Shown: positions 1-63,606 of the stretch, in pieces
Layout: the number at the start of each line of letters is the position of its first letter
Numbering within the stretch: position 1 is the first letter of the stretch
From: Candidatus Cloacimonadota bacterium
GTDB lineage: Bacteria > Cloacimonadota > Cloacimonadia > Cloacimonadales > WRIO01
NCBI GenBank assembly: GCA_029553545.1
Contig: JAKPKU010000016.1
Span: forward strand, 1 to 63,606
Length of the DNA stretch: 63,606 bases
Direction: 5' to 3'
Made by a program: the position numbers and the translations under genes
The notes under the pieces: model-generated
The model's database searches: none
What the model saw: only the letters and a program-made list of their open reading frames with translations
What the model was told of the DNA's origin: nothing

Positions 1-142
1 AGTAGGCATCTGGAGATTTAGGTGAAAATAGTTTTTGAAAAACTCCACTTTGTCCTGCCAATATATATAGAAGGGGTTGATTTAATTTATGAATCTGCTT
101 TATTCTTTTAAAAGCTATTTTGGTTACTATGCAACACCCTCA
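1..142 (+). repeat. Dispersed repeat R1, module A (cut by window edge)
   Basis: Colinear with 15181..15323: both begin AGTAGGCATCTG and share TGAAAATAGTTTT, ATATATATAG and TTACTATGCAA. This copy ends in CAACACCCTC (132..141). Confidence 0.85.
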
Positions 143-143
143 G

Positions 144-267
144 AGATGATTTTTTTTTACAAACAACTATTTTTAGTTGATACTGATTAATTACATTTCG
201 TCTCTCAGTTCTCAACTTTTAGTATTCCTCAAATCTGAATACCAGAATTATGCATTAATCAACTCCC
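144..267 (-). repeat. Dispersed repeat R1, module B (inverted copy)
   Basis: Reverse complement (GGGAGTTGATTAATGCATAATTCTGG...TCAACTAAAAATAGTTGTTTGTAAAAAAAAATCATCT) aligns with 15041..15166 (GAGGGTGTCGATTAATGTATAATTCAGG...TCAACTAAGGATAGTTGTTGGTGAAAAAAAATCACCT). Confidence 0.75.
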
Positions 268-380
268 TTTCAAATTGTATCAAATTACATTGTAAACACC
301 GAAGAGTGTTGGTTATTACATAAATTTGGTTTATATACTATAAGAGGGTGTTGAATTTTGTAAATATAAAAAGGCCAGGT

Positions 381-418
381 AAAAAAAGAGGGCAATCTCA
401 CATATTGAAATTACCCTC
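381..418 (-). terminator. Intrinsic terminator after trxB
   Basis: Minus strand GAGGGTAATTTCA-ATATG-TGAGATTGCCCTC followed by T7, 27 bp after the trxB stop. Confidence 0.85.
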
Positions 419-445
419 AAAGGATCTATGATTACTTAATTTTAT

Positions 446-1408
446 TTACAGTTTAGACAAATACTTATTAATTTTATATGCCACAAGAGCACCATCGCCG
501 ACAGCAGTGGCAACTTGCCTGAGCTCTTTCACGATTACATCGCCTGCAGCATAGACACCAGGAATGTCTGTTTGCAGTGAACAGTCGGTTTTGATATAGC
601 CTTTTTCAAGTTCGAGTTTGCCTTCGACTAGTTTCGTATTTGGTGTTGTGCCAACAAAGATAAACATGCCATCAGCTTCAATAGTTTCAGTATGTTTGTT
701 ACTTGAATCTTCAATTATGAACTTTTTATTGTTCATTTCGCTGAAGTCAATTGCCTTTACATTGCTATTGAGAACGACTTTTATTTTGGTTTCTGCTTGG
801 AGCTTTTCAAGGACAGGTGCTGCTGCAGTGAGATTTTCACCACTGTGGATAATAATTACTTCTCTGGCATATTTTGCTAAGAAGATTGCCTCTTTAACAG
901 CGGTATTACCCCCTCCGATAACTAATACCTTTTTGTTTGGATATAATGGACCGTCGCATGTAGCACAGTAGCTTATCCCTCTGCCAGTAAATTCACTTTC
1001 ATGTTTGATGCCTAATTTGCCACTCGAAGTACCAGTGGTGATGAGAATTGCTTTTGCCTTGTAGATATCATCGCCAACAGTCACCTCTTTGACTTCTTTT
1101 TGTAGGTCAAGTGAGTCGACAAATGCGTTTAGTGTCTTCAATCCGAATTTCTTTGCTTGTTCTTCCATGTCTTGTGCGAGCTTTTGCCCCAATACAGGTT
1201 CAGAAAAGCCAGGGTAATTCTCAATTGTTTCCATACCAGTTAATTGCCCACCAGAGATAAAGGATTTTTCTATCAATAATACATTTAATTTATAACGTGC
1301 AGCGTAAAGACCAGCGGTTAGCCCTGCTGGTCCACCACCCACGATAATCAAATCAAATGTTTGCGCTTTATCAATCTCCTGGGCGAGATTTAGATTTAAT
1401 TCAAACAT
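446..1408 (-). CDS. trxB: Thioredoxin-disulfide reductase
   Basis: GGGPAG FAD motif, active site CATC, GGGNTA NADPH motif, C-terminal AAGDV...RQVATAVGDG. Confidence 0.95.
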   Translation of the reverse strand: MFELNLNLAQEIDKAQTFDLIIVGGGPAGLTAGLYAARYKLNVLLIEKSFISGGQLTGMETIENYPGFSEPVLGQKLAQDMEEQAKKFGLKTLNAFVDSLDLQKEVKEVTVGDDIYKAKAILITTGTSSGKLGIKHESEFTGRGISYCATCDGPLYPNKKVLVIGGGNTAVKEAIFLAKYAREVIIIHSGENLTAAAPVLEKLQAETKIKVVLNSNVKAIDFSEMNNKKFIIEDSSNKHTETIEADGMFIFVGTTPNTKLVEGKLELEKGYIKTDCSLQTDIPGVYAAGDVIVKELRQVATAVGDGALVAYKINKYLSKL

Positions 1409-1422
1409 TTAGCACCTCCAAC

Positions 1423-2073
1423 TTATAATGATGCTTTGATTTTTTCAATAAGATATTCTTCAGGCGCAGCGCCTTCTAAGAACTCGGTTTCATTGACAAC
1501 GGTGCGTGGTACACCTTGAATATTATATTTTACAGCAAGAGGAGTAAACTCGGACGCCTCTACCATATCCGCTGTGATATATTCACTAAAATACGCCATC
1601 TGATGAGCCATAATGACAGCAGGTGGGCAGTACGGGCAGGTAGGAGTGACAAAAACTTGTAGGTGCACAGGCTTTTTGATATAGTTTAAAAAGTCTTGTG
1701 TAGACTTTTTTAATTGGTGAGCACCAGTAGATACGAGCGTGATAGCAGAGATCAAAGAAGTAAACTCGTAACCTGAGGGTATGCCAAAAAAGCGAATACC
1801 TCTGTCTTTTTCGTCCATTACAACTAATGCTGGGATTTTTGTAATATTATACTGATCGGCAATTTCTTTATCTCTTTGGAAGTCATAGACTTCAAGTTTG
1901 ATCTTATCGCTTGTTGCTGCAACTTCTTGAATTAGGTTGTGAGTATCTTTGCAAAAATTACATTCAATTTCTTGAGTGAAAAGCTTTAGATTAACATCTT
2001 TGTTTAATCCTTTGAAAACATCTTTTAACTGACTAACAATTTTTTCATCCAATAGTGACATAAATTCCTCCAT
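1423..2073 (-). CDS. Protein disulfide oxidoreductase (two thioredoxin folds, PDO / AhpF-N type)
   Basis: Two CxxC motifs (CNFC, CPYC), GIPSGYEF and GVP motifs; 14 bp upstream of trxB. Confidence 0.88.
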   Translation of the reverse strand: MEEFMSLLDEKIVSQLKDVFKGLNKDVNLKLFTQEIECNFCKDTHNLIQEVAATSDKIKLEVYDFQRDKEIADQYNITKIPALVVMDEKDRGIRFFGIPSGYEFTSLISAITLVSTGAHQLKKSTQDFLNYIKKPVHLQVFVTPTCPYCPPAVIMAHQMAYFSEYITADMVEASEFTPLAVKYNIQGVPRTVVNETEFLEGAAPEEYLIEKIKASL

Positions 2074-2186
2074 AATCTTTTATTGATAGTATAAAGAAGA
2101 ATGAAGAAAAAGCAATTAAAATTTTAAAAAGCTATATTTAAAGTGTATTAAATATAGCTTATTTGTTTGTGTTTAAGACGGTTAGA

Positions 2187-2456
2187 TTATTTGAAATAAA
2201 TAAGGTATGCACCTATAATGATTATTACACTGAGTATAATATTAATTGTTCTATTGATCATGATTTGTTTGTGCAAGTTTTCAAGTTCAATATTAATTTC
2301 TTTATGCTTTTTTTCAAGCCTAACAATCAGGTTTTCGATTACAGAGAGCTTTTCAGCTGTTTTATCGAACTCTTTAATCTTCTTATCATGTTCCTTGTTC
2401 TTTAGCCAAGTTTTAACAAAAGCACTCAATAATGGGATATATTTAATAAAATTCAT
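2187..2456 (-). CDS. Hypothetical coiled-coil protein with C-terminal membrane anchor
   Basis: GGAGG RBS before ATG at 2456 (track uses GTG 2462). Heptad-like charged middle and hydrophobic tail IILSVIIIIGAYLIYF. Confidence 0.7.
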   Translation of the reverse strand: MNFIKYIPLLSAFVKTWLKNKEHDKKIKEFDKTAEKLSVIENLIVRLEKKHKEINIELENLHKQIMINRTINIILSVIIIIGAYLIYFK

Positions 2457-2770
2457 TCTCACCCTCCATATAGTAATAAATCAAATAAAACATAAGTAAT
2501 TGTTTATGTCAAGAGAAAAAAAGGCAATTTTCATATTTTTTATAAAAAGGTAGGTAATTATATAATAATAATTTGCTTTATCTCATGATTATACGTATAA
2601 TATTGTTGTTTAAGAATAATATTCTTGACAAATTTAATTTAATAATTATTATGTAAATAATAGTCGTGTGTTTGAACTAAAAATTAGAAAGCCTGTACTT
2701 TTTAGGGAAAACAGTATAGGCAAAATTAGCAGAAGCTAATTGTCTTAATTACAGAATAGGAGGTCTTTGT

Positions 2771-3622
2771 ATGTTGGAAGGTTTTGTTACGAGTCAATAT
2801 ATCACACCAGAACGCATTGAGATAGCAATAAAATTCGTTTTAACACTAATAGTTGGATTCCCTTTAATCAAAATACTAACCAAAGTCGTCGTTAGAATGC
2901 TAAGTAAGCATCTAACAGCACAGAGTGAAATGATTTTTCGACGTATTGTATGGTACACTTTATTAGTGTTTTTACTGGTTACCGCATTAAATCAGCTAGG
3001 GTTTAAGCTTTCAGCTTTACTTGGTGCCGCTGGAATTTTTGGTGTTGCTATTGGTTTTGCATCACAAACGAGTTTTTCAAATCTGATAAGCGGCTTATTT
3101 ATGATAACAGAAAAGTCATTTTTAGTGGGAGATACAATTCAAATAGGCAATACCGTTGGTGTTGTATTATCAATTGATTTATTATCTGTAAAATTGCGCA
3201 CCTTTGACAATAGTTTTATTCGTATACCTAATGAGAATTTAATAAAATCTGAACTGATAAATATCAGCAGATATCCAATTAAAAGGTCTGATTTTGAAAT
3301 AGGGATTTCAGGCAAAACAGATATGCAAAAAGCTCAAGATATCGCCAGAGAAGTCATTAATCAAAACACACTTGCCTTGAAAGAGCCAGCACCATTTGTA
3401 GCGATTTCAGAGTTTACAGACAGCGCTGTTATTCTCAAAATAGGTGTGTGGGCTTCAAAAGAGAATATTTATGCATGTAGCGCAAAAGTAAAGATTGAGC
3501 TTTATGAGAGATTTAAACAAGAAAATATTGTAGTACCAATTCCACCCCGAGTTTATACCTTGACCGATAATGACAGAAAGTTTTTTTCCCAAATAATTAA
3601 CTCTACCAATAACCTTAAATAG
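2771..3622 (+). CDS. mscS: Small-conductance mechanosensitive channel (MscS family)
   Basis: TM3 motif LLGAAGIFGVAIGFASQ, NLISG, GDTIQIG, IPN; GGAGG RBS. Confidence 0.92.
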   Translation: MLEGFVTSQYITPERIEIAIKFVLTLIVGFPLIKILTKVVVRMLSKHLTAQSEMIFRRIVWYTLLVFLLVTALNQLGFKLSALLGAAGIFGVAIGFASQTSFSNLISGLFMITEKSFLVGDTIQIGNTVGVVLSIDLLSVKLRTFDNSFIRIPNENLIKSELINISRYPIKRSDFEIGISGKTDMQKAQDIAREVINQNTLALKEPAPFVAISEFTDSAVILKIGVWASKENIYACSAKVKIELYERFKQENIVVPIPPRVYTLTDNDRKFFSQIINSTNNLK

Positions 3623-3642
3623 TATTAACATGGAGATATACA

Positions 3643-4512
3643 ATGCCCAAAACTATTAACGAAATAAAAAGCGTTTTAGCTAAAATTGATAATTTACCAA
3701 CATTGCCCGTTGTCGCATCAGAGCTCTTAAGAATAATTGGCACGTCAAGTACCTCCATGAGCCAAATAAGCGAATTGATGAATAATGACCAATCAATTAC
3801 AGCAAGGGTCCTCAAGATAGCAAATTCTGCATATTATGGTATAAGAAACCGCGTTGACACTCTGAGAACCGCCCTTGTGATATTGGGAATTAATGAAATC
3901 AGCAATATCGTCGTTGGCGTATCTTTAATCAAAGTCTTTGATAGCGATGATGAAAAGCTATTCGATTATCAAGCTTTTTGGAAACATTCAATCTATACTG
4001 CACATTTAGCAAGATGGCTATCAAGAAAGATGGCAATACCATTTCATGGTGAAGAATTTACCGCTGGCTTATTGCATGATATTGGAAAGATAATTCTTGA
4101 TCAATATTTTCATAATGAGTTTGTTAGTATACGAAAATATATGGAGCTTTTTCCTCAAGATCAAGAGTATGAAATTGAACAAAAGATATTGGGAGCAACC
4201 CATATGGAGCTCGGTTATTGGCTCGCTGATCAATGGAAGATACCTACACATATACAATCTGCAATTCAGTTTCATCATAGACCAGAAAAGGCAACAGAGA
4301 ATATTGAACTATGCTGCCTGATTAATATAGTGAATACTATTTCAAACTACTATGTTAACCCTATTAGACATGAAAGAATCTATCGTGAAATACCATCTTC
4401 TTTTTCATGGGGCAAGCTAAATAAGCTAAAAAAACTTGATTTTGCTGATTTAGAAAGAGAAATTGAAGAAGAAATAGAGAAGGCAAACTCATTTGTTGAA
4501 CAAATGAATTAG
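3643..4512 (+). CDS. HDOD-domain protein
   Basis: LPTLP, DQSITARVLKIANSAYY, FWKHS, AGLLHDIGK, HMELG..LADQW motifs. Confidence 0.92.
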   Translation: MPKTINEIKSVLAKIDNLPTLPVVASELLRIIGTSSTSMSQISELMNNDQSITARVLKIANSAYYGIRNRVDTLRTALVILGINEISNIVVGVSLIKVFDSDDEKLFDYQAFWKHSIYTAHLARWLSRKMAIPFHGEEFTAGLLHDIGKIILDQYFHNEFVSIRKYMELFPQDQEYEIEQKILGATHMELGYWLADQWKIPTHIQSAIQFHHRPEKATENIELCCLINIVNTISNYYVNPIRHERIYREIPSSFSWGKLNKLKKLDFADLEREIEEEIEKANSFVEQMN

Positions 4513-4520
4513 AGAGGGAT

Positions 4521-5474
4521 ATGAAATATCAACATTTATTTGGTCCAGTTTTATCAAGACGACTTGGTTTGTCACTTGGTGTAGATTTAGTCCCATATAA
4601 AGTCTGCTCTTATGACTGTGTCTATTGTGAAGCTGGCAGTACAAACAATTTAACAAATGTGAGAAGCGAATATGTAAATACAGAAGATATTTTGACTGAG
4701 CTTGATCATTATTTGCCATCACAACCCAAACTCGATTATATTACATTTTCAGGGGCAGGAGAACCAACGCTTCATAAAGATATTGCCAAAATAGCAAAAC
4801 ATATCAAGGAAAAATACCCACAGTACCCACTTGCTCTTATCACTAATAGTAGTCTTGTTTTTGATGATCAAATGCGTGAAGATATGAAGGATGTAGATTT
4901 ATTACTTCCATCTTTAGATGCTGTGTCTGAAGAAGTTTTTAAAAAGATAAACCGCCCATATAATGCTCTTAAAGCATCTGAAATTGTAGAAGGATTGGTA
5001 AAGTTTAAACAGTCTTTTAAAGGGCAAATGCATTTAGAAATATTTATAATTGAAGGTGTAAATGATACAGAATCTGAGCTAAAACTTTTAAAAGAGGCAT
5101 GCACCCGTATTCAACCAGATAAAATTCAAATTAATACACTCGATAGACCAGGAACAGAAGAGTGGGTCGTAGCCAGCTCAAGAGAAAACCTTGAACGAAT
5201 AAAAGAGTATTTTAAACCACTTCCTGCTGAGATAATTGCTAAAATTAAAGTTACAAAAGAAGCACCCGCACAGATCCATACAGAACTCGAAGATATAGTT
5301 AATCTTATAAAAAGACGCCCATGCACACAAGATGAAATTATTAGGGTGATGAACCTTCATATAAATACTGTGTCAAAATACCTAAGATTCTTAATAGAAA
5401 ACAGTTATATCTTAGAAAAAAAAGAAAAAAGAGGAATCTTTTATCAAATTAAAAACCTCGAGGAGGACGAATGA
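4521..5474 (+). CDS. Radical SAM protein (COG0731-like) with C-terminal wHTH-like segment
   Basis: FGPVLSRRLGLSLG N-terminus, CxxxCxxC (CSYDCVYC), ITFSGAGEPTL. Confidence 0.88.
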   Translation: MKYQHLFGPVLSRRLGLSLGVDLVPYKVCSYDCVYCEAGSTNNLTNVRSEYVNTEDILTELDHYLPSQPKLDYITFSGAGEPTLHKDIAKIAKHIKEKYPQYPLALITNSSLVFDDQMREDMKDVDLLLPSLDAVSEEVFKKINRPYNALKASEIVEGLVKFKQSFKGQMHLEIFIIEGVNDTESELKLLKEACTRIQPDKIQINTLDRPGTEEWVVASSRENLERIKEYFKPLPAEIIAKIKVTKEAPAQIHTELEDIVNLIKRRPCTQDEIIRVMNLHINTVSKYLRFLIENSYILEKKEKRGIFYQIKNLEEDE

Positions 5475-6898
5475 GGAAGTTACAAATAATCAGTATTGTC
5501 GCTGCACTTTTACTTTGTGCATCATTATTAAGTGCTCAAGAGAGCATGAGTGGATCTGTAATTATCGGTGCAACTACAATCAACAACACAAACTACCAGC
5601 AAATTGGCTTTAGAGCAGATATTCCTATATGGAAGCTCGGGCTTGGACTTGATATTCAACTCTATATCGATGACCAAGGAAATGTGCGTGAAGAGGATTG
5701 GGATGAATTTCAAGATTATTTAGACAAAATCTACTATGTGCGCTGGGGTCATAAAGGCGATCCTTTTTATGTTAAGGTAGGTGGACTGGAAAATGCCTCT
5801 CTTGGTTATGGCATTATTTTGAATAATTATTCAAATATGGTGCAATATCCAACTTACAAGAGAATCGGTATGGAAAGTTCTCTAAAAATAGGAGACATTG
5901 GTGCAGAACTTTTTGTCAATAACTTCAAAGAAGCTTTAGCCGATAAACCTGGTATGGTTTTAGGCGCTCGAGCTACTTACGATTTGCCCTTTAAACTTGT
6001 AGCAGGTGCATCATTTGCCAGCGATTTTAATGAATATAATGGCTTATTCGACACTGATGGCGATGGCTATCCAGATGCTATCGACGCTTATCCAAATGAT
6101 AAGAGATTTGTTACTGATATTGATAAGTGGAGATATAATTTGCAGGGAGCTACAGATATTGAAAATACGATCGCTGTCTTGATTGCTAATGATATCATTG
6201 ATGGCACAGAAAGAGATAGCCTAAAAAAATATGGCGATATGAACTCGACAGCAACAGTGGTTGGTGTTGATTTAGGTTTGCCATTGATTCAAGGCGACTT
6301 GGTAGAGCTTGATATTTATACACAGGCTGCACAGATAATTGATCATGGTTTTGGCTTTACCTTGCCAGGTATTAGATTTAAATTAGGACCTGTGACCACC
6401 TATGCTGAATATCGCCATGCAAATGAAGAATTCCTTTTTGGTTATTTTAACCATACTTATGAAATTGAAAGAGCACGTACTTTTGGTAAAGATGTTATAA
6501 CCAAGAAAGAACTACTAAAGTCTGTTGAAGCTATGGATGGTTATTATGCTGGCATGAATGCAAACCTCTTCGACTGGGCATATTTCTTTATAGGATATCA
6601 GGACTTGAAAGGTGATAATATAAATGCGAAATCTCTAAATGGCGAGTTTGGAATAACAGCAGTCCCAAAATTGTCTATTGCTAAAGCATACTATGCGCAG
6701 AATAATGTTCATGATTTTACTGAATGGAAAACACCAAGCACAATCATGGGGTATGTCGTTGGTTATGAGATCTCCTCTGGAGTTTCAATGAATTTTGACA
6801 CACGCTTCACTTTTGAAGATAAAGATGGCAACGGTAAAATTAATGGAGATAATGAGACTAATAAGTCTATCAGTATTTATACTGAAATAAGGTTCTAA
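5471..6898 (+). CDS. Exported, probably outer-membrane beta-barrel protein of unknown function
   Basis: Signal peptide, alternating beta-strand pattern, DxDxDG Ca-binding-like loops (DTDGDGYPD, DKDGNG), C-terminal Phe (IYTEIRF). Confidence 0.65.
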   Translation: MRKLQIISIVAALLLCASLLSAQESMSGSVIIGATTINNTNYQQIGFRADIPIWKLGLGLDIQLYIDDQGNVREEDWDEFQDYLDKIYYVRWGHKGDPFYVKVGGLENASLGYGIILNNYSNMVQYPTYKRIGMESSLKIGDIGAELFVNNFKEALADKPGMVLGARATYDLPFKLVAGASFASDFNEYNGLFDTDGDGYPDAIDAYPNDKRFVTDIDKWRYNLQGATDIENTIAVLIANDIIDGTERDSLKKYGDMNSTATVVGVDLGLPLIQGDLVELDIYTQAAQIIDHGFGFTLPGIRFKLGPVTTYAEYRHANEEFLFGYFNHTYEIERARTFGKDVITKKELLKSVEAMDGYYAGMNANLFDWAYFFIGYQDLKGDNINAKSLNGEFGITAVPKLSIAKAYYAQNNVHDFTEWKTPSTIMGYVVGYEISSGVSMNFDTRFTFEDKDGNGKINGDNETNKSISIYTEIRF

Positions 6899-6901
6899 AA
6901 A

Positions 6902-8020
6902 ATGAAAAACACATATTTTGATAATGGAGCAACAAGTTTCCCCAAGCCAAAAGAGCTTGGGGATGCTATGCTTCATTTTGTGAATAATATCGGGAGAAAC
7001 TACGGCAGAACATATGGTGAGCTAAATCTAAATGTCGCCAAAACCGTGTTTGAAACACGCCAGCTAATTGCTGATTTGCTTCATGTAGACAGTGGAGATA
7101 ATGTATTTTTTACTCTAAATGCTACCTCTGCAATCAATACAATCTTGCACTCTTTTCTTAGAGAAGGTGACCATGTTGTAATCTCTCATTTGGAGCATCA
7201 TGCAGTGACCAGATGCTTGTGGCATTTAATTGAGACAAAAGGCATCAATGTAGAATTTTTAAATTCTCATGAAGATGGCACTCTTGATGTGGAGAGAATG
7301 AAAGAGCAAGTCAGAGATGACACACGATTGATGATCATTAATCACCAAAGCAATGTAAATGGGTTGATGCAAGATATAGGCGATGTGCGTAAGGCTTTCC
7401 CTCATACAAAAATAATGCTGGATGTAGCTCAATCAGCTGGGCAAAATGAGATACTTGGTAAAGAATGGGATATTGATTTTATCGCTTTTACCGCCCATAA
7501 AAGTCTCTATGGTCCTATGGGTATTGGTGGTTTTTACGCAAAAGACCCTGACCTAATTGAACCATTTGTTTATGGAGGAACGGGCAGCCTTTCTTCTCAG
7601 TATGAAATGCCAGAAATATATCCTGATCGCTTTGAAGCAGGTACACAGAATATGATAGCTATATATGGGTTGAATGCAAGCTTAAAACATCACCCCAAAA
7701 AGAGTTTTTCAATGAAACGCTTTATCAAACTCTTGGACGATTTATCTCATTCAGATAAGTTTAAAATGCTGAGAGCAAAGAATCCAGAAAAGCAGGGCTA
7801 TCTTTTTTCATTAGTCCATAATAGTATTGACCATGCAGATCTTGCACAAATGTTGTTTGATAAATACCAGATAGAGTGTAGAGTTGGACTTTTTTGTGCG
7901 CCATTAGCACATCAGTTTTTAGGATCTGAAAACACAGGGGCTATTCGTTTTTCAATTTCAAGTTTCCATACTGATGAAGATTTAGATTATCTATACGAGG
8001 CTATTACAAAAACCTTTTAG
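6902..8020 (+). CDS. Class V aminotransferase, cysteine desulfurase / selenocysteine lyase family
   Basis: YFDNGATS, SHLEHHAV, DVAQSAG, PLP lysine motif TAHKSLYGP, catalytic Cys in RVGLFCAP. Confidence 0.88.
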   Translation: MKNTYFDNGATSFPKPKELGDAMLHFVNNIGRNYGRTYGELNLNVAKTVFETRQLIADLLHVDSGDNVFFTLNATSAINTILHSFLREGDHVVISHLEHHAVTRCLWHLIETKGINVEFLNSHEDGTLDVERMKEQVRDDTRLMIINHQSNVNGLMQDIGDVRKAFPHTKIMLDVAQSAGQNEILGKEWDIDFIAFTAHKSLYGPMGIGGFYAKDPDLIEPFVYGGTGSLSSQYEMPEIYPDRFEAGTQNMIAIYGLNASLKHHPKKSFSMKRFIKLLDDLSHSDKFKMLRAKNPEKQGYLFSLVHNSIDHADLAQMLFDKYQIECRVGLFCAPLAHQFLGSENTGAIRFSISSFHTDEDLDYLYEAITKTF

Positions 8021-8022
8021 CT

Positions 8023-9135
8023 TTAGCCTTTCTTGTAAGCATCAAGTACCAGATTTACTGCAGCAGTAGGAGGTAGTTTGCCAGATAAGATCTCTCTGGT
8101 AATTGTCGGTAAACTATCTTTTACTGCTTTATTGTTGAAGAACTCATTGATAATGTATTCCTCCAACATAAAGTGAAGCCACTCAATCATTTGGTTTTGC
8201 CTTCTTTCTGTAAAGACACCACTCTCTTGAGTAATTGACTCAAACTTTTTGATGACATTCCAAATATTATCTATACCTGTCTTTTCTTTTGCTGAGCAGG
8301 TGAAGGCATTTGTCTTCCAGCCTGTTGTGGACTCTGCAAGATAGTGAAGTGCCATATTGTATTCGGCAGCCGCCGCTTTGGCTTTGATAATATTATCACC
8401 ATCAGCTTTATTGACAAGAATCGCATCAGCGATCTCAATAACGCCTTTCTTGATGCCTTGCAATTCATCGCCAGCACCTGAAATTAACACTAATAAAAAG
8501 AAATCGACCATTGAACGTACACTTATCTCATTTTGCCCAACACCCACTGTTTCTACAAGTATTACATCATAACCAGCGGCTTCGCAGAGTAGAATAGTCT
8601 CTCGTGTTTTGCGATTTACACCGCCGAGTGCACCAGATGAGGGCGAAGGGCGTATAAAAGAGTCTTCGCTTTTGGAAAGCTCTTCCATGCGTGTTTTATC
8701 GCCTAATATGCTACCTTTTGAGATCGTGCTGCTGGGATCAATAGCGAGCACGGCAACCTTAAAACCAAGAGAAATGAGATATAACCCAAAAGACTCAATA
8801 AATGTGCTTTTGCCAGCTCCAGGAACACCAGTGATGCCAATTCTAATTGATTTGCCTGTATGCGGTAAGACTCTTTTAATTATCTCTTGAGCCATCTCGA
8901 TATGCTGCATAGAATTGCTTTCGACAAGGGTTATTGCTCGAGCAAATATTGTTCTATTATGTGTCAAGATTCCATCGACATAGTCATCTATATCAAGCTT
9001 CTTGGCTTTTTGTATTGGCGTATGTGTCTTGTTTGTAGTATGTTTATCTGTCTTTTCTATCCCTGCTGATATTGTAGAAGCGAACTCACTTCCAGAGTCT
9101 TTTGGTGCCCATTCTGGTTTTTTCGTTTCTTTCAT
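8023..9135 (-). CDS. meaB: B12-mutase-associated GTPase MeaB/ArgK
   Basis: GITGVPGAGKST, AIDPSS, GDKTRM, ETVGVGQ, GDELQGIKKG, NKAD. Start moved to ATG 9135, which follows a GAGGT RBS. Confidence 0.93.
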   Translation of the reverse strand: MKETKKPEWAPKDSGSEFASTISAGIEKTDKHTTNKTHTPIQKAKKLDIDDYVDGILTHNRTIFARAITLVESNSMQHIEMAQEIIKRVLPHTGKSIRIGITGVPGAGKSTFIESFGLYLISLGFKVAVLAIDPSSTISKGSILGDKTRMEELSKSEDSFIRPSPSSGALGGVNRKTRETILLCEAAGYDVILVETVGVGQNEISVRSMVDFFLLVLISGAGDELQGIKKGVIEIADAILVNKADGDNIIKAKAAAAEYNMALHYLAESTTGWKTNAFTCSAKEKTGIDNIWNVIKKFESITQESGVFTERRQNQMIEWLHFMLEEYIINEFFNNKAVKDSLPTITREILSGKLPPTAAVNLVLDAYKKG

Positions 9136-9431
9136 TTTTACCTCAATCAAGGTTTATTGTAAGTAGAAATAGCTTACATTTTCAAAATAATATTTGCTGT
9201 TTAAATGTCAACAAAAATGCTGTTTTGTGCTATCTTTTGTTAAGTTGAAGATGATAAAAAGAGGGAGCTGCATAAAAAGATAAAACAACTTTTAAAAATC
9301 ACAGTTTGAAAATCACTTCATTTTCATATTAAAGAGGGTACAAAAAACATGCAAAAACATATTATCAAGTCTTTTTTCTCTTCTTTTCATTAATTAGCTA
9401 TTCTATTTTGTATATCACTATTTAACTTATA

Positions 9432-9522
9432 CATACCTATGCGACTACCCTTACATTCCCCTTGCTATCTTGGAGAATGAATAGTAATTTTATAGGAATC
9501 TAAAGGGAATGTAATGGAGATT
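9432..9522 (+). repeat. Dispersed structured repeat R2, copy 1
   Basis: Aligns with the reverse complement of 40661..40751; 28-bp identical core CATTCCCCTTGCTATCTTGGAGAATGAA; internal inverted repeat TTACATTCCC/GGGAATGTAA. Confidence 0.85.
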
Positions 9523-9613
9523 AATTGTAGATTTTTAAGGTATAGAAAATTTCTGTTTTCTTTTAGAAATGATGATTGTTAAATATGCAATTTGAAGATT
9601 TTGCAATAACATC

Positions 9614-9639
9614 AAAAAAGGTGGCGATTAAGCCACCTT
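9614..9639 (-). terminator. Intrinsic terminator after etfA
   Basis: Minus strand AAGGTGGC-TTAATC-GCCACC followed by T6. Confidence 0.85.
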
Positions 9640-9673
9640 AGGGGAGTTCATATAGAGGAGGTATATGAGTTAT

Positions 9674-10687
9674 TTATGGGTTTACTTTTTGTAGCTCTTC
9701 AACAAGAGCAGGGATGAGTTGATTCACATCAGCAACAATTCCCAAGTCTGCGTTGTCAAAGATAGGTGCTTCAGGGTTTTTATTGATAGCGATAATCAAA
9801 TCAGATTCTTCCATGCCAGCAATATGCTGAATTGCACCTGAGATGCCGCAAGCTAAATACACATCAGGGCGTACTGTCTTTCCAGTTTGCCCAACTTGCG
9901 AAGACTGTTCTATCCAGCCAGCATCAACAACAGCTCTCGAGCCTGAGACTAAGCCGCCAAGCTCTTTTGCGAGGGTTTCGAGTTTTGAGATATTTTCTTT
10001 ATTACCAATTCCTCTGCCTGCAGAGACGAGGATATTTGCTTCTTCTATGTTTTTCTTTTCTGTCTTTTCATAAACAGTATCTAAGATTTCAATATTGAGG
10101 TCTTTTTCTGTAATATCAGCTCTGACACAATTGATCTTGAGAGGCTTTTTAACATCAAACTCTTGCTTTTGAAAGACACCTGGTCTGACTGTAGACATCT
10201 GTGGACGGTGGTTTGGACAGACAATTGTCGCTAAAATATTACCGCCAAAAGCAGGACGTGTCATTAATAAGTTTTGTGTATTATCTTCGATGTCTAAACT
10301 TGTGCAATCTGCAGTTAAGCCTGTCTTTAATCGTGCTGATAATCTTGGTGCTAAATCTCTTCCGATAGTTGTTGCACTGATCATAACTATCTCTGGTTTG
10401 TTTTCAATAATAAATTTTGTAATAGTTTTGGTATAAGGCTCTGTGCTATAATTTTCTAAATTGCGGTCATTTGTCATGAATATATTATCAGCGCCATGTT
10501 TTGCTAAAATTTTGCCATGTTGTTCATTAAGTCCATTGCCAATGAGCAATACCGATACATTACAGTCAAGTTTTGCAGCCAATTCTTTTGCTTTGCCTAA
10601 TAATTCAAATGTGCCATTTTGAATATTGCCTTGTCTTTGTTCGCCTATGACAAGTATACCTTTATATGCTTTTAAATCCATTTTCAA
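9674..10687 (-). CDS. etfA: Electron transfer flavoprotein alpha subunit
   Basis: TGLTADCT, RPAFGGN, QVGQTGKTVRP, GISGAIQHIAGM, AINKNPEAPIF. Confidence 0.95.
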   Translation of the reverse strand: MKMDLKAYKGILVIGEQRQGNIQNGTFELLGKAKELAAKLDCNVSVLLIGNGLNEQHGKILAKHGADNIFMTNDRNLENYSTEPYTKTITKFIIENKPEIVMISATTIGRDLAPRLSARLKTGLTADCTSLDIEDNTQNLLMTRPAFGGNILATIVCPNHRPQMSTVRPGVFQKQEFDVKKPLKINCVRADITEKDLNIEILDTVYEKTEKKNIEEANILVSAGRGIGNKENISKLETLAKELGGLVSGSRAVVDAGWIEQSSQVGQTGKTVRPDVYLACGISGAIQHIAGMEESDLIIAINKNPEAPIFDNADLGIVADVNQLIPALVEELQKVNP

Positions 10688-10690
10688 CTC

Positions 10691-11473
10691 CTAAATGACA
10701 TACTTTTCTTTTAATTTTTCAACTATTAAGCGTGCACCTTCACGAGCATCAACTTCAAATACTTTACCAGCTGTCTTCGCACCTTTTGTCTGAATCTTTT
10801 TAACTTGGGTAGGTGATGCCTTTAAGCCAGTTAATGAAGGGTCCATATCGATATTTTGGATATTCCAACGTTCAACTTGATTTTCTTTGTAAGCGTCGAA
10901 TATTCTGCCGACAGTCATGTAGCGAGGTTGATTTATTTCTTTTAAGACTGTGATCATGCAAGGCATTTTAATGCGTATATTTTGAGAAAAGTCTTCAAAT
11001 ACTTTTTTGACCTTTAAGCTATTTTCTTCTTTTTCAATACTTGTAACATAAGAAACTTGTGGTAGAGATAAGTGCTCTGCAATTTGTGGTCCGACTTGTG
11101 CAGTATCGCCGTCAATAGCCTGCCTGCCACAAATTATCACATCATAATCTATTTTTTTGATTGCATATGCGAGTGCAAGTGATGTTGCCCAAGTATCTGA
11201 GCCAGCAAAAGCTCTATCGCTTAGCAAGATAGCACGATCAGCACCCATTGCTAAGCCCTCGATTAAAGCGAGCTCTGCTTGGTCTGGTCCCATGCTCAAG
11301 AGTGTAATATGTGCACCATATTTTTCTTTTAAGACAAGCGCTGCTTCAATGCCGCTTTTGTCGTCAGGATTAATGATGCTGGGAACGCCTTCACGGATAA
11401 GTGTTCCCGTTTTTTGATCTATTCTAACTTCTGTTGTATCAGGTACTTGTTTTATGCATACTATTATTTTCAT
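10691..11473 (-). CDS. etfB: Electron transfer flavoprotein beta subunit
   Basis: IIVCIKQVPDT, INPDD, GSDTWATS, GRQAIDGDTAQVGP. Confidence 0.95.
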   Translation of the reverse strand: MKIIVCIKQVPDTTEVRIDQKTGTLIREGVPSIINPDDKSGIEAALVLKEKYGAHITLLSMGPDQAELALIEGLAMGADRAILLSDRAFAGSDTWATSLALAYAIKKIDYDVIICGRQAIDGDTAQVGPQIAEHLSLPQVSYVTSIEKEENSLKVKKVFEDFSQNIRIKMPCMITVLKEINQPRYMTVGRIFDAYKENQVERWNIQNIDMDPSLTGLKASPTQVKKIQTKGAKTAGKVFEVDAREGARLIVEKLKEKYVI

Positions 11474-11481
11474 CTGTCCTC

Positions 11482-12621
11482 CTATTTTAACATAGCTGCT
11501 GAGATAACCATTTTTTGAACCTCTGACGTGCCTTCATAGATCTCAGTAATCTTTGCGTCGCGCATCATACGTTCAACAGGGTATTCACGTGTATAGCCAT
11601 ATCCACCAAATAATTGGACAGCCTTTGTGGTTACTTCCATAGCGACTTCTGAGGCAAATAGCTTAGCTTGAGCTGCTTCAACAGAATAAGGTTGTTTATT
11701 TTCTTTTAAAAACGCTGCTTTATAGACTAAAAGTCTCGCTGCATCGACCTTTGTTTGCATATCAGCTAATTGGAATTGCGTGTTTTGAAAAGCTGAAATA
11801 GGCTTGCCAAACTGTCTTCTATCTTTTACATAGTGCACTGTTTCATCAATGGCTCCTTGAGCAATACCCAGGGCTTGTGCTGCAATACCAATTCTTCCAC
11901 CATCGAGGGTTTTCATCGCCAAACCAAAGCCTTTGCCTTCTTGCCCTAATAGGTTTTCGAGAGGAACTTTCACATTTTCAAAGATGAGCTCGCATGTAGA
12001 TGAGCCCCTTATACCCATTTTTAATTCATGTTTACCAATACTAAAACCAGGCATACCTTTTTCTAAGATAAAAGCAGAGATGCCTCTCGTGCCAGCCTTT
12101 TTGTCGGTCATTGCCATGACAATAAAAATGTCTGCAACACCTGCATTGGTGATAAAAATCTTTGTGCCATTGATCAAATAGTGGTCTTCTTTTTTCTCTG
12201 CTATAGTTTGTTGAGCAGATGCATCGGTTCCTGCATTGGGTTCTGTGAGCCCGAAAGCACCGATATGCTCACCACTATTGAGCTTTGGTAAATACTTTGC
12301 CTTTTGCTCTGGTGTACCAAATTCAAATATTGGTGCTGAGCATAGCGATGTATGCGCAGAGAGCACAACACCTGTCGTGCCACATACTTTTGACAATTCT
12401 TCAACTGCCATTACATAGGTAAGTATATCAGCATCTTGTCCACCATATTCTTTGGGAAAGGGTATGCCCATTATCCCATATTTGCCCATCTTTTGCACTG
12501 TTTCGCTGGGGAATCTTTCTTCCTCGTCGACCTCTTGTGCAATAGGTTTAACTTCGTTTATACTAAAATCACGAAAGAGCTTTTGTGCTAATTCATGAGA
12601 CTTTGTTAATCTGAAATCCAT
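11482..12621 (-). CDS. bcd: Butyryl-CoA (short-chain acyl-CoA) dehydrogenase
   Basis: GAFGLTEPNAGTDA, GTKIFITN, KMGIRGSST, LDGGRIGIAAQALG, IYEGTSEVQ; sits between kal and etfBA. Confidence 0.92.
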   Translation of the reverse strand: MDFRLTKSHELAQKLFRDFSINEVKPIAQEVDEEERFPSETVQKMGKYGIMGIPFPKEYGGQDADILTYVMAVEELSKVCGTTGVVLSAHTSLCSAPIFEFGTPEQKAKYLPKLNSGEHIGAFGLTEPNAGTDASAQQTIAEKKEDHYLINGTKIFITNAGVADIFIVMAMTDKKAGTRGISAFILEKGMPGFSIGKHELKMGIRGSSTCELIFENVKVPLENLLGQEGKGFGLAMKTLDGGRIGIAAQALGIAQGAIDETVHYVKDRRQFGKPISAFQNTQFQLADMQTKVDAARLLVYKAAFLKENKQPYSVEAAQAKLFASEVAMEVTTKAVQLFGGYGYTREYPVERMMRDAKITEIYEGTSEVQKMVISAAMLK

Positions 12622-12647
12622 TATCTCCCCTTTTTCAAAACTATATA

Positions 12648-13052
12648 TTAAGCTATTTCTTCAACTTTATTAAATCTTTGCTTTTCTTTTGGTACAACAC
12701 ATGTGCCAACTGCTTTACAAACTATTACAGGCTCATCGAGCAGTTCAGCAGCAGATTCTCCGTCTTCTGGGCGTGGGCAAATTACTTTCTTTGCTTCAAA
12801 TTTCATTTTTCTTGAGGTATTGCCAACTTTTGTTATTTCACCAGTAACTTCGATAAAATCACCAGCATAAACAGGAGCTAAAAATTCACACAATTCATAA
12901 CCAGCAAATAAACCTTCATCACCATCGTTACGGATCAATAATTCTGTTGCCACATCGCCAAATAACTGTAGCATTTTTGCGCCATCAACTAAATTTCCTG
13001 CATAATGTGCATCAGCTTGGCTCATTCTAATTCTTATCATTGCTTTACTCAT
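12648..13052 (-). CDS. kal: 3-aminobutyryl-CoA ammonia-lyase (hotdog fold)
   Basis: [49 protein letters not shown] matches the Kal N-terminus. True start is ATG 13052 after GGAG; the track's extension to 13277 is spurious. Confidence 0.88.
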
Positions 13053-13469
13053 CTCACAATCTCCTTTTTTATGTTTTCTTTTTACTATATTATATAACAA
13101 GTCCAATGCCAATCTCAAATGAAGCTTAAAACGCTTGAAATATAGAGAGATACAAGAATTACTGTAATTTTGAATCTGAACGATAACAACCAATACCTGT
13201 TCGTAATTGCACAATCGTGTGTTATTGAACACCTTAGCAAAATTCACTTTATTTTGTCTTTCTTGATAAAAAACCAAGCTAACGAATAAAGATTTTGTAA
13301 ATAATATGTCAAAAATGTTGAGTTAGATCATTTTAAAATCAATTGCTAAACCTCATAAACACTTGAAAAATTGATATTTTTAAAAAAAGTTTAAAAAAGC
13401 GCTTGACATATAAGTAATATAAAAAAAAGATACAAAGTAAACAATATTACTAATTAAAGGAGAAACAAA

Positions 13470-13760
13470 ATGACTAAAGCTGATTTAGTTAAACGCGTTG
13501 CACAAGATACAGGGATGTTACGTAGAGAAGTTGCTCAGATCGTAGATTCATTCTTAATCACTGTCAAAGAAGTATTAAAAGATGGAGAACACATAGAGAT
13601 TCGTGGATTTGGTACATTCGATACAAAAATGAGAAAACCACGCATGGGAAGAAACCCTAAAACTGAAGAAAAAGTACCAGTACCAGCAAGAAGAGTCCCT
13701 ACCTTTAAGTATTCAAGAGGATTTAAAGTCGAAATATTAAACAGCAATAACAAAAAGTAA
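13470..13760 (+). CDS. HU/IHF family DNA-binding protein
   Basis: MTKADL, IEIRGFGTF, GRNPKT, VPTFK motifs; GGAG RBS. Confidence 0.95.
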   Translation: MTKADLVKRVAQDTGMLRREVAQIVDSFLITVKEVLKDGEHIEIRGFGTFDTKMRKPRMGRNPKTEEKVPVPARRVPTFKYSRGFKVEILNSNNKK

Positions 13761-13773
13761 TTAGGGAGGACAA

Positions 13774-13863
13774 ATGCCTTGCGGAAAAAAAAGAAAACGC
13801 CATAAAATCGCAACTCACAAAAGAAAAAAAAGACTGAGAAAAAATCGTCATAAGAAAAAATAA
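13774..13863 (+). CDS. 29-aa basic peptide, bS22 / mS38 (AURKAIP1-COX24) family; absent from the ORF track
   Basis: GGGAGG RBS, then MPCGKKRKRHKIATHKRKKRLRKNRHKKK and TAA, followed by a terminator. Confidence 0.85.
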   Translation: MPCGKKRKRHKIATHKRKKRLRKNRHKKK

Positions 13864-13873
13864 AATGACTTTT

Positions 13874-13904
13874 AAGCTGACTCTCAAAGGGTCAGCTTTT
13901 TTTT
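13874..13904 (+). terminator. Intrinsic terminator after HU and the bS22-like gene
   Basis: AAGCTGAC-N9-GTCAGCTT followed by a T run. Confidence 0.88.
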
Positions 13905-13974
13905 ATAGAAAACTCTTGACCTATTGATCCAATGTGTTAAACTTGTCTAAAAAGAATAAGTATAAGAGGTAAAT

Positions 13975-14982
13975 ATGAAAATATTACTAACAGGGGCTGC
14001 AGGGTTTATAGGCTTTCATCTTTCTCTTCTCTTGCTTGAAAAAGGCTATGAAATTATTGGCTTAGATAATGTAAACGATTATTATGATACAAATTTAAAA
14101 GAAGATAGGATCAAAATACTTAATAATGTAGAGCGCTTTAGATTTTATCGTGAAGATTTGAAGAACTATCAAGAACTCTCTGAAATATTCAAAAAAGAAC
14201 AGCCAGAAATAGTAATCAATCTCGCTGCCCAAGCAGGTATACGCCACTCTATCACTAATCCCTTTGCTTATGTGGACTCAAACCTCGTTGGCTTTGTAAA
14301 TATTCTTGAGCTATGCCGCCACTTTAAAATAAAACATTTACTATTTGCCTCATCGAGCTCTGTGTATGGTGGCAATAAAGAGACGCCTTTTGCCACAAAT
14401 CATAATGTCGATCACCCTATCAGCCTTTACGCAGCAACAAAGAAATCAAATGAATTGATGGCTCACACATACAGTCATTTATATGGTATTCCCGTTACTG
14501 GATTGCGCTTTTTTACTGTTTATGGGGCGTGGGGGAGACCCGATATGGCGTACTTTTCTTTTACAAAAGATATCTTTGCTGGCAAGACAATTAAAGTGTT
14601 TAATTATGGAAAGCTGCAGAGAGATTTTACTTATATTGACGATATTACTGAGGGAATAGCAAGATTAATCAACCGCACTCCACAGGCAAATAATAGCTGG
14701 GATGAGCGTACAGACGGTATAAGCACAAGCTTTGCACCTTATAAAATCTACAATATTGGAAATAATCAGCCAGTGGAATTGTTGACTTTTATCAAAACAC
14801 TTGAAGATATTATTGGCATCGAAGCAAAGAAAGAGTTTTGTGAAATGCAGGCTGGTGACGTGTTGACTACTTATGCTGATGTCACTGACTTGCAACAGGA
14901 TATCGATTTTCACCCTAATACACCACTAAAAAAGGGTTTAACTGAATTTGTTAAATGGTATCGAAATTATTATAATTTGTAA
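13975..14982 (+). CDS. NAD-dependent epimerase, UDP-glucuronate 4-epimerase (CapI/Uge) type
   Basis: TGAAGFIG, NLAAQAG, ASSSSVYG, YAATK, LRFFTVYGAWGRPDMA. Confidence 0.9.
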   Translation: MKILLTGAAGFIGFHLSLLLLEKGYEIIGLDNVNDYYDTNLKEDRIKILNNVERFRFYREDLKNYQELSEIFKKEQPEIVINLAAQAGIRHSITNPFAYVDSNLVGFVNILELCRHFKIKHLLFASSSSVYGGNKETPFATNHNVDHPISLYAATKKSNELMAHTYSHLYGIPVTGLRFFTVYGAWGRPDMAYFSFTKDIFAGKTIKVFNYGKLQRDFTYIDDITEGIARLINRTPQANNSWDERTDGISTSFAPYKIYNIGNNQPVELLTFIKTLEDIIGIEAKKEFCEMQAGDVLTTYADVTDLQQDIDFHPNTPLKKGLTEFVKWYRNYYNL

Positions 14983-15040
14983 GATTGTGTAAAATATTGC
15001 TCTGAGATTTGCAAACTAAATGCAAGTAAGCATGCATATT

Positions 15041-15323
15041 GAGGGTGTCGATTAATGTATAATTCAGGTTTACAGACTTTAATAATACTGAAAGCTGAGA
15101 TCTTAGAACTGATAAATAACTGATCTGAGTCAACTAAGGATAGTTGTTGGTGAAAAAAAATCACCTGTAGATCCGCTCGTAGTAGGCATCTGCTGGTTTG
15201 GATGAAAATAGTTTTCAAAAAACACCATTTTGTAAGCCCTATATATATAGAGGGTGTTGTTTTTTATTTATGATTTTGTTTTATTCTTTTATAAGATATT
15301 TTGATTACTATGCAATAGCCTCA
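15041..15323 (+). repeat. Dispersed repeat R1, most complete copy (modules B + A)
   Basis: 15201..15254 matches the reverse complement of 26108..26161 at 53 of 54 positions; also aligns with 1..142, 144..267 and 39464..39535. Confidence 0.88.
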
Positions 15324-15339
15324 CATAATAAAAAAAAAC

Positions 15340-15367
15340 TTGACTTATTTTAGCCCCATGATAACTT
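15340..15367 (+). promoter_or_regulatory. Putative sigma-70-type promoter of the sugar-nucleotide genes
   Basis: TTGACT-N16-TAACTT with an extended -10 TG, 21 bp before the ATG at 15389. Confidence 0.4.
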
Positions 15368-15388
15368 GAATATAGCTAAGTTTTAAGG

Positions 15389-16096
15389 ATGAATATGAAA
15401 GCAATTATTTTATCAGGTGGATTAGGAAGTAGATTAAAACCCTTTACAGAGGTGATACCAAAGCCCCTATTGCCAATTGGCGAAAAGGCAATTCTTGAGA
15501 TTCAAATAGAGCATTTAAAAAAGCACGGCTTTGAAGAAATAATCTTAGCAACTAATTATAAATCAAGCTATATAGAAAACTTCTTTGGCAACGGCTCAAA
15601 GTATGGGGTCAAGCTCAAGATCAGTCAAGAGGAGATAGCTTTAGGTACGGCAGGTCCAGTCAAGCTACTCCAAGAAGAGCTGACAGAACCATTTTTAGTG
15701 ATGAACGGCGATATTCTTACACTGCTTAATTACAAAAAGATGTATGACTTTGCCACAAATAATTCATCTATTTTGACACTCGGAATCAAAGATATCATCA
15801 CTCCTTTCAGGTTTGGAAATATCTTTACTGAAGGTGATTATGTGGTCGGAATCGAAGAAAAACCGAATATAGAAACCACTATATTGGCTGGTGTGTATAT
15901 CTTTAAACCAGAAGTCTTGAACTATATACCCAGTGGCACATATTATGGCATGGATACGCTGATAAAGGACTTGCTGGCAAGCCAGATCAAGATCGCTAAG
16001 TATCAGATTTATGAGTACTGGATAGATATTGGGCAAATCGAAGACTATGAAAAGGCGCAAGAGGTTTATAATAATCATTTTAGGCAGGAAATATGA
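15389..16096 (+). CDS. Sugar-phosphate nucleotidyltransferase (LegX/PtmE-like, no CBS domain)
   Basis: AIILSGGLGSRLKP, PKPLLPIG, LGTAG, MNGDILT, WIDIG. Confidence 0.85.
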   Translation: MNMKAIILSGGLGSRLKPFTEVIPKPLLPIGEKAILEIQIEHLKKHGFEEIILATNYKSSYIENFFGNGSKYGVKLKISQEEIALGTAGPVKLLQEELTEPFLVMNGDILTLLNYKKMYDFATNNSSILTLGIKDIITPFRFGNIFTEGDYVVGIEEKPNIETTILAGVYIFKPEVLNYIPSGTYYGMDTLIKDLLASQIKIAKYQIYEYWIDIGQIEDYEKAQEVYNNHFRQEI

Positions 16097-17067
16097 ATAT
16101 ATTAGTTACAGGAGCTGATGGCTTTATCGGCTCGCATCTGACTGAGTTATTGTTGGATAAAGGCTATCATGTAAGGGCTTTATCTTATTATAATTCATTT
16201 AATTATTGGGGCTGGCTTGAGGGAATTAATCACTCTAATCTTGAGGTGGTTTCAGGCGATATACGTGACCCTTTCTTTTGCAATAAAATTTGCCAAGACA
16301 TTGATATTGTCTTTCACTTAGCTGCCTTGATTGCAATACCTTACTCCTATCATGCACCTGATTCTTATATCGATACAAATGTCAAAGGCACATTGAATAT
16401 TTGTCAGGCAGCATTGGATAATAAAGTAAAAAAAGTCGTGTCCACTTCTACCAGTGAGGTTTACGGTACAGCTCAGTATGTGCCGATTGATGAAAAGCAC
16501 CCCCTACAGGCTCAGTCGCCGTACAGTGCCAGTAAGATTGGTGCAGACGCTATTGCATATAGCTTTTATAATAGTTTTGAACTGCCATTAGCAATTGCGC
16601 GCCCTTTTAATACTTACGGACCTCGCCAGTCTGCACGTGCACTTATCCCTTCTGTGATTATTCAAATACTGAGTGGTAAAAAGGTGATTGAATTGGGCGA
16701 TCTGAGCCCTACACGTGACTTTAATTATGTGAAAGACATTGCCAATGGTTTTCTTGAACTTGCATTAACTGAAAAGAGTGTGGGTGAGACTGTGAATATC
16801 GGCTCCAGACATGAAATATCAATCTATGATACTGTGCAAAAGATCTGCAAAATAATGGGCAGCAATGTTGAAATCAAGACTGATAAGCAGAGGCTGCGCC
16901 CTCAAAACTCCGAGGTCTTTCGCCTTTGCTGCGATAATAGTAAGATTAAAACAATGACGGGTTACACGCCTGCATACACACTGGATATGGGATTAAAAAA
17001 GACGATTGAATGGTTTTCTGTGCCTGCTAATCTAAAACAATACAAAGCAGATATCTATAATATTTAA
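16093..17067 (+). CDS. NDP-sugar 4,6-dehydratase, LegB-like
   Basis: TGADGFIGSHL..YNSFNYWGWL, HLAALIAIPYSYHAP, STSEVYGTAQYVPIDEKHPLQAQSPYSASK. Confidence 0.85.
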   Translation: MNILVTGADGFIGSHLTELLLDKGYHVRALSYYNSFNYWGWLEGINHSNLEVVSGDIRDPFFCNKICQDIDIVFHLAALIAIPYSYHAPDSYIDTNVKGTLNICQAALDNKVKKVVSTSTSEVYGTAQYVPIDEKHPLQAQSPYSASKIGADAIAYSFYNSFELPLAIARPFNTYGPRQSARALIPSVIIQILSGKKVIELGDLSPTRDFNYVKDIANGFLELALTEKSVGETVNIGSRHEISIYDTVQKICKIMGSNVEIKTDKQRLRPQNSEVFRLCCDNSKIKTMTGYTPAYTLDMGLKKTIEWFSVPANLKQYKADIYNI

Positions 17068-17076
17068 GAAGGTTTT

Positions 17077-18210
17077 ATGTATAAAGTGCCTTTATTTGAC
17101 TTGAATTTTGGAGAAGAAGAAGCAAAAGCCGCTTATGATACAATTAAAAGCGGATGGATCTCGACTGGTGCGAAGTGTCTATCTTTTGAAGAAAGATTCG
17201 CTAATATGCTCGGGGCAAAACATGCATTGACCCTAGCTAATTGCACGACAGCTCTGCATCTTGCCATGATATTATGTGGTGTAAAAGCAGGCGATGAAGT
17301 GCTTTGTCCTTCTTTGAGCTTTGTTGCCACAGCCAATGTAATCAAGTATGTAGGTGCAAAGCCTGTATTCTGTGATATAGCTGGTCTTGACAACTTGACT
17401 ATCGCAGCCGACGAAATTGAAAAGAAGATAAGCCCCAAAACAAAAGCTATCATTGTCATGCATTTTGGTGGCTTTGCCTGTGAAATGGAGAAGATAGTAG
17501 CTATTTCCAAAAAGCACAAGATTATGATAGTGGAAGACGCTTGCCATGCGCCACTCTCTGTTTATCAAGGGAAAAAGCTGGGGACTATTGGCGATATCGG
17601 TTGTTTTAGTTTCTTTTCTAATAAGAATATTAGTACGGGTGAAGGCGGTATGCTGATTACTGATAATGAAGAGATCTATAAGAGAGCAAAGCTTTTACGC
17701 TCGCATGGAATGACAACTATGTCCTATCAACGGGCAAGCGGGCATGCAACAGAGTATGATGTCATAGATTTGGGCTATAATTATCGTCTGGACGATATTC
17801 ATGCAGCGATTGGATTGGCTCAGCTCGACAAATTAGAGCAAGATTTACATAAGAGAGTGGCTTTAAGAGAGCGATATATCAGTCATTTAAAAGAGAGTGA
17901 TAAGATTATCATTCCATTTAAAGACTATCAAGAATTTAGCACAAATTACATCTTTACAGTTGTTTTAAAAGACTCAAATAAAGAGAAAAGAGATCTTATG
18001 AGAAGCAAATTAGCAGAGAGTGGGATTCAAACAAGTGTGCATTATCCCGCTATTCACCGCTTTTCAATTTATGAAAAAGAGAGGACAAGCTTGCCTCTCA
18101 CAGAGTATGTCTCAGACAACCTCATTACCCTGCCAATGTATGGAAATCTAAAGATAGAGGCTGTTGACTTTGTCTGCGAGACTTTTTTGAAGATATTGGG
18201 TGAAATATGA
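17077..18210 (+). CDS. DegT/DnrJ/EryC1/StrS sugar aminotransferase
   Basis: SGWIS, NCTTALH, EDACHA, FSFFSNKNISTGEGG (PLP Lys), GYNYRL. Confidence 0.92.
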   Translation: MYKVPLFDLNFGEEEAKAAYDTIKSGWISTGAKCLSFEERFANMLGAKHALTLANCTTALHLAMILCGVKAGDEVLCPSLSFVATANVIKYVGAKPVFCDIAGLDNLTIAADEIEKKISPKTKAIIVMHFGGFACEMEKIVAISKKHKIMIVEDACHAPLSVYQGKKLGTIGDIGCFSFFSNKNISTGEGGMLITDNEEIYKRAKLLRSHGMTTMSYQRASGHATEYDVIDLGYNYRLDDIHAAIGLAQLDKLEQDLHKRVALRERYISHLKESDKIIIPFKDYQEFSTNYIFTVVLKDSNKEKRDLMRSKLAESGIQTSVHYPAIHRFSIYEKERTSLPLTEYVSDNLITLPMYGNLKIEAVDFVCETFLKILGEI

Positions 18211-18815
18211 AAATAGTGATAGTTGGCGCCTTTCACGAGTTTATCGAGCTGGCAGAAGACAGTGGCTATGAAATTTATGGGCTGATTGATAATTTTAAAA
18301 AGGGTGAATATCTGGGCTATCCCATTATTTGTGCAGATGATGAAATAGACCAATATGCTCAAGATTTACTGAAATACCCGCTGATAATTAGCCCTGATAA
18401 GCCTGCAATCAGAGAGAAGCTTTATTGCTATTATCAAGCTAAAGGATTTCGTTTTCCCCAGCTTATTTCTCAAGAGGCTAAAATCTCTAAAACCGCCACT
18501 ATTAACGAAGGCGTGGTAGTTCAGTACGGTGTAAATATCTCTTCTATGGCTAATCTTGGTAAATTTGTCAAACTCAATACCAATGCGAATATCATGCATG
18601 ATACGGTTCTTGGCGACTTTACTACCATTGCTCCAAACGCCGTTGTGCTTGGGCATGTGAAGATAGGTAATTCATGCTATGTAGGCGCAAATTCGACTAT
18701 TTTGCCCACAATTAATATCGGCAATAATACCATTATCGGTGCTGGCGCTGTTGTGACAAGAGATGTTGAAGAAAACTCGACATATGTTGGTGTGCCTGCA
18801 AAGAGAATTAAATAA
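18207..18815 (+). CDS. Hexapeptide-repeat acetyltransferase (PglD/NeuD/LegH-like)
   Basis: Left-handed beta-helix repeats, IMHD, IGAGAVV, YVGVPAK. Confidence 0.88.
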   Translation: MKIVIVGAFHEFIELAEDSGYEIYGLIDNFKKGEYLGYPIICADDEIDQYAQDLLKYPLIISPDKPAIREKLYCYYQAKGFRFPQLISQEAKISKTATINEGVVVQYGVNISSMANLGKFVKLNTNANIMHDTVLGDFTTIAPNAVVLGHVKIGNSCYVGANSTILPTINIGNNTIIGAGAVVTRDVEENSTYVGVPAKRIK

Positions 18816-18818
18816 TAT

Positions 18819-19898
18819 ATGAAAGTCTTGCTAATTAGCTCTGGTGAGCAGCCTGCCATTAAGGGTTTGTGTACAAAGCTAAATGACTACTATCCCAATG
18901 ATAGCTTTGAGCATCTTAATTATTATAGTAAAAATCCTTACCCAATTTTCGCTAAGATACCGCTGCTCAGATATATTTATCGGCTTTTAATCTTCATGTC
19001 ATTTAAGACAAAAATACGCCAATCTGATGTTATTAATATTCATTATATAGATTCATACACAGAGCCTCTTATTCGGCTTATTAGATATGTAAAAAGGCAT
19101 ATTATGATAGTGGTCTCGGTATGGGGGTCTGATTATTTTATCATTCAAAATAAGGCTGTTTCATATAGGAGAAAAGCCTTTGCTTTATCAGATCTCATAA
19201 CCTTTGCCAATACCTCTTATATCAGCGATTTTGCAGCCAGATATGATAATAAATACGATCATAAAGTCAGACAGGTGCGTTTTGGTTTGAAGCAGCTTGA
19301 ACTCATTAAAGATATACTGTCGAACACAAGCAAAGATGAACTCAAAAATAAAAAGCAAATCAGCGCTAAATACTGTATTCTTGCAGGAACAAATGCCCAA
19401 GAGAATCAGCAGCACGAGTTAATGATTGAGCAGTTAAATATGCTGCCAGACGAGGTAAAACGCCAAGTATGCTTTATTTTCCCTCTTACTTATGGTAACA
19501 ATAAAGAGAGAGTCGTGAATCTGTTAAAAGAGAGCAATATCAACTACTTGATCTATGATAATTGGCTGACTGATCAAGAGATAGCTGAGCTGAGAATAAT
19601 CTGTGATATAATTATTCAGCTACAGACTAATGATCAGTTTTCAGGAGCAATGCAAGAGGCGCTATATGCTGGCAATCAGGTCATTACAGGTGCTTGGCTT
19701 GATTATTCGGATTTTATACAAAGAGGTATAGATATTCATTATATCTCTGATTTTCCTGCTTTAGTGGATCAAATATCAGCTGTCTTGGCACTTATAGAGC
19801 TTAAAGAAGTAAATAAAAACCCAGATAGAGTTTGGGAATTATCAAGTTGGGAAAAGAATATTATAGCGTGGTATGAAATCTATAAAGAATATGTTTAG
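18819..19898 (+). CDS. GT-B glycosyltransferase with WecF-like segment
   Basis: SVWGSD, FIFPLTYG and D...SGAMQEALYAG motifs; last gene of the sugar cluster. Confidence 0.65.
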   Translation: MKVLLISSGEQPAIKGLCTKLNDYYPNDSFEHLNYYSKNPYPIFAKIPLLRYIYRLLIFMSFKTKIRQSDVINIHYIDSYTEPLIRLIRYVKRHIMIVVSVWGSDYFIIQNKAVSYRRKAFALSDLITFANTSYISDFAARYDNKYDHKVRQVRFGLKQLELIKDILSNTSKDELKNKKQISAKYCILAGTNAQENQQHELMIEQLNMLPDEVKRQVCFIFPLTYGNNKERVVNLLKESNINYLIYDNWLTDQEIAELRIICDIIIQLQTNDQFSGAMQEALYAGNQVITGAWLDYSDFIQRGIDIHYISDFPALVDQISAVLALIELKEVNKNPDRVWELSSWEKNIIAWYEIYKEYV

Positions 19899-20512
19899 AT
19901 GTTCAATACTACTTCAATTCTTTCAGGAGCAACAGTGATATCAAAGTTCATATCCATTTCTTTTGAATTGCTCTTTACCTCATTCTTTATATCTTCCAAT
20001 ACCTTAGCATCGATACTGTAAGTTTTATCATCACCTCTATTAAAAGTGAGGGAAATCTTTTCGCTGTCGTTTTTATATGTTAAAGTATCTTCTACGCTGG
20101 CATAGCTTAGGACAAAAATTACTATTTGATATAATGCGTTGAAATATCTTTGTGAATTAACTGGCTTGATAACTTCTTGCAGCTCTTTTTCAACAAACAA
20201 GTTATGTTTATACTGCATGTGAGACTTCATGAAAAGGTCAAAGCGATTAATAAAGTCTTCAATGTTTGTATCATATGTTTTATCATTTGTATCTTTATCA
20301 ATAAAATAGGCAGATGCTTTAAGCATATCTGATAGAGAGTCAATATGTTTTATTAGAGAACCTAGTTCTTTAATATCAGGGTATTTGATTTCCATTAGCT
20401 CTATTCTACCTGACAGTCCCATAAGCGGGGTGTTTAGATTATGTATAAATCCTGACATAAGTTTGCCATACTTTGCCCATTTTTCTAATTCAGTGCGTTC
20501 TTTATCTTCCAT
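19895..20512 (-). CDS. Pseudo-histidine kinase / ChpT-like phosphotransfer protein
   Basis: H-box GKLMSGFIHNLNTPL keeps His (codon 20441..20443); C-terminal part has no recognisable N, G1, F or G2 ATP-binding boxes. Confidence 0.6.
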   Translation of the reverse strand: MEDKERTELEKWAKYGKLMSGFIHNLNTPLMGLSGRIELMEIKYPDIKELGSLIKHIDSLSDMLKASAYFIDKDTNDKTYDTNIEDFINRFDLFMKSHMQYKHNLFVEKELQEVIKPVNSQRYFNALYQIVIFVLSYASVEDTLTYKNDSEKISLTFNRGDDKTYSIDAKVLEDIKNEVKSNSKEMDMNFDITVAPERIEVVLNI

Positions 20513-20525
20513 AAATTCTCCTTAA

Positions 20526-22562
20526 CTAATCTGTTATCTCGTCAAAGTGTTGTGAGTTAGAGTTATCATGTTCCTCTTCTATGTTGAGCATTTTGTGATT
20601 GTCGAGATTGTAATTTTTCAATGTAATATTTGTGAGTGACTTTAATCTCTTAAGGATTCTATTTATAATTGCAATGCTGTCAAATATGTTTTTAAAAGCA
20701 TTTTCTTGAACTTCTGATTTGTTTTCTAATTGCAAATCAAGGAGCTCAGCATATCCTTGTATAGCATTTAAAGGCGAGTTGATTTTATCGTTAGCAGTAA
20801 TTGCAAAAGAAGAGACAGTGATGAGTTTCTCATGTTCTAACATCTCTTTTTCTCTTGCCTTTTTTTCTTCTATATTGTGCATAATTGCCAGATCAAGTAT
20901 TTTCCCCGTGAAATTAATACTTGTAAAGTGCGTTTCTACATCAATTATCTCTTTACTGCTTGTGATGATTGGATGTGTTATGATAAATGAGTTCTCTTTA
21001 TTATCTGTTGCTTGATTAAATTTATCCATAAACCATTGTAGCTTGTCGTCAGGTATAATTCTTAAGAAAGAGAAATTTGTGTTTGTGAGATCTGAATTAT
21101 CAGCTTTTATCATTTGAAAAAAAGCCTGGTTAGCAAGTTGTAAAGTGAAGTTTTGCATGAGAATAATGCCATCATATGCATGTTCGACAATATATCGAAA
21201 TTGTTCTTCAGATTGTTTTAACACTTGCATTCTTTGTTTAATCAAGTCTTCAAGGTGTGTTGTATAAGCTTTCAGCCTGTTATCCAATGAGATACGTTCA
21301 GATATATCTTGTAATATGCAGTGAATATATGTCTCACCATCTGCAGACTTTGTAAAATTAGTTGTAAAAATAAATGTTTTAAAAAAGCCCTCAACACTTT
21401 TAATTACTATTTCATTTTCACCTTGTTGTGTGGGATCGGGGTTAAGTCTCAAAAGCCTCGTTTTGTCTTCAGGGCTAACTAAGCTGCTGATATTTGTGCC
21501 GAGAATTGTGTTTGTATTATAACCAAGAATATTATTAACACTTTTATTTACATATTTAATTACACCTTTCAAATCCAGCGTGATTGCGATATTGCTTAGT
21601 CCATCTAAGACACTTAGATTTTGTGATTCTGCTTGAGAAATAATGCCAAGCAGTTCTTGATTCTTTACAACTAATTCTTTATTTTTATTAATGATCTGAT
21701 AAGAATTAACAATGAGGTCTTTTTTTATAAAGTTTTGCTTATATAATAGAAAAACGATTATTAAGAAGAGTATGAAAAAAGTTATAACCATGATTAAAAA
21801 ATAGCTATAATTCTTTTCATAAAGATATTTCTCCTCAATTGATTTTTCCCATCTCGAAATAATGCACGATATTTCATTTGTATATATCATTTCATTAAGT
21901 ACTTTACTGATGACCATATAACTGGTTTTATCTTCGCTTTTTAACCATAATTTAGCCTCAATTTCATTCTCCAGTTTATTTACAGCAAAGACTTCTTCTG
22001 TCTTTTTGGTTAAGGCATCAAGCTGTGGCATGTGAAGATTATCTACTAAGAGCAGTCCATCTTTTTCTTGTTTGAACTTATAATAAGCTAATTCTATATC
22101 CGAAAAAATATACTGATTATTCTTATGTAACTGAGGCAAAACATCTTGTGTAAGCTCTAAGTTATTCATATAGATATTATATGTTTTTTCAAAATCAATA
22201 TTTGAACTTGAACTATACAAATAAAATTTGACCGTATACAAAGTGGTAGTTGGTATTTCTCTGTATTCTTGATTGTTTGAAAAAGAGCTTACAGCGTCGA
22301 TATCAGAGACATTTTCGCCTTCGAGGGCAAAGATGACTTTTGTATTTAGTTTACTAAATAGTGTTTTGTAAATATCTATATTAATTCCGTCAAATTCACC
22401 ATTATAATTAATAAACTCATAGGGGTAATTATTATCCGTAACGAGTATCTTAAATGCTTTTTTATTTTTTAATAGTTTTTGTTCTCCCTCATTTAATTCA
22501 AAAGAATAAATGCAAGAGAAAGCAAGTAAAAATAGGATTAATAAATGTAATCTTTTAATCAT
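20526..22562 (-). CDS. Membrane sensor: periplasmic solute-binding-like domain, TM, two PAS, degenerate HisKA; no HATPase
   Basis: YPYEF..GEFDGINIDI (SBP family 3-like), one TM, two PAS-like segments, H-box EKLITVSSFAITANDKINSPL with Asp at the His position; the protein ends soon after the DHp helices. Confidence 0.75.
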   Translation of the reverse strand: MIKRLHLLILFLLAFSCIYSFELNEGEQKLLKNKKAFKILVTDNNYPYEFINYNGEFDGINIDIYKTLFSKLNTKVIFALEGENVSDIDAVSSFSNNQEYREIPTTTLYTVKFYLYSSSSNIDFEKTYNIYMNNLELTQDVLPQLHKNNQYIFSDIELAYYKFKQEKDGLLLVDNLHMPQLDALTKKTEEVFAVNKLENEIEAKLWLKSEDKTSYMVISKVLNEMIYTNEISCIISRWEKSIEEKYLYEKNYSYFLIMVITFFILFLIIVFLLYKQNFIKKDLIVNSYQIINKNKELVVKNQELLGIISQAESQNLSVLDGLSNIAITLDLKGVIKYVNKSVNNILGYNTNTILGTNISSLVSPEDKTRLLRLNPDPTQQGENEIVIKSVEGFFKTFIFTTNFTKSADGETYIHCILQDISERISLDNRLKAYTTHLEDLIKQRMQVLKQSEEQFRYIVEHAYDGIILMQNFTLQLANQAFFQMIKADNSDLTNTNFSFLRIIPDDKLQWFMDKFNQATDNKENSFIITHPIITSSKEIIDVETHFTSINFTGKILDLAIMHNIEEKKAREKEMLEHEKLITVSSFAITANDKINSPLNAIQGYAELLDLQLENKSEVQENAFKNIFDSIAIINRILKRLKSLTNITLKNYNLDNHKMLNIEEEHDNSNSQHFDEITD

Positions 22563-22918
22563 AGTGCCAAGTGTTTATTGATAATAGACACCAAGTCATG
22601 CATTCTAAAAGGTTTTTCAAGTATAGCATTTGCTTTATTATTGTTTGCGATATTTACAGATGTTTCAATATTTACGCCTGTCATCACGATAACTGGAAAA
22701 TCAGGGGTTGTGTTTTTTATTCTTTGTAAAAGCTCGATGCCGTTCATTTTTGGCATGTTTATATCAGTCAATAGAATATCAGGTTTTTCATTTTTCCAAA
22801 GCACATATGCATCTAATCCATTTTCTGCCTGGATTACTTCAAAATCATAGTTTTCTAAAAAGTCTTTAATCATATAGCGCATGACTTTTTCATCTTCAGC
22901 GACAAGTATCTTTTTCAT
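22559..22918 (-). CDS. Stand-alone receiver-domain response regulator
   Basis: ILVAEDE, LLTDINMP (phospho-Asp), VIVMTG, EKPF. Start is ATG 22918 after GGAG; the track's GTG start lies inside a hairpin. Confidence 0.92.
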   Translation of the reverse strand: MKKILVAEDEKVMRYMIKDFLENYDFEVIQAENGLDAYVLWKNEKPDILLTDINMPKMNGIELLQRIKNTTPDFPVIVMTGVNIETSVNIANNNKANAILEKPFRMHDLVSIINKHLAL

Positions 22919-22943
22919 TTTTGCTCCGAGTCTTGTTGTAAGG

Positions 22944-22973
22944 AAAAGGGGGTGGCAATAATTTATGCCACCC
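22944..22973 (-). terminator. Hairpin / weak intrinsic terminator after the aminotransferase
   Basis: GGGTGGCA-N8-TGCCACCC followed by CCTTTT on the minus strand (short U tract). Confidence 0.6.
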
Positions 22974-22986
22974 ACAATATAGCTTT

Positions 22987-24195
22987 TTATCTTAGCTCTG
23001 ATTTAATTGCTTCAGCAAGACGTTTAATTCCTTCGTAGTTAGTTTCTTTTGAGCAGAATGAGAAATTGAGGCGCATTGTATTTTTGCCTTCGCCATCACA
23101 GTAGAAAGAGGTTCCACTGACAAATGCTACGTTTTTCTCGATTGCTTTTTTAAACAATTCATTGGTGTCCATGTATTCAGGGCAAGTTACAAAGAGGAAC
23201 AATCCACCTTCAGGCTTTGTCCAAGTGATTTCTTTTGGCATAAATTCTTCAAGTGCTTTCAACATACCGTCGCGTTTTTCACGATATGAGTCAACTATAC
23301 CTTTAATATTTTTATCAATCAAGCCTTTTTCCATATATCTTGCTGCAATTCTTTGAGTAAATGGAGGTGTGCAAAGGTCTGTTGCTTGTTTTGCCACAAC
23401 GATTTTGTCGATGATGTCTGGATGAGCAATTACCCAACCGATTCTAAAGCCAGGCGCAAAGATCTTTGAGAATGTGCCAAGGCTAATTACATGTCCTGTA
23501 TTATCGAGTGAGAAAATAGTTGGCACATGCTCGCCCTCAAAACGAAGCTCACGATATGGGCTATCTTCAAGAATAAGCACATTGTATTTTTTAGCAATTG
23601 CTAATATTTCTTCTCTTCTCTTCTGTGGCATAGTGATGCCTGCAGGGTTTTGGAAGTCTGGAATAGTGTAGATAAACTTTGGTGTAATATTCTTTGCTTT
23701 TAATTCTGCAAGTTTTTTCTCTAATAATTCAGCACTCATCCCTTGATCATCAAGAGGAATGCCGTGCATATCAGCACCATAGCTATTAAATGCGCTTAAT
23801 CCGCCAAGATATGATGGAAGCCCACAAATAACTGCATCGCCACGATTGATAAAAATCTTTGCTACTAAGTCAAGCGCTTGCTGTGATGCTGTAACGATGA
23901 TTACATTATCAACAGTTATATCAAAACCCTCTTTTTGATATTTTTTAGCAATTTCTTTTCTTAAAAGCATATCACCTTCAGTTGCGCCATATTGAAGCGC
24001 AAGTGCAGGCTCTTTTTCCATCATTTCTTGAATAATGTCTTTCAGCTCTTCAACAGGAAATGACTCTGGAGCAGGTAAACCGCCTGCAAATGAAATAACT
24101 TCTGGTCTTTGAGTAAGCTTTAAAAGCTCTCTGATCGCTGATCTTTTCATTCCTTTGGAATTAATCGAGAAGATGTCGTTTAAGTTGCTTATCAT
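22987..24195 (-). CDS. PLP-dependent class I aminotransferase (LysN / 2-aminoadipate transaminase-like)
   Basis: ISFAGGLP, LQYGATEG, IPDFQNPAG, EDSPY, TFSKIFAPGFRIGW, RLNFS. Confidence 0.9.
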   Translation of the reverse strand: MISNLNDIFSINSKGMKRSAIRELLKLTQRPEVISFAGGLPAPESFPVEELKDIIQEMMEKEPALALQYGATEGDMLLRKEIAKKYQKEGFDITVDNVIIVTASQQALDLVAKIFINRGDAVICGLPSYLGGLSAFNSYGADMHGIPLDDQGMSAELLEKKLAELKAKNITPKFIYTIPDFQNPAGITMPQKRREEILAIAKKYNVLILEDSPYRELRFEGEHVPTIFSLDNTGHVISLGTFSKIFAPGFRIGWVIAHPDIIDKIVVAKQATDLCTPPFTQRIAARYMEKGLIDKNIKGIVDSYREKRDGMLKALEEFMPKEITWTKPEGGLFLFVTCPEYMDTNELFKKAIEKNVAFVSGTSFYCDGEGKNTMRLNFSFCSKETNYEGIKRLAEAIKSELR

Positions 24196-24217
24196 GGCAA
24201 CCTCCTTATTTTATTTT

Positions 24218-25558
24218 TTATGTATTTATATATTTATTTAAAGTTATTATTTCTAATTGTCTTTCTATTTGGTCAATATATTTATAATCGATTTCGATGT
24301 CAATCATATATTCATTATTCAATTCATCATAAGCAATATCCAACACTTTTCCGTTTTGATGCAAAAAATTAATCAAGTTTGCATTATCTACAGGTATATG
24401 ATAAGATACTGTCTTTTTGCGTTTTTTCAAATAATAATTTATCTTTTCATAAAGAGTGTCCATATTGAGCCCTGTTTTGGCTGAAATAAAGACAGAATCT
24501 GGATATATTTCTCTCAACTGTTTTTTCAAAAACAATGAGGATAAATCATTGCATAGATCCCATTTATTAAAGACCAGCAAGATATTCTTATCGTGAGCTT
24601 TGATATCCTTTAAAACTTTATCCACAGAGTCTATTAGTTCGTCTAATCTCGCACTTGAGGCATCAACAACATGAAGGAGTAAATCTGATTCCAGTACCTC
24701 ATGCAGAGTGGAATAAAAAGATTGTATTAATAGAGGCGGCAAATTGTTTATAAAACCTATCGTATCGGTGATTAGTATTTGTTCATTGTTTTTATTTTTC
24801 ACTGCTCTTGTTGTGGCATCAAGCGTGGCAAATAGTTGATCTGCAGCGTATAATTGTGAATTAGTCAGTTTATTAAAAAGCGTTGATTTTCCTGCATTGG
24901 TGTATCCAACCAAGCAGATAGAGAGAACATCATCACGTCTTTTTCTCTTTGTTTGAGTGATTTTTTGTATCTCTTCCAATTTCTTTTTTAGTTTAGAGAT
25001 GCGCGTTTTGATCAATCTTCTGTCTTTTTCTAATTGTTTCTCACCAGGTCCTCTGACCCCGATCATTCCGCCATCAATACGTGAAAAGTGCTCCCATAAA
25101 TTTTTTAGTTTGGAAAAACTATATTCAAGCTGAGCTACTTCCACTTGAATTTTAGACTCTTTTGTTTGAGCATGTTGAGCAAAGATATCCAAAATCAACT
25201 CAGTTCTATCTACAACATTACATTTGCTAATTTTGGTAATATTTCTTGTTTGCGCTGGGGTTAAATTATCATTAAAAATTAAGGTAGTAACTTCTTTTTC
25301 TTTAGCTTCTTTTATAATCTCATTGAGTTTACCCTTGCCAATCCAGGTGGCGGGGTTTGCAGTTTCGAGCTCTTGAGTAAAAGAACCCATATACTCTACT
25401 TCGGCAGTTTGTGAGAGATGCCTTAATTCTTCCATTGATTCCATGTACTCAGCCTTTTTGAAATTACTTTCATACAAGCCAATCAGAAATGCACGCTCAC
25501 GTGTATTTCTGAGAGGTATTACTTGATATGCTTCATTTTTGCTCTTATTGTGGGTCAT
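24218..25558 (-). CDS. hflX: Ribosome-splitting GTPase HflX
   Basis: VVDRTELILDIFAQHA, GPGEKQLE, GYTNAGKST, LFATLD, DTIGF, NKWD, SAK. Confidence 0.95.
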   Translation of the reverse strand: MTHNKSKNEAYQVIPLRNTRERAFLIGLYESNFKKAEYMESMEELRHLSQTAEVEYMGSFTQELETANPATWIGKGKLNEIIKEAKEKEVTTLIFNDNLTPAQTRNITKISKCNVVDRTELILDIFAQHAQTKESKIQVEVAQLEYSFSKLKNLWEHFSRIDGGMIGVRGPGEKQLEKDRRLIKTRISKLKKKLEEIQKITQTKRKRRDDVLSICLVGYTNAGKSTLFNKLTNSQLYAADQLFATLDATTRAVKNKNNEQILITDTIGFINNLPPLLIQSFYSTLHEVLESDLLLHVVDASSARLDELIDSVDKVLKDIKAHDKNILLVFNKWDLCNDLSSLFLKKQLREIYPDSVFISAKTGLNMDTLYEKINYYLKKRKKTVSYHIPVDNANLINFLHQNGKVLDIAYDELNNEYMIDIEIDYKYIDQIERQLEIITLNKYINT

Positions 25559-25835
25559 AGATCCTTATTTTTTTCAGCTTCTTTCTCCATTCAGCGTAGG
25601 CGTTTTTGATTTCCAACAAGAATAATGTTTTCTTATCATCATTTTCAAAAGTAATGATATCCATTGAGTGTATTTTCCCATCTTTAGCTTTAAAGCTCTT
25701 GACGGGCAGCTCAATTTCAATCTCTCCTTCTTTTCGTAGAACAGTTATTTCATTGATAAAAATACCTTCACTGAACTGGATTACTGCTCTTGCTTCGACT
25801 ATACCATAGTTTACGTCTCTAAATTTAATTTCCAT
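25545..25835 (-). CDS. SpoVG-like small protein
   Basis: Pattern ARAVIQF..IFINEITV..IELP.KSF..DG..DII.F followed by a C-terminal helix ending EIKNAY resembles SpoVG; overlaps the hflX start. Confidence 0.5.
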   Translation of the reverse strand: MEIKFRDVNYGIVEARAVIQFSEGIFINEITVLRKEGEIEIELPVKSFKAKDGKIHSMDIITFENDDKKTLFLLEIKNAYAEWRKKLKKIRIYDPQ

Positions 25836-26094
25836 AAATATTTAGTCTCTTCTTTCTTTTTCACACTATATGAACAACATTATAATAACAGTCATTAAAT
25901 GGCAAGTAATATTTTAATATTTATTATTATTTTTTCTCTTACATCTTATAAAACCTTATATAATACCTATTTAACCGTTGATTAAAGATATGATTTGATA
26001 TAGAAAAAATACCTACCATTTATACTGAGCTTATTAAATTATTAGAATAATTATTTCAATGATCTGTAATGTTTAAACATTAAATTATCTGCTT

Positions 26095-26212
26095 AAAAAA
26101 AATCTACCCCTCTATATATATAGGGCTTACAAAATGATGTTTTTTGAAAACTATTTTCATCTAAAACAGCAGATGACTTCCACAAGCGGGTTAAGAGGCA
26201 ACTTTTTTTTGC
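26095..26212 (-). repeat. Dispersed repeat R1 copy downstream of tadA
   Basis: 53 of 54 bp match to 15201..15254; upstream part aligns with 15153..15200. Confidence 0.88.
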
Positions 26213-26325
26213 AAGAAACAGTTCAAATGAAAAAGGACTACTTTATTATACAGAACTCAACTTACAGCTAATTTAGTTTTTTCTTAGCAGACTAAGCAGG
26301 CAAGAAATGAGGCTAAATTGCTTTA

Positions 26326-26787
26326 TTAAAGCTTTGTATTATTCCTCTTCTGCTCAAAGAATACACGTAAAATATCTGCACACTCTTTATGCAGAATCCC
26401 TGTAATAAGATTCGGCTGATGATTAAAGCGCTGGTCTTTTAATACATTATAAATCGAGCCACAAGCACCACTCTTCATGTCTTTCGCTCCAAAGACTACA
26501 GTTCCAACACGTGACAAAATAATAGATCCAGCGCACATCATACATGGTTCGAGGGTAATATAGAGTGTATAATTATACAGATATTTCTCTTTTTTTAAAA
26601 GTTCGTCAATTACCAGCTTTTCTGCATGAGCAAGCGGGTTTTGTTGTTGTCGGGTGAGGTTATGAGCAGAAAAGACAAGTTCATCATTTTTCACTGCTAT
26701 TGCAGCCACTGGAATTTCATCAATAAGCATAGCTTTTTTTGCCTCTTCAAGGGCAAACTTCATCCAGTATTCATGCGTATATTTCAT
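26326..26787 (-). CDS. tadA: tRNA adenosine(34) deaminase
   Basis: EIPVAA, AHAE, LEPCMMCAG zinc motifs, VFGAKD. Confidence 0.92.
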   Translation of the reverse strand: MKYTHEYWMKFALEEAKKAMLIDEIPVAAIAVKNDELVFSAHNLTRQQQNPLAHAEKLVIDELLKKEKYLYNYTLYITLEPCMMCAGSIILSRVGTVVFGAKDMKSGACGSIYNVLKDQRFNHQPNLITGILHKECADILRVFFEQKRNNTKL

Positions 26788-26809
26788 AAAAAGCAGCAGT
26801 TAATTAGTA

Positions 26810-27421
26810 TTATTCTTCGTACTCGTCTTCGTACTCTTCATCTTCATATTCTTCGTCGTCATCAGTGCCATATGGACCAATTACTTCAAGGTCAGCAGCG
26901 TTGACGGTAAAGGCAACAGCTCTTTTCATCGCATCGACCTGCAATACGACTTTTCTCATATTGGTAACACTTTCCACAATACCTTCTTGTCCAACCATTG
27001 CTCCAGCAACAAAGCGCACGCGCATACCCTTTTCAAGGTATATATGCTCTTCGATTTGAAGGTTTGCTGAGCGTGCAATGAATATTCTTTTTAAGTCTCT
27101 GATCAGCTCATTTTGAAAAATAACTTTCAAGAAGTTGACTATATTTCCAGACTTAATGAGTATTTCTTTTTCTTTTAAGGTGCATTTTGAAAAGAAATAA
27201 CCGGGAAAAAGTGGCTTTGTAAAGATAACCTTTTTTGAAGGATATATCCTTTCCGACTCATTTTGCGGCAAATAATACTCAATATTATGCTCTTTAGCCC
27301 AATTTGCCAACTTTTTCTCATGTTGTGATTTTGTATAAACAACAATCCACTTTTTCCCGTCTTCAGCTAAATCAAAGCTTCCGAACAATTCATCTACATA
27401 AACAGGTTTATTTGATTTCAC
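26810..27421 (-). CDS. NusG paralogue, UpxY/LoaP-type antiterminator with acidic tail
   Basis: WIVVYTKSQHEKK, YYLP, PLFPGYFF (NGN domain) and a KOW-like GMRVRFVAGAMVGQEGIV; GTG start. Confidence 0.82.
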   Translation of the reverse strand: MKSNKPVYVDELFGSFDLAEDGKKWIVVYTKSQHEKKLANWAKEHNIEYYLPQNESERIYPSKKVIFTKPLFPGYFFSKCTLKEKEILIKSGNIVNFLKVIFQNELIRDLKRIFIARSANLQIEEHIYLEKGMRVRFVAGAMVGQEGIVESVTNMRKVVLQVDAMKRAVAFTVNAADLEVIGPYGTDDDEEYEDEEYEDEYEE

Positions 27422-27441
27422 GTTTTACCCATAAAGATTAG

Positions 27442-28752
27442 TTATAGTAGAACGATTTTATCTGATTTTACGTTCTTTGCGGCGTTTCGTGTATCTAAGA
27501 CTATTTTTGCTTTGCCAACTATTTCTTCATAGTTAAAATCCGAGTGATCGGTCATAATTATTACAATATCATAGTCTTGTGGGTTTGCTTGTTTTGTACT
27601 TGTATAAGATTTTTGATTGAGTGGGTTCTTAAAGCTGGGGATCCATGGGTCATAATAGTCAAAGTTTGCATTCCACTCTTCTAATAATACCATTAGGTTT
27701 TGAATAGGCGACTCTCTTACGTCTTCAATATCCTTTTTATAAGCAGCACCAAGCAATAAAACTTTTGCTTCTGACAATGCTTTGCCAGACTGATTGAGCA
27801 ATCTAATCGCTTTATTCAAGACAAAGTTTGGCATTTCCATATTTATCTCGCCTGCAAGTTCGATCATGCGGGTGTGATAGCTGTATTCACGTGCTTTCCA
27901 AGTTAAATAGAATGGGTCGATGGGAATGCAATGCCCACCTACACCAGGACCTGGATAAAATGCCATAAAGCCATATGGCTTTGTCTTTGCTGCATCGATT
28001 ACTTCCCAAAAGTTAATGCCCATACGCTCACAGAGGATAGTCATCTCATTTGATAGAGCAATATTAATATTTCTAAATGTGTTTTCAAAAATCTTCTCCA
28101 TCTCTGCTACTGCAGGAGAAGAAACGAGATGAACATTAGAGTCCAATACATTTTCATAAAAAGCTTTAGCGACTATATTGCAATTTGCCGTTTCGCCACC
28201 AATAACCTTTGGGGTATTGTTTGTTTTGAAGTCTTTATTACCTGGATCTACACGCTCTGGCGAGAAGGCAACATACACAGTTTCGCCAACTACAAAGCCT
28301 TTTTTTACGATTGGTGGAACAATTATCTCGTGAGTTGTGCCAGGATATGTTGTAGACTCAAGTACCACAAGTGTATCTTCAGTAAGGTTCTCCACTATTG
28401 AAGTGATCGCACTAATAATATACTTCATGTCAGGCTGATGATACTTATCCAATGGCGATGGCACAGCAATTACTACGACATCAGCATTTTTGATATTTGA
28501 ATAATCATTGCTTGCATGAAGGTAACCATTTTTAACGCAGCTCTCTAAATCGGCATCATCAACGTCTCCGATATAGTTTTTGCCTGCATTAACGCTTTCA
28601 ATGTTCTTTGTGTTTACGTCAATACCAATAACCTTAAAGCCTTTTTTTGCGACTGTTACAGCTAATGGTAAACCTACATAACCAAGACCTATAACAGCTA
28701 CTACAGACTGTTTGGCTTTGATTTTCTCTGCTAAATTAATTGTTTGTTTCAT
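27442..28752 (-). CDS. UDP-N-acetylhexosamine 6-dehydrogenase (WbpA/WecC family)
   Basis: VIGLGYVGLP, ESTTYPGTT, FSPERVDPG, GPGVGGHCIPIDP, YKKDIEDVRESP. Confidence 0.9.
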   Translation of the reverse strand: MKQTINLAEKIKAKQSVVAVIGLGYVGLPLAVTVAKKGFKVIGIDVNTKNIESVNAGKNYIGDVDDADLESCVKNGYLHASNDYSNIKNADVVVIAVPSPLDKYHQPDMKYIISAITSIVENLTEDTLVVLESTTYPGTTHEIIVPPIVKKGFVVGETVYVAFSPERVDPGNKDFKTNNTPKVIGGETANCNIVAKAFYENVLDSNVHLVSSPAVAEMEKIFENTFRNINIALSNEMTILCERMGINFWEVIDAAKTKPYGFMAFYPGPGVGGHCIPIDPFYLTWKAREYSYHTRMIELAGEINMEMPNFVLNKAIRLLNQSGKALSEAKVLLLGAAYKKDIEDVRESPIQNLMVLLEEWNANFDYYDPWIPSFKNPLNQKSYTSTKQANPQDYDIVIIMTDHSDFNYEEIVGKAKIVLDTRNAAKNVKSDKIVLL

Positions 28753-28779
28753 ACTACCTCTTTATTATTAAAAATAAAT

Positions 28780-30186
28780 CTAATATCTATAATGCTCAGG
28801 CTTGTAAGGTCCGTCAACAGAGACTCCTATGTAATCAGCTTGCTCTTTGCTTAACTTTGTCAGCTTTACTCCAAGCTTTTCTAAATGTAAACGTGCCACT
28901 TCTTCGTCGAGCTCTTTGGGCAGGAGATAAACGCCTAATTCATGCTTTTCTTCCCAAAGCTTCAATTGAGCAAGAACCTGATTGGTAAATGAATTGCTCA
29001 TAACAAAAGAAGGGTGTCCTGTAGCATTACCCAGATTGACCAAGCGTCCTTCAGAAAGTAGAATAATTGCATGCTTATCTGGGAAAATTATTTTATCAAC
29101 TTGCGGCTTAATATTCTCTTTAATAATGCCAGGCAAAGCATAGAGCTTATCAACCTGTATCTCATTATCAAAATGACCAATATTACAGACTATGGCTTGG
29201 TCTTTCATTTGCTCCATATGATCAGTTCTAATCACATTGCAATTGCCTGTGGCAGTAACAAATATGTCTGCATAATCTACTGCTTCTTCAAGGGTTTTCA
29301 CTTCATAGCCTTCCATTGCAGCTTGTAATGCACAAATTGGATCAATCTCAGTAACAATAACGCGTGCCCCAAAGCCTCGCATAGATTGGGCACAGCCCTT
29401 ACCGACATCACCATAGCCACAAACCACGACAACCTTGCCTGCCACCATGATATCTGTGCCACGCTTGATGCCATCAGCTAAAGACTCACGGCAGCCATAG
29501 AGATTATCGAATTTCGATTTGGTAACCGAGTCATTCACATTCACTGCAGGGAATAGTAAAGTCTTATTTTCAAGCATTTGGTATAGTCTATGCACGCCAG
29601 TCGTTGTCTCTTCGCTTACTCCCTTGATTTTACTGACGATTTTATGCCAGCGTTTAGGGTATTTTTCCATATCTTCTAATACAGAATTTTGCATGATGGC
29701 AAATTCTTTATTATCTGTTTTTATAATTGGTAATTTACCAGTTTTTTCATATTCTTGTTCTAAGCGATAACCTTCGTGGATCATCAATGTAGCGTCACCA
29801 CCATCATCAACTATCAAGTCTGGTCCTTCTTCTGCACCGTGTAAAAGTGCTTGCTTTGTACACCACCAGTACTCTTCGAGTGTTTCGCCTTTCCAAGCAA
29901 AGACAGGTACGCCAGTTTTTGCAATAGCTGCCGCTGCATGATCCTGAGTTGAAAAGATATTACAGCTTGCCCAACGTACATCTGCACCAAGCTCTACAAG
30001 TGTCTCAATTAAGATAGCTGTTTGAATTGTCATATGCAGACTGCCAGTAATTTTTGCTCCTTTTAGTGGCTTATCTTGACCATGCTTTGCTCTTAAAGCC
30101 ATCAAACCAGGCATTTCTTTTTCAGAAATAATTATCTCTTTTCTGCCATCCTCTGCAAGCTCAATGTCTTTAACTTTGTACGTCAT
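28780..30186 (-). CDS. ahcY: S-adenosylhomocysteine hydrolase
   Basis: [57 protein letters not shown]. Confidence 0.97.
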
Positions 30187-30189
30187 TGC

Positions 30190-32448
30190 TTAGTCCTCGC
30201 TATCTCTTCTTTTATTATGATAATCTCTGTTACGGTTATCGCGTCCACGATTATCACGATCACGGTTATCACGATCACCATATCTACTATCTCTATTTCT
30301 ATTAAAAGGTCTGTCTGATCTCTCTTGTCTTTCAGGTTCACTTCCTGCTTCTTTCATACTGAGAGCAATTTTACCCTTATCGATGTCTATAATGCGTGCT
30401 TTGACAATATCACCAAGCTTAAAGAACTCAGTAATTTGTTGTCCACGTGGCACTGGTAATTGTGAAATATGAGCCATACCTTCTTTGAAGCCATGCATAA
30501 ATTTGACAAATATGCCAAAGCCTTCAATACGGCTGACCACGCCTTCATACCATGTATTTCTTTGAGGTTCGGTAATAATAGCTTCGATCATTTGACGAGC
30601 TAAATCCAAGTTCTCTTTATTTGGAGACGCAACTTGTACCAAACCTGTATCATCAATATTTATTTCAGCTTTTGTTTGTTCGATAATTGATTTAATGGTT
30701 TTGCCAGATGCACCGATAATTTCACCAATTTTGGAGGTATCAACAGAGAATGATTCTATGCGTGGAGCATTAGGAGAAAGCTCTTTACGTGGCTCTTCTA
30801 TCACTTGTCCCATTAAATTCAAGAGATATTTACGTGCATTTTTAGCTTTATCCAAAGCAATAGACATAATCTCCTTTGTAATACCCTCTATTTTGATATC
30901 CATCTGTACTGCGGTAATGCTATCTTCAGTTCCTGTCACCTTAAAGTCCATGTCACCAAGGTGATCTTCCAAGCCTTGAATATCTGTCAAAACTACAAAG
31001 TCTTTACCTTCCATGATCAAACCATTAGCAATACCTGCTACAGGTGCTTTAATAGGCACACCAGCAGCCATCAATGCCAAACAGCCACTACATACAGAAG
31101 CCATAGAAGATGAACCATTAGATTCTGTAATATCCGATACAATACGTATAGTGTATGGGAAATCAGCGTTTGCTGGAATGATTGGTTCGAGAGCTTTTTC
31201 AGCTAATGCACCATGCCCAAGCTCACGACGTCCTGGACCTCTTAAAAAACCAGCTTCGCCAACGCTATATGGTGGAAAATTGTAGTGTAAATAGAAATTC
31301 TTTTTATATTCATCATCAAGCCCATCAATGATTTGTTGATCGGAAGCTGAGCCAAGTGTTACAGTCCCCAATGATTGTGTCTCGCCGCGTGTAAACAAAG
31401 CAGAGCCGTGTACAATGTCAGGTAAAGCGTCTATTTCAATACTGATAGGTCTAATCTGATCCATTTCACGTCCATCAGGTCGATTATTATCGTATAAAAT
31501 GCCATGTCTGACATATTTTTTCAAAAGCTCATCATAAGAATTATTGATATATCTCGCTTGGCTATCATAATCTTCTGGGCTCAAATTTGTTTTGTAGCTT
31601 TCAATAATAGTTTCTTTGAGTGCATCAAAAGCCTCTTGTTTAGCATGTTTACCAGGAATAACAACTGCTTCTTTAATTTTTGCACTCCATTCGTTATCCA
31701 TTGTATTGATAATTTCTTCAGGAATAATATCGAGCACAACTTCTACTTTTTCTTTGCCAATTTCTTTTTGCAAGTCTGTCTGTAGATGGCAAAGCTCTTT
31801 AATAGTCTCATGTCCAGTGTAAATTGCATCGAGCATAGTTTCTTCATTGATGCCATACGAGCCAGCTTCTATCATCACTACTGAGTTTTCTGAAGCGCCA
31901 ACAGATAGCTTTAATTTTGAGTCTTTCATCTCTTGAACACTTGGGTTAATGACTATTTTATCTTCAATGATCCCGACAGTTACGCCTGCTACAGGTCCAT
32001 TAAATGGGATATCAGAGATGCATAAAGCTGCTGAAGCTGCCAAAATACCAATATCCTCAGGGTGATTAATTCCATCATATGTTAGTGGTGTAATGCAGAT
32101 ATGTACGGGGTTTCTAAATCCTTCAGGGAAGAGAGGACGAATTACTCTATCGATCAATCTTGCTGTCAATGTCGCATCTGTTGAAGGTTTTGTTTCTCTT
32201 TTAAAAAAGCCACCTGGTATTTTGCCTGCGGCATACATTTTCTCTATAAAATCTACAGTTAATGGGAAGAAATCTGTCTCTTCATTAGAGAGTTTTCCCA
32301 TTACTGCTGTTGCTAATACGGTTGTTTTGCCATAAGTAATCATAACTGAGCCATTAGCTTGTTTTGCTACTTTGCCTGTTTCTATTATTATTTCGCGACC
32401 AGCTACCATCATAGTTTTTTTGGTTATTTTAAAATCATGCTGTTGCAT
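30190..32448 (-). CDS. pnp: Polyribonucleotide nucleotidyltransferase
   Basis: IPGGFFKRE, RPDGR, HGSALFTRGETQ, RRELGHG, ESNGSSSMAS, DHLGDMDFKV, KH and S1 domains. Confidence 0.97.
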   Translation of the reverse strand: MQQHDFKITKKTMMVAGREIIIETGKVAKQANGSVMITYGKTTVLATAVMGKLSNEETDFFPLTVDFIEKMYAAGKIPGGFFKRETKPSTDATLTARLIDRVIRPLFPEGFRNPVHICITPLTYDGINHPEDIGILAASAALCISDIPFNGPVAGVTVGIIEDKIVINPSVQEMKDSKLKLSVGASENSVVMIEAGSYGINEETMLDAIYTGHETIKELCHLQTDLQKEIGKEKVEVVLDIIPEEIINTMDNEWSAKIKEAVVIPGKHAKQEAFDALKETIIESYKTNLSPEDYDSQARYINNSYDELLKKYVRHGILYDNNRPDGREMDQIRPISIEIDALPDIVHGSALFTRGETQSLGTVTLGSASDQQIIDGLDDEYKKNFYLHYNFPPYSVGEAGFLRGPGRRELGHGALAEKALEPIIPANADFPYTIRIVSDITESNGSSSMASVCSGCLALMAAGVPIKAPVAGIANGLIMEGKDFVVLTDIQGLEDHLGDMDFKVTGTEDSITAVQMDIKIEGITKEIMSIALDKAKNARKYLLNLMGQVIEEPRKELSPNAPRIESFSVDTSKIGEIIGASGKTIKSIIEQTKAEINIDDTGLVQVASPNKENLDLARQMIEAIITEPQRNTWYEGVVSRIEGFGIFVKFMHGFKEGMAHISQLPVPRGQQITEFFKLGDIVKARIIDIDKGKIALSMKEAGSEPERQERSDRPFNRNRDSRYGDRDNRDRDNRGRDNRNRDYHNKRRDSED

Positions 32449-32506
32449 TAAATCTCCTTTTCTTTGCCTTTCAAAGTATTAAAATTCTTTTTTGATTAAT
32501 GTTTAT

Positions 32507-32584
32507 GAAAGCAGTTTTGTAAGCAATAGACAAAAGCCATCTCTCTGATGAATTTTGTTTATTGCTCAAACAAAAACCACTTTC
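32507..32584 (-). promoter_or_regulatory. Long stem-loop in the pnp leader (candidate RNase III site)
   Basis: Imperfect hairpin GAAAGTGGTTTTTG..AGCAATA..ACAAAA..CATC-AGAGA-GATG..TTTTGT..TATTGCT..CAAAACTGCTTTC. Confidence 0.55.
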
Positions 32585-32600
32585 TTTATTGATTATTGAA

Positions 32601-32672
32601 AGAAAAAGGGGTTGCATTCTCTGCGTTTTTCATTTTAAACGATGAACTACGCTTCAAAATACATCCCCTTTA
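32601..32672 (-). terminator. Long hairpin with U tract directly after rpsO
   Basis: AAAGGGG/CCCCTTT base, GCGT/ACGC and TTCAT/ATGAA inner stems, then a T-rich run on the minus strand. Confidence 0.6.
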
Positions 32673-32680
32673 GTTTTGAA

Positions 32681-32950
32681 TTATTTTCTTAGACCTAATT
32701 TTTTAATGATTTGACGATACCTATTTATATCTTTTTTGATTAAATAATCCAACAGGCTACGACGCTTACCGATGAGAGTCAACAAACCACGACGTGTGTG
32801 AAAGTCTTTTTTGTGGACTTTTAAGTGTTCTGTGATTTGTTTGATCCTTTCAGTTAATAATGCAATCTGTACTTCTGGTGAACCAGTATCTAAATCATGG
32901 AGTTTGTGATCTACCATAATCGCCTTTTTGGCTTCTGTATTCATTGCCAT
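32681..32950 (-). CDS. rpsO: 30S ribosomal protein S15
   Basis: [34 protein letters not shown]. Confidence 0.97.
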
Positions 32951-32983
32951 TTAGTCTCTCCTTTTCTATTTTTGTTACAAGTT

Positions 32984-33649
32984 TTATAAATGTTCATTTT
33001 TTGTAAAGCTTTTTTTATCAGTTTTTAAAGATTTATTCTTTTTGTAAAAGTATCTTACTATAAAAAAAATCGCTGCAGCTATCACTACGAGGATTATTCC
33101 GATCTTTATCTCCTCATAATAGAGGTGCAATAATGCCTTATTTTCTCCAAAGTAATAACCAAGTAATGCGAGTATTACATTCCATACCCCTGCGCCTAAG
33201 GTGGTAAAAAAGATAAATCTCTTCAAATCCATCCGAGCAAGACCAGCAGGAATAGATATCAACTGTCTGATAGCGGGGATGAGTCGCCCTATCAATGTGG
33301 ACATATTACCATACTTGTTAAAATACTCTTCTGCCTTTTCGATTTTGCCTCTATCGATCAACATCATATGCACCAGCTTTGTATCTGCCAATTTATAGAC
33401 TAATGCTCGCCCAAGCCACACTGCCAAATAATAGTTGATCAGTGCACCGATCAAACTTCCCGCTACTCCTGAAGCAATCACCAAGAATAGATTCATCTGT
33501 CCTTGAGATGCTAAATATGCCGCTGGTGGGATAACTATTTCGGAGGGGAAGGGGATAAACGAGCTTTCGATAGTCATTAATACGATAATACCTGTATAGC
33601 CCATCTGGCTAAACTTGTCCATAAAAAAAGTAGCTATAGCGCCAAACAT
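32984..33649 (-). CDS. DedA family membrane protein
   Basis: IESSFIPFPSEIVIPPAAY, GRLIPAIRQLISIPAG. Confidence 0.92.
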   Translation of the reverse strand: MFGAIATFFMDKFSQMGYTGIIVLMTIESSFIPFPSEIVIPPAAYLASQGQMNLFLVIASGVAGSLIGALINYYLAVWLGRALVYKLADTKLVHMMLIDRGKIEKAEEYFNKYGNMSTLIGRLIPAIRQLISIPAGLARMDLKRFIFFTTLGAGVWNVILALLGYYFGENKALLHLYYEEIKIGIILVVIAAAIFFIVRYFYKKNKSLKTDKKSFTKNEHL

Positions 33650-33653
33650 ATAC

Positions 33654-35315
33654 TTATTCTTTTATCCTTTCAAGTTCTGCTTGTAGGGCTGGGCTTATCT
33701 TTGAGCGGTCATCTCTGATCCATCTATCGTCAACAACAACTTTTACGGGGCTTTTCTTTTTGAAATAATCCACCATTGCATCACGTAGATTTATCTCATT
33801 ACGAATCACTTGGCTCTCTGGCACAGTGGTCAATAGGGTCAGCCCAGCATTGCCTTGCAATAAGAAGTCTGTAGTCGCCACTTTATATATTTTATTTGCT
33901 TGCCAAGGCTCTCCGCCAATCTCTAAGCGAGTTACACGGTCAAAATCACTTCGTGTACGGCTATATGTTATCTTTGCACCTGCTTGCAATAAGCCTGCAC
34001 GTGAGCCTGCCACACGCGTCTCGATGATCTTTTTCAGCATAATACCATCAACTAAGATCGTCACAATTTGATTGTCAAAAGGCATGGTATTAAATACTTG
34101 ACGATAGGTGACTGTTCCCATTGGTATTTCAGCTCTTACGCCGCCAAGATTCAAGAAAGAAAAGTCTGCACCCGTCGCTTCTATCATAGCTTCGCAGGTA
34201 AAGTTACCCATTGCGTTTTGCGCATCAACTGAGGCTCTGGACAAAAAAGTCCCCGCTGTACCGATCATGTCATCCATTCCTTTTTCCACTACAGCTTGTC
34301 TTGCGCTGATCATGGTATCAATCTCAGGATCAGGAATAAATTGCTCTTCAAAGAGGGTGATCAATGCATTGTCTCTCTGCGGATATTCAAAGCCCGCCAA
34401 AGTCTTTGTTTCTTTATCTATTAACAGCGTAATATGCCCCATATTTGAGCCATTAGCGTAATTGGAAAAGAATAGTGTATGCGTCACTGGGTCAACCCAA
34501 GGCTCTGCCAGCCCAATATGTATATGCCCACCAAAGATGATATCAATCCCTTCTACTTCATGTGCCAACTGTTGTGCATCCAGCCCCCAATATTGAGGCT
34601 CAGGAACGGCATTTTTACCATAGCGTTTATCATATTCAGCTTGCGGCTCAAATGGCACACCAGCATGCATAGTAACGATTAATAAGTCAACTTTTTCTTC
34701 TTCTCTCAGTATTTTGATATACTTGTTCAGAGCCTCTTTTTCATCGCCAAAGTCCACATTTTTTATATGATCAGGAAAGCTCATCTTTTCCGTATCAGAT
34801 GTTGCCATACCAATCACGCCGATCTTGATACCGAGCTTATTAAAGATCAAATAAGGCTGCACATAATCGACTAATTCTTTTGTCCCTTTCTTAAATAAAT
34901 TGCATGCCAGCGCAGGGAAATTAGCCTTAGAAAGTGTATTTATCAGTGTTTCTTCGCCGCTATCAAACTCATGATTACCGATTACTGTCAAGTCATATTC
35001 AATAGCGTTCATATATTCAATAATTGCTTCTCCATTAGTCAATGAGCCAATTGGTCGCCCTTGAAAGAAGTCGCCAACATCAAATAAAAATGACTCGCGT
35101 TTTTTACCATCTGACAGTTTTCTCACTTCTTTTATATATGTTGCAGCAGAAGCACCCCCACCGAGTTGTGGTGGAAATTCAGGGTTCATAAAGGTCGCTG
35201 CAATGCGGTCTATCCCGCCGTGAATGTCATTTGTATAGAGGATATCAAGCTTCAAATCTTCTGCCCACAGGCTAAATGCCAGGAGAAAGATTAGGCTATA
35301 TAATATTTTCTTCAT
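33654..35315 (-). CDS. Exported 5'-nucleotidase / UDP-sugar hydrolase family protein
   Basis: Signal peptide; metallophosphoesterase motifs TNDIHG, DVGDFFQG, GNHEFD, GGHIH; C-terminal NLGGVRA..PFDN domain. Confidence 0.9.
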   Translation of the reverse strand: MKKILYSLIFLLAFSLWAEDLKLDILYTNDIHGGIDRIAATFMNPEFPPQLGGGASAATYIKEVRKLSDGKKRESFLFDVGDFFQGRPIGSLTNGEAIIEYMNAIEYDLTVIGNHEFDSGEETLINTLSKANFPALACNLFKKGTKELVDYVQPYLIFNKLGIKIGVIGMATSDTEKMSFPDHIKNVDFGDEKEALNKYIKILREEEKVDLLIVTMHAGVPFEPQAEYDKRYGKNAVPEPQYWGLDAQQLAHEVEGIDIIFGGHIHIGLAEPWVDPVTHTLFFSNYANGSNMGHITLLIDKETKTLAGFEYPQRDNALITLFEEQFIPDPEIDTMISARQAVVEKGMDDMIGTAGTFLSRASVDAQNAMGNFTCEAMIEATGADFSFLNLGGVRAEIPMGTVTYRQVFNTMPFDNQIVTILVDGIMLKKIIETRVAGSRAGLLQAGAKITYSRTRSDFDRVTRLEIGGEPWQANKIYKVATTDFLLQGNAGLTLLTTVPESQVIRNEINLRDAMVDYFKKKSPVKVVVDDRWIRDDRSKISPALQAELERIKE

Positions 35316-35321
35316 ACTGTC

Positions 35322-36650
35322 CTACCATGTATAGCTGAGGTTTGTTTGCACTTTAAGGAATTGTTCTTCGACTTTATCGGGGTTTTCCCAGCCTCTATCT
35401 TTTGGCTTAATAGTTCTCCACAAGCCATTATGATCATAAAAACTATCATGGAAGAGGTCGAGGCATTCATAGGTGCGTGTTGAAAATTCACCTGATATAT
35501 TCAAAACTAAGTTCTTAGCAATTGGAAAAGCTGTGCCTGCTGAGACAGTTGGCATTGAAATAGCACCAATCTCTGCATTGCCAAAGCTTTGCTCATGTTT
35601 AAAGCCCAATCTTAATGGCATAGCACGTCCAATATAGTGTTCCATTCCCACAAAGACTGCATATGTATCATCATAAAACTTGCTTATTTCAGAATACTTT
35701 TTATATTCCATATCCATTTGGAAGGTAGTTTTAAATGGATTTCGTGGCAAGTAAGTGAGTCCCCATCTAATACTTGTAGGCAATATATAATCTCCTTCAA
35801 GCTTCTCTTCAGGGTAAATAATATCAAACTCCTTATGGCTTTTAACTGTCATGTCCAGCGTTGCCTTTGGCTGAAAAGCAAAGCCCAATCTCAATCTTCT
35901 ATTGAGGTTATAATTTGCACCTAATTTAAACATCAGCCCATCATAATTATAATTTGCCTTGTAAAGTGAGTCATTCAAAACCCCTTGACCTGCAGCAGTA
36001 TGTGCAAACTCAGTCCAATTAATAGTCTTTTTATAATCTTGTGAACCATCTAAGAATGCAAGCTCTAAGCCCAAAGCGAGTTTATTGATCTCATTAAAAC
36101 TATATGATGAGCTCAGCATCAGGCTATATGCATCGATACTCCCTTCACCCTTAATAGCGTTTTTTGCCAAGATAGGGGGATAAGTGTCGGCATCCGAGCT
36201 GGCGTCATTTCTCACCTGCTCATCATAGATCGAGGAAAAGTCGATTATTGGTCGATACATCATGCCAGCAGTGAAGCCAAAAGTCCCATTACTGAGTCTA
36301 TAGCTCGCTCCCACTGCGGTATTATTAAAGATATTACTATTATTTGAGTAGGTGGCATTATCGATATAAGAGTCAAAGAAATTATAAAGCGGTATGCTTC
36401 TATCATCCTCATTATTTACAAAGTTCAGGCTCAGATCAGCATTAAAATCTCTTTCCAAAAAAGATAGATTTGAGGGGTTGATTGAGCTATCAAAAAGAGA
36501 TTGCCCTCCAGCAGCGCCAGTCGTTCCCATAGCGCTTGTTCTTGCGGAAAAGCTATGGATATAGTTTCCACTTTGATCTTCAAATAAAGAATAAGCACAG
36601 ATATTTATAATCAAGCTTGCAATAACGATTAACAGAGATATTTTTTTCAT
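35322..36650 (-). CDS. Outer-membrane beta-barrel, FadL/PorV-like
   Basis: Signal peptide, hatch motif SARTSAMG...INPSNL, amphipathic strands, terminal aromatic residue (NLSYTW). Confidence 0.72.
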   Translation of the reverse strand: MKKISLLIVIASLIINICAYSLFEDQSGNYIHSFSARTSAMGTTGAAGGQSLFDSSINPSNLSFLERDFNADLSLNFVNNEDDRSIPLYNFFDSYIDNATYSNNSNIFNNTAVGASYRLSNGTFGFTAGMMYRPIIDFSSIYDEQVRNDASSDADTYPPILAKNAIKGEGSIDAYSLMLSSSYSFNEINKLALGLELAFLDGSQDYKKTINWTEFAHTAAGQGVLNDSLYKANYNYDGLMFKLGANYNLNRRLRLGFAFQPKATLDMTVKSHKEFDIIYPEEKLEGDYILPTSIRWGLTYLPRNPFKTTFQMDMEYKKYSEISKFYDDTYAVFVGMEHYIGRAMPLRLGFKHEQSFGNAEIGAISMPTVSAGTAFPIAKNLVLNISGEFSTRTYECLDLFHDSFYDHNGLWRTIKPKDRGWENPDKVEEQFLKVQTNLSYTW

Positions 36651-36671
36651 TTTTCCTCCAAAACTTTTTAT

Positions 36672-39302
36672 TTAAAAGCGCCAGTCCAACTGTAAGCGGA
36701 CAGCATAATCATCCATATTAATATTACGGAAATAAGCTTCATTATCGGTAACTGGCTCATTCCACCACGCACGCATTTCGAGCTCTTTTGTCTTATAATG
36801 TTTTGCTCTAAATCTCATGGAGACATACAGATTATTAGCAATTTTATTCTGCAATAATACCCAGTATTTCAGCCCTTGCATGCCCATAAAGTCGATCTCC
36901 ATATCTTCCCAATCCCAGTGGCTGACCCCATGTCCATTCCAAAAGCCCAGCCCTGTTCTAAAGCGTAAATTGTCATTAACATTGTGTGTAAAATCTATCT
37001 TCAAAAAATCGCCTTTCATCAAAACCTGACTCTGCACCGTTGTATCATAATTAGAGGATGGATCATCGTCAACATAAGGCGACTCAGCATTATTAGTCAA
37101 ATAAGGATATGGTGGTCCCCAGACCTTTGTATATCTGTATTCAAACTGCAATCTATCACGATTTGATAAGTAAGCAGTCACAATACCAGCAGTCTCATTG
37201 GTTTTCGAAACGCCTCTATCAGCGTCGTCATCATAGCGATTCACCTGGTTTTTGTATTTTGTTCTTAAACTCAAAGCATAAATTGGACGATAGTCCAAAT
37301 CACCTTGAAAGCGCACTGAGCGTCGTCCATCAGAGAGTCTCTCCCAGATATCAAGATAGGTTCTATTGAGTGTCAGATAATTATTAATACGATACCGTGT
37401 CTCAAAGTAAACGCCTCTCTCAGCTTGAGCTTGAGCACTATTTAAAAACATATCCGCTATGAGTGGATTGGTCAATGTATGTGGGTTTTTATCCAAAACT
37501 GTATCATCAAACTTCTCATGCTCAGAAAATGCGCGGCTATAGGGGTTATCAAAGCCAAGATCATAGTTTCTAAAGAGAGAAATAAAGTTAAAATTCTCAA
37601 ACTGAGTAAAAGAACTGAGCACGATAGCGCTCGGATCATCACCGATTTTCATTGTGCCACCCTCAACTGAAAGCTCAGCATACTCGCCAGAAAATGATGT
37701 ATTACCAATGTTGGTACGCCAGTCAATACCAACAACTTGGCGGTAATTTCTCTTATACGAATCAGTCTTAGTTGCATACATATTCTGGATTTCTGAGCTT
37801 TGCATATTCCACTTACCGAGATCGGCAGAGTCTCGAATAAACTGCTCAGCAATATCAGCTTGGTCAAATACCACAAAATGTGCATTATCATAAACTGCCT
37901 GATAACCTGAAAAGCCTACATGCGTGCCGACAATAGGGGAGATCTCCCAACGCCCACCGATTATCGTCTCATCCAGTATATCCTTGCGTGGTGCCAAGTT
38001 TATCTTTTTTGACAGATTCTCATTGAAATATGCTTCAGCGCCGCGTAAATCATCATTGTCAAATCTCACAGAGGATGTTACATATGATACAGCTTGATAT
38101 TTCCCATCTTCGTCTTTATCATTAGAATCGATGATCCCATCACCATTTAAGTCATAAATAACGGCATCTTTTTTGTCTTGTGAATAATAAAAAGTAAAAG
38201 AAGAATACTTGTTTTCCAGTGAAAAAGCAGCACCCTTCAGCGCATATTCATCTGTGCGTGACAAGTCCTCTGTCAGCCCTAAAATACGCTTGCTAAAGCC
38301 ATATCCAGTCTTTCTTGAACTGTAATAATCGGTGTTTTCCATCACCAAGCCTTCACCAAAGGTCACGCGATAATTACCCAAATAAGCTTTGAAGCGTGTA
38401 TTTCCAAGAAAGTCTAATTGCGACTCATATGCTGCATAATACTTTGCATCATCAAGATTATCTGCAAAAGTATTTTCTGTAAAGGTGCTTTCGCCTTTCT
38501 GATTTGAGTATAAGATACCAGCCTTAAAATCATTGCCATATCTCAAGCGTATCTTATTACTCACTGCAGGGCTTGCCTGGCTGAGATTAAAATAGCCCCA
38601 ATACGAGTGATCTGATTCTCTCACGCTGGCATCATTTTTATCTCTAAAGATCTCTTTGTAAAGGGTTTTTGTGTCATCTTCAAAGACCTTATCTTCATAT
38701 CTCAACTGATAATTAATAAAGAGTTTTTGCTGTGCAGGTTGCTCATGATAAAAGACGTAATTTCTGATATTTGTCGCACCATAATGTGATAGTCCAGAGG
38801 TGCTACGCAGGTTTCGATAGTCGATAATTGTATCTTGCAAGGCAATGCGTTTAATCACTGCTGCAGCATCGATAGGCGAGACATTTGGCAAGTTTAGAAT
38901 ATCATTATAAGACATTTTATTGACATTATGTGGAGTCATTAAATAATCTTCCCAGACGTCTGCAAAACCCTCTTGAGTCCCTTCTGAAGAGCCTAAACGC
39001 TCAAGCAAATAATATATCTCCTCACGACGTAGTTCTGTATCATCCAAATCAGTATAATGCGATATTTCTACCAAAGGTCTGAGTTTGAGCATAGTCTCCT
39101 GGTCAATTGATGGTATTTTACGTAAATCATAAATACTCTTATAAAAAGCAGTATAATAACGATACTCATAAATGTCTTTGGCTTGTTGCTCGCTTATTGG
39201 CAAGGTCTTAATCTCTTGCAAACTGGCAGTATTAAGGTCAATTTGAATAGCATTTAAAATACATACTGCCGCGAATATGATTGTGAATAGCAGGCGTTTC
39301 AT
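36672..39302 (-). CDS. Outer-membrane protein with two ComEA-like helix-hairpin-helix domains and a large beta-barrel region
   Basis: Signal peptide; IDLNTASLQEIKTLP..YKSIYDLRKIP and NVNKMSYNDILNLPNV..AAAVI..R HhH units; DLNGDG loop; ends VRLQLDWRF. Confidence 0.75.
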   Translation of the reverse strand: MKRLLFTIIFAAVCILNAIQIDLNTASLQEIKTLPISEQQAKDIYEYRYYTAFYKSIYDLRKIPSIDQETMLKLRPLVEISHYTDLDDTELRREEIYYLLERLGSSEGTQEGFADVWEDYLMTPHNVNKMSYNDILNLPNVSPIDAAAVIKRIALQDTIIDYRNLRSTSGLSHYGATNIRNYVFYHEQPAQQKLFINYQLRYEDKVFEDDTKTLYKEIFRDKNDASVRESDHSYWGYFNLSQASPAVSNKIRLRYGNDFKAGILYSNQKGESTFTENTFADNLDDAKYYAAYESQLDFLGNTRFKAYLGNYRVTFGEGLVMENTDYYSSRKTGYGFSKRILGLTEDLSRTDEYALKGAAFSLENKYSSFTFYYSQDKKDAVIYDLNGDGIIDSNDKDEDGKYQAVSYVTSSVRFDNDDLRGAEAYFNENLSKKINLAPRKDILDETIIGGRWEISPIVGTHVGFSGYQAVYDNAHFVVFDQADIAEQFIRDSADLGKWNMQSSEIQNMYATKTDSYKRNYRQVVGIDWRTNIGNTSFSGEYAELSVEGGTMKIGDDPSAIVLSSFTQFENFNFISLFRNYDLGFDNPYSRAFSEHEKFDDTVLDKNPHTLTNPLIADMFLNSAQAQAERGVYFETRYRINNYLTLNRTYLDIWERLSDGRRSVRFQGDLDYRPIYALSLRTKYKNQVNRYDDDADRGVSKTNETAGIVTAYLSNRDRLQFEYRYTKVWGPPYPYLTNNAESPYVDDDPSSNYDTTVQSQVLMKGDFLKIDFTHNVNDNLRFRTGLGFWNGHGVSHWDWEDMEIDFMGMQGLKYWVLLQNKIANNLYVSMRFRAKHYKTKELEMRAWWNEPVTDNEAYFRNINMDDYAVRLQLDWRF

Positions 39303-39463
39303 AAGACTCCTTTACATTTATTTAAAAAACTTCTATTTTTTGACAAATATATTAATATGGCAAATATTGTAAAGCTATTTTTTGAATTATTTTATTAACA
39401 TCACACGACAACACACTTTTTAAAGCACTGGCAATTATGTTCCATGAGAGATTGCAACTAATA

Positions 39464-39535
39464 GAGGGTATTGCATAGTGACCAAAATAATTTATAAAAT
39501 TATAAAGAGAAATCATAAATAAAAACAACACCCTC
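39464..39535 (-). repeat. Partial R1 copy (3' part of module A)
   Basis: Reverse complement GAGGGTGTTGTTTTTATTTATGATTT..TATTTTGGTCACTATGCAATACCCTC aligns with 15250..15322. Confidence 0.8.
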
Positions 39536-39542
39536 ACAATCT

Positions 39543-39905
39543 GTGGAAATGAACGGCACCTATGAAATGCACGGACCAATCGTCGCAACTGTCAATCAAG
39601 CAGGCGACGATCTTCCAGATCTAATCTTGGAAACAGCCTTCAACTCCATCTATCCAAACCCATTTAACCCCACTACCACAGTCAACTTCTCTCTCGCTGA
39701 AAAAAGTGATGTAAATATCAAAATCTTCAATGTTAAAGGGCAATTGGTAAAAGAATTAAAAGAAAATGCTCTAAATAAAGGTATGCACAATATCATCTGG
39801 AACGGCAAAGACTCACATAATCAAGATTGCGCATCAGGTATCTACCTCTTTAGATTACAAGCTGGTAAAACAGTGATGATAAAAAAGGGGATGCTGGTGA
39901 AATAG
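39543..39905 (+). pseudogene. 5'-truncated remnant of a secreted protein: only the FlgD-Ig / T9SS-type C-terminal domain remains
   Basis: IYPNPFNPTTTVNFSL..IFNVKGQLV..WNGKD..ASGIYLFRL is a CTD; no signal peptide or RBS; frame starts right next to the R1 fragment. Confidence 0.65.
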
Positions 39906-39930
39906 ACTTTTCAATTAGGTGGAAATATTG

Positions 39931-39964
39931 GCTCGATTGTCGAAAGGCGGTCGAGCTTTTTTTT
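39931..39964 (+). terminator. Intrinsic terminator after the CTD remnant
   Basis: GCTCGATTGTC-GAAA-GGCGGTCGAGC followed by T8. Confidence 0.85.
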
Positions 39965-39966
39965 CT

Positions 39967-40296
39967 TTGGTTCTCGCTTAGCTGCGGGTATTGTTTAAAA
40001 AAATCGGTAGATTTTTTTAAACGTACCCACAACTATCCTTAGTTGTGCAGCGAAGCCGTTGAATTGAATGTTACAATTTTTATCTGGTACAATTAAGGCT
40101 AATTGTACCTACGGTTGCTTGCGACTTCGTCGGTGGCTGACGAGCAAAGCTCGCCCCTACATTAGGGTGCAGACTGGGTGATAGCTTTAAAGGGCTGACG
40201 AGCAAAGCTCGCCCCTACATTATTTTGGTCCTCGCTTCGCTGCGGGTTAGGTACTTCGACTTCGTCGAAGGTTAGGTAAAAAATCAATTGATTTTT
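39967..40296. repeat. REP/BIME-like cluster of short palindromes
   Basis: Two identical 30-mers (40135..40164, 40193..40222) reading GTAG-GGGCGAGC-TTT-GCTCGTC on the minus strand; two CTCGCTTMGCTGCGGGT units; further hairpins at 39994..40021, 40028..40047, 40086..40109, 40255..40269, 40279..40296. Confidence 0.75.
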
Positions 40297-40442
40297 GTTT
40301 GTTATAAGGATGATTCTTTATATATTTCTTTCGGGTAAAAAAAAATTAAAGATGAAAATACATCTGCAATTAAACAAATCTTGATAGGTTTTTTCTTCAA
40401 TTTTCTCGGAGTGAGAGTTACTCACCATTGTTTCCAAAAAAA

Positions 40443-40518
40443 TGGTACACCTAGTAGGACTCGAACCTACGACCCACTGATTAAGAGTCAGTTGCTCTAC
40501 CAACTGAGCTATAGATGC
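40443..40518 (-). tRNA. tRNA-Lys (anticodon CTT)
   Basis: 76-nt cloverleaf GCATCTA..GCTCAGTTGGTAGAGC..ACTGA-CTCTTAA-TCAGT..GTAGGTTCGAGTCCTAC..TAGGTGT-A-CCA. Confidence 0.97.
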
Positions 40519-40660
40519 ACATATAAATACAAAAAATAAATATCAGTTTATTTGTCAATTAAAATAATTAATTATTTTCATGGGCAGAATAATTCATTAT
40601 TAATGCTCATAAAAAATGATAATAAAATATGCCTTTTTCCCATTCAAAATATTCATATAA

Positions 40661-40751
40661 AATCTCCCTAACACTCCCTTTTTATTCCTATAAGATTACC
40701 TTTCATTCTCCAAGATAGCAAGGGGAATGCAAAGGGAATCACATAGGCATA
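40661..40751 (-). repeat. Dispersed structured repeat R2, copy 2
   Basis: Reverse complement aligns with 9432..9522; 28-bp identical core at 40702..40729. Confidence 0.85.
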
Positions 40752-40925
40752 TCATTGATAATTAGTCATATACATAATTTACAAAAAAATATGTGAGAAG
40801 AGAGAAAAACAGACCAGAGAAGAGGATTATTTGTTATTTGGCGTGCCTATTTAATTAGTAAAATTAGGTAATATTTTTGGCTATATTTTTTAGAAAAAGT
40901 AAATATTGCTGGTATATTTGGCATA

Positions 40926-40942
40926 TGGCACGCACCCTGCTT
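40926..40942 (+). promoter_or_regulatory. Sigma-54 (-24/-12) promoter upstream of fliD
   Basis: TGGCACGCACCCTGCTT: GG-N10-GC with the TGGCACG consensus, 124 bp before the fliD ATG. Confidence 0.75.
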
Positions 40943-41066
40943 AATAGTATAGTGTGAATTATTTAAATGAGAAAAGATTTCCGATTTAGGGGATTTTATT
41001 AATCATATGAGAAAAAAAATCGATAAAGAAGAAGAGACAAATGGAAATTAATGGAAAGGAGCTTTA

Positions 41067-43385
41067 ATGTCAGGTGATATAAAGATAACTGGTTTGGCAA
41101 CAGGTATTGATTTTGAAGAAATGACAGCTAAATTGGTTGAGGCTGAAAAGTATCAGGCAAAAAAATTAGACAGTTGGAAAAATACATGGCTGGATAAGAT
41201 CGATGCATTAAATCTATTAAACACAAAGATTTCATCTATTATCACTGCAAATAATGCTTTGAAAGATATGAGAAGCTTTGTTAATCGAGTTGCTTCGGCA
41301 AGCGATAGCTCAGTTGCAAGTATCGCCGTTGACAGCTCAGCCCCTTTAGGCTCATATAAATTAGAAGTTGCTGAATCTGTAAAACATAAGATTGGATCGC
41401 GTGGTGTCGCTAATAATAGTGAGATAATTGCCGATGCAGATGGTGTATTGCGCTTTAATGACGGAGAAGGGCATACTATTCAAGTTGATGTGAATGATGG
41501 AATGACACTTGATCAACTAAATGATGCTATCAATGCAGAATTACAGCTGCAAGGCTCTAATGCAAAGGTTTCTATTAGTAATGACAAATCGGCGTCTGAA
41601 CCATATCGACTGGTGATTACATCTGGCAAATCAGGCACAAGTGGTAGGATAACCTTTTTACAGGATGATACAAATCTCAAATTTACAGAAACATCATATG
41701 ATAATGAGTTTGAAACAATTCAAGGGTCATCTTTTTCAATAATTGATCCAACAGGCACCTATACAGGAAATATAAATAAAAGACTCGAGTTTAAAATACT
41801 TGATGATGGAGAAGTTGGCAGCAAAAATATGAGAATACAGTGGACAGATCTCACAACAAATAAATCATCTATTGTTACTGTTTCAGGTGTTGGAGAAGTC
41901 AATATAACACAAGGTTTTAAATTAAATATTGGAGAAGGAACTTTCAAGAAAAATGATGTTTTTGCCATAGACTTGCATCATCCAGATATACAGCAGGCAC
42001 AAAATACAGGTTTGGCTCAAACAGCAAGAATATCTCACGAGGGTCTTAATTCAGCCAAAACTATCGTCTCATCTACAGCAGGAACGTTTACTTATAGTTT
42101 TGCAGGGAATGAGATTTCAGCACTTCAAATCCCCGCTAATACGACACTTGAAGGATTGGTAAAGATTATCAATGACGACGCAAAAAACCCTGGCGTCATT
42201 GCTTCTGTTGTAAATGATGGACTTGGCACAGCTCAGTCTTATCACTTGGTGTTGACTGGTAAAAATTCAGGGGCAGATAATCAAATACGTGTCACTAACT
42301 CAACACTAACTAATATTTCAAGTGCAGAATTTGAAACAACAAGAGTCGCCAGTAATGCTATGTTTAAAATAGATGATTATCCAGCTGAGAGTGATACTTG
42401 GATACAAAAATCTTCTAATTTAATCTCCGATATAATACCTAATTCATCTGTTACAATTAATAAAAGCGGCACAACAACTTTTTCTATTAATAATGATACT
42501 AATGCTATGGCAGATAAAGTTGAAGCATTTGTCCAGGCATACAATGAAGCGCTTGATTATATCAATGAGATGACCAAAATTGTTCTCAATGAAAAGAATG
42601 AAGCCGTCTCTGATAAGGGCGGTGTTTTGGTTGGTAACTATGCAGTCAACATTGTCAAGAATCAATTGAAGACATTTATTGGTGAGCGTGCTGTTGGTTT
42701 TGATGGAAATGAAGATTTGAGCCTTTTAACTCAAGTTGGCATCAAAACAGGCGAGAATAATAAGGTCGAATTTGATAGAAGTGAATTTCTTAAGATATTA
42801 AATGAAAACCCAGATGCAGTAGTAAATCTATTTTCTGCTGATAATATAGGTACGACCGACAATTCAACATTTCACTATACATCGCATTTAAGCACAACAA
42901 AGCCAGGTGTTTATGAGATGGAAGCTGAGTTTGAAAATGGAGAAATAAAGTTTGTTAAATACCGTAAAGTTGGCGAGAATAAATGGTATACCTCAGAAGG
43001 AAATAAAGACATCAAAATATCTGAAGATAAATCTTATTTTACAATTTTTGGAGGTGATGCACGAGGTGTGATGATAACAGCCGTTGATGGTGGGACAAGC
43101 ACACAGAAGACGACCATGAGTATAAGAGAAGGTAAAGCCAAGACTTTTGATAAAGAAATGGATATTCTTTTAGATGAAGATACAGGAACTACTAAAGTTT
43201 TGACAAAAAACTACGAAAATATAATAAAGAGCATCGATAAAAGGATTGCTCGAGAGAATATGAGGCTTGAACAAGTCAGAAGTAGGCTCTCAAATAGATT
43301 TGCTCGACTTGAAGCAAATATGCAGCAGCTTCAAGGTCAAATGAACAGATTACAGTCGCAGATTGAATCTCTTTCAAACTCATAA
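41067..43385 (+). CDS. fliD: Flagellar filament cap protein FliD (long form, 772 aa)
   Basis: ITGLATGIDF N-terminus, YRLVITSGKSG, IVKNQLK, LTQVGI, C-terminal coiled coil RLSNRFARLEANM; followed by fliS. Confidence 0.92.
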   Translation: MSGDIKITGLATGIDFEEMTAKLVEAEKYQAKKLDSWKNTWLDKIDALNLLNTKISSIITANNALKDMRSFVNRVASASDSSVASIAVDSSAPLGSYKLEVAESVKHKIGSRGVANNSEIIADADGVLRFNDGEGHTIQVDVNDGMTLDQLNDAINAELQLQGSNAKVSISNDKSASEPYRLVITSGKSGTSGRITFLQDDTNLKFTETSYDNEFETIQGSSFSIIDPTGTYTGNINKRLEFKILDDGEVGSKNMRIQWTDLTTNKSSIVTVSGVGEVNITQGFKLNIGEGTFKKNDVFAIDLHHPDIQQAQNTGLAQTARISHEGLNSAKTIVSSTAGTFTYSFAGNEISALQIPANTTLEGLVKIINDDAKNPGVIASVVNDGLGTAQSYHLVLTGKNSGADNQIRVTNSTLTNISSAEFETTRVASNAMFKIDDYPAESDTWIQKSSNLISDIIPNSSVTINKSGTTTFSINNDTNAMADKVEAFVQAYNEALDYINEMTKIVLNEKNEAVSDKGGVLVGNYAVNIVKNQLKTFIGERAVGFDGNEDLSLLTQVGIKTGENNKVEFDRSEFLKILNENPDAVVNLFSADNIGTTDNSTFHYTSHLSTTKPGVYEMEAEFENGEIKFVKYRKVGENKWYTSEGNKDIKISEDKSYFTIFGGDARGVMITAVDGGTSTQKTTMSIREGKAKTFDKEMDILLDEDTGTTKVLTKNYENIIKSIDKRIARENMRLEQVRSRLSNRFARLEANMQQLQGQMNRLQSQIESLSNS

Positions 43386-43396
43386 AGGAGGATATA

Positions 43397-43831
43397 ATGG
43401 ATAACAGATTTCAGGCATATCGACAAGTAGATATTAATACGACAAATAGAGGCAAGATTGTTGTTATGCTTTTTTCTGGCGCAATTACTTTTTTAAACAA
43501 GGCAAAGATTCATATGAATAATAATGATTTTGTGAATAAAGGTAAATATATTATCAAAGCACAAAATATTATTGATGAGCTAAATTACTCACTTGATATG
43601 GAAAAAGGACAAGAAATATCAAAGAACTTGAGATCAATCTATACGTTTTTGAATCGCTACCTTTCCCAAGCAAATGTGCAGTGCAAACCAGAAATGCTCG
43701 ATAAAGCAATAATCATTTTAGAGAAGTTTAAAAATGCATTTGATGAAATAGCAAATAACCCAGAGTATTCTGAAGCAAAAGAAATTAAGAATAAGGAGCA
43801 AGTCGAAAATTCTATTAGAAAATTAATATAA
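43397..43831 (+). CDS. fliS: Flagellin chaperone FliS
   Basis: AYRQV..T..KIVVMLFSGAI, KAQNIIDELNYSLDME.G.EISKNL.SIY.FL. Confidence 0.93.
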   Translation: MDNRFQAYRQVDINTTNRGKIVVMLFSGAITFLNKAKIHMNNNDFVNKGKYIIKAQNIIDELNYSLDMEKGQEISKNLRSIYTFLNRYLSQANVQCKPEMLDKAIIILEKFKNAFDEIANNPEYSEAKEIKNKEQVENSIRKLI

Positions 43832-43837
43832 AATATC

Positions 43838-43865
43838 TTGACATTTCTTATATATTTTATAAAGT
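43838..43865 (+). promoter_or_regulatory. Putative sigma-70-type promoter for the FlgM-like gene
   Basis: TTGACA-N16-TAAAGT between the fliS stop and a GGAGG RBS. Confidence 0.4.
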
Positions 43866-43882
43866 AGCCAAAGGAGGATAAA

Positions 43883-44419
43883 ATGACAATTAATAAGATT
43901 TACTCAAGTAATGACCCTCAGAAAATAATAAACGAGCGTATGCAAGAGGCTACTTCAGGGAAGAAGAACAGTATACATCAATTGGATAAAACACAAGCAA
44001 GGGATGCAAGCCAAGCAGCAAAAGGCGAGATTGTCGTCTCGGAAGACGCAAAAAAGTTGCAAGAAACTGAGGTTATCTTAAGAAATGCATTACAAAAGCT
44101 TCACGAAATGGACGAAATCAATGAAGAGTCACTCGGAGTATTTACAAATAAAGTAAAAAATGAATTCTATGATGATAATGACGATGTGACAATTGGCGTC
44201 GCTGATTTAATTTTGCCTGAAGAACAAATGAGACGAAATATCTCAATACGTTTTAAAGCAGAAGAATATGTCGATGATGTCAAAGAATTCGATCGTGAAG
44301 AAAGCGATATTGATTATGAAAAGATCGAGCAAGTTAAAGCAAGAATTGCAAATGGTTATTATAACCAAGAAAACGTTGTGGCGGAAATCGCAGATAATCT
44401 ACTGGAAATAATGATTTAA
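43883..44419 (+). CDS. FlgM-like anti-sigma-28 factor with apparently duplicated C-terminal segment
   Basis: C-terminus EKIEQVKARIANGYY..VVAEIADNLL fits the FlgM pattern; IVVSEDAKKL fits the FlgM 'V.iS..ak.l' motif; flagellar context. Confidence 0.6.
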   Translation: MTINKIYSSNDPQKIINERMQEATSGKKNSIHQLDKTQARDASQAAKGEIVVSEDAKKLQETEVILRNALQKLHEMDEINEESLGVFTNKVKNEFYDDNDDVTIGVADLILPEEQMRRNISIRFKAEEYVDDVKEFDREESDIDYEKIEQVKARIANGYYNQENVVAEIADNLLEIMI

Positions 44420-44420
44420 G

Positions 44421-44846
44421 ATGGCACTAACAAATACTCATTTAACAATGTTAAAAGAATATATCGATGAGCTAATCGTCAATTCTGGTATGATTAAAGT
44501 GCAAAACCCTGAGAGGGTTGTAGAAAAAGTTAAAGTTGATTTTCTGGTTAAATTAGCCTTTCGCTTTTATAGCAAACTATACAACTCCGAAAAATTTGCA
44601 GGCTATCTTCATGATATCTTTGATAAACTTGATAAGGGTAATAACAGCAAATATGATGTTTTTCAAGCGATACTCGATGAGATGAAAGATAATGATGATT
44701 TCACAAATTTACAATGCCTGAACTGCAATGCTTCTATATCAAAAGAAGAATTGATTAAATCCGGTGAGAATATGCCGCTTTGCGAGAAATGCAAGGATCA
44801 TATTGGCCAAGAAATTGATATTTGGGAGAAAATATTTGGAGGTTAA
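44421..44846 (+). CDS. Hypothetical protein with C-terminal CxxC..CxxC zinc ribbon
   Basis: CLNC..CEKC; starts 1 bp after the FlgM-like stop. Confidence 0.7.
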   Translation: MALTNTHLTMLKEYIDELIVNSGMIKVQNPERVVEKVKVDFLVKLAFRFYSKLYNSEKFAGYLHDIFDKLDKGNNSKYDVFQAILDEMKDNDDFTNLQCLNCNASISKEELIKSGENMPLCEKCKDHIGQEIDIWEKIFGG

Positions 44847-44863
44847 ACCTCTATATTCTGCTA

Positions 44864-44914
44864 TTTAGAGTTTAGCACATAGCATTTTAAGTATTCCATG
44901 TGCTAAGCTTTAAA
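44864..44914 (+). terminator. Long inverted repeat closing the flagellar block
   Basis: TTTAGAGTTTAGCACAT-N17-ATGTGCTAAGCTTTAAA; stem includes G-U pairs. Confidence 0.55.
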
Positions 44915-44992
44915 TTTGAATAATAATTTGACAAAATTGCCCTTGAAAATAAATATGCATTGTAGATAAATTCGTGAATAAATGAGGGATAA

Positions 44993-46252
44993 ATGTCAGA
45001 AATAAATTATACAAAACTTAGATATGAAAGCGAAACTGTTTTAGTAAAAATATTAGAAGAAGATTTCGCTATAAAAAACTACTATGATATATTTGAAAAT
45101 GAAGATGAATTAAAGCAAATTGTTAATCAATTGCTTTCTGATTCTGTTAAATTGAATGATATCATCGCACCACGCCTTTACCAGATATGCGAAAAGGCAA
45201 AGAAAATGCTCCACTTTACTGAAGATATTGACTTTTTTATTATCTCTTCAATTGATGTAAATGCCTTTTCAATAAATGGCTTTACCTATGTGCCACACAT
45301 GATTTGCCTCACTTCTGCTTTGGTAAAACTATTGACAGATGATGAGCTGCTCTTTGTTATTGGGCATGAAATCGGACACTTGATCTATAAACATAGCCAG
45401 CTCTATGTGGTAAATAGCCTGATGTCAAATCGGGAAGAACATGAAATACCTGCACATATTAGCAATATCTTTACCAGATGGAATCAATATGCCGAGCTCA
45501 GCTCAGACCGTATTGGCTACGTCGTGCAACCAAATCTTGAGATAATTGGCAATGTCTTTTTTAAATTCGCCTCTGGACTGTCTGAACAACACCTAAACTT
45601 TAATATTAAAGAATACTTGAAGCAATTAGATACGATAAAAGAACTCAAAATAGGAGACTTTTATTCGAGCCATCCAGGGCATTTGATCAGGTTAAAGAGT
45701 TTGGAACTCTTTTCAAAGTCCACTATCTATCCGCTAAATAAAGGGAAAAAGGGCTTGATAAAACTGAAAGACCTCAATAAAGATCTTAATGACCTGATCT
45801 CATTGATAGAATTTCACCCAAAAGATGATGATGAAAAGAATGCTGTTGAGTTTATCTCTGCAGTGGGCACTTATATCGCCTATGCAGACGGCGAAATGAA
45901 CTCGCAAGAATGGGAAATGCTCTATGAATATCTCATTCGTTTTACTTCAAAACCAGAGCAATATCTTGTCTTTAAAAACATGAAAGAAATCGAAAAAAGA
46001 AGTAAGGCAATCTGTAAATTCTATGGTAATCAGATCGATAATGAAGATAAATATATACTATTTCAATTGATGATGAAGCTTGTAATAGCCGACGGAAGAC
46101 TGGAAGAAGAAGAAAAAACAAAACTCTTTGAGATTGGTAAAGAACTAAAAATATCCGAAAAAAGAATCAAAGAAATTATCAGAGAAGAGAGCGAAAACTA
46201 CCTGTCGCCACGCAAGAAATTAACTCAACAAAACCTATTTGTTAAAAAGTAG
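44993..46252 (+). CDS. M48-family zinc metalloprotease fused to a TerB-like domain
   Basis: VNAF, HEIGH (HExxH), ELSSDR, SSHP; C-terminal AYADGEM..E and IADGRLEEEE motifs. Confidence 0.78.
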   Translation: MSEINYTKLRYESETVLVKILEEDFAIKNYYDIFENEDELKQIVNQLLSDSVKLNDIIAPRLYQICEKAKKMLHFTEDIDFFIISSIDVNAFSINGFTYVPHMICLTSALVKLLTDDELLFVIGHEIGHLIYKHSQLYVVNSLMSNREEHEIPAHISNIFTRWNQYAELSSDRIGYVVQPNLEIIGNVFFKFASGLSEQHLNFNIKEYLKQLDTIKELKIGDFYSSHPGHLIRLKSLELFSKSTIYPLNKGKKGLIKLKDLNKDLNDLISLIEFHPKDDDEKNAVEFISAVGTYIAYADGEMNSQEWEMLYEYLIRFTSKPEQYLVFKNMKEIEKRSKAICKFYGNQIDNEDKYILFQLMMKLVIADGRLEEEEKTKLFEIGKELKISEKRIKEIIREESENYLSPRKKLTQQNLFVKK

Positions 46253-46260
46253 CGCAAACT

Positions 46261-47181
46261 ATGAAGAAAACAAATCTCGCTATCGTTTATGTCTATGCTG
46301 TCTTCGCAATGCTCTGCTGGAGCTTCTCTTTTATTTGGGTCAAACAATTGTATGAGATGGGGTTTAAACCCATAACTGTTGTTATATTTAGACTCGCTAT
46401 AGCAAGCCTTATTCTGCATTTGCTAGCAAAGCTTTTTTTCAAAAAGGAGAAGATTGCCAAAGAAGACTATGGACGCTTTCTCTTGCTCGCTTTTTTTGAA
46501 CCATTTTGTTACTTTATGGGTGAAAGTTTTGGCATGTTGTATGTATCAGCAAGCTTGGCGTCGATTATTGTAGCACTAATCCCATTGACCACACCCGTCT
46601 TTGCCTGGTTTTTTATAAAAGAGAGAGTAAACATGTATGAAATGTTCGGTTTAGTTGTATCTTTTGCAGGCGTATTGATGCTGGTCTTAAACGATTTCAA
46701 GCTTGAAGGGCAAATTATTGGCTATGTGCTGATGTTCGTAGCGGTAATCGGTGGATCGTGCTTTGGCATAGTATTGAAAGCCATAACTGAAAAGTATTCT
46801 GCACTCACTATAGTAAAGGCACAGACACTAATTGGCTCCTTTTTGTTTTTACCATTTTTCCTTATTTGGGAATTGCCCTCTTTCTTAACACAAGGCTTTC
46901 AAATGAAGGCATATATTAATCTTTCTTTGTTAGCAATATTCCCCTCGTCAATTGCTTTTATTATTTTGACCATCATGGTGAGAAATCTTGGGGTAGTAAA
47001 AGCAAATGTCTTCACTTATTTAATACCAATTATCACAACAATACTGTCATATTTTATTCTAAAAGAGTCATTTTCTTTAATCAAAGTGGGCGCAATGCTC
47101 ATTGTGATATTGGGACTCTTTGTCTCTCAATTAGAGAGGTTAAATGGCAAAAATAGGAGCTTAGCATATGAAAAAAATTAG
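46261..47181 (+). CDS. DMT/EamA family transporter
   Basis: About ten TM helices in two repeats; WSFSFI, R..IA, P..T motifs. Confidence 0.9.
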   Translation: MKKTNLAIVYVYAVFAMLCWSFSFIWVKQLYEMGFKPITVVIFRLAIASLILHLLAKLFFKKEKIAKEDYGRFLLLAFFEPFCYFMGESFGMLYVSASLASIIVALIPLTTPVFAWFFIKERVNMYEMFGLVVSFAGVLMLVLNDFKLEGQIIGYVLMFVAVIGGSCFGIVLKAITEKYSALTIVKAQTLIGSFLFLPFFLIWELPSFLTQGFQMKAYINLSLLAIFPSSIAFIILTIMVRNLGVVKANVFTYLIPIITTILSYFILKESFSLIKVGAMLIVILGLFVSQLERLNGKNRSLAYEKN

Positions 47182-48166
47182 TCTTATCCTCATATTCTTT
47201 TTCACTTTAGTCTTATTGCAATCATTTCCTATCAATGATTTTAACTATCACTTGCCAAACAATACGATCTCGCCATATAGTGCGGGCTTGGGGGGAATAA
47301 ATCTTGTCTCTGCAAAAGATAATCTGGCTTTTTATGATAATCCTGCCCTTTTGAGTGTAGTCAGAAATATGACATTTGCAGCCTCTTTTAATGTGCCAGA
47401 TAAGAATCAGTCGACGAATGATTTGCTCAATGCTAATGTTCTGGCAAGGGATAGCAAATTCCGTGCTTTTGGAATACAGGCGCAAAATGTAGGTTTTTTG
47501 TATAATGAGCTGGCAAATGACTCCTTTGATCAAGCAGATAGCCTTTTTAATACCTATCAAGACTTTAAGCTGCGAAGTTTTGGACTCTCTTTTGCCGATA
47601 CTACAAGCGCAAAGGTGAACATAGGTTTGAGCTTGAGGTATTTGGATGGCAGATTGGTTTATTTAAGAGAAGTCATGCAAGATACATTGTATTATAAAGA
47701 TGAATTTATCGATTCAAAAGCAATGGGCTTTGGCACTGATCTTGGTATATATGGCAAAAAGTTTGGCTTGTATTATGGCTTTGTCGTGCACGATCTCTTT
47801 TCAAAGATCTATTGGGAAGGGCATCCCAATACCAAGATTCATACTCGTGGCTCTTTTGCTGCAGAAATAAGGGGGAATAATACTTCTCTCATCTCGTCTG
47901 TTACCAGCCTTTGGAATATTCATGAGACGCCGATTTATAGCCAAGCATTGAATTATACAAGGGTTATTGGCAATCCTAATCAACCACAAATATTAGATCT
48001 TCGTTTTGGAGCGACAAGTGTCGATTATAAGAAGTCGGATAATATTATGTTTACTTATGGCACATCGTATATGATTAAGACCTTTAAACTCGATATAGCA
48101 GCGCAAACAAAAGGTCTTAAGATCAACACAGCGCAGTATATGTTCTCTCTGTCAATAGGCGCTTGA
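47168..48166 (+). CDS. Outer-membrane protein, PorV/UPF0164-like
   Basis: Signal peptide; SPYSAGLGG..AFYDNPALL hatch motif; beta-strand pattern. Confidence 0.6.
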   Translation: MKKISLILIFFFTLVLLQSFPINDFNYHLPNNTISPYSAGLGGINLVSAKDNLAFYDNPALLSVVRNMTFAASFNVPDKNQSTNDLLNANVLARDSKFRAFGIQAQNVGFLYNELANDSFDQADSLFNTYQDFKLRSFGLSFADTTSAKVNIGLSLRYLDGRLVYLREVMQDTLYYKDEFIDSKAMGFGTDLGIYGKKFGLYYGFVVHDLFSKIYWEGHPNTKIHTRGSFAAEIRGNNTSLISSVTSLWNIHETPIYSQALNYTRVIGNPNQPQILDLRFGATSVDYKKSDNIMFTYGTSYMIKTFKLDIAAQTKGLKINTAQYMFSLSIGA

Positions 48167-50100
48167 TGTTTAATCTATCTTTTTTAAATGCAGGTGTTTT
48201 GCTCGCCAGTATAGCAGCAATAATACCGCTTTTAATTCATCTTTTTGCTAAACAAAAACCGAAGGTTGTCTTCTTTAGCTCTTTAAAGTTTGTTAAAATG
48301 AGCTTACAAGAGCGCAATAAGAGCATTAAACTTAGAAATATTCTGTTGATATTAATTAGAACACTAATCATTCTGCTCACTATACTTGCTCTGTCAAGAC
48401 CCACTCTAAAGCTCTCATTTATGAAAAATAAAGGGGCACACCATGATACTGCGGTGGCGGTCATACTCGATAACTCGCTCAGTATGGATTATCTTGTGGA
48501 TAATGAAACCGAGCTGCAAAAGGCTAAAGATATTGTCAAAAAGATAAATAATATGCTCACAGATAAGGATATGAGCATTATTATTAGCCGTGATAATGCA
48601 TGGAATCTGATGAATAGCCACTTAATTCAAGGGAAGATAAATGAAAAACTCTTGAGCTCTCTGGGAATGGCATGGAAAAGCGATAAGATGAACGATTTGA
48701 TCGCTCTGGCAACAGAAAAGCTTAATGAAAGCCATTATCTTAATAAAGAAATATATGTGATTAGCGACTTCCAAGACGAAGGTGAAAAACTAAATAAGTC
48801 GTCGATCCCTGTGTTTTTTATACCAAGCTCAAATCAACAATCACGTAAAAATGTGGCATGTATAAACACAAAAGTGCTCAGCTCACTGACCGAGCAAGTA
48901 ATGCAAAGGTCTTTAGAGTTTGAAATAAAGAACTTCTCAGATGAAAACTATAATAATGCTATTGTTAAGCTGTCTTTAAACTCAGCTGATATCTCTGAAA
49001 AGATGATAAATATTCAGGCTGGTCAAGTGAAGAACGATAGTTTTATTATTACCTCGCCACAATATGGTTGGAATTATGGCTGGATTGAAGTTAAAGATGA
49101 GAGATTAACCTTCGATAATCGACACTATTTCTCTTTTTATATCGATCCCAAAGTTACAGTTGGTGTGTTTAGTAATTCATCTTTACCAAAGCCTTTGCAA
49201 AAGATGCTGCTTCTTTATGGTGCTGAGTTCAAGTATTTAGATATTAATAGCTTTTCTGTTGATCGTCTGCAAGAGTATTCCTTTTATCTATTTGATCTAA
49301 ACCGTTATAGCTCACAGGCGAAGCTAATCTTGGGCAATATTCAAGAGCATAATAAAAATGCTTTAATTGTACTTAATAGAGGAATTAATGCTGATGATTT
49401 AAACTGGCTGGAAAACATTACAGGAACCGATATCAGCCCTATTAATGAGTCTGAAATAGTGATAAATTATATAAATACACATCACCCTATGATGAGCGTT
49501 TTTCAACAAGAACATGTTAAAAACCAGCGGGTGATCCCTGCATTTAGTGTAAAACCAAGAACGAATGTGAATACACTTTTGCATTCAAATCAGAATATTA
49601 TTGCCTTTGAAAAGTATTTTGCCGTGTGGAACTTTGACTTTAAAAATGAGAATAATAATTTTATGTATGACTCTTTTTTCCCTGTATTTGCCTATCAGAC
49701 ATTTCAATATATAAATACGAATACCCCGACAAAACAACAGTATTTTTGCAATGACTTGATAGAGCTGTTTGATGCCGAAGTAAAAGAAAACTTTAATCGC
49801 ACAATTAGCATTAAGAATAGTAGTTATAGATTTGTTGAGCCTGGAATCTATGAGGTTAATGAGAAGAAAAAGGGCATAGATCTCTATTCTGTAAACCTCG
49901 ATAACTTCAATGAGAGTGATTATAAACGAATAGGCAAAAAGCAAGAGAAGAATGTCTTTGTTTTAGATGAGAAATGGCAAAATAATATCCTACAAAGCCG
50001 TTTGGGATACGAGCTGTGGAAATATTTGCTCATTATTGTCTTGTTGCTTATAGCGCTGGAAATGATCATTGTAAAAAAACATGAAAGAAGAAACAGTTGA
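48166..50100 (+). CDS. BatA-type N-terminal domain + vWA membrane protein
   Basis: IPLLIHL..FSSLKF..LL.LIRTL..LALSRP (BatA N-domain), vWA VILDNSLSM and YVISDFQ, C-terminal ELWKYLLII; TGATG coupling to the upstream gene. Confidence 0.82.
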   Translation: MFNLSFLNAGVLLASIAAIIPLLIHLFAKQKPKVVFFSSLKFVKMSLQERNKSIKLRNILLILIRTLIILLTILALSRPTLKLSFMKNKGAHHDTAVAVILDNSLSMDYLVDNETELQKAKDIVKKINNMLTDKDMSIIISRDNAWNLMNSHLIQGKINEKLLSSLGMAWKSDKMNDLIALATEKLNESHYLNKEIYVISDFQDEGEKLNKSSIPVFFIPSSNQQSRKNVACINTKVLSSLTEQVMQRSLEFEIKNFSDENYNNAIVKLSLNSADISEKMINIQAGQVKNDSFIITSPQYGWNYGWIEVKDERLTFDNRHYFSFYIDPKVTVGVFSNSSLPKPLQKMLLLYGAEFKYLDINSFSVDRLQEYSFYLFDLNRYSSQAKLILGNIQEHNKNALIVLNRGINADDLNWLENITGTDISPINESEIVINYINTHHPMMSVFQQEHVKNQRVIPAFSVKPRTNVNTLLHSNQNIIAFEKYFAVWNFDFKNENNNFMYDSFFPVFAYQTFQYINTNTPTKQQYFCNDLIELFDAEVKENFNRTISIKNSSYRFVEPGIYEVNEKKKGIDLYSVNLDNFNESDYKRIGKKQEKNVFVLDEKWQNNILQSRLGYELWKYLLIIVLLLIALEMIIVKKHERRNS

Positions 50101-50114
50101 TTGAGTTAAATACT

Positions 50115-50330
50115 ATGAAAAAGATTATTAACTTTGATTCAGTACATTTTACGATAAAGGCAGACTCCTTGTTTGGTAAACAAAACCTTGACTATATTGT
50201 GATTACTACACCAAGTTATATCAGCACAGATTGCGGGATGTCTATTGAAATAAATGAAGAACAGGCTGAAGCTTTTTGTACAATTCTTCAGCAAAATAAT
50301 ATAAAATATAAGTTGTTTGACAAGAATTGA
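50115..50330 (+). CDS. DUF3343-family small protein
   Basis: F.SVH..IKA..L, TP..IS.DCG.SI pattern; immediately before selD. Confidence 0.72.
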   Translation: MKKIINFDSVHFTIKADSLFGKQNLDYIVITTPSYISTDCGMSIEINEEQAEAFCTILQQNNIKYKLFDKN

Positions 50331-50337
50331 GGTAAAT

Positions 50338-51369
50338 ATGTTTGATCTTTTAACTACAGTTGAATATGGCGGTTGCTCAGCAAAACTATCACCCAAAGAG
50401 CTTGACCAAATATTATCCAAGCTGAAAGCACCAGAATCAGAAAAGCTAATTGTCTCCTCGGATACACACGATGATGCTGCTGTGTATAAGCTAAATGATG
50501 AGACAGCATTGATTTATACGACAGACTTTTTCCCTCCCATTTGTTCAGATCCTTATGATTTTGGACAGATTGCAGCAACAAACTCTTTGAGCGATGTTTA
50601 TGCTATGGGAGGAACACCACTTTTATGCTTAAATATAATACTTTTCCCTTCGAAAAATATACCTTCAGAAGCTCTTTATCAAATCCTCAAGGGCGGACAA
50701 GATAAGGCTGCAGAAGCTGGTGCAATGATAGTCGGTGGGCACACTATTGATGACTTCCCTCCAAAATATGGCTTAGCAGTTGTGGGCATAGTCCATCCAG
50801 ATAAGGTCATCACCAATAGCAATGCAAAGCCAGGCGATACGCTTATTCTGACAAAGCCTTTGGGCATGGGAGTGATCGTAGCAGGCAAGCGGCTTGGAGA
50901 AGTTAAAGAAGAAGACTATCAAAAAGCATTGTATAATATGAAGCTTTTGAATAAAAGTGGGGCAGAGCTGATGCAAAAGTATCACGCTAATGCAGCCACA
51001 GATATCACGGGCTTTAGTTTACTCGGGCATGCTTTAAAGATGTGTCGTGCGTCCAATGTTAGTATGGAGATTGAGAGCGCATCTTTGCCTATTTTGAGTG
51101 GAGCATATGAGCTCGCTGAGTTTGGTTGCTTGCCAGGTGCAGCTTTTAGGAATCAAGACTTTGCAGAAGCAGAGATCTTGTTTAAAGATGTTGATTATAA
51201 TCTAAAAATGCTCGCTTTTGATGCACAAACTTCTGGCGGATTGCTGATCTCATGCCCAAGCGAATCAGCAGCGAGCCTTGTCCAAGAACTGAAAAACAGT
51301 GTCAATAAAGACGCATGTATTATCGGAACAGTTGTAGAAAAGAGAGATAAATACATAACATTTAAGTAA
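50338..51369 (+). CDS. selD: Selenophosphate synthetase (Cys form)
   Basis: YGGCSAKL (TGC codon), DDAAVY, TTDFFPP, ATNSLSDVYAMGG, GGHTIDD, TDITGF.LLGH, DAQTSGGLL. Start ATG 50338 after GAGGT. Confidence 0.93.
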   Translation: MFDLLTTVEYGGCSAKLSPKELDQILSKLKAPESEKLIVSSDTHDDAAVYKLNDETALIYTTDFFPPICSDPYDFGQIAATNSLSDVYAMGGTPLLCLNIILFPSKNIPSEALYQILKGGQDKAAEAGAMIVGGHTIDDFPPKYGLAVVGIVHPDKVITNSNAKPGDTLILTKPLGMGVIVAGKRLGEVKEEDYQKALYNMKLLNKSGAELMQKYHANAATDITGFSLLGHALKMCRASNVSMEIESASLPILSGAYELAEFGCLPGAAFRNQDFAEAEILFKDVDYNLKMLAFDAQTSGGLLISCPSESAASLVQELKNSVNKDACIIGTVVEKRDKYITFK

Positions 51370-51385
51370 AGCGAGGAGACTTCTT

Positions 51386-52312
51386 ATGGATGCAATTTTA
51401 AGCTTGGAAAAACTACATAAAGAGTATGAAAAAGTCGTGGCAGTGCACTCTATTGATCTCAAGGTACCACGGGGCAGCGTTTTTGGTTTACTTGGACCAA
51501 ATGGTGCAGGCAAAACCAGCATGATTCGTATTATTACAAATATCACATTGCCAGACTCAGGCAAGCTGTCTTTTCATTTTCAAAACAGTAAGATTAGCGA
51601 TCCTATGAATAATATAGGATATTTGCCAGAAGAACGCGGTTTGTATCCAGAAATGAAGATTGGCGAACAATTGAAGTTCTTTGCACAAATGAAGGGCTTG
51701 TCTGCAGCAAAGGCTCATGAAAATATTCAATATTGGCTGAAAAGATTTGAGATAGAAGATTGGGCTAATAAAAAGGCGCAAGAGCTATCAAAAGGGATGC
51801 AACAGTTGATACAGTTTATCGTCTCTGTGATACATGACCCAGAATTACTAATCTTTGATGAGCCTTTCTCAGGCTTAGACCCTATTAATACAGAGAGATT
51901 AAAAAAAGAGATTGTTGAACTTTCCAAAAGCGGCAAGACTATTATCTTTTCAACGCATCAGATGAGTCAAGTCGAAGAGATCTGTAATGAGATTGCATTG
52001 ATTAATAAGGGCAGGTTTATTCTGGAAGGCGAACTTAAAGAGATCAAGAATAGATTTAAAAAGAACCTTTTTGAGATAAAATATCATGGAAGCTTTCCCA
52101 ATAGTGAAATTAATGGCTTTGAAATAACAATAAAAGAAGAAGGGCATGCTATCGTCAAAAGCTTGAAAGAATGCTCCTATTCTAACCTTTTAAAGACTCT
52201 CTCAGACTATGTTGAGATTTACTCTTTTACTGAAATACTCCCCAGTTTAAATGAGATATTTATAGAACAAGTGACGCTGGCAAAAGCAAAGAAGGAGGAA
52301 GAACATGAATAA
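51386..52312 (+). CDS. ABC exporter ATP-binding protein (NatA/YhaQ-like)
   Basis: GPNGAGKT, LSKGMQQ, LIFDEPFSGLDP, STH. Confidence 0.92.
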   Translation: MDAILSLEKLHKEYEKVVAVHSIDLKVPRGSVFGLLGPNGAGKTSMIRIITNITLPDSGKLSFHFQNSKISDPMNNIGYLPEERGLYPEMKIGEQLKFFAQMKGLSAAKAHENIQYWLKRFEIEDWANKKAQELSKGMQQLIQFIVSVIHDPELLIFDEPFSGLDPINTERLKKEIVELSKSGKTIIFSTHQMSQVEEICNEIALINKGRFILEGELKEIKNRFKKNLFEIKYHGSFPNSEINGFEITIKEEGHAIVKSLKECSYSNLLKTLSDYVEIYSFTEILPSLNEIFIEQVTLAKAKKEEEHE

Positions 52313-53591
52313 AACACTTCTTGTCTTTAAAAAAGAATATCTGACACGCGTGAAAAAGAAAAGCTTCATTATTATGACACTATTAGTTCCTCTTTTGTTT
52401 ATGCTCTTGATGGGCTTGCCATTGGCTATGACTTTCTTTAAAAGCGGCACAAATAGAATCGCTATCTTGGATGAGAGCGGTGAGTTTGCTGGTGTTTTTA
52501 ATAATGGAAAATCACTCGAGTTCCATCCCATAGAAGGTAATCTAAATAACCTTAAAGAAGAATTGGGTAAAAAAGATGCACGCTTTGATGCCTTGCTCTA
52601 TATCCCAAAATTTGATATCCAATACCCTAATGGCTTCACTGTGTATTCTGATAAACAAGTTGGAATGACTATCCAGCAGACGATTGAGAAGACATTACAA
52701 AATAAAATTGAGACACTGAGATTTATCAATGCAGGCATCGATAAAGATAAAGTAAATGAATTAAAAGTTTCTATTGACCTACAAAACATCATCTTACAAG
52801 AAGGCAGTGAAAAGAAAGGCAATGTGGTAGCATCCATTGCTGTGAGTCAGATAATGGGCTTTTTTCAGTACTTTATGATCTTCTTTTATGGTGGTTTAAT
52901 CATGATGGCAGTAACTGAAGAAAAGAAAAACAGGATAGTGGAGATTATCGTCTCTTCAATCCCTCCCTTTCAATTAATGCTGGGTAAAATCTTTGGCATA
53001 GCCGCAGTCGCAATTACACAGCTCCTTATTTGGGCTGTTTTTATTACAATATTGATGGTCTTATTTAGTGTGTTTTTCTCGCCAATGCTTTTAGAAACGG
53101 CTCAAGATTTGGAGCAAGTTGTGGGCTCAAACTCACAGCAGATATTTGACATGATAGGAAGCATTGAGGCATTTAATATCCCATTGATGCTCTTTTCTTT
53201 TGCTTTTTTCTTTATTTTTGGGTATCTCTTTTATTCTGCTCTCTTTGCTGGTGCTGGCGCAGTAACAGACGATTCTTCACAAAATCAGACAATCACTATA
53301 CCCCTTTCTATTCCTGTCATTTTGTCGCTTATGATTATGGTAAATGTCGCTGAACAACCGCATAGCCCGCTTGCTTTTTGGTCTTCTCTTATTCCATTTT
53401 GCTCTCCGATTATCATGATGGCACGTTTGCCTTTTGGTGTTCCTGCTTGGCAACTGGCTTTATCTATGATATTTCTTGTTATTGGCTTCGTAATCAATAC
53501 TTGGATCGCCGGCAAGATTTATAGAATCGGCATTTTACTCTATGGTAAAAAGATTAATTGGAATGATATTAGAAAGTGGGTTTTTAAATAA
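52305..53591 (+). CDS. ABC-2 type permease (NatB/YhaP-like)
   Basis: KEY..RVKKKSF, EEKKNRIVEIIVSS, GKIFG, PIIMMARL, AGKIYRIGIL. Confidence 0.9.
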   Translation: MNKTLLVFKKEYLTRVKKKSFIIMTLLVPLLFMLLMGLPLAMTFFKSGTNRIAILDESGEFAGVFNNGKSLEFHPIEGNLNNLKEELGKKDARFDALLYIPKFDIQYPNGFTVYSDKQVGMTIQQTIEKTLQNKIETLRFINAGIDKDKVNELKVSIDLQNIILQEGSEKKGNVVASIAVSQIMGFFQYFMIFFYGGLIMMAVTEEKKNRIVEIIVSSIPPFQLMLGKIFGIAAVAITQLLIWAVFITILMVLFSVFFSPMLLETAQDLEQVVGSNSQQIFDMIGSIEAFNIPLMLFSFAFFFIFGYLFYSALFAGAGAVTDDSSQNQTITIPLSIPVILSLMIMVNVAEQPHSPLAFWSSLIPFCSPIIMMARLPFGVPAWQLALSMIFLVIGFVINTWIAGKIYRIGILLYGKKINWNDIRKWVFK

Positions 53592-53600
53592 AGAGATATG

Positions 53601-54890
53601 CTAAAACTTTAATGAAAAGTTTAATATAGGAGAATTAGTCTTATAAGCAAAGGGATTGATTGATGCATTGAAGCTTGTTTTGGTATCTTCTTTTTTCTGA
53701 TAATGCTTGCTTATTTGTGTCGAGCTATAGAGATAGTAACCAGCAATAGAACCAACAGAACTCAGTGGTAAAAGCTTGTCCATCTTAAATAAATAGCTTA
53801 TTCCACTACCCATCAAGGCGCCTGCAACTGTTGATACAGCCAGATAATTGCCTTGAGAAGTGGTCAACTGATACTTTTCAGCAACTTTCTCTCCATGAAG
53901 CATACCAGCAGCTGAACTTAATGCTAATAGTATTGAACCCTGTGTCTGATTTAAATCTGCCATTTGCGATATTGCCATGCTACCAAAACCGTACAGGATC
54001 CAGGTTGTACGTGCTGCAATTGCATCGCCTTTGGTAAAATCTATTTGTTTGCTCTTGTTATAACCATACGGTAAGCCTGAGTAAAAGCTGAGTAATGCAC
54101 CAGCACTCATCAATGTGGCATTGCCCTCTTCAAGTGCATTAGCAGCATTTGCTAAAAGCAAGAATTGTGCACCAATATAGTCGTGATATAATGGTATTGC
54201 ATTGGCTTGCCCCTCTGTAATATTGTGCATTCTTGAAAATTTGTAACCCAAATACCCTTCGCCGATACTCGTTAATGTCATAATTCCAAGAGCTGATTGA
54301 TCCATTTCTTCATCTAAAATCTTAGCTAATAAAGCTCCATGAATGATGCCTCTGGTTGCCATACTGACAGACATATCCGCATCTGCATTAGATATATCAG
54401 CATGATTTGAAGCGTAGATCAAGCCCCCTAATATTAGCCCGCTATCCAAGAAGTACAGTCCTGCAGCAGTCTCTCCATCTAAATTAAAAGAAATAGGGAT
54501 AGCATAACCATAAAAGCCCAGCGTCAGATAACCATAACCGAGTATCATGCGTATTTTACCTTCTGATTCAAGGGCATTTGTCTTATTTGCATAATGCTTA
54601 TGAATAGCGTCTTTTATCGATTGTAGCTCTTCATCATTGACATATTCTGTGGCAATTTCCAAGCCCGACTCACCACTGTAGATGATTTCAAAAAAGAGAT
54701 TATTTTCATCATCAAGATATAGCTTTGCCTGTGTAAAGCCAGGGTAATTGGAAAAGAGCATTAACTCTTGCGCATCATCTTTATTGATAACGCTTATTTG
54801 ATAAAGAGAATCTATAATCATGACCTGTTTGTCTGCAAATAATGCACAAGAAGCGATAAGAATAATTAGAATTATTAGATATTTCGTCAT
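53601..54890 (-). CDS. Hypothetical Gly/Ala-rich multi-helix membrane protein
   Basis: Signal peptide and many small-residue hydrophobic helices; long open frame with RBS. Confidence 0.7.
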   Translation of the reverse strand: MTKYLIILIILIASCALFADKQVMIIDSLYQISVINKDDAQELMLFSNYPGFTQAKLYLDDENNLFFEIIYSGESGLEIATEYVNDEELQSIKDAIHKHYANKTNALESEGKIRMILGYGYLTLGFYGYAIPISFNLDGETAAGLYFLDSGLILGGLIYASNHADISNADADMSVSMATRGIIHGALLAKILDEEMDQSALGIMTLTSIGEGYLGYKFSRMHNITEGQANAIPLYHDYIGAQFLLLANAANALEEGNATLMSAGALLSFYSGLPYGYNKSKQIDFTKGDAIAARTTWILYGFGSMAISQMADLNQTQGSILLALSSAAGMLHGEKVAEKYQLTTSQGNYLAVSTVAGALMGSGISYLFKMDKLLPLSSVGSIAGYYLYSSTQISKHYQKKEDTKTSFNASINPFAYKTNSPILNFSLKF

Positions 54891-55015
54891 CTCTACCTCT
54901 CTATTTTTTAGTGAACAGCCTTCAAATAGAATATAATAAGAATAAAGAAAAAAACTATTATTCTTTTGTAAAGATAGATTTTATTATTATTTAGTCAGAA
55001 AAACCAATAATGCTT

Positions 55016-56371
55016 TTATTTTACTAAGGCGCTAATATAGATATGTCGAGCAAGATTTAGGTATATCACTAATGATAAGGCATCTACAATTGTTGTAATT
55101 ATTGGTGCAGCCATAATAGCGGGGTCTATTTTGAGTTTTCTTGCAATAATTGGTAGCATTGAGCCTACTGTCTTAGCCAAGATAACAGTAAAGAATAAAG
55201 CACCAGATACCGTGAGGGCAAGCATATAGTCATGATGGAATATCCAGACTCTAAAGAAGTTTACCGCTGCCAGCGCTACACCGACAATAATACTAATTAG
55301 AAGTTCTTTATAAAAGACAATAAAAAAGTCTCTTGCAGCAATTTCTCCTAATGCCATACCACGAATAATCAAGGTTGAGCTCTGAGAACCCGCATTACCG
55401 CCTGTGTCCATCAACATAGGGATAAAGGCAGCAAGAATAACGAAGCTGGCAAGTTCTTGTTCATAACCTTGAATAATCACACCAGTAAATGTCGCTGATA
55501 TCATCAAAAACAATAGCCAGAATATCCTCTGCTTCGCAAGTTTAAACACCCCTGTACTGAGGTACTCCCCCTCATTATGTGCCAAAGCAGCCATCTTTTC
55601 AATATCATCTGTACTCTCTTCAAGAACAACGTCAAGGATATCGTCTGCTGTCACAATACCAAGCATTCTGTTATTTTTATCAACGACAGGCACACTGGCA
55701 AAACCGTATTTCGCAAAGATATGGCTGACGCCCTCTTGATCCAAGCCAGGTTCTACACTGATAACATTTGTATTGATTAAAGTGGTGATATGAGTGTCAA
55801 AAGATGAAGTTACCACATCTCTCAGTGCTACGACTCCCTGCAATATTTCATCTTGGTTTAAAACATATAAATAACTGATCGACTCAGCTTCTTCACCATG
55901 AACTTGCAAGTATTTTAATGTCTCTTCAACAGTCATGCTGTCGATAATGGCAACGAACTCAGTTGCCATGATACCACCCGCTGTTTCAGGGTGATATCTC
56001 ATCAAGTCTTTAATATCTTGGGCGTCTTCTTCATCCAAGCTTTCGAGTATATCTGATGCTTCCTCTGGATCCATCGTTTCCAGCAAGTCCACAAGCTCGT
56101 CAGAAGCCATTTCATTGATAATTTCTTTTTTCTTTTCTTTTGAAAATAGGTCAAATAGCTCGCCCTTATCATCATCTTCCGCTTCCTCAATAATAGCTGC
56201 AAGCATTTCAATTGGAAACCTCGATAAAAGGAGGGTCCTGTCGCCTTCATAATCATCAAGGGCGTCGATGATATCGGCTGGGTGGATATCGTCTAAAGCG
56301 TTTTTGATCTCTTCTGTAGAGTTTTCTTCTAATAAATGCAGTAATTCTTTTACATCAAATTCTTGCCCCAT
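55016..56371 (-). CDS. mgtE: Magnesium transporter MgtE
   Basis: HPADI, ETAGGIMATEF, CBS pair, DTGGNAGSQSST, DPAIMAAPIITTIVD. Confidence 0.96.
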   Translation of the reverse strand: MGQEFDVKELLHLLEENSTEEIKNALDDIHPADIIDALDDYEGDRTLLLSRFPIEMLAAIIEEAEDDDKGELFDLFSKEKKKEIINEMASDELVDLLETMDPEEASDILESLDEEDAQDIKDLMRYHPETAGGIMATEFVAIIDSMTVEETLKYLQVHGEEAESISYLYVLNQDEILQGVVALRDVVTSSFDTHITTLINTNVISVEPGLDQEGVSHIFAKYGFASVPVVDKNNRMLGIVTADDILDVVLEESTDDIEKMAALAHNEGEYLSTGVFKLAKQRIFWLLFLMISATFTGVIIQGYEQELASFVILAAFIPMLMDTGGNAGSQSSTLIIRGMALGEIAARDFFIVFYKELLISIIVGVALAAVNFFRVWIFHHDYMLALTVSGALFFTVILAKTVGSMLPIIARKLKIDPAIMAAPIITTIVDALSLVIYLNLARHIYISALVK

Positions 56372-56476
56372 TCTTTCCTCCTTCTATTTTTAGTCTAATT
56401 CAAACTTATGGAATTAGCTTATTTGTCAAGCAAAAGTGTCAAAAATAATCTATTTTAAACTTATTGTTTAATTATA

Positions 56477-56504
56477 TTGACAAAAATTGCTTATTTTCTA
56501 TATT
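56477..56504 (+). promoter_or_regulatory. Putative sigma-70-type promoter of the phoH-HD-GYP-alr genes
   Basis: TTGACA-N16-TATATT, 32 bp before the ATG. Confidence 0.5.
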
Positions 56505-56536
56505 TAACATATTAGCATATTTTTGTATAAGGAGAG

Positions 56537-57994
56537 ATGATGAATAGAAAACAAAGATTTGTAGGTCCTAATTTGACAGCTGAAAACATAGGAACAAGAA
56601 AGATTTTTGTTCTTGATACCAATGTCTTGATTCATAATCCTGAGTCAATGTTTAATTTTGATAATAATGTGGTGGTCATACCCATTGTGGTGATAGAAGA
56701 AATTGATAATTTTAAAAAAGGACTCGACGAAAAAGGTCGTAATGCAAGACAGATCGGTAGAAACCTCGACAAGATTAGGCTCGACGGCTCTCTAAAAGAT
56801 GGAATCGCAATTAATATAAAAGCAAATAAGGAATTGCCTGAAGAAGAAAGACAAGGCTACTTGATTGTCGAAATGAGTCACCAAATACAAGAGTCTATGA
56901 AGCAGTTTTACTTTAAAAATGAAAATGATAATCTCATTATCGGCACTGCAATTCATTTTAGAGATAAGTTTCCAAATAGCCAAGTAGTGCTTATTTCAAA
57001 AGATGCAAATGTAAGAATCAAAGCTAATGCTGTTGGTATTGCTGCAGAAAACTATGAAAACGAGACAGTTAAGTTTGAAGAACTCTATACTGGCGTATGT
57101 GAAATGCATGTCTCTGCAGCTGATTATAATCAATTTAAAGAGAGTAAATACTTGGCATATAATGGTGATAAACTCTTTGCAAATCAATTCATTCGATTAT
57201 TTAATAAAGAAAACCCTGAGCTTGAATACTTGCTTGGAAGATATCATAGTAATAATAAAGGAAATGTCATTTATCCACTGGCATGCTACCCTGATAAAGA
57301 TCAGCTAATCTTTAGCATAAAATCGCTTAATGAAGAACAACAGTTCGCCTTCGATTTGCTCTTAGACGAGAATATTAAGCTCGTGTCATTGATTGGTAAA
57401 GCTGGCACAGGAAAAACTCTTTTAGCGATTGCTGCAGGGCTGAGCCAAGTTGTTGAAAAAGAAAACTCAAAATATACACGATTAGTCGTCTCAAGACCAA
57501 TCTCTCCATTAGGAAAAGACATTGGCTTTTTACCTGGTTCAAAGGCTGATAAATTTAATCCTTGGATGCAGCCAATATACGATAATATGGAAATCCTATT
57601 GAATCAACATGCCGATGCAAAAGACTCAAATAATGGTAGAATCTTCGGTAAAAAAACACCACAACTACAAGACTATCTGGACTTTGGATTTATAGAGCTC
57701 GAACCATTGACTTATATACGCGGAAGAAGCTTACCAAACCAATATATCATTATCGATGAAGCACAAAACTTGACCCCGCATGAAATGAAAACTATTATTA
57801 CTCGTGCAGGAAAAGAAACGAAAATTGTCTTGACTGGTGACCCCTATCAGATTGATATCCCTTACCTTGACTCAGAAAGTAATGGACTGTCTGTTGCTGC
57901 TGAAAAAATGAAAAACGAACCGCTTGTCGGGCATATTACCCTTGAAAAAGGAGAAAGATCACAGCTTGCTGATCTGGCTGCGAAGTATTTTTAA
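56537..57994 (+). CDS. phoH: PIN-PhoH fusion protein (PhoH2/YlaK type)
   Basis: PIN motifs FVLDTNVL, VIEEID, ND, LISKD; P-loop GKAGTGKT; TYIRGRS, IDEAQN, GDPYQID. Confidence 0.92.
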   Translation: MMNRKQRFVGPNLTAENIGTRKIFVLDTNVLIHNPESMFNFDNNVVVIPIVVIEEIDNFKKGLDEKGRNARQIGRNLDKIRLDGSLKDGIAINIKANKELPEEERQGYLIVEMSHQIQESMKQFYFKNENDNLIIGTAIHFRDKFPNSQVVLISKDANVRIKANAVGIAAENYENETVKFEELYTGVCEMHVSAADYNQFKESKYLAYNGDKLFANQFIRLFNKENPELEYLLGRYHSNNKGNVIYPLACYPDKDQLIFSIKSLNEEQQFAFDLLLDENIKLVSLIGKAGTGKTLLAIAAGLSQVVEKENSKYTRLVVSRPISPLGKDIGFLPGSKADKFNPWMQPIYDNMEILLNQHADAKDSNNGRIFGKKTPQLQDYLDFGFIELEPLTYIRGRSLPNQYIIIDEAQNLTPHEMKTIITRAGKETKIVLTGDPYQIDIPYLDSESNGLSVAAEKMKNEPLVGHITLEKGERSQLADLAAKYF

Positions 57995-57997
57995 TAT

Positions 57998-59191
57998 ATG
58001 CAAATCAAAGAAGTCCTCATAAAAGATGTTAAGCTGGGCATGTGCTTGGCTAACGATACTACAAACAACAAAAATGAAGTTATATACAGAAAAGGATTTT
58101 ATTTTACTTCAAGAGAACAAATTATTAGATTACTCGATGAAGGAGTAAAAAGCATACTTGTCAATATAACTGCAAGCTTGATTGACATGAGGAGCAGTAA
58201 ACAAATTGAGCAGTCTCAAGAGTTTGTAAAAAAGGAAAATGAGGCATTATACAAGCAAGTTGATGAATTAGATGCAGAACAAGAAAAGGTGATTGATCTT
58301 TACCAAAGCAGTCAAAATGTCATTAATGACTTAATGAATAATGCACGTTTTGGAAAAGCACTTAATCTGGATGTTGTACAGAAACAAACTATTGATGTCC
58401 TTAACAGCATCAGAAAAAATGAACTTGCCCTATTATCTTTGATCAACTTAAAAAACTTTGATGAATATACTTATACCCATAGCCTAAATGTGTCTATTCT
58501 ATCTGCTGCCTTTGCATGGAACCTTAAATTTCCAGAAGATCAACTTATCTCTATTGGGAGGGGTGCTTTTTTTCATGATATTGGAAAAGCAAAAGTGCCT
58601 CTAAGCATCGTCAATAAACCAGGTGCATTGAGTGAGAGTGAAAAGCGTATTATGCAAATGCATCCAAGCTATGGAGAACAAATATACAATCAAGAAATCA
58701 TTACAAATGAAATTGAACGCGGTATCGTAACACAACACCATGAGAGTTTTGACGGTAGCGGCTATCCTCATAGTCTTGAAGGAAACCGAATAAGTAAATA
58801 TGCAAGCATCGTCTCAATCTCCGATTTCTTTGATGCATTAACAACAGTGAGATCTTATAGACCAGAGGTTCATCCATCCGAAGTGATTCAGATTATCTAT
58901 TCTCTTAGTGCTAAAAAGTTCGATCCAAGGGTTGTTAATCACTTTATCAAAACAATTGGTATCTATCCTATTGGCAGCCTTGTGGAATTAAGTAATGATC
59001 AAATTGCCATTGTAAAAGCATTTTCTAAAGAGAACTTGTTAAAGCCGATAGTTGAATTGTTAAAAGTAGAAAATGGATATTTAGCAAGCCAAAACAAAAT
59101 TGTATCTCTCATGGAATCAGAAGTATATGTAAAATCGGTATACAAGGGTGAAGGCAAATTGGTTGAAAAGAATATTATGAAAAAACTATAA
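57998..59191 (+). CDS. HD-GYP cyclic di-GMP phosphodiesterase with N-terminal accessory domain
   Basis: YTYTHS.NV, HDIGK, HHESFDGSGYP, DFFDALT..R.Y, GIYPIGSLVEL. Confidence 0.9.
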   Translation: MQIKEVLIKDVKLGMCLANDTTNNKNEVIYRKGFYFTSREQIIRLLDEGVKSILVNITASLIDMRSSKQIEQSQEFVKKENEALYKQVDELDAEQEKVIDLYQSSQNVINDLMNNARFGKALNLDVVQKQTIDVLNSIRKNELALLSLINLKNFDEYTYTHSLNVSILSAAFAWNLKFPEDQLISIGRGAFFHDIGKAKVPLSIVNKPGALSESEKRIMQMHPSYGEQIYNQEIITNEIERGIVTQHHESFDGSGYPHSLEGNRISKYASIVSISDFFDALTTVRSYRPEVHPSEVIQIIYSLSAKKFDPRVVNHFIKTIGIYPIGSLVELSNDQIAIVKAFSKENLLKPIVELLKVENGYLASQNKIVSLMESEVYVKSVYKGEGKLVEKNIMKKL

Positions 59192-59210
59192 ATGAGATGA
59201 GATAAATACC

Positions 59211-61127
59211 TTGATAAAAAAGAGAAAAAATAAAATCGAGCTCAGCCAGATAAAAGAACGTTCCTGGGTAGAGATTGATCTCAGTAACTTCTCTCATAAT
59301 ATCAATGAATTAAAAAAGCACTTCTCAGCAAATCAAAGTTTTATGCAAATAGTAAAAGCTGACGCTTACGGGCATGGAGCTTTACAAATTGCTATCCAAG
59401 CACAAAAAGATGGTGCCAGCATTTTAGGCGTGGCAAATGTTGAAGAGGCAAGCCTCTTGCGCTTTAACCATATTGACTTACCAATTCTGATCCTCTCTCC
59501 ATCTTTTGATTTTGAAATTGAGTCGATTGTGCACTACAAGCTAATTCCTTCAGTTAATAATATTGAGTTTGTCGAAAAGCTTGACCTCTATGCCAAGAAA
59601 ATGGCTGTCAAACAACCAATTCATATTAAGTGTGATACGGGTATGAATAGAAATGGTGTAAAGATTGAACAAGCATATAACTTGTATCAGCAAATAAAAA
59701 AGCTCGATAATATCCTCATTGAAGGCGTTTTCTCTCATTTCTCTTCAAGTGAAAATGATAAACAATTCACGCAGCACCAATACAAATTGTTTTTAGATTT
59801 TGCTGCTCAGGTGCAGAGTGAAGTAAGATACATTCATATTGCCAATAGTAGCGCTGTTGCAAATAGTGATTTTGCAATGTGCAATTTGCATCGACTTGGG
59901 CTGTTAACATACGGTGTATATAGCGATCAAAGCATCAAAGAGAAAGTAAATTTAAAGCCCGTGATGACCTTCAAATCGCGCTTGTCTCATATTTCCATTG
60001 CTAAGAAAAATGAGTCGATTGGATATAATAGGACTTTTTACGCTGAGCATGATATAAAATATGCAATAATCCCTGTCGGTTATGCTGATGGCTATGATTT
60101 TCTTCTTTCAAACAATGCATTTGTCGAGATAAATGGCGCCATATGCCCGATTTTAGGCAAGGTTAGTATGGACATGATTGCTGTTGATATCAGCCAAATA
60201 GATAATGCTCAAATTGGTGACATGGTCACTCTTTTGGGTGGAAGCAGCGAACAGACACGCGTGGAATTCTTGAGTAGCTCATTTAAAGGCTCCTCATATG
60301 AATTATTAACACAAATAGGCAAAAGAGCAAAACGTTACTATCTGCAAAATGGTAAGATCAATGACTTCGCTCCTGTTCTGAGAAGAGACTTTATTCCAAA
60401 AGATTTCTCCGATGACAAACTAAACAAGATTATACATCAGGCTTTAGAAGAGAGAATAACCAAAAAAGAGCTCGCAAGTGTTATTTATCACGATATCCTC
60501 AAGTTCTTCTTTATTGAAAGTGATAGAGATATTTCTTATAGATCCAACTTCTTTTATTCTATTAACTTTACTGAAAATGATGAACCTTACTATAATGTTG
60601 AGCTCCAGCTTAAGTTTGACAAAATATTGCAAAATAGTTATTTTATTGTTGCTTGTGCCAATAATCAAAAGGCTTTAGAATCTTATTTTAATCGTAAAGA
60701 TACCGAGTACCGTTGGCTTTTGGATGATAGTATTGAATTTCAAGCAAGTAGATTCAAAGTCTCTTCTGCAAAAGTGAATGATATCGAGCTCGACTGCAAT
60801 ACTAATTTGATCAATAATGCCATTGAAATAAAATGTGCTTCTGAGCTTCTCGAACCTATGCTAAACAAACTTGCCCACTTTGAAATAAGTATTAAAACCT
60901 TCTATCCAAAAGACAGACATCAATTAAGTGTCTATCTCTCTGAAATATACAAAGGCGTCACTATATCCTTTACCTATCCCAAGAGCATCGAGAATATTGA
61001 CTGTGTGCCTATTTTCTCGGGTAAGCATAGATATCCAAAAGTCGAACAGCATGATAGAGAAATTATCGTGGCAAGCAGCGCTGAAGATTGGGTTTTCCCA
61101 AATAGCGGTGTCGTTTTTAGTTATTAA
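59211..61127 (+). CDS. alr: Alanine racemase fused to a ~250-aa C-terminal domain of unknown function
   Basis: VKADAYGHG (PLP Lys), HIKCDTGMNRNG, SHF, ANS, IGY (catalytic Tyr), GYADG, VSMD; frame continues well beyond the normal Alr end. Confidence 0.88.
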   Translation: MIKKRKNKIELSQIKERSWVEIDLSNFSHNINELKKHFSANQSFMQIVKADAYGHGALQIAIQAQKDGASILGVANVEEASLLRFNHIDLPILILSPSFDFEIESIVHYKLIPSVNNIEFVEKLDLYAKKMAVKQPIHIKCDTGMNRNGVKIEQAYNLYQQIKKLDNILIEGVFSHFSSSENDKQFTQHQYKLFLDFAAQVQSEVRYIHIANSSAVANSDFAMCNLHRLGLLTYGVYSDQSIKEKVNLKPVMTFKSRLSHISIAKKNESIGYNRTFYAEHDIKYAIIPVGYADGYDFLLSNNAFVEINGAICPILGKVSMDMIAVDISQIDNAQIGDMVTLLGGSSEQTRVEFLSSSFKGSSYELLTQIGKRAKRYYLQNGKINDFAPVLRRDFIPKDFSDDKLNKIIHQALEERITKKELASVIYHDILKFFFIESDRDISYRSNFFYSINFTENDEPYYNVELQLKFDKILQNSYFIVACANNQKALESYFNRKDTEYRWLLDDSIEFQASRFKVSSAKVNDIELDCNTNLINNAIEIKCASELLEPMLNKLAHFEISIKTFYPKDRHQLSVYLSEIYKGVTISFTYPKSIENIDCVPIFSGKHRYPKVEQHDREIIVASSAEDWVFPNSGVVFSY

Positions 61128-61147
61128 AAGAATTGCCTTGTAAATTA

Positions 61148-61174
61148 TTAGCAACCAAATCAAAAGACTGCTAA
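61148..61174 (+). promoter_or_regulatory. Degenerate CIRCE (HrcA operator) upstream of the Hsp20 pair
   Basis: TTAGCAACC-N9-GACTGCTAA versus consensus TTAGCACTC-N9-GAGTGCTAA (15 of 18 positions, exact spacer); TATAAT at 61193..61198. Confidence 0.65.
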
Positions 61175-61245
61175 ATATTATTTGCTTTTTTCTATAATCT
61201 CTTTATATTATCTTTAGATTAAGATTATTAAAGGAGATTTAAGCT

Positions 61246-61686
61246 ATGAAAACAATTATTAGAAACCAGATGTTTCCTCTTATCAGCTTGTTTGATGACT
61301 TTTTTGAAAACAGAACAAGCGATGAAGTAAAGCAATCGATGCAACAAGTCAAATCATGCCAAATGCCTGTCGATATTGTTGAAAATGAAAGAGAATACAA
61401 AGTATTAGCAAACTTACCAGGCATTTCCAAGAATGATGTGAAGATTAGCTATCTTGAAGGGCAAATGACAATCGAAACAGTTGAAAGAGAAGCAGCAAAA
61501 ACTGAAGTTGAAACAGAGCAGAAGGTTCTCAATTGCGAAAGATATTGTGGCACATATCACAGGAGTTTGTATTTACCAGAGAATATCGAAGCAGAGAAGA
61601 TTAATGCAAAGATGGAAAATGGCGTTTTGACAGTAATAATTCCAAAGATCGAACCAAAGAAGCACAGCTTCATAGAAATCAAATAA
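61246..61686 (+). CDS. Small heat shock protein (Hsp20/alpha-crystallin)
   Basis: PVDIVE, LPGI.K.DV, ERYCG.Y.RS..LP, A..ENGVL.V.IPK. Confidence 0.93.
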   Translation: MKTIIRNQMFPLISLFDDFFENRTSDEVKQSMQQVKSCQMPVDIVENEREYKVLANLPGISKNDVKISYLEGQMTIETVEREAAKTEVETEQKVLNCERYCGTYHRSLYLPENIEAEKINAKMENGVLTVIIPKIEPKKHSFIEIK

Positions 61687-61696
61687 GGAGGACAAA

Positions 61697-62119
61697 ATGA
61701 AACTGATTCCAATCCGTAGAGAAAACATGCCAATGTGGTCACTTTTTGGTGATATGATGGACAGGTTCTTAAATGAAGATATCAGTGAGAATGCTAAGAT
61801 AATGGCTATAGACGTTTTAGAAAACCCTAAGTCATTTGATATCAAAGCAAACTTGCCAGGGATCCCAAAAGAAAAGATTAACATTTCTATTAAAGATAAT
61901 AGAATTGTTATTTCTGCAAGCCATGAAGAAGTGAAAGAAGAAAAAGAAAAAGACACTATTATTCGTACAGAACGTTATAGTGGCTCCTATCAAAGAACAC
62001 TGAGCTTGCCAGAAAACTGCGATACAAATAATATCTCAGCAAAGCTTGAAAATGGCGTTTTAAGTTTGAGCATCCCAAAAAGAGAACCTACTCCTAAAAA
62101 AGAAATCACTATCGAATAA
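61697..62119 (+). CDS. Small heat shock protein (Hsp20), second paralogue
   Basis: AIDVLE, LPGIPKE, ERYSGSYQR..SLP, AKLENGVL..SIPK. Confidence 0.93.
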   Translation: MKLIPIRRENMPMWSLFGDMMDRFLNEDISENAKIMAIDVLENPKSFDIKANLPGIPKEKINISIKDNRIVISASHEEVKEEKEKDTIIRTERYSGSYQRTLSLPENCDTNNISAKLENGVLSLSIPKREPTPKKEITIE

Positions 62120-62133
62120 GTGATTAATTAAGG

Positions 62134-62173
62134 AAGTGGCATAATCAGCTAAATTGGTTATGCCACTTTTTTT
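62134..62173 (+). terminator. Intrinsic terminator after the Hsp20 pair
   Basis: AAGTGGCATAA..TTATGCCACTT followed by a T run. Confidence 0.88.
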
Positions 62174-62232
62174 ATATCCTCACAAGGTGAAATAAAACCT
62201 TCCACTTGTCTCTGATCGTTCATTGTTCGTCA

Positions 62233-62754
62233 CTAATCAATGTGTATTGTTGGCGTCTTTTTCAGTCTTTCTCTCAATTCTTCTGCCAATGCTACATCCC
62301 ATAATTCAATTTTTTCTATGCTTATATAAATATCTTCACATATAGCGTTACGAAAGCTTGTTCGGCTTATGGTGGGGATTTTTGTCTTGCCATATTTATC
62401 TTTACTTTTTTTAAGGAATATTGCTAAATATTTGATTGTTTTATCAGTTTCTTTAGCCAAATCGTCTCTTTTCAGGCTAACAAATTCAGCTTTTCTTTGA
62501 ATTAGTCTATTTATCTCTCTTTGGACTGAATATACTATTTTTCTATTAATTAGTGGGATTTTGCTTTCTAAAACGAGCTCAAATATTGCGATTTCTTCGT
62601 TATTTTTGATGTATTTTAATTGATTCTCAAACAGCTCTCCTGCTGAATATCCTTTTCCCATATTTTCCAGTAATGTGATCAAATAAAAATCATTTTCTCG
62701 TTTCAATAGTTCTAAAATCTCATTTTTTCTTGTCTTGATTTGATTCATAATCAT
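62233..62754 (-). CDS. Hypothetical basic protein
   Basis: 173-codon ORF with GGAG RBS (ATG 62748 is better spaced than 62754); no motif recognised. Confidence 0.65.
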   Translation of the reverse strand: MIMNQIKTRKNEILELLKRENDFYLITLLENMGKGYSAGELFENQLKYIKNNEEIAIFELVLESKIPLINRKIVYSVQREINRLIQRKAEFVSLKRDDLAKETDKTIKYLAIFLKKSKDKYGKTKIPTISRTSFRNAICEDIYISIEKIELWDVALAEELRERLKKTPTIHID

Positions 62755-62813
62755 CTCCTTTTTTTAATAATATTTGCTAATGCTGATCTACAAAAAACAT
62801 AAGTGTTCATTTT

Positions 62814-62987
62814 TTACGGTTTAAAAGACTCTAAAATTGTATAAATTCGTACTATGTCTTTTTCTATTCTTATTGTACGCTCTTCAATTGTTTTTACCCG
62901 ACTGGTTACGTCTTTCCAGACATATCCCAAAACAGCCAAAACCGCTGGAATAAGAGCTGTATTGATAAAAGTTGTAAAAATATTCAT
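62814..62987 (-). CDS. 57-aa single-TM small protein; absent from the ORF track
   Basis: AAGGAG RBS, then MNIFTTFINTALIPAVLAVLGYVWKDVTSRVKTIEERTIRIEKDIVRIYTILESFKP and TAA. Confidence 0.72.
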   Translation of the reverse strand: MNIFTTFINTALIPAVLAVLGYVWKDVTSRVKTIEERTIRIEKDIVRIYTILESFKP

Positions 62988-63103
62988 TTTATCTCCTTCT
63001 TTTTATGATTGGCAGACAGGTGGGAAGCCTTGCCACCCGTCCACTTTTACTTTTGGGGTGTTTCTCTTAACCACTCAAAAGTAGCTAATTATTTATTACG
63101 ATA

Positions 63104-63550
63104 TTAAACTATTGGATGGGTCAAGTTTTCACATGATTTCATATAGTAAATAAAACCTCTTGCCATTGTAGCAGCGATAGTGTCTGCATGAGCCGTTGCA
63201 AATGTACCTAAATTAAATGCCCTTAGAGAAATCGTTGTCGCTTTTGAAACAGCATAACAAATCTTCACAAATAATGCATAAGATGTTATCTTAAGCTTAT
63301 CGGGGAAATTAATATTAAGTGTATGTGCGTAGTGGCTCAAATCTTCTTTATATGCTGTGCTTGCAGCGTCCCATAATGCCTTGATACACCCAGCATTCTC
63401 CATAAAAAGTGTATGCTGATACGTTTGCTTTGGCTTTGTGTAGTTCTTTGCAATACAGACGTTTCCTAAATTGTGCGAGGAGTAAACGACATCCTCTTCC
63501 TTGTCTTTACCTGAATATGCTGTGATATTCTTCTTCATGTACACTCTCAT
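63104..63550 (-). CDS. Hypothetical protein (148 aa)
   Basis: GGAGGT RBS; YSGK...C.AK.Y..P...YKEDL..YA...YALFVK pattern recalls a family of lineage-specific hypotheticals (from memory, unverified). Confidence 0.7.
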   Translation of the reverse strand: MRVYMKKNITAYSGKDKEEDVVYSSHNLGNVCIAKNYTKPKQTYQHTLFMENAGCIKALWDAASTAYKEDLSHYAHTLNINFPDKLKITSYALFVKICYAVSKATTISLRAFNLGTFATAHADTIAATMARGFIYYMKSCENLTHPIV

Positions 63551-63606
63551 TGTGTACCTCCTTTGATTTTATTTATTCTTCTTGCGCATGAAGTTTTTTT
63601 ATATTT

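Follow-up and report, generated by a model that had tools for sequence, protein, structure and literature searches.

The repeat family R1 is very probably a composite, non-coding type II MITE that depends for its movement on a DDE transposase supplied in trans by an insertion sequence (IS) of the IS5 family in the same genome. Elements of this kind are well known; R1 adds a new family to them, with a modular build and an independent central module as its distinctive features. If so, a dense and puzzling repeat is explained as ordinary selfish DNA with a named helper. The initial annotation of this DNA had taken the repeat for either an undescribed non-autonomous mobile element or a repeated ncRNA or protein-binding platform. 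The mobile part of the first proposal stands, with terminal inverted repeats (TIRs), 5-bp duplications, about 140 dispersed copies and a helper IS to its credit, and "undescribed" holds at the level of the family only.

The window analyzed here is a whole contig (C252) of 63,606 nucleotides from genome G000, a 2.88-Mb MAG of an uncultured Cloacimonadota bacterium from a digester, with 268 contigs and 35% G+C. The relatives of one window protein all come from Cloacimonadota MAGs.

R1 Copies in the Window

The four repeat loci noticed initially are real, and all of them are copies or pieces of a single family. In the following list, A, B and C are the modules of R1 described below.

1 to 141, plus strand: R1 copy of the young subfamily (3' part of B, variant 2, plus C), its 5' part lost at the contig start
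142 to 268, minus strand: separate A unit, inverted, beginning right after base 141, the last base of the preceding C end
15041 to 15322, plus strand: complete R1 copy (A-B-C), GAGGGTGTCG...CAATAGCCTC
26094 to 26210, minus strand: B-alone copy (from A-run to T-run), downstream of tadA
39464 to 39535, minus strand: C-alone unit, upstream of the gene for an 876-aa outer-membrane protein

Repeat detection in the window recovered each pairing that had been listed. The direct pairs are 1-83 and 81-142 with 15181-15323, and the inverted pairs are 144-268 with 15042-15166, 15153-15265 with 26097-26209, and 15261-15322 with 39464-39525. The best pair, with 53 of 54 bases matching, was also reproduced (15201-15254 against the minus strand of the 26.1-kb copy).

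The complete copy sits between the stop codon of the epimerase gene (14982) and the conserved promoter region of a nucleotidyltransferase gene (15389). Its flanks, ATATT and ACATA, hold no intact target duplication. An identical filled allele of the 406-bp spacer with this copy was found in four JGI digester metagenome contigs by an exact-protein look-up of the neighboring gene. Synteny is broken at this 15-kb locus in the sister species G001. The two smaller pieces are absent from the syntenic spacers of relatives: the B-alone copy at 26.1 kb is missing from the hflX-tadA spacer of G001, and the C-alone unit at 39.5 kb is missing from the orthologous spacers L041 and L009, these spacers being too diverged for base-exact borders. 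The sequence of the copy at positions 1 to 141 recurs with 100% identity at the end of contig C251 and with 99% identity on C91 and C1. Therefore, the left border of the window is an assembly break caused by the repeat.

Copy Number and Placement in the Genome

The density of copies in the window had led to the prediction of many more elsewhere, and this was borne out. A blastn search of the genome with 15041-15323 gave 136 HSPs, and a profile search (nhmmer) gave 140 hits that total 26.3 kb or 0.9% of the genome, i.e., about 140 copies or fragments. The true number of R1 elements is higher, because 27 contig ends lie within 300 bp of an R1 hit. The hits fall into five classes, and many of the fragments are the product of contig ends or of other elements inserted in R1.

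A-B-C: about 37 to 40 hits
B-C: about 25 hits
B alone: about 20 hits
C alone: about 15 hits
A or A-B: about 15 hits

With a simple ORF-based gene call (88% coding), 5% of the R1 bases overlap ORFs and 95% are intergenic. R1 is enriched in divergent (36%) and convergent (21%) spacers. In spacers between tandem genes, 26 copies have the same orientation as the genes and 20 the opposite one, and so there is no preferred direction; the co-orientation with an upstream gene that was noticed for three pieces in the window is not a property of the family.

Anatomy of R1

A complete R1 is 282-284 bp long and has the form GAGGGTGTTG...CAACAGCCTC. The ends of the GAGGGTGTTG type, which the initial annotation had pointed out, can be read directly in the sequence. 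Thirty-seven complete copies align from GAGGGTGTTGATTAATGC to CTATGCAACAGCCTC, and their flanks become unalignable from exactly those points. The GAGGGTGTTG 10-mer has 78 exact occurrences in the genome versus 0-5 for 30 shuffled versions of the motif, an excess of 15-fold or more. This end box is present four times within R1, in alternating orientation.

Box 1: element position 1 of the consensus, forward; window 15041 to 15050
Box 2: element position ~122 to 128, reversed; TCACCTC after the A-run, in the window TCACCTG at 15161 to 15167
Box 3: element position 213, forward, following (TA)5; in the window GAGGGTGTTG at 15250 to 15259
Box 4: right end of the element, reversed; the right TIR

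The boxes delimit three modules, which in the consensus are A (1 to ~128), the B core (~129-212) and C (213-283, a short arm). In the complete copy of the window they are as follows.

15041 to 15167, plus strand: module A, with the left TIR, the body, the REP-like hairpin CAACTA-AGGA-TAGTTG (15131-15146), the A-run and the inverted box 2
15168 to 15249, plus strand: module B core, the best conserved part (mean column identity 0.92), ending in the (TA)5 junction
15250 to 15322, plus strand: module C, from box 3 to the right TIR; the reverse complement of box 4, GAGGCTATTGCATAGTAATC, resembles the IS left end GAGGGTGTTGCATAGTCAAC

The palindrome CTATATATATAG that had been described in the repeat is present at 15239-15250. 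The inverted A unit that abuts a C end at 141/142 indicates that A exists as a box-to-box unit of its own. R1 has no transposase gene, and the sole ORF over the complete window copy, of 82 aa on the minus strand (14970-15218), shows no conservation from copy to copy.

The modules are not equally conserved. In the same 37 complete copies, column identity is 0.92-0.94 in the B core and the internal junction, 0.88-0.90 in the outer TIRs and 0.83 in the body of A. The stronger conservation of the B core and the junction than of the TIRs hints at an additional constraint, and a protein site may lie within the well-conserved B core.

In the C end of the window copy (15301-15329), a TTGATT that resembles a -35 box (TTGGTT in the consensus) lies at a distance of 16 nt from the tip of the element. 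Based on this one consensus match, insertion of R1 into AT-rich 5-mers could create outward hybrid promoters. Promoter-like hits in R1 were not above those in shuffled sequences.

A Probable Helper IS of the IS5 Family

The helper IS was located through occurrences of the box outside R1. Two sequences that begin with a box run into contig ends about 140 bp further on, GAGGGTGTTGCATAGTCAACTATATTTTC in eight copies and GAGGGTGTTGAATAAAGCCGTTATATTGAC in eleven, and the copies within each group are 97-100% identical. A 101-bp mini-element on contig C235 bears one of each sequence, and so these are the two ends of one IS, with eight left and eleven right ends whose contigs stop about 140 bp inside it. 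The final 693 bp of the IS are on contig C117, where they encode the C-terminal 162 residues of a DDE transposase (Pfam DDE_Tnp_1). A full copy is present in the metagenome contig L132 (Ga0208195_1003414); it is 1359 bp long, from GAGGGTGTTGCATAG to TTGTTCAACACCCTT, and its transposase has 340 residues, with 97% identity to the G000 protein in the 162-residue part known from C117. The first residues of this protein, MNRNDMTFADIEI, are also encoded at the end of G000 contig C216. Against NCBIfam NF033581 ("IS5 family transposase", cut-off 140) the transposase reaches 203.6 bits, and its Pfam architecture is DUF772 plus DDE_Tnp_1. The helper IS is represented by multiple near-identical copies in the same genome as R1. 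The initial statement that no transposase is associated with the repeat is correct for the window copies, and it fails for the genome, in which an IS5-family IS with R1-like ends is present. A relative of the IS in L092, 49% identical, was set aside; it does not have GAGGGTG ends.

The ends of R1 and of the IS are nearly the same. Between the R1 left end GAGGGTGTTGATTAATGC and the IS right end GAGGGTGTTGAATAAAGC, 16 of 17-18 bases agree, and the same holds for the IS left end GAGGGTGTTGCATAGTCAAC and the R1 right end, read as its reverse complement GAGGCTGTTGCATAGTAAC. For the left TIR of the window copy, which begins with box 1 at 15041-15050, 16 of 18 bases are as in the IS right end. R1 and the IS have nothing in common beyond these termini, and their interiors are unrelated. 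Since the match is limited to the termini, an origin of R1 from the IS by internal deletion was rejected. Similarity confined to the TIRs is what defines a type II MITE (PMC10969869), and since the likeness between R1 and the IS has just this extent, R1 is placed in that type. The initial annotation had named a match to the ends or the interior of a known IS family as the result that would count against its own reading; such a match was found for the ends, insofar as they match those of an IS5-family IS.

Target Duplications

A perfect direct repeat of at least 5 bp abuts GAGGG...CCTC in eight of the 33 complete R1 copies with both ends anchored (exactly 5 bp in seven of them), whereas 0.6 would be expected from a shuffled pairing of the flanks. 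These duplications, which are rich in A and T like those of the IS, are ATAAA, TCTAA, TAATA, AATAT, TATAA, ATTCT, AGTTT and ATTGCT. Only about one-fourth of the complete copies keep an intact duplication, and the evidence is statistical rather than copy by copy. So low a fraction is expected from the roughly 10% divergence of the copies from the consensus (median identity 0.89), which is not a proof. In the young subfamily, three of the four complete copies have a target duplication.

The IS makes duplications of the same length. Five of its eight left-end flanks pair with a right-end flank by an identical 5-mer (ATTAT, AAGTA, ATATA, AATAA and AGAGA), and the 101-bp mini-IS is flanked by AACTT on both sides. 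The IS5 group proper makes a 4-bp target duplication, and the helper, with 5 bp, differs from it. Duplications were also found for R2, a sister MITE described below (ATAAT, AGGTA and TTAAT). Comparison of the duplications and the box therefore indicates that the IS, R1 and R2 have both the box and the duplication length in common.

No 5-bp duplication was found in 19 B-C copies that were tested. B-alone copies have no recognizable duplication, because their A-run and T-run ends make the borders ambiguous.

A Model for R1 Mobility

We suggest that the transposase would bind the GAGGGTGTTG boxes and cut at their tips. Any two boxes that face inward would then form a mobile pair, namely boxes 1 and 4 (A-B-C), 1 and 2 (A), and 3 and 4 (C). 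A-B-C, A and C have each been seen as units. The mosaic may have originated when IS-type ends came to flank an older palindromic B, whose arms bear outward-facing copies of the same box. As insertion sites, elements of this IS type would favor (TA)n next to an existing end, presumably giving rise to nested and abutting arrays. Any effects of R1 on neighboring genes would be incidental.

The (TA)n junction after the B core is a hot spot for further insertions. The flanks of four of the 19 IS ends fall in the CCCTC-(TA)n-GAGGG junction of R1. C units, R2 and the IS all occur in the (TA)n tract that adjoins box 3, where they form CACCCTC-(TA)n-GAGGGTG junctions (spacers, 1-10 bp), and one R1 copy has the left TIR of an R2 as the box on the right-hand side of its B core. 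R1 would provide a clean natural case of MITEs that insert next to their own ends and in this way build up mosaics.

About 45 copies of the B-alone and B-C classes lack two inward-facing boxes at their borders, and the simple transposase model does not account for the spread of B.

Age and Activity

The complete copies have a median pairwise identity of 81% and are 89% identical to the consensus. A young subfamily is marked by an insertion of about 30 bp in A together with B variant 2. Its members are 93-95% identical, and its pieces at contig ends, to which the first copy in the window belongs, are 99-100% identical. This subfamily breaks contigs, including the one at the start of the window. 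Judged from the near-identity of the IS copies and from the R1 pieces that are 99-100% identical, transposition of R1 and the IS looks recent or ongoing.

Distribution in Relatives and the B Module

The R1 family is confined to the genus, with many hits in G001 and traces in G002 and G003. A B match of any kind is present in seven of 151 genomes of the order, and an exact 22-mer scan of the genome contigs for the B core gave no match outside the genus. In G001, B stands alone in at least 22 copies of about 113 bp, whose borders are sharp (A-run to T-run) and whose flanks cannot be aligned, and only about two loci have A or C. No copy of the helper-IS transposase was detectable in G001. This pattern, with many B copies, few A or C modules and no IS, would imply that the A-B-C expansion accompanies the IS and that B is older and independent.

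In every case, REP-type hairpins lie ahead of the A-run of B, either as the CAACTA hairpin that ends A or as CCTAACC...CGCAGCGAAGCGAGG arrays (12-15 copies). A bolder picture, which we regard as unlikely, is that B (113 bp) is more than the filling of a MITE, namely an older, independently propagating palindromic element that moves without a TIR pair or a target duplication. Its arms would present an outward IS5-type box beside (TA)n, so that one side serves as a dock for IS5-type ends (A, C, R2 and the IS) and the other for REP/RAYT hairpin arrays. A single platform would then have joined two unrelated mobile systems into mosaics.

Among the B copies of G001 (columns ~150-180), five of 17 carry ...CAAAATCGGACGCATATA... 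where the others carry ...CATTTTGTCCTGCGTATA.... The first segment is obtained from the second when each base is complemented and the order is not reversed, a change that an inversion cannot yield. No partner arm was found for the complemented segment in G001. In a genome of another family, the locus L005 (G014:C20, 880-1660) has two look-alikes of the 3' half of B (AAAAACTCCATTTTGTTATGCCTTTATATATAGAGGGTT), 528 bp apart, in a longer tandem unit rich in GATTAGAG repeats.

Alternative Explanations

The strong conservation of the B core also invites the idea that R1, or at least this core, consists of genes for small structured RNAs or of cis-regulatory RNAs that act from one transcribed strand. 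Small hairpins can be drawn, for example UAGUAG/CUGCUG and GAAAA/UUUUC, and the B and B-C copies in tandem-gene spacers lean to the direction of the genes (17 vs. 6). However, the consensus folds no better than shuffled sequences on either strand (z of -0.6 and -1.6), RNAalifold found zero consensus pairs on both strands of 101 distinct B copies, and variation in four candidate hairpins mostly breaks pairs, double changes being few. Rfam gave nothing at the gathering score or at E ≤ 1 except for one chance hit (E 0.55), a terminator scan found no terminator-like site, and the overall direction in tandem spacers is close to even, as noted above. An RNA function is thus extremely unlikely. The ncRNA or binding platform of the initial annotation is left with no conserved fold, Rfam match or strand bias, and annotating R1 copies as RNA genes or regulatory sites should be avoided.

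The alternating boxes lead to another possibility, that R1 is a REP/BIME-like mosaic spread by a RAYT (IS200-like) transposase and not by a DDE transposase. E. coli BIMEs are REP mosaics in which a short motif alternates in orientation with a small set of conserved linkers; each REP/BIME unit is a short, imperfectly palindromic sequence in which the 5' tetranucleotide is conserved, and it makes no target duplication. R1 resembles them in that its recognition motif alternates between distinct, conserved linkers and REP-type hairpins are physically associated with it: one lies inside module A, and hairpin arrays directly precede about 12-15 B or B-C copies. The B-alone and B-C copies, like elements moved by IS200-type enzymes, have no detectable duplications. 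Nevertheless, we consider this origin very improbable. The R1 box does not form a palindromic hairpin, the outer ends agree with those of a DDE-type IS of the IS5 family in 16 of 17-18 positions, and the complete copies have 5-bp duplications, which Y1 transposases are not known to make. Only the hairpin carried in A is REP-like, and it is among the less conserved parts of R1, with pairs that are often broken, and so it behaves like cargo.

A third proposal is compatible with a MITE: the B core would be kept as a binding platform for a protein of the host or the element (e.g., a subterminal transposase site or a docking site that draws in elements of the IS5 type), and the A and C arms would be secondary. 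It draws on the higher conservation of B and the (TA)n junction relative to the TIRs, on the precise location of R2, the C units and four of the 19 IS ends in that junction, on the presence of B alone in two species and on the short sequences resembling its 3' half that a few genomes from other families contain. We think it quite unlikely, as the conservation of B can stem from its larger number of copies available for gene conversion or from a younger age, B is not retained at orthologous sites, and a match of any kind occurs in only the seven of 151 genomes of the order mentioned above. The explanation that we prefer is a type II MITE mobilized by the IS5-family transposase.

Comparison with Known Elements

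Like R1, type II MITEs are small, non-coding, multi-copy and intergenic, and they have TIRs copied from an IS of the same genome, a duplication of equal length, an interior unrelated to the IS, and old and young subfamilies. R1 differs from them as a mosaic of three modules with two extra internal end boxes, in which A and C also occur separately and the central module spreads without a valid pair of ends. MITEs related to IS5 elements, such as IS1106_IS5, are included in ISfinder (PMC11602168).

In Streptococcus pneumoniae, the BOX, RUP and SPRITE elements bunch and insert into one another (PMC10969869). Pneumococcal BOX is modular (boxA-boxB-boxC), a few hundred bp long, clustered and mutually inserted, as is R1; unlike BOX, R1 has a clear helper IS and duplications. 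The likeness is one of build, and no sequence relation is expected. In composite transposons such as Tn5 and Tn10, the outer ends mobilize everything between them and the inner ends let sub-units move (PMC10969869). The outer and inner ends of R1 would act in the same manner, but R1 is miniature and gene-free, and its arms are not complete IS copies.

An analogy to the alternating motif of R1 is found in the BIMEs discussed above, from which it is set apart by a box that is not a hairpin, ends that match a DDE-type IS and target duplications in its complete copies.

R2, Hairpin Arrays and a Second IS

R2 is a second MITE, about 360 bp long, of the form GAGGCTGTTGCATAATC...CTATGCAACACCCTC. It has 86 hits genome-wide, 11 of them near full length. 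Its ends, GAGG(G/C)TGTTGCATA, have the same box as R1, and it makes 5-bp duplications. The features of the window that are related to R2 and to the hairpin arrays are the following.

9261 to 9606, plus strand: R2 copy
40030 to 40045, plus strand: hairpin CAACTA-TCCT-TAGTTG, not a piece of R1 but a unit of a REP-type hairpin array at ~39960 to 40300
40647 to 40876, minus strand: R2 interior without ends, upstream of a fliD-like gene

The CAACTA-N4-TAGTTG hairpin had been reported for both R1 and the 40-kb region; it is indeed found in both, and the hairpin type is common to the array and module A. The array at 39960-40300 is dense and includes GGTCCTCGCTTCGCTGCGGG and GGTACAATTAAGGCTAATTGTACC, as well as two exact 30-nt copies of GGCTGACGAGCAAAGCTCGCCCCTACATTA at 40135 and 40193. 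The hairpin types of this array also directly precede the A-run in 12-15 B or B-C copies elsewhere.

A site downstream of the groEL terminator has R1 at the same point in two organisms (L132, 1115-1345, and G000:C192, 4323-4596). The two copies have different B variants, and the one in L132 is also cut by the stub of a second IS and by the IS5-family IS.

The second IS is also multi-copy in G000, with ends GAGAGCTTTGAATTAGAAAGCAGACAA... and GAGATCTTTGAATTAGAAAGGAAAAGATTTATAGAC.... About 35 of its ends were found in the genome, none of them in the window; examples are C142:21130(-), C185:2307, C191:45850(-) and C115:9092. These ends are mostly about 140 bp from contig ends, which makes the second IS a main cause of assembly breaks. 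R1, R2 and the two IS families together are what splits the MAG into 268 contigs. Several R1 copies are interrupted by the second IS, in three cases at an identical point of module A (after ...ATGCATAATT).

Follow-up and report, generated by a model that had tools for sequence, protein, structure and literature searches.

A locus in a Cloacimonadota genome linking a receiver, an Asp-type pseudo-kinase sensor and a His protein with a decayed ATPase domain

Pseudo-histidine kinases are described as kinase-derived proteins that are missing at least one kinase function but are conserved and sit among two-component genes (Collins and Childers, as cited in PMC12632262). ChpT of Caulobacter and Brucella and Spo0B of Bacillus, each with a conserved-His hairpin followed by a CA-like domain without ATP binding, are alike in build to p205, the small, input-less His protein (~205 aa) of the locus reported here. 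RetS and GacS of Pseudomonas show the same kind of pseudokinase-kinase regulation as RocA and CovS of group A Streptococcus. RocA is a membrane pseudokinase that controls its partner kinase by contact and does not need phosphorylation of its own (PMC7028121). However, RocA retains the His and also a CA domain, though a degenerate one, and regulates a full sensor kinase, whereas the candidate partner in our locus is an input-less mini-core without ATP binding, and a receiver is co-inherited. Split kinases, such as CheA3/CheA4 of Rhodobacter and HisKA-only proteins, divide the functions of a single kinase over several polypeptides, as is also the case here, but in the known examples one partner has a working ATPase domain and in our trio none does. 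RedE of the Myxococcus RedCDEF system and PhyT/PhyP of Sphingomonas are similar kinase-like proteins without autokinase activity, in which the His stays on the sensing or relaying protein and no Asp-type DHp partner is known. PhyT/PhyP, a bifunctional phosphotransferase, shuttles or removes phosphate in multi-component relays (PMC5898713), and HisKA proteins without HATPase_c have been put at ~3.7% (PMC3591291). Lastly, DivL of Caulobacter resembles our sensor in that the acceptor His is replaced, by Tyr in DivL, and it is thought to read a single-domain receiver via its DHp surface and to relay the information allosterically (PMC4211667). In contrast to our sensor, DivL keeps its CA domain and is cytoplasmic; the sensor lacks CA, its substituting residue is an Asp that never varies and is coupled to changes at +1 and +4, and it is membrane-bound with a periplasmic SBP-like domain.

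The locus lies in a contig of 63,606 nucleotides, the whole stretch of DNA analysed, hereafter the window. An ORF check gave three coupled minus-strand genes, encoding a receiver (REC), the sensor and p205 (Table 1), of which the first two overlap by 4 bp (ATGA) and the last two are separated by a 13-bp gap carrying an AAGGAG ribosome-binding site. The ATG start of REC at 22918 is preceded by GGAG, and an alternative GTG start at 22975 falls within a terminator-like hairpin; this hairpin suggests that the trio is either set off from the hflX-aminotransferase transcript or reached by read-through. The block of genes for the 96-aa protein, HflX and the aminotransferase (22987..25835) stands ahead of p205 in 24 species, with or without an intervening REC and sensor. 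Metatranscriptome contigs, few and of low depth so that DNA carry-over is possible, cover REC, p205 and the sensor/p205 junction, the junction with an exact match. A sequence-only reading of the window had described the three coupled genes with their overlap and gap, a sensor in which the His of the H-box is replaced by Asp and the next Glu by Lys with no HATPase following, a small protein that keeps its His but has Asn at H+1 and no N, G1, F or G2 box, and a receiver that keeps its Asp and Lys; coordinates, junctions and residues were all borne out by the evidence given here and below.

Table 1. Features of the locus and its surroundings (positions in the window)
Feature	Position	Strand	Remarks
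REC	22559..22918	-	stand-alone receiver, 119 aa
D52 codon of REC	22763..22765	-	phospho-Asp
Sensor pseudo-kinase	20526..22562	-	678 aa; ORF, Pfam and AlphaFold model
TM1	22500..22550	-	N-terminal side of SBP_bac_3-like domain
SBP_bac_3-like ligand-binding domain	21849..22448	-	aa 39-238, periplasmic; Pfam
TM2	21741..21803	-	C-terminal side of SBP_bac_3-like domain
Two cytoplasmic PAS domains	20883..21611	-	aa 318-422 and 453-560; Pfam PAS_9, PAS, PAS_8; TIGR00229 62.5 bits
DHp-like helical hairpin	20613..20873	-	aa 564-650; Asp592, Lys593, Asn595, Ser596
Asp592 codon	20787..20789	-	at His position of H-box
C-terminal tail of sensor	20529..20612	-	aa 651-678; family motif Y......M[IL].[IL], then acidic residues
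p205	19895..20512	-	205 aa; input-less DHp and CA-like domain
His24 codon of p205	20441..20443	-	H-box His
Terminator-like GC hairpin and T-run	22950..22973	-	between aminotransferase stop and REC start; sequence read
Aminotransferase	22987..24195	-	syntenic context
HflX GTPase	24218..25558	-	syntenic context
96-aa protein	25545..25835	-	syntenic context

The sensor is ordered as signal/TM1, SBP_bac_3-like periplasmic domain, TM2, two PAS domains, a DHp with Asp and an acidic tail. SBP_bac_3 reaches 19.5 bits in the window sensor, under the Pfam cut-off, and nine of the 35 Asp-clade proteins match this family, with a best E of 1.7e-10. HisKA (PF00512) matches residues 592-646 of the sensor at 27.2 bits, above the cut-off of 26.9; Asp592 is the first residue matched and falls on model position 11, taken here as the His column. 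At the place of TANDKINSPL in the sensor, paralogues from this genome carry TANHEINQPL; therefore, both the His-to-Asp and the Glu-to-Lys replacement are confirmed. A phospho-accepting His is absent from the H-box of the sensor, and Asp occupies its place there, in each of the 13 orthologues and in every one of the 35 Asp-type proteins aligned. Pfam gave no HATPase_c match in the sensor, whose C-terminus lies 86 aa past Asp592, and the protein falls outside the sensor histidine kinases; with both His and CA missing, a build conserved across families, and REC and a His-DHp protein as flanking genes, it fits the pseudo-histidine kinases. A low-confidence AlphaFold model shows a helical hairpin (564-611/617-650) followed by a disordered tail. 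This tail is likely the remnant of the DHp-CA linker and the first CA strand: its motif recurs across 103 DHp relatives, and Y651 is almost invariant within the Asp clade.

These 103 relatives were the only ones found with the sensor DHp among 1.8 billion representative proteins, and nearly all of them terminate 70-90 aa beyond the His/Asp position. The family to which the sensor DHp belongs is a distinct one, with terminal DHp domains that lack CA. All 13 sensor orthologues, down to ~27% identity, have Asp in place of the His and no CA domain; this architecture and residue occur in 13 species genomes as well as on independent metagenome contigs. One clade (support 92/97) holds 36 of the 38 Asp-type sequences; it is old and spans several phyla. 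His-type domains have Glu at +1 (66/72) and Gln/Asn at +4 (70/72); Asp-type domains have Lys/Arg/Gln at +1 (31/38, with an acidic residue in none) and Ser/Thr at +4 (34/38). Changes linked in this way to the His-to-Asp replacement therefore indicate a remodelled site, not drift. Asp592 is invariant and Asn595 near-invariant in the Asp clade, although Asn at +3 occurs in His-type relatives too. HisKA is matched at E<=0.001 by 29 of 35 Asp-clade proteins, and in the list of the 25 most frequent among the 34 families that these 35 proteins matched, HATPase_c does not appear. Fusion of a receiver to the Asp-type DHp occurs in 8/35 clusters and, among the four orthologous families found, in two.

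p205 has no input domain and is made up of a DHp (aa 3-74) followed by a CA-like alpha/beta domain (aa 80-205). HisKA matches it weakly (E 0.03), with His24 at the same column as Asp592 of the sensor. No HATPase_c match was found on p205 with Pfam, and in an alignment with a true paralogous kinase the N-box Asn, G1, F and G2 are all missing: LYQIVIFVLSYA stands at the N-box, G1 has no counterpart, and F and G2 were lost along with ~19 aa at the ATP lid, which leaves p205 outside the histidine kinases. Among 24 p205 orthologues, mean pairwise identity is 69% in DHp helix 1 versus 22% in the CA-like part, His24 and the entire H-box are kept in every one (columns >=90% conserved), and the CA part has decayed in 21. 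The other three look at least partly ATP-competent (two, G130 and G121, have all three motifs; the third, G129, lacks G1 and keeps N and G2); therefore, the state without a kinase is lineage-specific. Asn at H+1 is shared with the intact 672-aa kinase of the same genome and with intact kinases in other phyla and, being a subfamily trait, is by itself no sign of inactivity. The AlphaFold model of p205 (pLDDT 78.7, pTM 0.76) has helices at 3-42 and 47-74 and then the alpha/beta domain, and is similar to ChpT in size. Foldseek aligned it to ChpT (4fpp and 4qpj, TM 0.50) and DivL (4q20, TM 0.52), but by E-value ordinary kinase cores fit better than either. In architecture p205 is thus ChpT/Spo0B-like, with a His-bearing DHp hairpin, a CA-like domain without ATP binding motifs and no input; it had no match at E<=1 to the Pfam ChpT (HPTransfase) or Spo0B families, only to HisKA, weakly, and DUF6530. 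Its sequence places it, as a truncated member, in one specific kinase subfamily (H-box HN[IL]NTPLMG), distinct from that of ChpT and Spo0B, and the loss of ATP motifs is still under way across its orthologues. We know of no cognate hybrid kinase for p205. In one species (G001), p205 is broken by a stop codon, and REC and the sensor are intact.

The 63.6-kb window contig has no HATPase_c match, versus 30 matches elsewhere in the genome, which encodes about 25 proteins with HATPase_c, some of which are not kinases, and about 8 hybrid kinases. Hpt (PF01627) gave no match in REC, sensor or p205; the sole Hpt of the genome is in a probable CheA on another contig, with Hpt, HATPase_c and REC in one 1024-aa frame. 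The sequence-only reading had called the module kinase-free and its His protein ChpT-like, and had proposed a new ligand-gated phosphorelay or phosphatase in which sensor and His protein heterodimerise through their DHp helices and phosphate arrives from another kinase. The module indeed has no ATP-binding kinase domain, but this does not extend to all p205 orthologues; the likeness to ChpT is one of architecture, not of kinship; and the sensor is a conserved pseudo-kinase, whose Asp is no local novelty but the mark of an old multi-phylum clade.

REC matches Response_reg (PF00072) at 98.1 bits and has all residues for phosphorylation (E8/D9, D52, T80 and K102), which places it among response regulator receivers. 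Over the full domain, its orthologues are 46-72% identical to it. In a quick tree it is sister, with moderate support (SH-aLRT 83), to the C-terminal receiver fused behind the Asp-type DHp in other phyla, and none of the 29 other receivers in its genome groups with it. REC orthologues are confined to genomes with the sensor (13/13 versus 0/12), and the pair stands directly upstream of p205 in all 13, never away from it, the sensor and p205 being separated by 0-40 bp or overlapping. In 12 other species p205 occurs at the same locus without the pair and has the same helix-1 'specificity' residues (M31, G35, R36); therefore, its main partner may be a different regulator. The sensor counterparts (N599, G603, Y604) are unlike these, and the two proteins therefore need not share a receiver. 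In Calditrichota/KSB1-like genomes, REC-DHp(Asp)-REC proteins adjoin full kinases with the p205 H-box (HNINTPLMG). Of 19 REC-DHp(Asp)-REC genes, 11 have as their next gene, in many cases overlapping by 4 bp, a kinase with a p205-profile score of 90-142 bits (117-142 in ten); generic kinases reach ~25 bits on this profile. Six more of these loci stop at the end of the sequence stretch examined. These neighbour kinases have in common the H-box AHNINTPLMG and KHPD and FKH motifs. Asp-type DHp domains score <20 bits on the same profile, and the hairpins of sensor and p205 are therefore not close relatives. The sequence-only reading had named gene order in orthologues as a check, and this order is conserved; since homologues of REC, sensor and p205 also recur together in other phyla, the locus looks like an undescribed two-component variant and not like gene decay.

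Our preferred reading, which we hold tentatively and which could well prove wrong, is that REC, sensor and p205 form one circuit derived from an older trio, in which p205 is a phosphotransferase, the Asp-sensor is a pseudokinase that acts on REC under control of a ligand, and phosphate is imported. The sequence data establish the architecture, its conservation, the co-inheritance and the cross-phylum linkage of the homologous parts; phosphate transfer at any step, its direction, the nature of the ligand and a catalytic role for the Asp are inferred. In the ancestral trio, a kinase core bearing the H-box HN[IL]NTPLMG would have been accompanied by an Asp-type DHp protein and a receiver of one particular subfamily, and this Cloacimonadales lineage would have lost the ATP lid from the kinase core. 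Without its ATP lid, p205 is therefore predicted to be most likely a ChpT/Spo0B-like histidine phosphotransferase (or phosphatase). Phosphate may be exchanged between His24 of p205, Asp52 of REC and probably another, unlinked regulator, and would come from elsewhere, either from another HATPase_c-bearing protein of the genome or from acetyl phosphate. The sensor, with a DHp that presumably cannot be phosphorylated, would read a periplasmic ligand, probably an amino acid, via the SBP-like domain and cytoplasmic signals via PAS, and its Asp-type DHp would dock the receiver and set its phosphorylation state. This could occur in two ways: (i) REC~P is hydrolysed by the acid/amide pair Asp592/Asn595, like the ExxN motif of CheX, or (ii) the receiver is sequestered by the Asp-type DHp mimicking phospho-His. 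The motifs of CheX/CheC (ExxN), CheZ (DxxxQ) and HisKA (E/DxxT/N) insert into the active site of the receiver an acid and an amide that are separated by one helical turn; the likeness of Asp592/Asn595 to these motifs is an analogy only, and its register is off by one residue relative to HisKA. An acidic residue at the His position is phosphomimetic in DesK (PMC5231405), and the His is dispensable for HisKA phosphatase activity (PMC12632262).

A broader proposal, possible but on balance doubtful, is that the Asp-type, CA-less DHp (T-x-[NS]-D-[KRQ]-I-N-[ST]-P-L) is a distinct multi-phylum 'third component' of two-component signalling with a remodelled active site, either a built-in phospho-histidine mimic or a dedicated Asp/Asn receiver phosphatase, which co-evolved with one receiver and one kinase-core subfamily (HN[IL]NTPLMG). 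If so, the window would represent an end state, in which the kinase core has lost ATP and a full sensor-to-receiver circuit runs on imported phosphate.

Rather unlikely, in our estimate, is a split sensor-transmitter, in which the Asp-DHp of the sensor and the His-DHp of p205 join in one four-helix bundle as a pseudokinase-kinase pair that provides p205 with a sensory subunit, with the receiver as just the downstream substrate. The complete lack of an input domain in p205, its adjacency to the sensor in 13/13 genomes and the recurrence of Asp-type proteins beside p205-type kinase cores in other phyla agree with such a heterodimer, as do the precedent of RocA and CovS (PMC7028121) and the motif [D/H]-x-[IL]-N-[ST]-P-L carried by both DHp types, versus HEINQPL in His-type CA-less relatives. 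However, Asp-type DHp proteins also occur as orphans (two families or members are solitary, with neither receiver nor kinase as neighbour) or beside generic kinases (family F2, whose neighbours have the H-box AHEMKQPL), the p205 profile scores their DHp at <20 bits, and strict co-inheritance joins the sensor to the receiver, whereas p205 also lives alone. Co-inheritance and fusion data thus slightly favour the receiver-directed role of the Asp-DHp over a DHp heterodimer of sensor and p205.

It is quite improbable that the genes are unrelated neighbours, p205 being tied to hflX and the aminotransferase and REC plus sensor forming an independent cassette that landed upstream of p205 and signals elsewhere. 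The 12 species with hflX, aminotransferase and p205 but no cassette, the unlike helix-1 residues and the p205 stop codon in G001 would all be in keeping with this, but the cassette is never found apart from p205, a transcript contig crosses the sensor/p205 junction, and chance hardly explains why Calditrichota/KSB1-like genomes have homologues of the three parts linked in another order and fusion state. Very doubtful, too, is a phosphorylation-independent remnant, in which phosphate chemistry died with the ATP lid and p205 acts by binding only or is heading for loss. Decay of the CA part in 21/24 orthologues, a window without a kinase and the stop codon in one species are what such a remnant would show; His24 and the H-box, kept in 24/24, and the complete set of phosphorylation residues in REC speak against it, because they are expected if phosphotransfer is still under selection. 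Local decay, an assembly error or a frameshift, which would have undone the sequence-only reading and which nothing but the atypical architecture suggests, is ruled out by 13 species genomes whose sensors all have Asp and no CA, by independent metagenome contigs and by the exact match of an RNA contig across the junction.

The CA-less architecture is also shared by at least seven other DHp-terminal proteins of the window genome.

The trio encodes a lone receiver (REC, phospho-acceptor Asp52), a membrane pseudo-kinase (sensor) with Asp592 at the His position of its dimerisation and His-phosphotransfer helices (DHp), and a protein (p205) that combines a His24-bearing DHp with a part resembling a catalytic ATPase (CA) domain. 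The genes are arranged tail to head on the minus strand, and gene calls, Pfam/NCBIfam scans, and orthologues agree with every observation of the sequence-only reading. The coupling it described is seen in the ATGA shared by the REC stop and the sensor start and in a 13-nt spacer with AAGGAG before p205. The reading frames exclude a readthrough or fusion product. REC is the intact receiver it was taken to be (full Pfam match, 98 bits). In the sensor, the HMM scan found SBP_bac_3 (weakly matched), PAS (twice), and HisKA (592-646, barely over threshold), and none of the HATPase_c already reported missing. Its AlphaFold model was poor (pLDDT 58, pTM 0.28) and was used for secondary structure only. 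In p205, a weak HisKA match around His24 is the sole HisKA/HATPase call, with no HATPase_c, and the CA-like part has a weak DUF6530 match under cut-off (E 4.5e-4, 20.6 bits). HATPase_c had no match on the window contig and 30 in the rest of the genome. A nearby stand-alone CA or Hpt protein was considered as a missing partner, and the window holds none.

Coordinates of the trio, its surroundings, and related genes (window unless a contig, C, of the same genome or a locus, L, from another genome is named)
Feature	Position	Strand	Remark
REC	22559..22918	-	119 aa
sensor	20526..22562	-	678 aa
p205	19895..20512	-	205 aa
DUF6530 match in p205	19946-20131		aa 128-189, CA-like part
GC-rich terminator-like hairpin	22950-22973	-	GGGTGGCA...TGCCACCC + T-run, between upstream aminotransferase and REC
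96-aa protein, hflX, aminotransferase	22987-25835	-
convergent gene	18819..19898	+	359 aa
overlap of convergent gene end and p205 stop	19895-19898		4 bp
His-bearing DHp-terminal protein	C162:37048-38043
His-bearing DHp-terminal protein	C241:16184-16957
His-bearing DHp-terminal protein	C54:10949-11971
His-bearing DHp-terminal protein	C104:34354-35184
His-bearing DHp-terminal protein	C1:35773-37299
His-bearing DHp-terminal protein	C1:32450-33997
His-bearing DHp-terminal protein	C141:714-2246
TPR-DHp protein	C16:15173-16843		CA domain degenerate
split p205, G001	L020:5494-5766, L061:5993-6673		90-aa and 128-aa ORFs
F2 operon	L041:273-8929		GCA_020637415.1
mini-protein upstream of F4	L060:3327-4037		Calditrichota/KSB1-like genome
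mini-protein upstream of F4	L084:6848-7543		Calditrichota/KSB1-like genome
mini-protein upstream of F4	L072:3148-3882		Calditrichota/KSB1-like genome
mini-protein upstream of F4	L088:1694-2500		Calditrichota/KSB1-like genome
mini-protein upstream of F4	L054:6410-7057		Calditrichota/KSB1-like genome
mini-protein upstream of F4	L057:488-1285		Calditrichota/KSB1-like genome

Among named relatives, the one nearest to the sensor is a Candidatus Cloacimonadales protein, and the sensor family, where annotated, is called 'PAS domain S-box protein'. The sensor profile was present in 12 of the 232 genomes of the phylum, and p205 adjoined it every time; a 13th copy is interrupted by a contig end. All 13 orthologues carry the H-box T-[AMT]-N-D-[KRMG]-I-N-S-P-L and end ~85 aa further on, with identity down to 27-34% in the most distant full-length ones. 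Two paralogues in the window's genome read TANHEINQPL and TTNHELKQPL at this site. Therefore, the sensor Asp occupies the His position and its Lys the Glu position, which are the two replacements originally called. Among the orthologues, the Asp is conserved and the Lys position reads K/R/M/G. Assembly error or local decay of the sensor was ruled out by the orthologue comparison.

A search of 1.8 billion representative proteins with the last 118 aa of the sensor gave no more than 103 relatives at E<=0.001, nearly all matching at their extreme C-terminus. The sensor DHp is part of a distinct CA-less family with the motif [AV][VI]T.[NS][HD].IN[QNST]PL, followed ~55 aa on by Y......M[IL]D[LI]. 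The window's genome has at least seven more members, all retaining the His and none with HATPase_c, whose input domains are PAS, REC, REC-PAS, GAF, and, in three, TPR. At least 8 of the 29 HisKA matches of this genome are CA-less, the share among HisKA proteins in general being ~3.7% (PMC3591291). The same genome also encodes a TPR-DHp protein whose CA domain is degenerate.

In a tree of 110 such DHp domains, one group (support 92/97) unites 36 of the 38 Asp-type domains, i.e., CA-less terminal DHp with Asp at the phospho-acceptor position, and only three His/Asp state changes are needed across the whole tree. Counted from the acceptor, position +1 is Glu in 66 of 72 His-type domains and Lys, Arg, or Gln in 31 of 38 Asp-type domains, where it is never acidic; position +4 is Gln or Asn in 70/72 and Ser or Thr in 34/38, respectively, and Asn at +3 is common to both types. 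The Asp defines an old clade, and its coordinated substitutions indicate that the site was remodelled. Across 35 full-length Asp-type proteins (13-50% identical otherwise), Asp592, Pro597, and Leu598 are invariant; PAS was found in 25, SBP_bac_3 in 9 (best E 1.7e-10), a receiver in 8, and GAF in 4, and of the 34 families matched, the 25 commonest do not include HATPase_c. Asp592 is under selection. About 0.9% of all HisKA domains lack the His (PMC12632262), and no specific description of Asp-for-His DHp or CA-less DHp families was found in the literature.

For Asp-type DHp genes, 185,579 species genomes were scanned with A[VI]T.ND.IN[ST]PL written as a degenerate DNA pattern. The scan gave 56 matches, 54 of them true and 2 by chance; these counts are lower bounds because only the exact pattern is detected. 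The 54 genes sort into four orthologous families: F1, the Cloacimonadota sensor (11 matches, Cloacimonadota); F2, REC-REC-PAS-DHp(Asp) of about 510 aa (14 matches) and F4, REC-DHp(Asp)-REC of about 370 aa (19 matches), both in Calditrichaeota, KSB1, and unclassified genomes, with about 14 genomes having the two together; and F3, GAF-PAS-DHp(Asp) of about 445 aa (10 matches, Delongbacteria and others), which stands alone. In 13/14 F2 loci, the next genes encode a 121-aa receiver and a generic REC-PAS kinase. F4 is followed by a ~545-aa kinase (REC-PAS-DHp-CA) in 11/19 loci, often with a 4-bp overlap, and six further loci end too early. Against the p205 profile, the core of this F4-linked kinase reaches 90-142 bits (117-142 in 10 of 11), compared with about 25 for generic kinases, and it has the signature AHNINTPLMGIYG, KHPDI, and FKH in common with p205. 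Unlike p205, this distant-lineage counterpart is an intact kinase core, with the N, G1, F, and G2 boxes for ATP binding all in place. The receivers most similar to the window's REC are the F4 one behind the Asp-type DHp (up to 97 bits) and the stand-alone F2-linked one (up to 87), against a best of 80 bits for other receivers of its own genome. A tree built from 132 receivers groups the F1 cassette receivers (97) as sisters of the C-terminal receivers of F4 (SH-aLRT 83) and places the other 29 receivers of the window's genome all outside this group. Therefore, all three window proteins have linked homologues in distant lineages; REC, sensor, and p205 share an evolutionary history.

Two further features of these loci were observed. 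In L041 and L042, the F2 operon, which includes a REC-HATPase_c_2 protein, the 121-aa receiver, and the REC-PAS kinase, lies immediately downstream of flagellin, fliD, and fliS. In at least six F4 loci, the upstream gene encodes a ~215-265-aa protein with a His-type DHp (AHELNNPLQG) and a degenerate CA-like domain, which makes it a further, independent case of a ChpT-like mini-protein in linkage with an Asp-type DHp.

The p205 profile has strong matches (E<=1e-28) to small ORFs in 27 genomes of the phylum, which are mostly nameless in annotation (one relative is a 'hypothetical protein', and a distant one is called histidine kinase). Within the window's genome, p205 is closest to a 672-aa paralogue, an intact kinase that has the H-box VHNLNSPL and a YKH motif in common with p205; the Asn at H+1 therefore belongs to the subfamily as a whole, and as a mark of an inactive His it was ruled out, since intact kinases of the subfamily carry it. 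Mean pairwise identity among 24 p205 orthologues is 69% in DHp helix 1 and 22% in the CA-like part. Orthologues from two genomes (G130 and G121) retain all of N-box Asn, DxG, and GxGxG, and one (G129) keeps N and G2 with G1 lost; the rest lack some or all of the N/G1/G2 motifs, and the window's own p205 family (f1) has an extra ~19-aa deletion spanning the F box, ATP lid, and G2. The lack of N/G1/F/G2 boxes noted in the sequence-only reading is confirmed by alignment to orthologues and to a paralogous kinase. The trio is real and conserved, and the ATP-binding domain is absent in this lineage. The AlphaFold model of p205 (pLDDT 78.7, pTM 0.76) is a helical hairpin followed by an alpha/beta domain, and Foldseek matched this model to kinase cores (E about 1e-9), ChpT (4fpp, 205 aa; TM 0.50), and DivL (TM 0.52), which gives p205 the ChpT/Spo0B architecture. 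The description of p205 as a ChpT-like His protein stands in this architectural sense but not as sequence membership in the ChpT or Spo0B families, which the Pfam scan ruled out. In G001, a single in-frame TAA splits the p205 orthologue, either as a pseudogene or through sequencing error, with its neighbours REC and sensor intact.

Within Cloacimonadota, the hflX-aminotransferase block lies upstream of p205 in all loci that reach far enough, and the order 96-aa protein, hflX, aminotransferase, p205 is kept across many Cloacimonadales families (L001, L003, L017-L040). REC and sensor are located between aminotransferase and p205 in 12-13 species, and p205 directly follows the aminotransferase, with both absent, in 12 others. 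Receiver orthologues occur in all 13 sensor genomes (102-182 bits, 46-72% identity), whereas the best receiver of the 12 sensor-less genomes (about 80 bits) is a different paralogue. Therefore, REC and sensor form a two-gene cassette gained or lost jointly, and in the genomes of the phylum examined it never occurs apart from p205.

How might such a module work? Conservation of the p205-type helix 1 from F1 to F4 (Met at +7, Gly at both +8 and +11), together with the sister-group relation of the linked receivers, suggests that phosphate could be exchanged between p205 His24 and REC Asp52. Strict co-inheritance, translational coupling, and the frequent fusion of Asp-type DHp to receivers likewise point to the sensor's DHp acting on the receiver, and two plausible modes may be considered: (i) Asp592 and Asn595 would serve as the acid/amide pair of a dedicated receiver phosphatase, their spacing presumably agreeing with that in CheX (ExxN) and in the HisKA E/DxxT/N motif; or (ii) the Asp-type DHp would be a built-in phospho-His mimic gripping the unphosphorylated receiver. 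Mode (ii) has its model in the DesK H188E substitution, a phospho-His mimic that holds an unphosphorylated receiver (PMC5231405), and for mode (i), the His is not essential to HisKA phosphatase activity (PMC12632262). The main alternative, the heterodimer of sensor and p205 DHp helices put forward in the sequence-only reading, is possible. Its appeal is that p205 itself lacks any input domain, and a membrane pseudokinase regulating a partner kinase has a precedent in RocA and CovS (PMC7028121). However, several points speak against any tight coupling: helix-1 residues are unchanged where p205 occurs alone in 12 species, the equivalent sensor residues differ, one species has an in-frame stop in p205, and some Asp-type proteins are orphans. 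Phosphate would have to be supplied by another kinase or by acetyl phosphate. The genome encodes about eight hybrid kinases and its sole Hpt is in a probable CheA, so that a ChpT-like p205 would fill a gap.

The trio may be likened to a phosphorelay branch made of pseudo-enzymes. p205 is similar in build to ChpT and Spo0B, and the sensor is a pseudokinase similar to DivL and RocA, but both lie outside those families. The module is set apart by (i) an invariant Asp with linked substitutions in a sensor wholly without CA, (ii) a conserved three-way tie to one receiver and one kinase-core subfamily, and (iii) the loss of ATP binding by that kinase core in this lineage. Pseudo-histidine kinases are a recognised class of which few have been studied, and to our knowledge each known one is a single lineage-specific protein. 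The Asp-type proteins make up a whole clade, with no fewer than four orthologous families spread over Cloacimonadota, Calditrichota, KSB1, Delongbacteria, and unclassified genomes, across which the phospho-acceptor His is swapped for one residue, its neighbours are changed too, and the CA is gone. As this clade is accompanied by candidate partners that are defined and co-inherited, the role of a DHp that is neither phosphorylated nor phosphorylating is testable with three small soluble fragments. p205, in turn, looks like a kinase core caught midway to a ChpT-like phosphotransferase (2 of 24 orthologues with all three scored motifs, a few with some, the others without a lid or degenerate in another way).

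Upstream of REC, there is little room for a separate sigma-70-type promoter because the hairpin lies only ~30 nt from the REC ribosome-binding site. At the other end, a terminator-like site between p205 and the convergent 359-aa gene was looked for and not found. Metatranscriptome contigs from anaerobic digesters and wastewater match parts of REC and p205, and two span the sensor/p205 junction, one of them mismatch-free (20381..20594), all at low depth and with possible DNA carry-over. The convergent gene is the last of a sugar-modification cluster that, from reading of the translations, includes an epimerase, a DegT-type aminotransferase, and an acetyltransferase.
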